20,091 nucleotides of DNA, from positions 1 to 20,091 of the forward strand of contig CAVSOU010000019.1 in the NCBI GenBank assembly GCA_963729625.1, written 5' to 3'. The notes beneath the pieces were generated by a model. It did no database searches, had not been told where the DNA came from, and worked only from the letters and a program-made list of their open reading frames with translations. Within the stretch, counting starts at the first letter, position 1. The number at the start of each line of letters is the position of its first letter. This stretch comes from an uncultured bacterium (GTDB lineage: Bacteria; Chloroflexota; UBA5177; JANWHV01). Positions 1-20,091 of this stretch are shown in pieces. The position numbers and the translations under genes are program-made.

Positions 1-36
1 CGCGATAGACTGGACGAACGGGAGACCGGGGGCCAT
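1..36 (-). CDS. 5' end of an unidentified CDS running off the window (MAPGLPFVQSIA...)
   Basis: ATG at 36-34 with a strong SD GAGGAGAA (reverse complement of 42-49) 5 nt upstream; frame open to the window edge. Only 12 codons are visible. Confidence 0.35.
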   Translation of the reverse strand, partial: MAPGLPFVQSIA

Positions 37-260
37 TGACGTTCTCCTCACTGCTGGACGTAGGAATCTCAGTGAGTAGAGGTTGGCTTCCTGTCTCCCG
101 CGTTTTTACCTCAACTGTGGAGAACTAAATCCCCCTGGCCACGTCCACCGCGCTCCGGTCGTGGAATTCTCACCTGTCGTTGGTCTACCAGAACATCGCG
201 CCTGCGCGCTCTAGCGAGCTGCCGCGGCCAGGTCACGTCAAGGCATTATAACGGCGGAAC

Positions 261-1214
261 TCAGCGACAACCTGTCGTGCGGAGAGCGTCACATGCGACC
301 GTGAGCGCGCCCACGAGTCCTGCCTCGTCTCCGAATCGTGCCACGGCGAAGCGCACAGCGTGCCCAGATGTGGGCAGCGTCCGTTGCCGCACCACGTCTT
401 GCATCGGGTCGAGCAGGAGCGCCCCAGCCCGTGCAACGCCACCACCGATCACGACAATCTCGGGATTAAAGAGGTTGATGAGGAAGCGACGCCGATGCCC
501 AGCGCACGCCCCGCCCGACCCATGATGTCTCGTGCCACCCGGTCTCCCGCCTGGGCCGCACCGGCGACATCGCGGCCGTCACCGGCGAACCCTCCCGCCG
601 CAGCGTCGTGCTCGCCCCAGCTTCCAACTGCTCTCGTGCCATACGTGCGATCGCCGTCCCTGAAGCCAGTGCTTCAAGATGCCCCGGGCTACCGCATACG
701 CAGATGGGTCCCTCAACGTCCACCGTCATGTGGCCAATCTCGCCCGCCGCGCCGTCCCGTCCCAGCAACAGACTTCCACCGGTAATGATTCCGCCGCCAA
801 TGCCCGTGCTGACGGTCATATAGATGACGTGCTGCGTGCCCACTCCGGCGCCGTAGCGCCACTCGGCCACGGCCGCCATGTTGGCGTCGTTCCCAACATG
901 GACACTCTTCCCGTGCGCCGCTCAAGCTGGTCGCGCAGGGGCATCTCCCAGATAGGGAGGGTGGGCGACGCGTGCACGACGCCGGTCCGGTGATCCACGG
1001 CGCCTGAGGTGCCTACGCCCCATCCCAGTATCGCGTCCTCAGGCACGCCGGCCTCCGCACACGCGCGACCGGCCACCACAATCATCGCCTCGATCAACGC
1101 CTCAGTCCCATCGTGCGTTGGCGTCGCCGTCTTGCAGGATGCCAGGATGGTTCCATCACCGCGTCCGACCGCTGCGCGTGTGGACGTTCCGCCGAGATCA
1201 ATCGCTACAAACAC
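261..1214 (-). CDS. ROK family sugar kinase (glucokinase-like), frameshifted
   Basis: ORF pieces 816-1214, 466-879 and 261-452 give in order IDLGGT, NDAN.AA.AEW.YGAG, TVSTGIGGG, GEIGH, CVCGSPGHLE and VIGGGV. About three frameshifts (~890, ~570, ~480); the first is a 1-nt loss in a G run. SD GAAGAGG precedes GTG at 1214. Confidence 0.85.
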
Positions 1215-1733
1215 CTGATGACCTCTTCTGCTTGCTTCTCAATGGGCTTGCCGTCGTTGCCCGCCACGACAGCCTGCATGCTATTCCTGAGCTTCGAGGG
1301 CTCTCGCTCCGTCTCGCGCTGAGCCTTCCCATGCGCTCGGGCTCAATGTGAACGAGCTCGGAACGTCCTTGATCATGGCGCGCTGCTCCACTGGCACTGC
1401 ACGAGTATGGTAGCACGGATGCCAACTTGCGAAGGCGAGTAACAGATGAGATTCGAATTCAAGGAAATCATCTTGCCTGCGGAGGCCGAGATACGGATGA
1501 AAATCGGGGCTCGGTATGCTTGAGGGCGGGAAGGGGTACAGAGGTCGAGCGGTTTTGGTGCGGAGAGCCCGTAAGGAAATCTGACCGCGGGTGCGTTTTG
1601 GCAATGATGCGTGTGGCCATGGCGGCTCTGTTGGGCGCGGCGATGAGCACGGGAGTAAACTGATGCGTATTCCAAGCACCCCCACCCCGGAACAAGAGCG
1701 ACCAAGCCCGTAGGTTAGGATGGGGATACGAGG

Positions 1734-2036
1734 ACGGAGGTAGTATGCGGGCGGTGCGCGGGGCTGGATGTGCACTTGCGACTCGTTCTCCTGAAATGAG
1801 GGTGCAACACGTTCAAGGATGGAGGCTAGATGTCAGCACCTCGCCAGCTACTTACCCGACTTTGGAGGTAGGCGGGGAGGGGCAACCCTCCTCGCCTGGC
1901 CAGCAAGCAGAGCGTCGCAGCCTGCGCGCTGGCCGGCGCCTCCACAGGCGAGGCCAGGCAGGACGTGCGCACGATCGGCACGATGACGCGGGACCTGGAG
2001 GCGCTGAGCCGTTGGCTGGTGGCAGCGGGGGTTGAG
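1734..2036 (+). pseudogene. IS110-family transposase N-terminal (DEDD RuvC-like) remnant, interrupted
   Basis: 1734-1775 reads (ACG)EVVCGRCAGLDVH and 1905-2036 continues in frame KQSVAACALAGASTGEARQDVRTIGTMTRDLEALSRWLVAAGVE. Joined, this fits the IS110 N-terminal pattern MEV...RCAGLDVHK..V.AC...VRTFGTMT.DL.AL..WL...GV. The start codon is ACG and similarity stops before the MESTG motif. Confidence 0.8.
1776..1904 (+). mobile_element. 129-bp group II intron-like mini element (5' end plus domain VI; no domain V, no RT)
   Basis: Precise insertion between the His and Lys codons with no target duplication. Begins TTGCGACTCGTT. Ends with the stem GGT-AGGCGGGGAGGG-GCAA-CCCTCCTCGCCT-[G bulge]-GCC then AGC. 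In-frame TGA at 1797-1799. Confidence 0.65.
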
Positions 2037-2066
2037 CGGAGATCCGCGCCTTGCCGGAGTTGACAA

Positions 2067-2223
2067 TCATGGTCCGTGCCGAGGCGCTGCTGGCCGCCGC
2101 CTCACAGACCTGGGTAGACTTCAGGTGTCGATCATGCCGCTCCTTCAAACCGCACCAATCTGGCAACGCTCGACCAATGCAGCGCATGCGTTCAGGCAGC
2201 TCGTGCTGCGAGATGCGGTAGGC
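2067..2223 (+). repeat. Diverged partial copy of mtnK coding sequence (direct repeat of 2947-2971 joined to 3154-3290)
   Basis: Manual alignment: 2067-2091 matches 2947-2971 at 21/25; 2088-2223 matches 3154-3290 with 19 substitutions and 1 indel (~85%). The segments join at a shared TGCT. Confidence 0.9.
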
Positions 2224-2261
2224 CATGGTCACGAGTATTTACATTGGGAAGGGCACAAAAG

Positions 2262-3497
2262 ATGGGGCATCACAGCGAGGATGGAGGTGGCAAGCCATAT
2301 CACGCTCTGAGCGTTCAAGACGCCGCGGCATACGCTGCGGCATGCGCGCCACTGCGCGACATCGTGCCCGCCGGCGGCGAGTTGGAGGCCCGGGAGGTTG
2401 GCGACGGCAATCTGAACCAAGTCTTCCTTGTCTCCAGCGCTTCCGGCGCCTCCGTAGTGATCAAGCAGGCCATTCCGTATCTCCGACTGGTGGGAGAGAC
2501 GTGGCCACTCACGATGGAGCGAAACACCTTTGAACGCCACGCTTATGCACTCTACACCCAGTGGGTTCCCGATCTAGTACCCCGAGTCTACCACGAAGAC
2601 GCTAAGTTGGCGCTGTTTGTGATGGAGGACTTATCCCGGTTGCGCATTGTGCGTGGTGCGCTTGTCGAAGGCCACCTGTACACAGACCTTGCTTCAGCAA
2701 TCGCTCGCTTCTGCGCCGAGACGGCGCTGCGTACGAGTGACTTCTATGTCGCGGGCATGGAGAAGAAGGGGCTTGTAGGCCAGTTCATCAATCCCGAACT
2801 GTGCAAGATAACGGAAGACCTTGTGCTGACGGATCCGTTCTACAACGCGCCCTCAAACAGCTTTGAATCCGAATTGCAGCCGGCCATCGGTAATCTGTGG
2901 GCCGACCAGCGCACGTGCGATGGCGTTGCCAGGCTGCGCTACGCGTTCATGACCCGCGCCGAGGCACTGCTCCATGGGGACCTGCATACCGGCAGCGTGA
3001 TGGGGAGCGACGCCGAGATCAAGATCCTTGATCCCGAATTCTGCTTCTTTGGACCCATGGGCTTCGACATTGGCATGTTTATCGCCAACTTGTTCATCAG
3101 TGCCGTGGCGCATCAAGCGCTAGCGGGAACTGCCTGTGACTTCGCTGAGACGATGCTGGCCGCCGCCTCACAGACCTGGCTGGACTTCAGGTGTCGATCG
3201 ATGTCGCTCCTTCAAGCTGCGCCGGTCTGGCGACTCTCGACTAGTGCACAGCATGAATTCATGCATCTAGTGCTGCGAGATGCGGTAGGCTTCGCCGGCA
3301 CCGAGATGATCCGGCGTACGATTGGACTCGCGCATGTGGCCGACCTCGACAGGATCACGCCGGCGGAAGTGCGCCTTCGCGCGAAGACGATGACAATTGC
3401 CATCGGCCGTGCCCTCGTCAGCATGCATCAGCAGGTCGATTGCTTTGATGAGGTGCTCACCATGGTTCGCAACTTGAGCAGAGTGACCTTGGCATGA
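2262..3497 (+). CDS. mtnK: S-methyl-5-thioribose kinase
   Basis: Motifs EVGDGNLNQVF, IKQAIPYLRLVGETWPL, MEDLS, FINPELCKITEDLV.TDP, LLHGDLHTGS, DPEF.FFGPMGFDIG and RRTIGLAHVAD. ATG 2262 follows GGGAAGGG (the ORF track starts at TTG 2244). Confidence 0.95.
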   Translation: MGHHSEDGGGKPYHALSVQDAAAYAAACAPLRDIVPAGGELEAREVGDGNLNQVFLVSSASGASVVIKQAIPYLRLVGETWPLTMERNTFERHAYALYTQWVPDLVPRVYHEDAKLALFVMEDLSRLRIVRGALVEGHLYTDLASAIARFCAETALRTSDFYVAGMEKKGLVGQFINPELCKITEDLVLTDPFYNAPSNSFESELQPAIGNLWADQRTCDGVARLRYAFMTRAEALLHGDLHTGSVMGSDAEIKILDPEFCFFGPMGFDIGMFIANLFISAVAHQALAGTACDFAETMLAAASQTWLDFRCRSMSLLQAAPVWRLSTSAQHEFMHLVLRDAVGFAGTEMIRRTIGLAHVADLDRITPAEVRLRAKTMTIAIGRALVSMHQQVDCFDEVLTMVRNLSRVTLA

Positions 3498-4577
3498 GCG
3501 CCAATGTTGCGCTCGAATCCGTCCTGCGGACGATCGCATGGCAGCAGGATCACCTGGTCATCCTGGATCAAACCGCGCTGCCGGGTGAACGGAGTGAAAT
3601 ACCGCTCTATACTATGCAGCATACTTTGACGGCGATCCAGTCTCTGCAAGTGCGAGGAGCGCCGCTGATAGGCGTGACTGCTGCATTCGGGCTCTACCTC
3701 GGAATGCGCGAGGCGCTGGCGAAAGGTGGCGCCGATCCCGCAGTGGAACTATCCCGGTGTGTCGAGTACTTGACGAGCGCCCGGCCCACGGCCGTCAATC
3801 TGGCCTGGACCCTGCGGCAAGCGACTACGCATGTTGCGCCGTTCCTTCCTGCAGGCACCGCGGCTCTCCTCGCAGCGCTGCTGTCGTTTGCGCAGGACGC
3901 CCAGACCCAGGATGTGGCTTCGAACCGGGCTATCGGCAAGCACGCACTGCCGCTACTACAAGATTGCACCTCGATCCTCAGGCACTGCAATGCCGGCTGG
4001 CTGGCGACGGCCGGCTATGGCGCGGCGCTTTCTGCTGCTGCGGGAACAGAACCGCCGGGTGCCGCACGTGTTCGTAGACGAGACACGACCCGTGTTGTAT
4101 GGATCGCGCCTGACCGCGTGGGAGCTGGGGCAGGCAGGAATCCCGGCAACCCTGACCTGTGACAACATGGCTGCGGCCGTGATGGCCGACAGCCGGGTCG
4201 ATGCGGTGATCGTCGGCTGCGATCGCATGGCGGCGAACGGGGACTTCGCCAATAAGATTGGCACACGGAGCGTGGCAATCCTGGCCAAGGAGTTCCATAT
4301 TCCATTCTATGTCGCCGCGCCGACCTCGTCGATCGACTTCAGCTTGCCCAACGGCACGGGCATTCCGATTGAAGTGCGCTCGGCTACTGAAGTGCGCAAC
4401 ATTGGCGGCACAGCGATCGCGCCGGACATTGACGTGTTCAATCCGGCATTCGACGTGACGCCGCATCGACACGTTTCTGTTTCGGCGGTGGTGAGCGAGC
4501 GCGGCACAGCTATGCCGTCGTTTGAGCTGGCCCTGCGCGCGTTCCGCGAAGCCGGGAGCGCGGGAACGCTGGGTTAA
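3494..4577 (+). CDS. mtnA: S-methyl-5-thioribose-1-phosphate isomerase, frameshifted near 4030
   Basis: The N-terminal ORF has LDQT.LP, VRGAPLIG, ARPTAVNL and HCNAGWLAT. The second frame has DETRP, GSRLTAWEL, G.DR.AANGD.ANKIGT, PFYVAAP and NPAFDVTP. ATGA overlap with the mtnK stop. Confidence 0.9.
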
Positions 4578-4767
4578 GGCAGGGTTGGTCCTATCGTCGG
4601 CCGTGCGGCGTGCTGTTTGAGCCAGATTGCCGGCTGCCGACCGACTTCCTGCCGGTTACTGGAGGCCTGCATCACCTCATGATTTATGGTTGTGGACCTA
4701 CGGGTCCGGGTTGTTGCACACGCCTATTTTGCGACACGGGCTATTGCGACCGTTCTCGCGACCCGTA

Positions 4768-4796
4768 TCGCCGGTTTCGTGCGGCGTGGTTATAAT
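4768..4796 (+). promoter_or_regulatory. Candidate sigma70-type promoter upstream of the MFS gene
   Basis: Perfect TATAAT at 4791-4796 in GC-rich DNA; only a weak -35 (TCGCCG) at 17-nt spacing. Confidence 0.3.
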
Positions 4797-5045
4797 GCGC
4801 CCCGCCGGTCCGCCGGGACCGTGCAGCATCACGGCCTGTACCAAGAACTGGCTTCACGGCAGTGACGAGACCGTGAATCTCGGCGGCTCGTGCCGGCGCC
4901 CATGAGGCAGTTGCACCTTTGGCGATGCGGCGGCCAGGAGCGATGCCAGGGGTGCGGCGTGGGTCGGAGAACGTGGCAGAAAGGAGCAGCCGCCATCGAC
5001 TATGCTATGCTTACGAAGTACGCTTCCATGAGGGTGCAGGCCGAT

Positions 5046-6236
5046 ATGCAACGACCCTTTGTTCGGGCACGGCGCACGTGGCTGGCGTATCTGGCTCTCG
5101 GCTACTACGGCTACGTCATCAACGGTCTCGGGCCGGTGATGCCCTTCCTGCGGTCGGACCTCCACCTGAGCTATGCGCAGGGTAGCCTGCACTCGAGCGC
5201 ATTTGCGCTGGGCATGTTCATCGCCGGACTGCTGGGAGCAAGCGCAGTCCATCGTCTCGGCAGGCATCACGCGATGGTATTCGGTCTCGTCGGCCTGGCG
5301 GCCGGCAGTGTGCTCCTGGTTGCCGGACGCGTGGCGGTCTTCACGCTGGGCGGAGCCCTCCTGATGGGGAGCTTGGGAACGCTCGTTCTCGTCCTTGTGC
5401 CGGCAATCCTTGCCGACGAGCACGGTGCGTCTAGCGCAGTCGCTCTTAACGAAGCGAGTGTAGTGTCGAGCTCCTGTGCGGTGCTAGCGCCCCTGCTCGT
5501 CGGCGGGCTCGCGCGCACCGCCTTTGGCTGGCGCACCGGCTTCCTGCTCGGCGGCCTGATACTCGTGCCCACCGTCCGGCAGCTTCGTAGTATCGCAACG
5601 CCGATGGGCCCTGCCTCAAACAGCAAGCCGGTGCAACGCCGCCCACTCCCGCCTGCCTACTGGGTCTACTGGCTGCTGCTTGTCTGCTGCGTCTCGCTGG
5701 AATTCTCGATGATCTTCTGGACCGCCGACTTCTTGCATGCCGTCGCCCATGTGCAACAGGACAGCGCGGCGGCCCTGGTCAGCGTCTTTCTTGTGGGGAT
5801 GGTCGTGGGCCGTGTCGCGGGCAGCTGGCTGGCGCGCCGCTTCAAGGCGCATGCCATGCTTTTGCCCGCTCTGGCAGTGACGGCCGTGGGCTTCCCGATG
5901 TACTGGCTGATCGGGATCACACCGGTACGCCTCGCTGGACTCTTCCTAACAGGCATCGGCATCTCCACGCTCTACCCCCTGGCGCTCGCAGAAGCCCTCG
6001 GCACGGCCCCGGGGAGAAGCGCCTCGGCCAGTGCCAGGGCCACCCTTGCCTCTGCGACGGCGATCGGCATTGCGCCATTGCTACTGGGAGGGCTGGCCGA
6101 TCACGTCGGGATTAACGCGGCGCATGCAACCGTCGGCGTGCTCATCCTTCTCGCGATGGTCACCAGCCAAGTCGCCCGCCAGACAGCATCCGATCTGGAA
6201 ACAAGACAAATCGAGGACCGCGCGGCGTCCTGTTAG
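5046..6236 (+). CDS. MFS transporter
   Basis: About 12 hydrophobic segments, motif-A-like GLLGASAVHRLGRH, and second-half G.VVGRVAGSWLARRF and GGLADHVGI. Start uncertain (ATG 5007, 5028 or 5046); the extension to 4890 is unlikely. Confidence 0.88.
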   Translation: MQRPFVRARRTWLAYLALGYYGYVINGLGPVMPFLRSDLHLSYAQGSLHSSAFALGMFIAGLLGASAVHRLGRHHAMVFGLVGLAAGSVLLVAGRVAVFTLGGALLMGSLGTLVLVLVPAILADEHGASSAVALNEASVVSSSCAVLAPLLVGGLARTAFGWRTGFLLGGLILVPTVRQLRSIATPMGPASNSKPVQRRPLPPAYWVYWLLLVCCVSLEFSMIFWTADFLHAVAHVQQDSAAALVSVFLVGMVVGRVAGSWLARRFKAHAMLLPALAVTAVGFPMYWLIGITPVRLAGLFLTGIGISTLYPLALAEALGTAPGRSASASARATLASATAIGIAPLLLGGLADHVGINAAHATVGVLILLAMVTSQVARQTASDLETRQIEDRAASC

Positions 6237-6867
6237 CGAGCGCTGTCTTGTGCCTGTAGCACCGTCTGCCTCGCTTAACCTTGATCAGATTGTGCACGTG
6301 CCGGCCGGAGCAGCGGCTGCGCTCCTGCAACTGCGGACAGTGGACGGCACGGTGCTCGGGATACTGAATCGCTGCACCTTGCGCCAATGATGTGCACCAA
6401 GCGAGCGCAATCGGTGCAGCGCTCGGGAACTGGCCGGCGTGCGGGCCTCGGCGCCACGCGGCCAGCAGGAGCATTTGCAGCTAGCAGGACATTGCTCTGC
6501 CACTACCTAGCTGGCGAACAACTCACTTGAGGTTGCACGCCGGCCTGGTCATCCTCCAGCCTGGAGCCGAACGTCCCGCCGTTATGCCTCGGCAAGTCCG
6601 GGTCTTGGGATGTAAACGATCGGCGCAATGATCACACGAGCCTGGTAGGCGCTGTTCAGTCGAGCGATGCCGGGGCGGAACGTCTGGCTGCATATTCTTG
6701 CACTACAGGAACCATGGTCTTGGCACGCGCGGATCGCCTACTCCCAAGCATCACTGCCAACGGAGCCGTGCGATCATCGGGCGCAAGGATTTGATCGTTT
6801 GCCGATGACGATCAGCATGGTCCACGCTAGGAGCAGCCGACGGCATGCATACTGGGTGCCTGCGGTA

Positions 6868-7284
6868 CTAGGGCACGCGCTCCAGGGCAACCACGGGAAT
6901 GGTGCGCGTGGTCTTGGCCTGGTAGTCGGCGAAGCCGGGATAGCGCGCCGCCTGCTCCTGGTAGATGCGGTCCCGCTCGGCGCCGGTCACCGGCGTGGCG
7001 GTGGCCTGGAAGGTCTTCGTGCCCTGCTCGACGGTCACCGTGGGGTGCGTGAGGAGGTTGTGGTACCAGGCCGGGTTGGTCGGGGCGCCGGCTTTGGAGG
7101 CGAAGACGTAGAGCCGCCCGCCCTCGGCCAGGTACATCATCGGCGTGGTGAGGCGGCGGCCGGTCTTGGCCCCCGTGGTGGTCAGCAGGAGCAAGGGGGC
7201 ACCTATGAACTGACCGCCGACCTTGCCTCCGTGCGCGCGAAACTCCTCAATCACCTGGCGATTCCACTCGTTGGGCTCAACCAT
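6868..7284 (-). CDS. Nitroreductase-family deazaflavin (F420H2)-dependent oxidoreductase, Ddn-like
   Basis: Motifs WNRQVIEEFRAHGGKVGG, LLLTTTGAKTG, ASKAGAPTNPAWYHNL..HP and YQAKTTRTIPVVAL; SD GGGAGGG/GGAG upstream. Confidence 0.93.
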   Translation of the reverse strand: MVEPNEWNRQVIEEFRAHGGKVGGQFIGAPLLLLTTTGAKTGRRLTTPMMYLAEGGRLYVFASKAGAPTNPAWYHNLLTHPTVTVEQGTKTFQATATPVTGAERDRIYQEQAARYPGFADYQAKTTRTIPVVALERVP

Positions 7285-7327
7285 AGCTCCACCCTCCCGG
7301 TAGTGACTGACTACACCCTATCTGCGT

Positions 7328-7861
7328 TCAGTGTACCGATCGGGACCCGCGGGCCCCTAACCGGCCGAACGCTGCCGTCCTGTGGGCACCGTTCTGCATG
7401 TCGGATGGTTCACGATTCAGGCACCAGATGGCCAAATTCAGCGCCGCCGCGAAGCTCACCCTGGCAAGGTAGGGGATCAGGAGCAGGGCACCCGCGCGTG
7501 AGACACCGCCCATCGCCCGGATCGTGAAGAGGATCGCCAGCCACAATGCGAGGATCTCGAGGAATGCGGCCCGCGGTGCCCGACGCCCGAAGAAGATATA
7601 GGTCCAGAGCACATTGAGCAGCAGCTGGAGTCGGAACAGCGCCAGAGCTGGCCGGACCCGTTCGTCCTCGGCCCGGCCCGCCAGGTAGCACGTGACACCA
7701 GTGCAGGCATAGAGCGCCGTCCACACAGGACCAAAGAGCCAGTTCGGCGGGTTGAACCCGGGCTTGCGCAACGCCGCGTACCAGGTCGGGAGCGAGCGCG
7801 TCGTGAAGAGCGCGCCCACCGCGCCAGCGGTCTCACACGCGACGATGCTAAACTGGCTCAT
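7328..7861 (-). CDS. tspO: TspO/MBR family tryptophan-rich sensory protein
   Basis: Motifs WYAALRKPGFNPPNWLFGPVWTALY, QLLLNVLWTYIFFG and LLIPYLA.VSFAAALN. Start taken at ATG 7861. Some atypical residues (Arg in place of the usual Trp in PYLAWV). Confidence 0.88.
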   Translation of the reverse strand: MSQFSIVACETAGAVGALFTTRSLPTWYAALRKPGFNPPNWLFGPVWTALYACTGVTCYLAGRAEDERVRPALALFRLQLLLNVLWTYIFFGRRAPRAAFLEILALWLAILFTIRAMGGVSRAGALLLIPYLARVSFAAALNLAIWCLNREPSDMQNGAHRTAAFGRLGARGSRSVH

Positions 7862-7963
7862 CTCGAAGTCGCCTGACCGGGCCTGTACACTGGGAGACGA
7901 AGTCGATCCCGGGGCTGGACATGCAGACGTAGATACTGGCGACGATGCCAGACCAGAGGAATC

Positions 7964-8830
7964 ATGAGCGCGGCGGACAAGCTTAGGCAGGCGATCGCCA
8001 TCGCCGACGAGAAGGCAGAAACCGGCGGGCGATGGTATACGCGGTGCGTCCAGCTCAGAGCGCTGGTTGCTCTCATCCCGGGACTTGGCGGATCGATTGA
8101 CGCCGCCCTGTCGACCGTTGGAGGCAACGCCAATGAGGCCCAGACTCGCATTTGGATGGACCAAGTTGCAGCTGAGCTGGGGCGGCAATCGGAACGCATC
8201 ATCGTCGTAGAAGGTAGGCCTGACAACGAGGCGTTCCTGAGTTCAGAAGCCGGCCAGCAACTACTCGCAGCAGCGGTGCAAGAGAATGAACGATGGCGGT
8301 CAGCGGTCGCCTACCCAGGTGCCGCACCGCTCGATGCCCAAATATTGGCTGCGTGTTGCAGCATCTTAGTCCAGACGGGCCAGAGCCTCATTATGGTGGA
8401 GGCTTTGAGGACACTTCCAGAGATCTCCGGCATCGCTGACGAGGATCTGGCCATGTCACTGCACATGCTCGAACGCTACGGACTGATCACGGAGGCAACA
8501 CCAAGGCTACCTGAATTCGGCTGGTTCAAGCTGACTCCCGAGGGTTTCAACCACTATGCTGCTGTAGCAATGCCAGGCTACCGCGAGCTGCGTGGGCGCG
8601 TGGTTCGCGCGATCCTGGCGCATCGAGCCGACATTGGCGTGCGGCCATTCGGCAGCCTTACCAGCGCGACCATCGCGGACGAGCTAGGCGATACGGAGGT
8701 TCGTGTGCGCATGGTGCTGTTCTGGCTCCGGCAGCAGGACTACATTGGGATGGGTACCCCGCTTGGGCCGGTTGAAGAGTGGGTAACCAGAGTCGACCCA
8801 GCCCTAGCGCGGATAGCTGCGTCCCTGTGA
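7964..8830 (+). CDS. Hypothetical protein with probable tandem winged-helix-like segments
   Basis: 288-aa ORF with SD AGAGGA and protein-like composition. DEDLAMSLHMLERYGLI...WFKLTPEG and LTSATIADELGDTEVRVRMVLFWLRQQDYI resemble winged HTH segments. Confidence 0.7.
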   Translation: MSAADKLRQAIAIADEKAETGGRWYTRCVQLRALVALIPGLGGSIDAALSTVGGNANEAQTRIWMDQVAAELGRQSERIIVVEGRPDNEAFLSSEAGQQLLAAAVQENERWRSAVAYPGAAPLDAQILAACCSILVQTGQSLIMVEALRTLPEISGIADEDLAMSLHMLERYGLITEATPRLPEFGWFKLTPEGFNHYAAVAMPGYRELRGRVVRAILAHRADIGVRPFGSLTSATIADELGDTEVRVRMVLFWLRQQDYIGMGTPLGPVEEWVTRVDPALARIAASL

Positions 8831-9110
8831 TGCCCGAAATCTGCCCGTCTAGTTCGTCCCGTCCAGGTTTGGCTCCTGGTAGCTCTGAGGCGTTGTCCTA
8901 GTGTCGTGCTCGGCACACGCTGCGGCGCCGCCAGCGCGACGGGGGATCTTGCTGCCGTATGTTCATGCGCTATCGACGCGGATGTTCCGGGGATGCAACG
9001 CGCCCGTGTCTGTCATCTGCTAGTCAGAATCGCTGAGCCTGGTATGGGCGCAAGGCTTACGCGGGTACCATTGATGTTACGAAAGCGATGCTGTACTCGA
9101 CAGCGCCGAC

Positions 9111-9995
9111 TCAATGATCCGGCAAGGTTAGGCTCTCAAGATCACGCGGGTAATAAGTGAGATACTCGACTCCGTCAACGGTGACTGCTACCGTGTCCGA
9201 ATGCCGGAAGCCGCCAAGGCCTGGCACGTATAGCCCTGGCTCAACCGTGAAGACCATGCCGGGCACTATCTCAGTATGATCGCCTAGGTCCAGGAATGGC
9301 GCCTCATGATAGCGCAGACCGATGGCATGCCCGCTGTGGTGTTTCCAGTACTCCATAAGACCGTGCACTTCAAAATAATCCTGTACTGCCCTGTCCACGT
9401 CGCTGCAGCGCGCACCAGGCCGGATCGCGCCGAATGCCACCTCCTGCATCGCTTTCATGTGCTCAAACAGGCGGCGCTGCTCCGCAGTCGGAGTGCCGAT
9501 TACCATGGTGCGTTCCAGCTCAGAGTGGTAGCCCCACATCGGCGCCCCAGCGCCGCTTACGAGCGCATCGCCCGGCTGGAACGTTATGTTATTGGCCAGC
9601 CTATGCGGGATCGCTGCGTTGCGCCCGATCTGGCTGCGATAGCCGGCCGTGGCGCCCGCGTCGTGTGTGCTCTGCCCCCGGTACAGTTGGCCAAGCGTGT
9701 CCAGCATGGCTAACGTCGCCTCAGTGCCGGCGTGCAGGGCGACGACTGTCTCCGATTCGCCCACGCGTGTATAGCGCTGCAACAACCGATGCGCGAAGTT
9801 GCCCCAGCGAGCGCTCTCGCGGATGAGCGCCAGCTCGGCTGCGCTCTTGATCGCCATTCTGTCCTCGACAAAGGCGGCGATCGTGGTCACTCGGCCACCA
9901 ATGATCTCACTAAGCGCAGGACCCCGGTAACCGAACTGCCACGGATAGCCATCGGAGTCAACGCCCAGGTCCGTTCCGCAACCCAGCTCACGTGC
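9111..9995 (-). pseudogene. M24 (Xaa-Pro peptidase/creatinase-fold) protein, 5'-truncated
   Basis: Motifs IKSAAELALIRESA, PH......FQPGD, GYHSELERT, GHAIGLRYHEAP and GMVFTVEPGLYVPGLGGFRHSDTV. Family-like sequence fades upstream of ~9995 with no good start; the ORF extension overlaps the next gene. Confidence 0.8.
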
Positions 9996-10078
9996 GTATG
10001 CCCGTTGCCGGCAGTCGACGCGTCGAGATTGGCGCGCCGTCGCAGGGTCCTCGGCAGCCGCGAGGACGGAAAGCGGCG

Positions 10079-10615
10079 CTACGATCCGTCCTCCCAGGCG
10101 GCCGGGTCCAGCCGTGAACGAAGATCCCTGATGAACGCCTCCCGGTCGTCGACGTTGATCACCAGCTCGCGCACCTTCCAGACAGGCAGCAAGTGAAACA
10201 CGCGGAATCGCTGCGGCCGGCACAGCCGGATTTCGACCAGGTTCGTAGGCCACAGCACCAGAAACAGGGCATGACGATAGAGACGGAAGGGAAACTCCGT
10301 CGGCTTGCGATCCGTGGCATGGACCGAGGCGATATTCCGATAGTCGATTGAACCCCGGAAGTACAGTCCCAAGCTGAGAACGGCCCGGTGCTTCTGCAGC
10401 TCATGGTGGGTGAGCCAGGGGCTGCCGAAAAGCGCCGCCAAGGCTACCATTCCAACAAGATGCTGGCGCACGCTCTCTCCCTTGGGCAGCCGGCCGCCTC
10501 GCCATGCCAGAACGAGTCCCGAGAGCGGCTGCAGGAGGAGCGCGACGGTCAGCGCGCCCCAACCTCGTGTAGCGGCGGGTGCGCGGTGATAGCTGTAGCG
10601 TACGATGTCAGCCAT
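10079..10615 (-). CDS. Membrane protein with two N-terminal hydrophobic helices and a PH-like C-terminal domain
   Basis: Hydrophobic segments followed by IDYRNIASVH...LVEIRL.RP.RFR...VRELVINVDDREAFIRDL. Start overlaps the anti-sigma stop (ATGGCTGA); alternative ATG at 10624. Confidence 0.65.
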   Translation of the reverse strand: MADIVRYSYHRAPAATRGWGALTVALLLQPLSGLVLAWRGGRLPKGESVRQHLVGMVALAALFGSPWLTHHELQKHRAVLSLGLYFRGSIDYRNIASVHATDRKPTEFPFRLYRHALFLVLWPTNLVEIRLCRPQRFRVFHLLPVWKVRELVINVDDREAFIRDLRSRLDPAAWEDGS

Positions 10616-11091
10616 GATGTGCATTCTCTTTCCGTGGATCCGCGCCACTCAGCCATGCGTACTCCTGCAAGGCGCGCACGTCGCGCAGCATCTCGACGAA
10701 GAGGCCGGTTAGCGCGAAAAGCAGCAGGATGGCGCTGAAGTGTCCGCACCAGCCTGAACCACAACGGATACGCGGTGCGCCAAATAAGCAGAAGGTCCAG
10801 CAGCAGATCGTGCAACACCATGACGTAGAGCACGACCGCACCGCCTTGCAGGCCGCTGCGCGCAGTCTGGCGGCGTAGGCGTCGGCGCAGCTCTCGTCGC
10901 AGGTCCGGTGCCTGCGGTACAGCGGCCAACGAGCTGAGCGCGGCGTCGGCGGAACCGAGCTCGGCGAGCTCCTGCCTGCAACTGGCGCAGCTTGCCACGT
11001 GCGATTCGACGAGGCGATGCTGCGCTTCGTCCAGCTCCCCGTCCAGATAGGCGGACAGCAGAGGACCGGCTACACCATGCGGATCGCTCAT
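10608..11091 (-). CDS. Zinc-finger (zf-HC2/ZAS) anti-sigma factor, frameshifted near 10740
   Basis: LLSAYLDGEL...HVASCASC (HxxxCxxC) followed by a hydrophobic helix; a second helix FSAILLLFALTGLFVEML lies in another frame ending at TGA 10608. Coupled to the ECF gene. Confidence 0.85.
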
Positions 11092-11735
11092 CATGTTCCA
11101 CCCTTCTGCAACTGTGTATAGGCATCTCGAAAGGCCTGACGGGCTCGGTGCACGAGTGACGTGACCGCCTCCACGGCGATGCCCAGGACCTCGGCAAGCT
11201 CGGCGTACGTGAGATCGTGGAACTGGCGTAGCACAAGGACCTGCCGGTAGCGCGCCGGTAGTACGTCCAGCGCCATCCGCACATCTCGTTGTTGTTCGCG
11301 TCCAAGCTGTCTCTCGACTGGATCGTCACTCTTGGCAACGCATGGCGAATCCTCCAGCCTGGCGTCGTCCAGCGCGACCAGGGGTCGTCGTGAAGCCATG
11401 CGGTGCGCATCGATGCACGTGGTCGTCGCGATGCGGTAAATCCAGGTGCGGAAACCTGCATCGACATGGACGCGATTGAGGTGCAGGAACACCTTGAGAA
11501 AGACGTCTTGCGTGAGCTCCTCGGCGATGGCAGCGCCGCCGACGCTGCGGTAGACATAGCCGAAGATGGGCTGCCGATAGCGCGCGAAGAGCTGATCGAA
11601 GGCGTGCACGTCGCCTAGCCTGAAGGCCTCGACGAGCGTCTCGTCGGTTAGATCGCCGGCGGAGGCTTCCTCAGTTCTGTGCGATGTCCATGCGGGAAGG
11701 TCGGCCCCGAGCCACACGACTTCGATTCCTCTCAT
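11091..11735 (-). CDS. ECF-type RNA polymerase sigma-70 factor
   Basis: Region 2 GDVHAFDQLFARY...AEELTQDVFLK...FRTWIYRIA; region 4 LPARYRQVLVLR....TYAELAEVLGI....VTSLVHRAR. The true start may be GTG 11717 after AGAGGA. Confidence 0.93.
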   Translation of the reverse strand: MRGIEVVWLGADLPAWTSHRTEEASAGDLTDETLVEAFRLGDVHAFDQLFARYRQPIFGYVYRSVGGAAIAEELTQDVFLKVFLHLNRVHVDAGFRTWIYRIATTTCIDAHRMASRRPLVALDDARLEDSPCVAKSDDPVERQLGREQQRDVRMALDVLPARYRQVLVLRQFHDLTYAELAEVLGIAVEAVTSLVHRARQAFRDAYTQLQKGGT

Positions 11736-11757
11736 TGCTTGACGCCACTATAGGGTG

Positions 11758-11784
11758 TAACGCCGCCGGCGCCAAAACCTTTCG
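11758..11784 (-). promoter_or_regulatory. Candidate ECF-dependent (autoregulatory) promoter
   Basis: Minus strand CGAAAG-N16-CGTTA just upstream of the ECF gene, similar in layout to SigW-type TGAAAC-N16-CGTA. Confidence 0.35.
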
Positions 11785-11942
11785 CGACCTGGCGAGAATC
11801 CTCGGTCGCATTGTTTCACCGCCATGCAGATGGAGCGAACGAGGGCAACTGCGGGGTTGTCCGCGCGCTTGGCTCGAATGATGACGAGCGAGACAGCTGA
11901 GCCACTCGGGCAACGAGGTGGCGCATACGGCAAGTCTGGCTG

Positions 11943-12869
11943 ACCACGCTGACGCGTCTTGTCGCGCGTGTACGTGACTGGGTTGCCGAGCGCCTCTGGA
12001 GAAAGCTCGCAACCTTGCCTGATGCGGCACAGCAGATCCGCCTCGAACACCTGCTTGTCATAGCCGCAGACGCGCGCGTGACTCCTTTGGAACTGCTCCG
12101 CCGATCACCCACACATACCACGGCCGCGGGCCTGCTCGGCGCGCTCCAACGGCTCGGGGCGATCCGTGCGCTTGGCGTGGGTAACCTGGATCTCACCGGC
12201 ATCCCACCCAGCCGAATCGCGGTTTTGTCGCGCTATGCCGCTGCGGCTTGGGCCGCGTCGATCGCCCGCATGCCCAGTGACCGGCGCGTTGCGACCCTGC
12301 TGGCCTGGGCACGCGCGTTCGAGGCACGTGCTCAGGACGATGCCCTCGACGTATTTGACGCCGTCGTGTCGACCCTATTCGCGCGCGTGGAGCGTGCCGG
12401 TGAACAGGGTCGGTTGCGGACACTCCATGACCTGGATGCTGCTGCACTCGTCTTGCGTGATGCAACGCGCATGCTGCGCGACGAGACGATCCCAGTCGAG
12501 GGATTGCGTGCGTTGGCCGAGGAGCAACTCGGCGGCGCGGTCATGGATGCCGCCATGGTGACGGTCGGTGAACTCACGCGGCCGGACGACGACCACTATT
12601 ATGGGGATGTGTTGGGCCGGTACAGCATGGTGCGCCAGTTTCTGCCTACACTGCTCAAAACCATCACCTTCGACGGCACGACATCCAGCGCCGCGGTCCG
12701 CGGCGCAACCGACTATTTGCGCAAAATCGAGGGAGAGAAGAAGCCCGACCTGCTCGATGCACCCCTCGAAGCGGTCGCTCCCGCCTGGCGGCCCCTGGTG
12801 GTGACCACGCAGCCGACCTACGCCATCAGCCGGCGTGCGTACTCGTTTGCGGTGCTCGAGCAACTCCAG
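11943..12869 (+). mobile_element. tnpA: Tn3-family transposase internal fragment (N-terminal region), truncated at both ends
   Basis: TTLTRLVARVRD...RLW.KLA.LP, LDLTGIPPSRIAVLSRYA, RRVATLLA, AQDDALDVFD, YSMVRQFLPTLLKTITF, W..LV...ISRRAYSFAVLEQL. No DDE domain and no terminal repeat seen. Confidence 0.85.
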
Positions 12870-13446
12870 AGGTGGTCCTTCCTTGCGACGCGGCGTGGTC
12901 ACCTGCCTGCTCCAGGTGGCGCACTGCCGCGTCCGGAGCCCCCGCGCGCACGTAGTGGTAGGCCAGCACCTCAGGCTCGGCCGTGGGATCTTCCGCCAGG
13001 GCCTTCGCCACGCGCCGGTGCAGTGCCGCCCGACGGCCCGTGCCCAGGTCCGTCTCGATTGCTTCGCGCACCAGATCATGCGCGAACCGGTAGGCGTGCG
13101 CACCGTCCTCCACGAGCAGCCGCGCTCGGCCGGCTGTCTCCAGCGCGCTCAGAACCTCCTCCTCCGGCCGACCGGACACTAGCGTCAGCAGCCCGAGTGG
13201 CAGCCCGGCGCCCGGCCACTGCCGCTATGCCGAGCAGCGCTTGCGCCGCCGGCGGGAGCGCGGCCACGCGCTGGCGCACGCCCTGCGCGATGTCCCACGG
13301 CACCGCGGCGCTCGCCGGTCCCAGGCCCTGTGCGCGGAGACCCTGCGCACAGCTCGATCAGGAAGAAGGGCACCCCACCGGCGTGCTGCAAGAGCTGCTC
13401 GTGCAGGTTGCTCTCCCGGTCGTCCACGCCAGCCAGGAGTGCGTCG
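12870..13446 (-). pseudogene. Internal fragment of a STAND/AAA-ATPase-type large regulator
   Basis: Across three frames: AGGVPFFLIEL, VPWDIAQGVRQRVAALP, LLGIAAVAGR, YRFAHDLVREAI, RRAALHRRVA.AL and LAYHY..AG. Bounded by the Tn3 fragment and the IS3 left end. Confidence 0.8.
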
Positions 13447-13511
13447 TGGACCTGCCCCGGTTGAGGGGACACCGGTACGCTTGGTGTTGAACCATCTGAG
13501 GAGGTGTCCAA

Positions 13512-13814
13512 ATGCCGAAGAGTCACGCGCCGTATCCGCCGGAGTTCCGCGCCGAGGCGATTCGTCTGGTGCGGAGTAGCGGCAAGTCCAGTGCCGAGAT
13601 TGCCCGCCGTCTGGAGGTCTCGACGGAGACGCTGCGCTTGTGGGTGCGGCAAGCCGATATTGACGAAGGTCGTCGCCACGATGGGCTGACGACGGAGGAG
13701 ACGGAGGAGGTGCGTCGTCTGCGGAGAGAAGTGAAGACACTCCGGGAAGAGCGGGAGATCCTGCTAAAAGCCGCGGCCTTCTTCGCGACGGAGACCGCGC
13801 AGACCTGGCGATGA
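13512..13814 (+). CDS. IS3-family transposase OrfA
   Basis: YPPEFRAEAIRLV, IARRLEVSTETLRLWVRQ, LRRE...LREEREILLKAAAFFA; SD GGAGG upstream. Confidence 0.92.
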   Translation: MPKSHAPYPPEFRAEAIRLVRSSGKSSAEIARRLEVSTETLRLWVRQADIDEGRRHDGLTTEETEEVRRLRREVKTLREEREILLKAAAFFATETAQTWR

Positions 13815-14135
13815 GGTTTGCGTTTGTGACGCGAGAGAAGGCCAACCATACCGTCGTCATGCTGTGCCGCGTGCTGGATGTCTCCCCCAGTGGGTACTAT
13901 GCATGGCGCGTGCGCGTACCCTCGGCGCATGCCCAACAGGACCAGGTGCTGACGGCCCACATTCAGGCGTTCCATCAGCAGAGTCGGCAGACGTATGGGG
14001 CGCCGCGCATTCATGCCGACTTGCGGGGCATGGGCGTGCCGTGTGGCCGCAAGCGCGTGGCGCGGCTGATGCGCAGGGCCAGGCTGGTGGGCTGCCATCG
14101 CCGGAAGTTCACCGTCACCACCCGACGTGAACCGA
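13811..14135 (+). pseudogene. IS3-family transposase OrfB, N-terminal part only
   Basis: LCRVLDVSPSGYYAW, SRQTYGAPRIHADL, RKRVARLMR...TVTT. The ORF then reads into unrelated DNA to 14368. Confidence 0.85.
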
Positions 14136-14473
14136 TGATAGATCAGGTCCGGCAACGAGCTCCTGCGCTATGGCTGCATTACCATTTAATCGGCTGCACG
14201 GCACCAGAAATGCCATCAGTGTGCGGTGCCGCAGAGTCTATTAGCCTTGCGGCAGAGGGCTGCACACACCACCGATACTCCTCCGGCAGGGATAGCCCGG
14301 CCGGAGGAGCCGGAACGCGACCATATCTCACTCAGACTGGCTGCCCGCGAGTGATTCTGAACACATAGGCATGGTCGCAGGGCCGCTCGTTCGGTGTCTC
14401 AATAGTCAACCCTTCCGGGCTCAGGCTCCAGACAAGCGCGCTCTCAATACTCGCCTGGATTGGGGAACTGCAA

Positions 14474-14494
14474 CTCGTCGCGCCACGCGACGAG
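14474..14494 (-). terminator. Perfect 9-bp hairpin downstream of the sugar cluster, possible terminator
   Basis: CTCGTCGCG-CCA-CGCGACGAG about 60 nt past the stop at 14557; no long U tract. Confidence 0.35.
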
Positions 14495-14556
14495 ACCTCG
14501 TGCCGCCCCCAGAGCAGTGAAGTTCACCAACTCCTGCCGCTCTTCGAGACGGTCGA

Positions 14557-14697
14557 TCAGGCCATGATGGGCACTTTGTCCCCTGTGACGGCGAACTGCA
14601 AAGGCTCACCGCGGCTCCAGCGCTTGATTTCTTCCACCATGGCATCACCTTGGCGGCGCAGCGTCGTCAGCGAACGGCCGGCCACGTGAGGGGTCAG
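14557..14697 (-). pseudogene. C-terminal tail of a D-isomer-specific 2-hydroxyacid dehydrogenase-like protein
   Basis: LTPHVAG followed by RRQGDAMVEEIKRWSRGEPLQFAVT...MA is the typical TPHxAG C-terminus of this family. Confidence 0.7.
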
Positions 14698-15708
14698 CGA
14701 CGTCAGCAGATCGTACAGGCCTTGCGGAAAGATCTCCCAGTCGGCAGCCGTGACACGTTCCGCATTTCGCCGGTTGCGCGTTGGAAAGCCGGATGCGCCG
14801 GAGGGATCCTGGCAGACCGCTCTGCTGTAGTAGTTGACACCGAGAAAGTCGATCGGCGCGGCGATAGTCTCCATGTCGCCCGAACGTATCTCGGGCACGT
14901 CGTCGGCGTACGCCTGCCAGGCCGCCTGTGGATAGCCACGCCCCACGAGCGGATCGAGGAACCAGCTATTGTTCCGCTCTTGATAAAGCTGTGTTGCTGC
15001 CAGATCGGCAGGGCTCTCCGTGGCAGGGTAAGCCGGGCTGAAGTTGAGAACGATACCGACCTCGGCCTCTGCACAGCGCTCCCGGATGACTGGTACCGCC
15101 CGGCCGTGCGACAGCAGTACGTGGTGCGCCACCCGCAGCGCCAGAGCGCGATCCTTCAGCCCGGGCGCCAGCTCACCGAGCTCGTGCCCCATCAAGGACG
15201 TGCATATCGGCTCGTTGTGGGTCATCCAGTGCTTAACCCTGTCTCCCAGGCGGGAGACGGTCACGTCGACGTACCGTGCATAGGCATCGACGGTAGCGCG
15301 ATCGGCCCAGCCGCCGCGATCTTGCAGCGCCTGTGGCAGGTCCCAATGGTACAGGGTGGCGTACGGCTGGATGTTCGCTGCGAGCAGCCCATCGACAAGC
15401 CGGTCATAATAGTCCAGTCCGGCAGGGCACACAGCGCCGGAGCCGTCCGGGATGATACGGGGCCATGCCGTCGAGAACCGATAGGCAGTGAGCCCGAGCT
15501 CGCGCATCGCGGCTATGTCTTCCGCGTAGCGATGGTAGGAATCGCACGCCGGCTCGCCTGTTTCACCGGTCACGATCTTTCCCGGGGTCGCGGCAAAACG
15601 ATCCCAGATAGACTCGCCCTTGCCGTCCTCGCGGACGGCGCCTTCAATCTGAAACGATGCGGTAGCGGCTCCCCAAACAAAGCCCCTGGGAAACGGCAAC
15701 GTCGCCAT
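14557..15708 (-). CDS. GH1 beta-glucosidase, C-terminally truncated and fused in frame to the dehydrogenase tail
   Basis: FVWGAATASFQIEGA, YRFSTAWPRI, TLYHWDLPQ, HNEP (acid/base), DFLGVNYY and WEIFPQGLYDLL are present; the nucleophile motif ITENG is absent. Confidence 0.9.
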   Translation of the reverse strand: MATLPFPRGFVWGAATASFQIEGAVREDGKGESIWDRFAATPGKIVTGETGEPACDSYHRYAEDIAAMRELGLTAYRFSTAWPRIIPDGSGAVCPAGLDYYDRLVDGLLAANIQPYATLYHWDLPQALQDRGGWADRATVDAYARYVDVTVSRLGDRVKHWMTHNEPICTSLMGHELGELAPGLKDRALALRVAHHVLLSHGRAVPVIRERCAEAEVGIVLNFSPAYPATESPADLAATQLYQERNNSWFLDPLVGRGYPQAAWQAYADDVPEIRSGDMETIAAPIDFLGVNYYSRAVCQDPSGASGFPTRNRRNAERVTAADWEIFPQGLYDLLTSLTPHVAGRSLTTLRRQGDAMVEEIKRWSRGEPLQFAVTGDKVPIMA

Positions 15709-15797
15709 ACAGTGTCTCACTTTCATCGTGTCCGCGATCGCCGCGCACGGCCGCTGCCGTCTTCGCCGAGCATCGCGCAACGCTAGACAATTCGCAT

Positions 15798-16250
15798 TCA
15801 GTCGTTTTCCAGCAGCTCCAGAATCAGCCCCAGTTTCGCGGCGCCGTCGCAGTAAGCATAGCGACCGCCCGTATAGTCACCGCTCTGGATGAGCGGCATG
15901 TCCTTCGCGGCCAGGTAGGCCAGCTTCTCCTGCATTCCGGCGACGCGGAAGGCGACGTGGTGGATGCTATCGCCGTGCTGTTCCAGCTGATCATGCCACG
16001 TGCTGGGCTCGCCAATCGGCTCGATGAGCTCCACCTGTACCGGGCCCATTTGAAAGAATGCCTGCCTGACTCGTGCCGTGGATAGCCGGCCGCGATACTG
16101 CGTGTGCGCTTTCGCGACTGGATCGGATGTTATGATCTCGGGCATCGGCAGGCCGAACGTGTCTGCCCAGCCGCGCGCCGTTGCCTCGACGTCCCGTACG
16201 ACGAGCCCTATTTGTACAATCGTGGTCGTACCCAGAGACTGTTCCGCCAT
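15798..16250 (-). CDS. VOC (glyoxalase/methylmalonyl-CoA epimerase-like) family protein
   Basis: QIGLVVRDVE, QVELIEP....STW...L..HG..IHHVAF, ILELLE; SD GGAG upstream. Confidence 0.9.
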   Translation of the reverse strand: MAEQSLGTTTIVQIGLVVRDVEATARGWADTFGLPMPEIITSDPVAKAHTQYRGRLSTARVRQAFFQMGPVQVELIEPIGEPSTWHDQLEQHGDSIHHVAFRVAGMQEKLAYLAAKDMPLIQSGDYTGGRYAYCDGAAKLGLILELLEND

Positions 16251-16333
16251 TACCAAACTCCTTGATCTATCGAGCTACTGATGAGTGAGTCGCATTGGCC
16301 CGCCCATGCCCTCCCTGCACGCCGCGCTCACAC

Positions 16334-17179
16334 TCACGCCACCCCCACAATCGCAACACCCGCCTGCCGCGCCACCGAGCGAACGTGCTGTGCGGCGGCC
16401 GAGTACTCCTCGGCGGAAGACAGGTGCTCGAGCATCAACGGCGTATCCGCATCAAGCTTGCCCAATTCCTGCAGGTAGACGCCATAGTCGAGGGCGCCGA
16501 GCCCTAGCCGCACCTCGTCGAGGTGCACGAGCCACTGGCTGTGTAGCGTGACGTCTTTAGCGTGGCAGCTCTTGATGTAGGGCCCAAGTTTGTCGAAACA
16601 CGCTCTGATCAGTCCAGCATTGTCGAAGAAACGCTGGGGGCTGCAGACCATGTTCACAGGATCCAGATGCACGGCAAATGCCTTGCGGTCGATGGCCGTG
16701 ATGAGCGCGAGGTACGACTCCGGCGAGTCAGGGTAGACCCAGGGCATGGTCTCCAAGCAGTAGTAGGTGCGCGAGGGTTTGACCGCGTCGATGATCCCTC
16801 GCACGGTGTCGACGATGAGGGCAAACGTGTCGGCCGTGAGATTGGCTGGATGCGGTCCATCCCACTGCTCGCCCAGCGAGCCCGCGATATTCACGCAGCA
16901 GCGAGCGCCGATGGCGTCAGCAACGGCCAGGCGCTCCACGCACAGTGCCGTGGCGGCCTCTCTGGTGCCAGTATCGGGGCTGATCGGGTTGCTCCAGGCG
17001 CCGACCTCGGCGATCACGATGTCTGCACTGGCTGCGGCCTGGGCGTACTCGGCGATCGCGTCGCCATCCTGCAGGTCGTCAACTGGACTGAGCGCGGCGC
17101 TGTAGCCGTGGCGATGCACCAGTGCCGCCCACTCCTGGGGACTGTTCCACTCACCAAACAGCGGACCGCCTAACCGCAT
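16334..17179 (-). CDS. Sugar phosphate isomerase/epimerase (xylose isomerase-like TIM barrel)
   Basis: IAEVGAWSNP, LETMPW, VHLDPVN, SCHAKD and LMLEH metal-ligand pattern; SD GAGAGGGGG upstream. Confidence 0.9.
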   Translation of the reverse strand: MRLGGPLFGEWNSPQEWAALVHRHGYSAALSPVDDLQDGDAIAEYAQAAASADIVIAEVGAWSNPISPDTGTREAATALCVERLAVADAIGARCCVNIAGSLGEQWDGPHPANLTADTFALIVDTVRGIIDAVKPSRTYYCLETMPWVYPDSPESYLALITAIDRKAFAVHLDPVNMVCSPQRFFDNAGLIRACFDKLGPYIKSCHAKDVTLHSQWLVHLDEVRLGLGALDYGVYLQELGKLDADTPLMLEHLSSAEEYSAAAQHVRSVARQAGVAIVGVA

Positions 17180-18441
17180 CTGGTACCCCCTCTCGCGCTG
17201 GGAGCCGGGGCGCGGGCCTTCCGATCCGGACCCTCCGTCGCGCCGGCTCGCCGTAATCGTCGCACATCTGCGATTGCTCAGTCCGCACCGCTATGCCAGC
17301 CGAAGCGCAGGCAAGATCGTGGTCGTGAACCGCTCCAAACCAACGGTTGATGGAAAATCGGCGAAGCGCAGCATGAAGTGACGCACGCCCAGATCGATGA
17401 AGGCCTGCAGCTCGGCAGCTACCTGGGACGGTTCGCCCGTGAGGAAATGGATATCCGGCCGCGGTGCCGGCGCCCCGGCGCCGGTGAGATCGACCGCGCT
17501 GAAATACGTGAGCACGAGCTCGCTCGGGTCACGGCCCGCGGCCCGGCACTGTTCAACCAGAAGTTCTTTCTTGCCTGCGAGCGCCTCGGTCGTGAGAAAC
17601 GAGGCGTTCCACATATCGGCGTGAGTGGCTGCGACATATAACGTCTTGGGACCGTTGCCGCCGATCATGATGGGAATCTTCTTGTCCGGCCGAGGCTCGC
17701 AGTAAGCCTCGCGAATCGCGTAGTAGTTGCCTGCAAAGCTCGCCGGGCTCTGCGTGAGCATCGCCTTGATGAGGCCGACTGCCTCTTCGAGCTGCTCGAT
17801 GCGGACGCCCGCCCTGGGAAAGTCAAATCCATATGCCTTATGCTCGTCTTCCTTCCAGCCGGCGCCAAGGCCCAGAATAAAGCGGCCGCCGGATAGAAGC
17901 TGGAGATTGGCAGCCATCTTCGCCGTCAGGGCCGGGTTGCGATAGCGCTGGCCCAGCACCAGGGTCCCCACGCCGAGGTGCGGGTAGAGCGCGGCGAAGA
18001 AGGCTGTCGTGGTGATAGCCTCGAGGGTAGGGTCTGCGCCCCACTGAAAATGGTCCTCAAACCACAGAGTGGTGAACGCAGGTGGTAGCGCCTCGATGAA
18101 AGCTCGGTTGGAGCCAAGCAAGGCAGCGGCGATTTCGGACGCGGAGCTTGATGCAGTGTCCTTTGCCGATTGGGTAGGCGTAGTTACCCATCCAAACGAC
18201 ACCGTCTGCGTCTCCATGGTGTTTCCCTTCTATTCGTGACCAAGTACTGCCCGGCAGGGTTAATCGCGATAGCGCTCGACCCTGCATTCTCGCGTGTTTC
18301 ACAGCTTCAAACCGGATGACACCAATCCTTCCACGTAGAATCTCCCCAAGAAGAGGAAGACGATGGCCAGCGGCACCGAACCGATCACGTAGCTGGCGAA
18401 TACAGGACCCCAGATATCGTACGTGCCGCTCTGGGAATTCA
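16898..18441. repeat. Left (intact) arm of a long inverted repeat
   Basis: Its reverse complement is collinear with 18524-20091. Confidence 0.95.
17291..18217 (-). CDS. LLM-class (luciferase-like) flavin/F420-dependent oxidoreductase
   Basis: LWFEDHF, GTLVLGQRYRNPALTAKMAA, SGGRFILGLGAGW..EH.AYG, IPIMIGGNG and ADMWN; SD GAAGGGA upstream. Confidence 0.92.
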   Translation of the reverse strand: METQTVSFGWVTTPTQSAKDTASSSASEIAAALLGSNRAFIEALPPAFTTLWFEDHFQWGADPTLEAITTTAFFAALYPHLGVGTLVLGQRYRNPALTAKMAANLQLLSGGRFILGLGAGWKEDEHKAYGFDFPRAGVRIEQLEEAVGLIKAMLTQSPASFAGNYYAIREAYCEPRPDKKIPIMIGGNGPKTLYVAATHADMWNASFLTTEALAGKKELLVEQCRAAGRDPSELVLTYFSAVDLTGAGAPAPRPDIHFLTGEPSQVAAELQAFIDLGVRHFMLRFADFPSTVGLERFTTTILPALRLA

Positions 18442-18531
18442 GGGCGTTCTGCGTCAGCGAGTAGAGGCCGACGCTGATCACTTGCAGGTTGCTGCTGCTG
18501 ATGGTGACGAGCGGCCACAGAAATGAATTCC
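18299..18531 (-). CDS. Carbohydrate ABC transporter permease (MalG-like), C-terminal part only
   Basis: NSFLWPLVTISS...VISVGL...SVPLAIVFLFLGRFYVEGLVSSGLKL. The 5' part is lost at the fold-back junction. Confidence 0.85.
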
Positions 18532-18754
18532 CAGAGCGGCACGTACGATATCTGGGGTCCTGTATTCGCCAGCTACGTGATCGGTTCGGTGCCGCTGGCC
18601 ATCGTCTTCCTCTTCTTGGGGAGATTCTACGTGGAAGGATTGGTGTCATCCGGTTTTTTGAAGCTAGTGAATACACTTAAGAATGTAGGGTGAGGAGCGC
18701 TATCGCGATTAACCCTGCCGGGCGGTGCTTGGTCACGAATAGAAGGGAAACACC

Positions 18755-19688
18755 ATGGAGACGCAGACGGTGTCGACATTTTGGATGGGTAACTACGCCT
18801 ACCCAATCGGCAAAGGACACTGCATCAAGCTCCGCGTCCGAAATCGCCGCTGCTTGCTTGGCTCCAACCGAGCTTTCATCGGATGCGCTGCCGCCTGCGT
18901 TCACCAGCTCTGTGGTTTGAGGACCATTTTCAGTGGAAACAGGCCCTCGAGGCTATCACCACGACAGCCTTCTTCGCCGCGCTCTACCCCGCACCTCGGC
19001 GTGGGGACCCTGGTGCTGGGCCAGCGCTATCGCAACCCCGGCCCTGACGGCGAAGATGGCTGCAACTCCTTACTATCCGGCGGCCGCTTTATTCTGGGCC
19101 TTGGCGGCGGTTGGAAGGAAGACGAGCATAAGGCATATGGATTTGACTCCCAGGGCGGGCGTCCGCAGCGTGCGAGCTCGAAGAGGGGCGGTCGGCCCCG
19201 TCGAGGCGATGCTCACGCAGAGCCCAGGCGAGCTTTGCAGGCAACTACTACGCCATTCGCGAGGCTTCTGCGAGCCTCCGGCCGGACAGAGAAAGAGTGC
19301 CATCATAATCAGCAGCATTTAGGGTCCCAAGACGTTATATGTCGCAGCCACTCACGCCGAGATGTGGAACGCCTCGTTTCTCACGACCGAGGCGCTCGCA
19401 GGCAAGAAAACTCTGGTTGAAGCGCTGCCGGGCCGCGGGCATCGTTCCCGAGCGAGCTCGTGCTCACGTATTTCAGCGCGGTCGATCTCACCGGCGGGGG
19501 GGCACGGCACCGCGGCCGGGAGTATCCATTTCCTCACGGGCGAACCGTCCCAGGTAGCTGCCGAGTCCCAGCCTTCGTGGATTCTGGGCATGCAGTCACT
19601 TGCAGTGCTGCGCTTCACCAATTTTCCATCAACCGTTGGTTTGGAGCGGTTCACGACCACAATCTTGCCTGCGCTTGCGCTGGCATAG
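18755..19688 (+). pseudogene. Frameshifted duplicate of the LLM oxidoreductase inside the fold-back arm
   Basis: METQTVS..., GTLVLGQRYRNP, MWNASFLTTEALAGKK and FPSTVGLERFTTTILPAL are spread over several frames. Confidence 0.85.
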
Positions 19689-19802
19689 CAGTGCGGGACT
19701 AAGCAACCGCAGATGTGCGACGATTAGGCGAGCCGGCGCGACGGAGGGGGCCCCGGATTCGGAAGGCCCGCGCCCCGGCTCCCAGCGCGAGAGGGGTGCC
19801 GG

Positions 19803-20091
19803 ATGCAGTTAGCGAGATGCCGCTGTTTGGGGCGTGGAACAGTCCCCAGGAGTGGGCGGCACTGGTGCATCGCCACGGCTACAGCGCCGCGCCGTCGTCC
19901 AGTTGACGACCTGCAGGATGGCAACGCGATCGCCGGTACGGCCAGGCCGCAGCCAGGTGCAGACATCGTGATCGCCGAGGTCGGCGCCTGGAGCTCTCCA
20001 ATCAGCCCCGATACTGGCACCGGAGGGGCCGCCACGGCACTGTGCGTGGAAAACCTCTGCGCCATTGCTAGACGCCATCGGCGCTCGCTGC
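19803..20091 (+). pseudogene. Frameshifted duplicate of the 5' part of the TIM-barrel isomerase inside the fold-back arm
   Basis: PLFGAWNSPQEWAALVHRHGYSAA matches the 16334-17179 product. Confidence 0.85.

Follow-up and report, generated by a model that had tools for sequence, protein, structure and literature searches.

The locus described here raises the question of how an IS110-type transposase gene came to be interrupted, exactly between two codons of a conserved motif, by 129 nucleotides in which no long open reading frame was found. The window, that is, the whole stretch of DNA analyzed (20,091 bases), is contig C19 of a 21-contig, 5.4-Mb assembly with a completeness of 87%; a small share of it is also contained in a peat metagenome (public DNA run). 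A preliminary description had proposed that the interrupting segment is an internally deleted group II intron. Our results make it highly probable that the insert is what remains of a group II intron, which has kept both of its ends and lost approximately 95% of its interior. The features discussed below are the following:

1734–1775, plus strand: upstream piece of an IS110 transposase relic (TEVVCGRCAGLDVH), recognized by alignment to the protein encoded on contig C16 (MQVVHARRCGIDVHKK)
1776–1904, plus strand (IS110 sense): highly probable group II intron remnant, internally deleted, 129 nt, with no ORF, no domain V and three stops in the host frame
1776–1832, plus strand: intron 5′ terminus, where domain I begins, with position 1 being T in place of G, recognized by alignment to the introns L082 and L052
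1833–1866, plus strand: middle stretch holding the deletion junction(s), possibly a degraded part of domain I or a fragment of the RT gene
1867–1904, plus strand: domain VI-like hairpin and 3′ tail, with a fold shared with 13/13 real domain VI sequences and a hairpin that is rare in the genome
1905–2036, plus strand: downstream piece of the IS110 transposase relic (KQSVAAC...WLVAAGVE, 44 codons), recognized by IS110 similarity

On the plus strand, positions 1752–1775 read CGG TGC GCG GGG CTG GAT GTG CAC (RCAGLDVH), and the sequence from position 1905 on reads AAG CAG AGC GTC GCA GCC TGC (KQSVAAC). When 1701–1775 were joined to 1905–2060, the product was stop-free (...EVVCGRCAGLDVHKQSVAACALAG...), and the excision of 1776–1904 thus gives an open ...TEVVCGRCAGLDVHKQSVAACALAGASTGEARQDVRTIGTMTRDLEALSRWLVAAGVE, while translation across the unexcised insert meets three in-frame stops in the host frame. 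The earlier claims that removal of the insert restores the frame and that the insert carries an in-frame stop are therefore both correct.

The 52 amino acids encoded by the joined flanks (1752–1775 plus 1905–2036) match two IS110-type genes of the same genome, C16:6184-6333 (51% over 51 aa, E 1e-8) and C11:915539-915637 (57.6% over 33 aa), and both matches run across the junction. The IS110 gene on C16 is intact: it encodes a protein of 412 aa with PF01548 (DEDD_Tnp_IS110) from residue 9, plus PF02371. The joined flanks, which carry the G[IL]DVxK motif, align with residues 8–58 of this protein, so that the comparison of the flanks with IS110 transposases gave a match to a protein carrying both domains. 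The N-terminus of the C16 protein (MQVVHARRCGIDVHKK) is aligned with the relic sequence TEVVCGRCAGLDVHK, which places the insert two codons after the first Asp of the domain, the position given for it in the preliminary description. Judging from this alignment, the start codon of the relic appears to be ACG in place of ATG. Pfam gave no match with the 52-aa translation of 1905–2060 alone, and the locus 1734–2036 was not reported in a PF01548 search of the genome. The IS110 similarity ends at about position 2036, far short of the approximately 400 aa of such a gene and before the Transposase_20 domain is reached; the host gene is therefore a stump of approximately 58 codons. A 238-nt contig of the peat metagenome matches 1751–1775 and 1980–2018, and the 75 letters between the two matches equal the length of 1905–1979, which indicates, independently of the searches within the genome, that this metagenome contains a related sequence without the 129 nt.

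The insert occupies exactly 1776–1904 (GGG CTG GAT GTG CAC / TTGCGACTCGTT ... CCTGGCCAGC / AAG CAG AGC), and every observed detail of the 129-nt interruption at IS110 GLDVH/K reported earlier was confirmed. Its boundaries can be shifted by one base at most (a C precedes both junctions), and its orientation is that of the sense strand of the host IS110 gene. We searched for terminal inverted repeats and for a target duplication around the insert and found neither, in agreement with the initial report that no target duplication is present; the 8- and 10-nt repeats within 281 nt are of a size which, by our estimate, is expected by chance.

These observations bear on the possibility that the insert is not derived from an intron, i.e. 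that it is a MITE, a palindromic element of the IS200/IS605 type or filler DNA picked up in the course of a rearrangement, the intron-like ends being coincidental. The absence of terminal repeats, of a target duplication and of multiple copies distinguishes the element from MITEs and palindrome-associated elements, and the genome contains no other copy and no source segment of it. Two points argue for such an origin: Rfam finds nothing in the insert, and its surroundings have undergone rearrangement, since IS110 is truncated and a duplicated 146-bp piece of a gene lies next to it.

In a BLAST search of 400 Chloroflexota genomes, the 129 nt gave a 24-nt match (nt 2–25, 96%) in genome G090. The match is preceded by G, which makes the sequence GTGCGAC, and lies approximately 45 nt upstream of a fragment of a group II-type RT (SYGFRPGRSCHDA..., LDADISKCF). 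A protein search with this RT fragment yielded matches in 57 of 401 genomes, among them the unpublished genomes G343 and G018, on neither of which any claim rests. When the first 50 nt of the element were aligned to 29 RT loci fetched from these searches, the best match was L052 (genome G224), a full-length intron (GTGCGAACCGTTCTTCCGAAATGAGCGAAAGCTCAAGGATGGA) with a 586-aa open frame and RF00029 at its 3′ end, which aligns from its first base onward with nt 1–48 of the element. Of 200 shuffled versions of the query, 1 reached an equally good score at some point of the 168 kb examined. L052 was found through its RT, independently of the sequence of the element.

A 25-mer pattern, built from the element, the relic in G090 and L052, with G or T allowed at position 1, matched 18 metagenome loci, all of which (18/18) begin with GTGCGA. 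For those 25 nt the metagenome matches are circular, because the pattern is derived in part from the element. Outside this circularity, every match is an intron 5′ terminus, L052 had been reached via its RT, and the block TCAAGGATGG, which lies outside the pattern, keeps its register in the majority of these loci. Fourteen of the 18 loci were scanned with Rfam (four with <500 nt downstream were left out), and of the 9 whose downstream sequence extends over 2350 nt or more, 8 contain an RF00029 domain V-VI match, the end of which is located 2321–2438 nt from the 5′ end. The closest relative is L082, a 2379-nt metagenome intron with a 598-aa ORF containing RVT_N, RVT_1 and GIIM. When the whole of L082 was compared with the 5.4-Mb genome by BLAST, the best match was the element itself (nt 2–54 = 1777–1832, 82.8%, E 4e-5). 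Judged by these alignments, the first ~57 nt of the insert evidently share their ancestry with the 5′ termini of full-length introns that encode an RT. The domain I homology is limited to this stretch, and the rest of the domain, including the exon-binding sites, is absent. UUGCG, which the preliminary description lists beside GUGYG as a start of group II introns, is not the normal start in this lineage, as G is the first base in 18/18 of the metagenome relatives.

The 5′ exons of the 18 metagenome loci fall into three groups, none of which resembles the IS110 site. Fourteen of the 18 have the same 5′ exon, aactggtgggtgatg, from which a few of them differ by a single base. At two loci, L087 (436–585) and L088, a domain V-VI match belonging to another intron lies upstream of the intron studied, and 20 nt separate its end from the 5′ end of the latter. 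Another intron or a TnpB-type gene, or the DNA beside one of these, may be the homing site of the metagenome introns.

The opposite end of the insert folds into a hairpin (1867–1901) in which a 3-bp base (GGT/GCC) is followed by a 12-bp stem capped by a GCAA loop (1882–1885), with G1898, the 7th base from the end, bulged out; the 3′ tail that follows is AGC. The GNRA-capped stem with one bulge 7 nt from the 3′ end, noticed on first inspection of the locus, was thus confirmed. For comparison we used 13 introns (11 from relatives or metagenomes and 2 from the same genome), from each of which domain VI and the preceding 3′ strand of domain V were folded singly, under the constraint that the first 13 nt remain unpaired. 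Every one of these 13 real domain VI sequences has a base helix of 2–5 bp, an upper stem of roughly 10–13 bp (with an additional bulge in L052) and a tetraloop, as well as a bulge in the 3′ strand, which consists of a single A in 12 cases and of CA in one and is located 7–9 nt from the end of the Rfam match. The tail comprises 3 nt in 11 of the 13 introns (range 2–6). The last 54 nt of the element gave the same fold as 13/13 of these sequences, and the predicted structure of the 3′ end is clearly that of domain VI. MAFFT and RNAalifold, applied to the domain VI sequences, produced a poor consensus of 4 pairs.

We also scanned both strands of the genome for hairpins in which a GNRA loop caps 10 or more contiguous pairs, with a 1-nt bulge in the 3′ strand and 3 or more pairs beyond it. 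Only eight were found in the 5.4 Mb, i.e. two copies of the element (see below), one true domain VI (C16:15831) and five others. From this count of 8 sites, simple arithmetic puts the chance of such a hairpin lying a few bases before an arbitrary boundary at about 1e-6, and the rarity of the structure in the genome therefore indicates that its presence at the 3′ end is more than chance. The hairpin also resembles a stretch inside the RT gene of L082 (25 of ~37 nt, counted by hand), a match that BLAST did not give. Twenty loci with weak BLAST matches to the hairpin region contained no intron in an Rfam scan (one of them is 6S RNA), and we treated these matches as chance similarities of GC-rich sequence.

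A coincidental origin of the intron-like ends is favored by the fact that GC-rich hairpins are common, 120 of the same layout being present in the genome if any tetraloop is allowed. However, the 57 nt at the 5′ end match intron 5′ termini in register from base 1–2, and the hairpin lies in the exact register of domain VI relative to the 3′ end of the insert. We therefore judge an origin other than from an intron to be very unlikely, though of the alternatives weighed here it is the least so.

The preliminary description also held that domain V is missing. An Rfam scan of positions 1400–2400 at E≤10, which included RF00029 and the domain V-only families, revealed no intron family and no group II model match, in line with that claim. 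The same scan returned just four chance-level matches (eukaryotic miRNA and lncRNA families and tfoR), while the same domain V models found 7 sites elsewhere in the genome. Three further positions are altered in comparison with the relatives. The start of the element, UUGCG, retains 4 of the 5 bases of the GUGYG consensus, with U1 in place of the G of 18/18 metagenome relatives; the bulged base is G1898, whereas A is present in the bulge of 13/13 real domain VI sequences; and the element ends with GC, whereas 10 of the 13 introns compared end with AY, if the ends of the Rfam matches are taken as the intron ends. The G bulge and the GC end recorded earlier are thus real departures from the relatives, and the proposed inability to self-splice is supported by the absent domain V together with U1, G1898 and GC. 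Some caution is needed with single-base features of the insert, because the assembly contains many 1-nt indels and the neighboring genes are frameshifted. An intron with the boundaries 5′-UUGCG..GU-3′ has been described (PMC7923331), and U1 alone would therefore be compatible with function. The combination of changes, however, makes function very unlikely, and on its sequence the element should be regarded as dead, with no present role in splicing, mobility or coding.

The origin of the middle stretch was approached in several ways. In a collinear global alignment of the element to domain I of L082, 3 of 1000 shuffles scored as well. In local tests of nt 57–92 against domain I or the RT gene, the matches were not better than those of shuffled sequences, and a jump-alignment to seven full-length introns was noisy and did not place the deletion junction. 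A junction shared with the G090 relic, in which the 5′ end is joined to the RT codons 'WEARF', was considered and rejected, the match being not significant beyond nt 56.

Is the element one of a family, or a single relic? A second copy, 100% identical over 129 nt, is located at C18:23986-24114. It lies inside a region shared by two contigs: C19:1-6781 aligns in the same orientation to the final 6.8 kb of C18 (22207–28983), with 98.15% identity, 62 mismatches and 46 gap openings. The shared 6.8 kb may be an unmerged overlap of contig ends, the product of two strains, or a large repeat at the contig ends. Whether overlap or repeat, the copies on C18 and C19 represent the same insertion event. 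Only 2 differences between the contigs were found within 1400–2000, and since the surrounding 600 nt are almost unchanged, the 100% identity of the element carries no signal.

The genome and contig regions just described also bear on the possibility that the element is an artefact of the assembly or a chimera generated by a misjoin. Many small indels, the unmerged 6.8-kb overlap of contig ends and the frameshifted genes nearby are consistent with such an error. On the other hand, the identical insert occurs in the identical place in two separately assembled contigs, and its boundaries fall, with single-base precision, on a codon boundary of IS110 and on intron termini, a fit which a misjoin would not give. 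This is the least probable of all the explanations considered. Two neighboring genes of the window are split, namely an IF-2B family gene (3494–4577; profile 1–118 in one frame and 119–278 in another) and a ROK family gene (466–1214; profile 2–98 and 109–197 over two frames). Together with the 46 small gaps between C18 and C19, these split frames point to pseudogenes or else to indel errors in the assembly. A 146-bp piece from the 3′ part of an APH-fold kinase gene (2244–3497) is duplicated (2078–2223 versus 3150–3295, ~84% identity), and the duplicated piece lies just after the IS110 stump and just before the kinase gene begins, which points to an IS-linked rearrangement. The kinase is probably a methylthioribose kinase, because the IF-2B-family gene that follows is MtnA-like.

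Searches with the 129 nt detected no copy in the genome beyond those on C18 and C19, no further copy in 60 relatives (which were also searched with 1400–2060) and no other copy of the element in the 400 Chloroflexota genomes. A 24-mer scan of a collection of genome contigs found the G090 relic only, and no mini form occurs among the 17 metagenome loci in which >200 nt follow the 5′ end. A pattern consisting of the codons for G-x-D-V-H followed by KTGCGA had 5 matches in the 400 genomes outside the genome studied, none of them an IS110/intron junction: all 5 are inside other reading frames, and a reversed control pattern gave 1 match. A parent intron was not found at the IS110 site or elsewhere in the 87%-complete assembly. 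These searches for copies and for the parent covered samples and incomplete genomes. The search for other copies or full-length introns at GTGCAC/AAG brought up full-length relatives, none of them at the IS110 site, and no independent copies. Of the two alternatives offered in the preliminary description, the decayed relic is upheld by the single locus and the stump of the host gene, and the family of minimal introns, of which no independent copy was found, is not. We favor the view that the element is a lone relic, a 'mini-intron family' being without support in the genomes and metagenomes searched.

A related possibility is that the insert is a working, non-autonomous mini-intron, which is excised or mobilized in trans, with other introns providing the domain V RNA and the maturase. 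Its size and layout match those of group III introns as described in PMC4424553, other domain V-VI elements are present in the genome, the strand carrying the insert folds better than 200/200 shuffles (z −2.79), and the boundary 5′-UUGCG is on record for an intron (PMC7923331). Against these points stand the occurrence at one locus, with 0 other copies in the 60 and the 400 Chloroflexota genomes and 0/17 metagenome loci in the mini form, and the nature of the host, a dead stump of ~58 codons in which splicing would rescue nothing. Moreover, all three splice-critical positions differ from those of the relatives, the contig that carries the sole RVT_1 gene of the assembly has no domain V-VI match, and, according to the account in PMC4424553, ORF-less introns are rare in bacteria and their non-mobile derivatives seem not to persist. 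We consider a working mini-intron hardly likely, a little less so than an origin other than from an intron.

Intron-derived sequences are present elsewhere in the genome. Seven domain V-VI matches were identified (C11:681812, C8:1027457, C16:15791, C4:77470, C16:2215, C20:49793 and C10:709261), four of them above the Rfam cut-off, together with RT/maturase scraps similar to L082. The only RVT_1 match is on C17, where there is no domain V-VI match, and Rfam families for domains I-IV had no match at the intron loci of this genome. The regions C8:1027176-1027551 and C11:681432-681906 share an element of 376–475 nt that ends in domain V-VI; its copy on C8 is preceded by GTGCGAAT. The domain V-VI elements of this genome may be ORF-less or truncated introns. 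One locus, L015 (C4:77470-77547, minus strand), is the 3′ end of an intron, with a maturase scrap and a domain V-VI, and ends 1–2 nt before the ATG of a gene, the first 240 nt of which are repeated at C4:49256-49496 (91%). We attempted to locate the 5′ exon of this intron through the repeated 3′ exon, which gave no result, since the repeat begins at the ATG of the gene.

The relic in G090 (L020/L042, G090:C61 ~4100-4420, minus strand) is located within an RHS/YD-repeat gene. L082 carries TGGGAGGCAAGGT in domain I (nt 41–53) and TGGGAGGCGAGGT in its RT gene (nt 994–1006), while the relic contains a single copy of this 13-nt repeat (TGGGAGGCRAGGT; TGGGAGGCGAGGT), preceded by domain I and followed by RT codons, the ~950 nt between the two repeats having been lost. 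On this comparison the G090 relic reads as a clear case of repeat-mediated internal deletion, which indicates that such deletions do happen and illustrates one route by which an intron can lose its interior.

Taken together, the 5′ homology to L082 and L052 and the fold shared with 13/13 domain VI sequences bear out the claim that the element is an internally deleted intron keeping both termini, and we hold with considerable confidence that the 129 nt are the fossil of a full-length, RT-encoding group II intron which was internally deleted and mutated. In the sequence of events that we infer, a full-length intron of ~2.4 kb, encoding an RT, would have retrohomed in the sense orientation into IS110, between the His and Lys of GLDVHK, without a target duplication. 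At least one internal deletion would then have removed ~2.25 kb, in which the catalytic domain V, domains II-IV together with the RT/maturase gene and the greater part of domain I were lost. Only ~57 nt at the 5′ end, domain VI with the 3′ end and a short stretch between the two would have remained. Later point changes would have affected positions needed for splicing (G1 to U, the branch-point A to G and the 3′ AY to GC), and the host IS110 gene would have decayed to ~58 codons. The order of these steps and the mechanism of the deletion are the inferred parts of the scheme.

The bacterial group II introns described in PMC4181065 tend to decay by fragmentation, with internally deleted copies known among them, and other mobile elements are reported as frequent homing targets of these introns (PMC4181065; PMC1802570). 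Examples are the RmInt1 remnant FRE652 and a copy in S. meliloti AK83 with an internal deletion of nt 1520–1844 (Toro et al. 2014, PMC4181065). Like the fragmented introns of that study, the element is an inactive decay product of an RT-encoding intron in or near mobile DNA, with no splicing or mobility left. It differs in that the usual route described in PMC4181065 is the loss of the 3′ terminus, whereas here both termini are kept and ~95% of the interior is gone; retention of both ends is thus a less common outcome of decay. In the AK83 copy the internal deletion is ~325 nt (PMC4181065), whereas the present element is reduced to 129 nt in all.

With the full-length introns L082 and L052 the element shares its 5′ terminal sequence (nt 2–54, 82.8%), the layout of domain VI with a bulge 7–8 nt from the 3′ end, and the mode of insertion, in sense orientation and without duplication. 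Unlike them, it is devoid of most of domain I, of domains II-V and of the ORF, and has U1, a G bulge and a GC end. Its site, IS110 GLDVH/K, is also unlike the three types of 5′ exon found at the 18 metagenome loci of this lineage.

The closest resemblance in size is to the group III introns of the Euglena gracilis chloroplast, described as 90–120 nt long and sometimes containing only domain I and domain VI motifs (PMC4424553); together with degenerate group II introns they number >150 (Copertino and Hallick 1993, cited in PMC4424553). The element is similar in length (129 nt versus 90–120 nt) and likewise has domain I and VI motifs only, with no domain V. According to the same source, however, the Euglena introns are many, reside in essential genes and are spliced, whereas the element is present as a single copy in a dead gene and has mutated splice positions. 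That it is a bacterial counterpart of these introns, still excised or reverse-spliced with domain V and a maturase provided in trans, and belonging to a lineage that homes to the GLDVH/K codons of IS110, strikes us as more doubtful still than an isolated mini-intron.

The importance of the locus beyond annotation is little. It provides a clean example of the decay of a bacterial group II intron, in which the ends are exact to the base although neither the catalytic core nor the RT gene is left, and it indicates that a minimal layout like that of the Euglena group III introns can arise in bacteria by simple deletion, although in this case the product is dead. Fossils of ~100 nt escape Rfam and ORF-based searches, and surveys of bacterial introns and of their past target sites consequently miss them.
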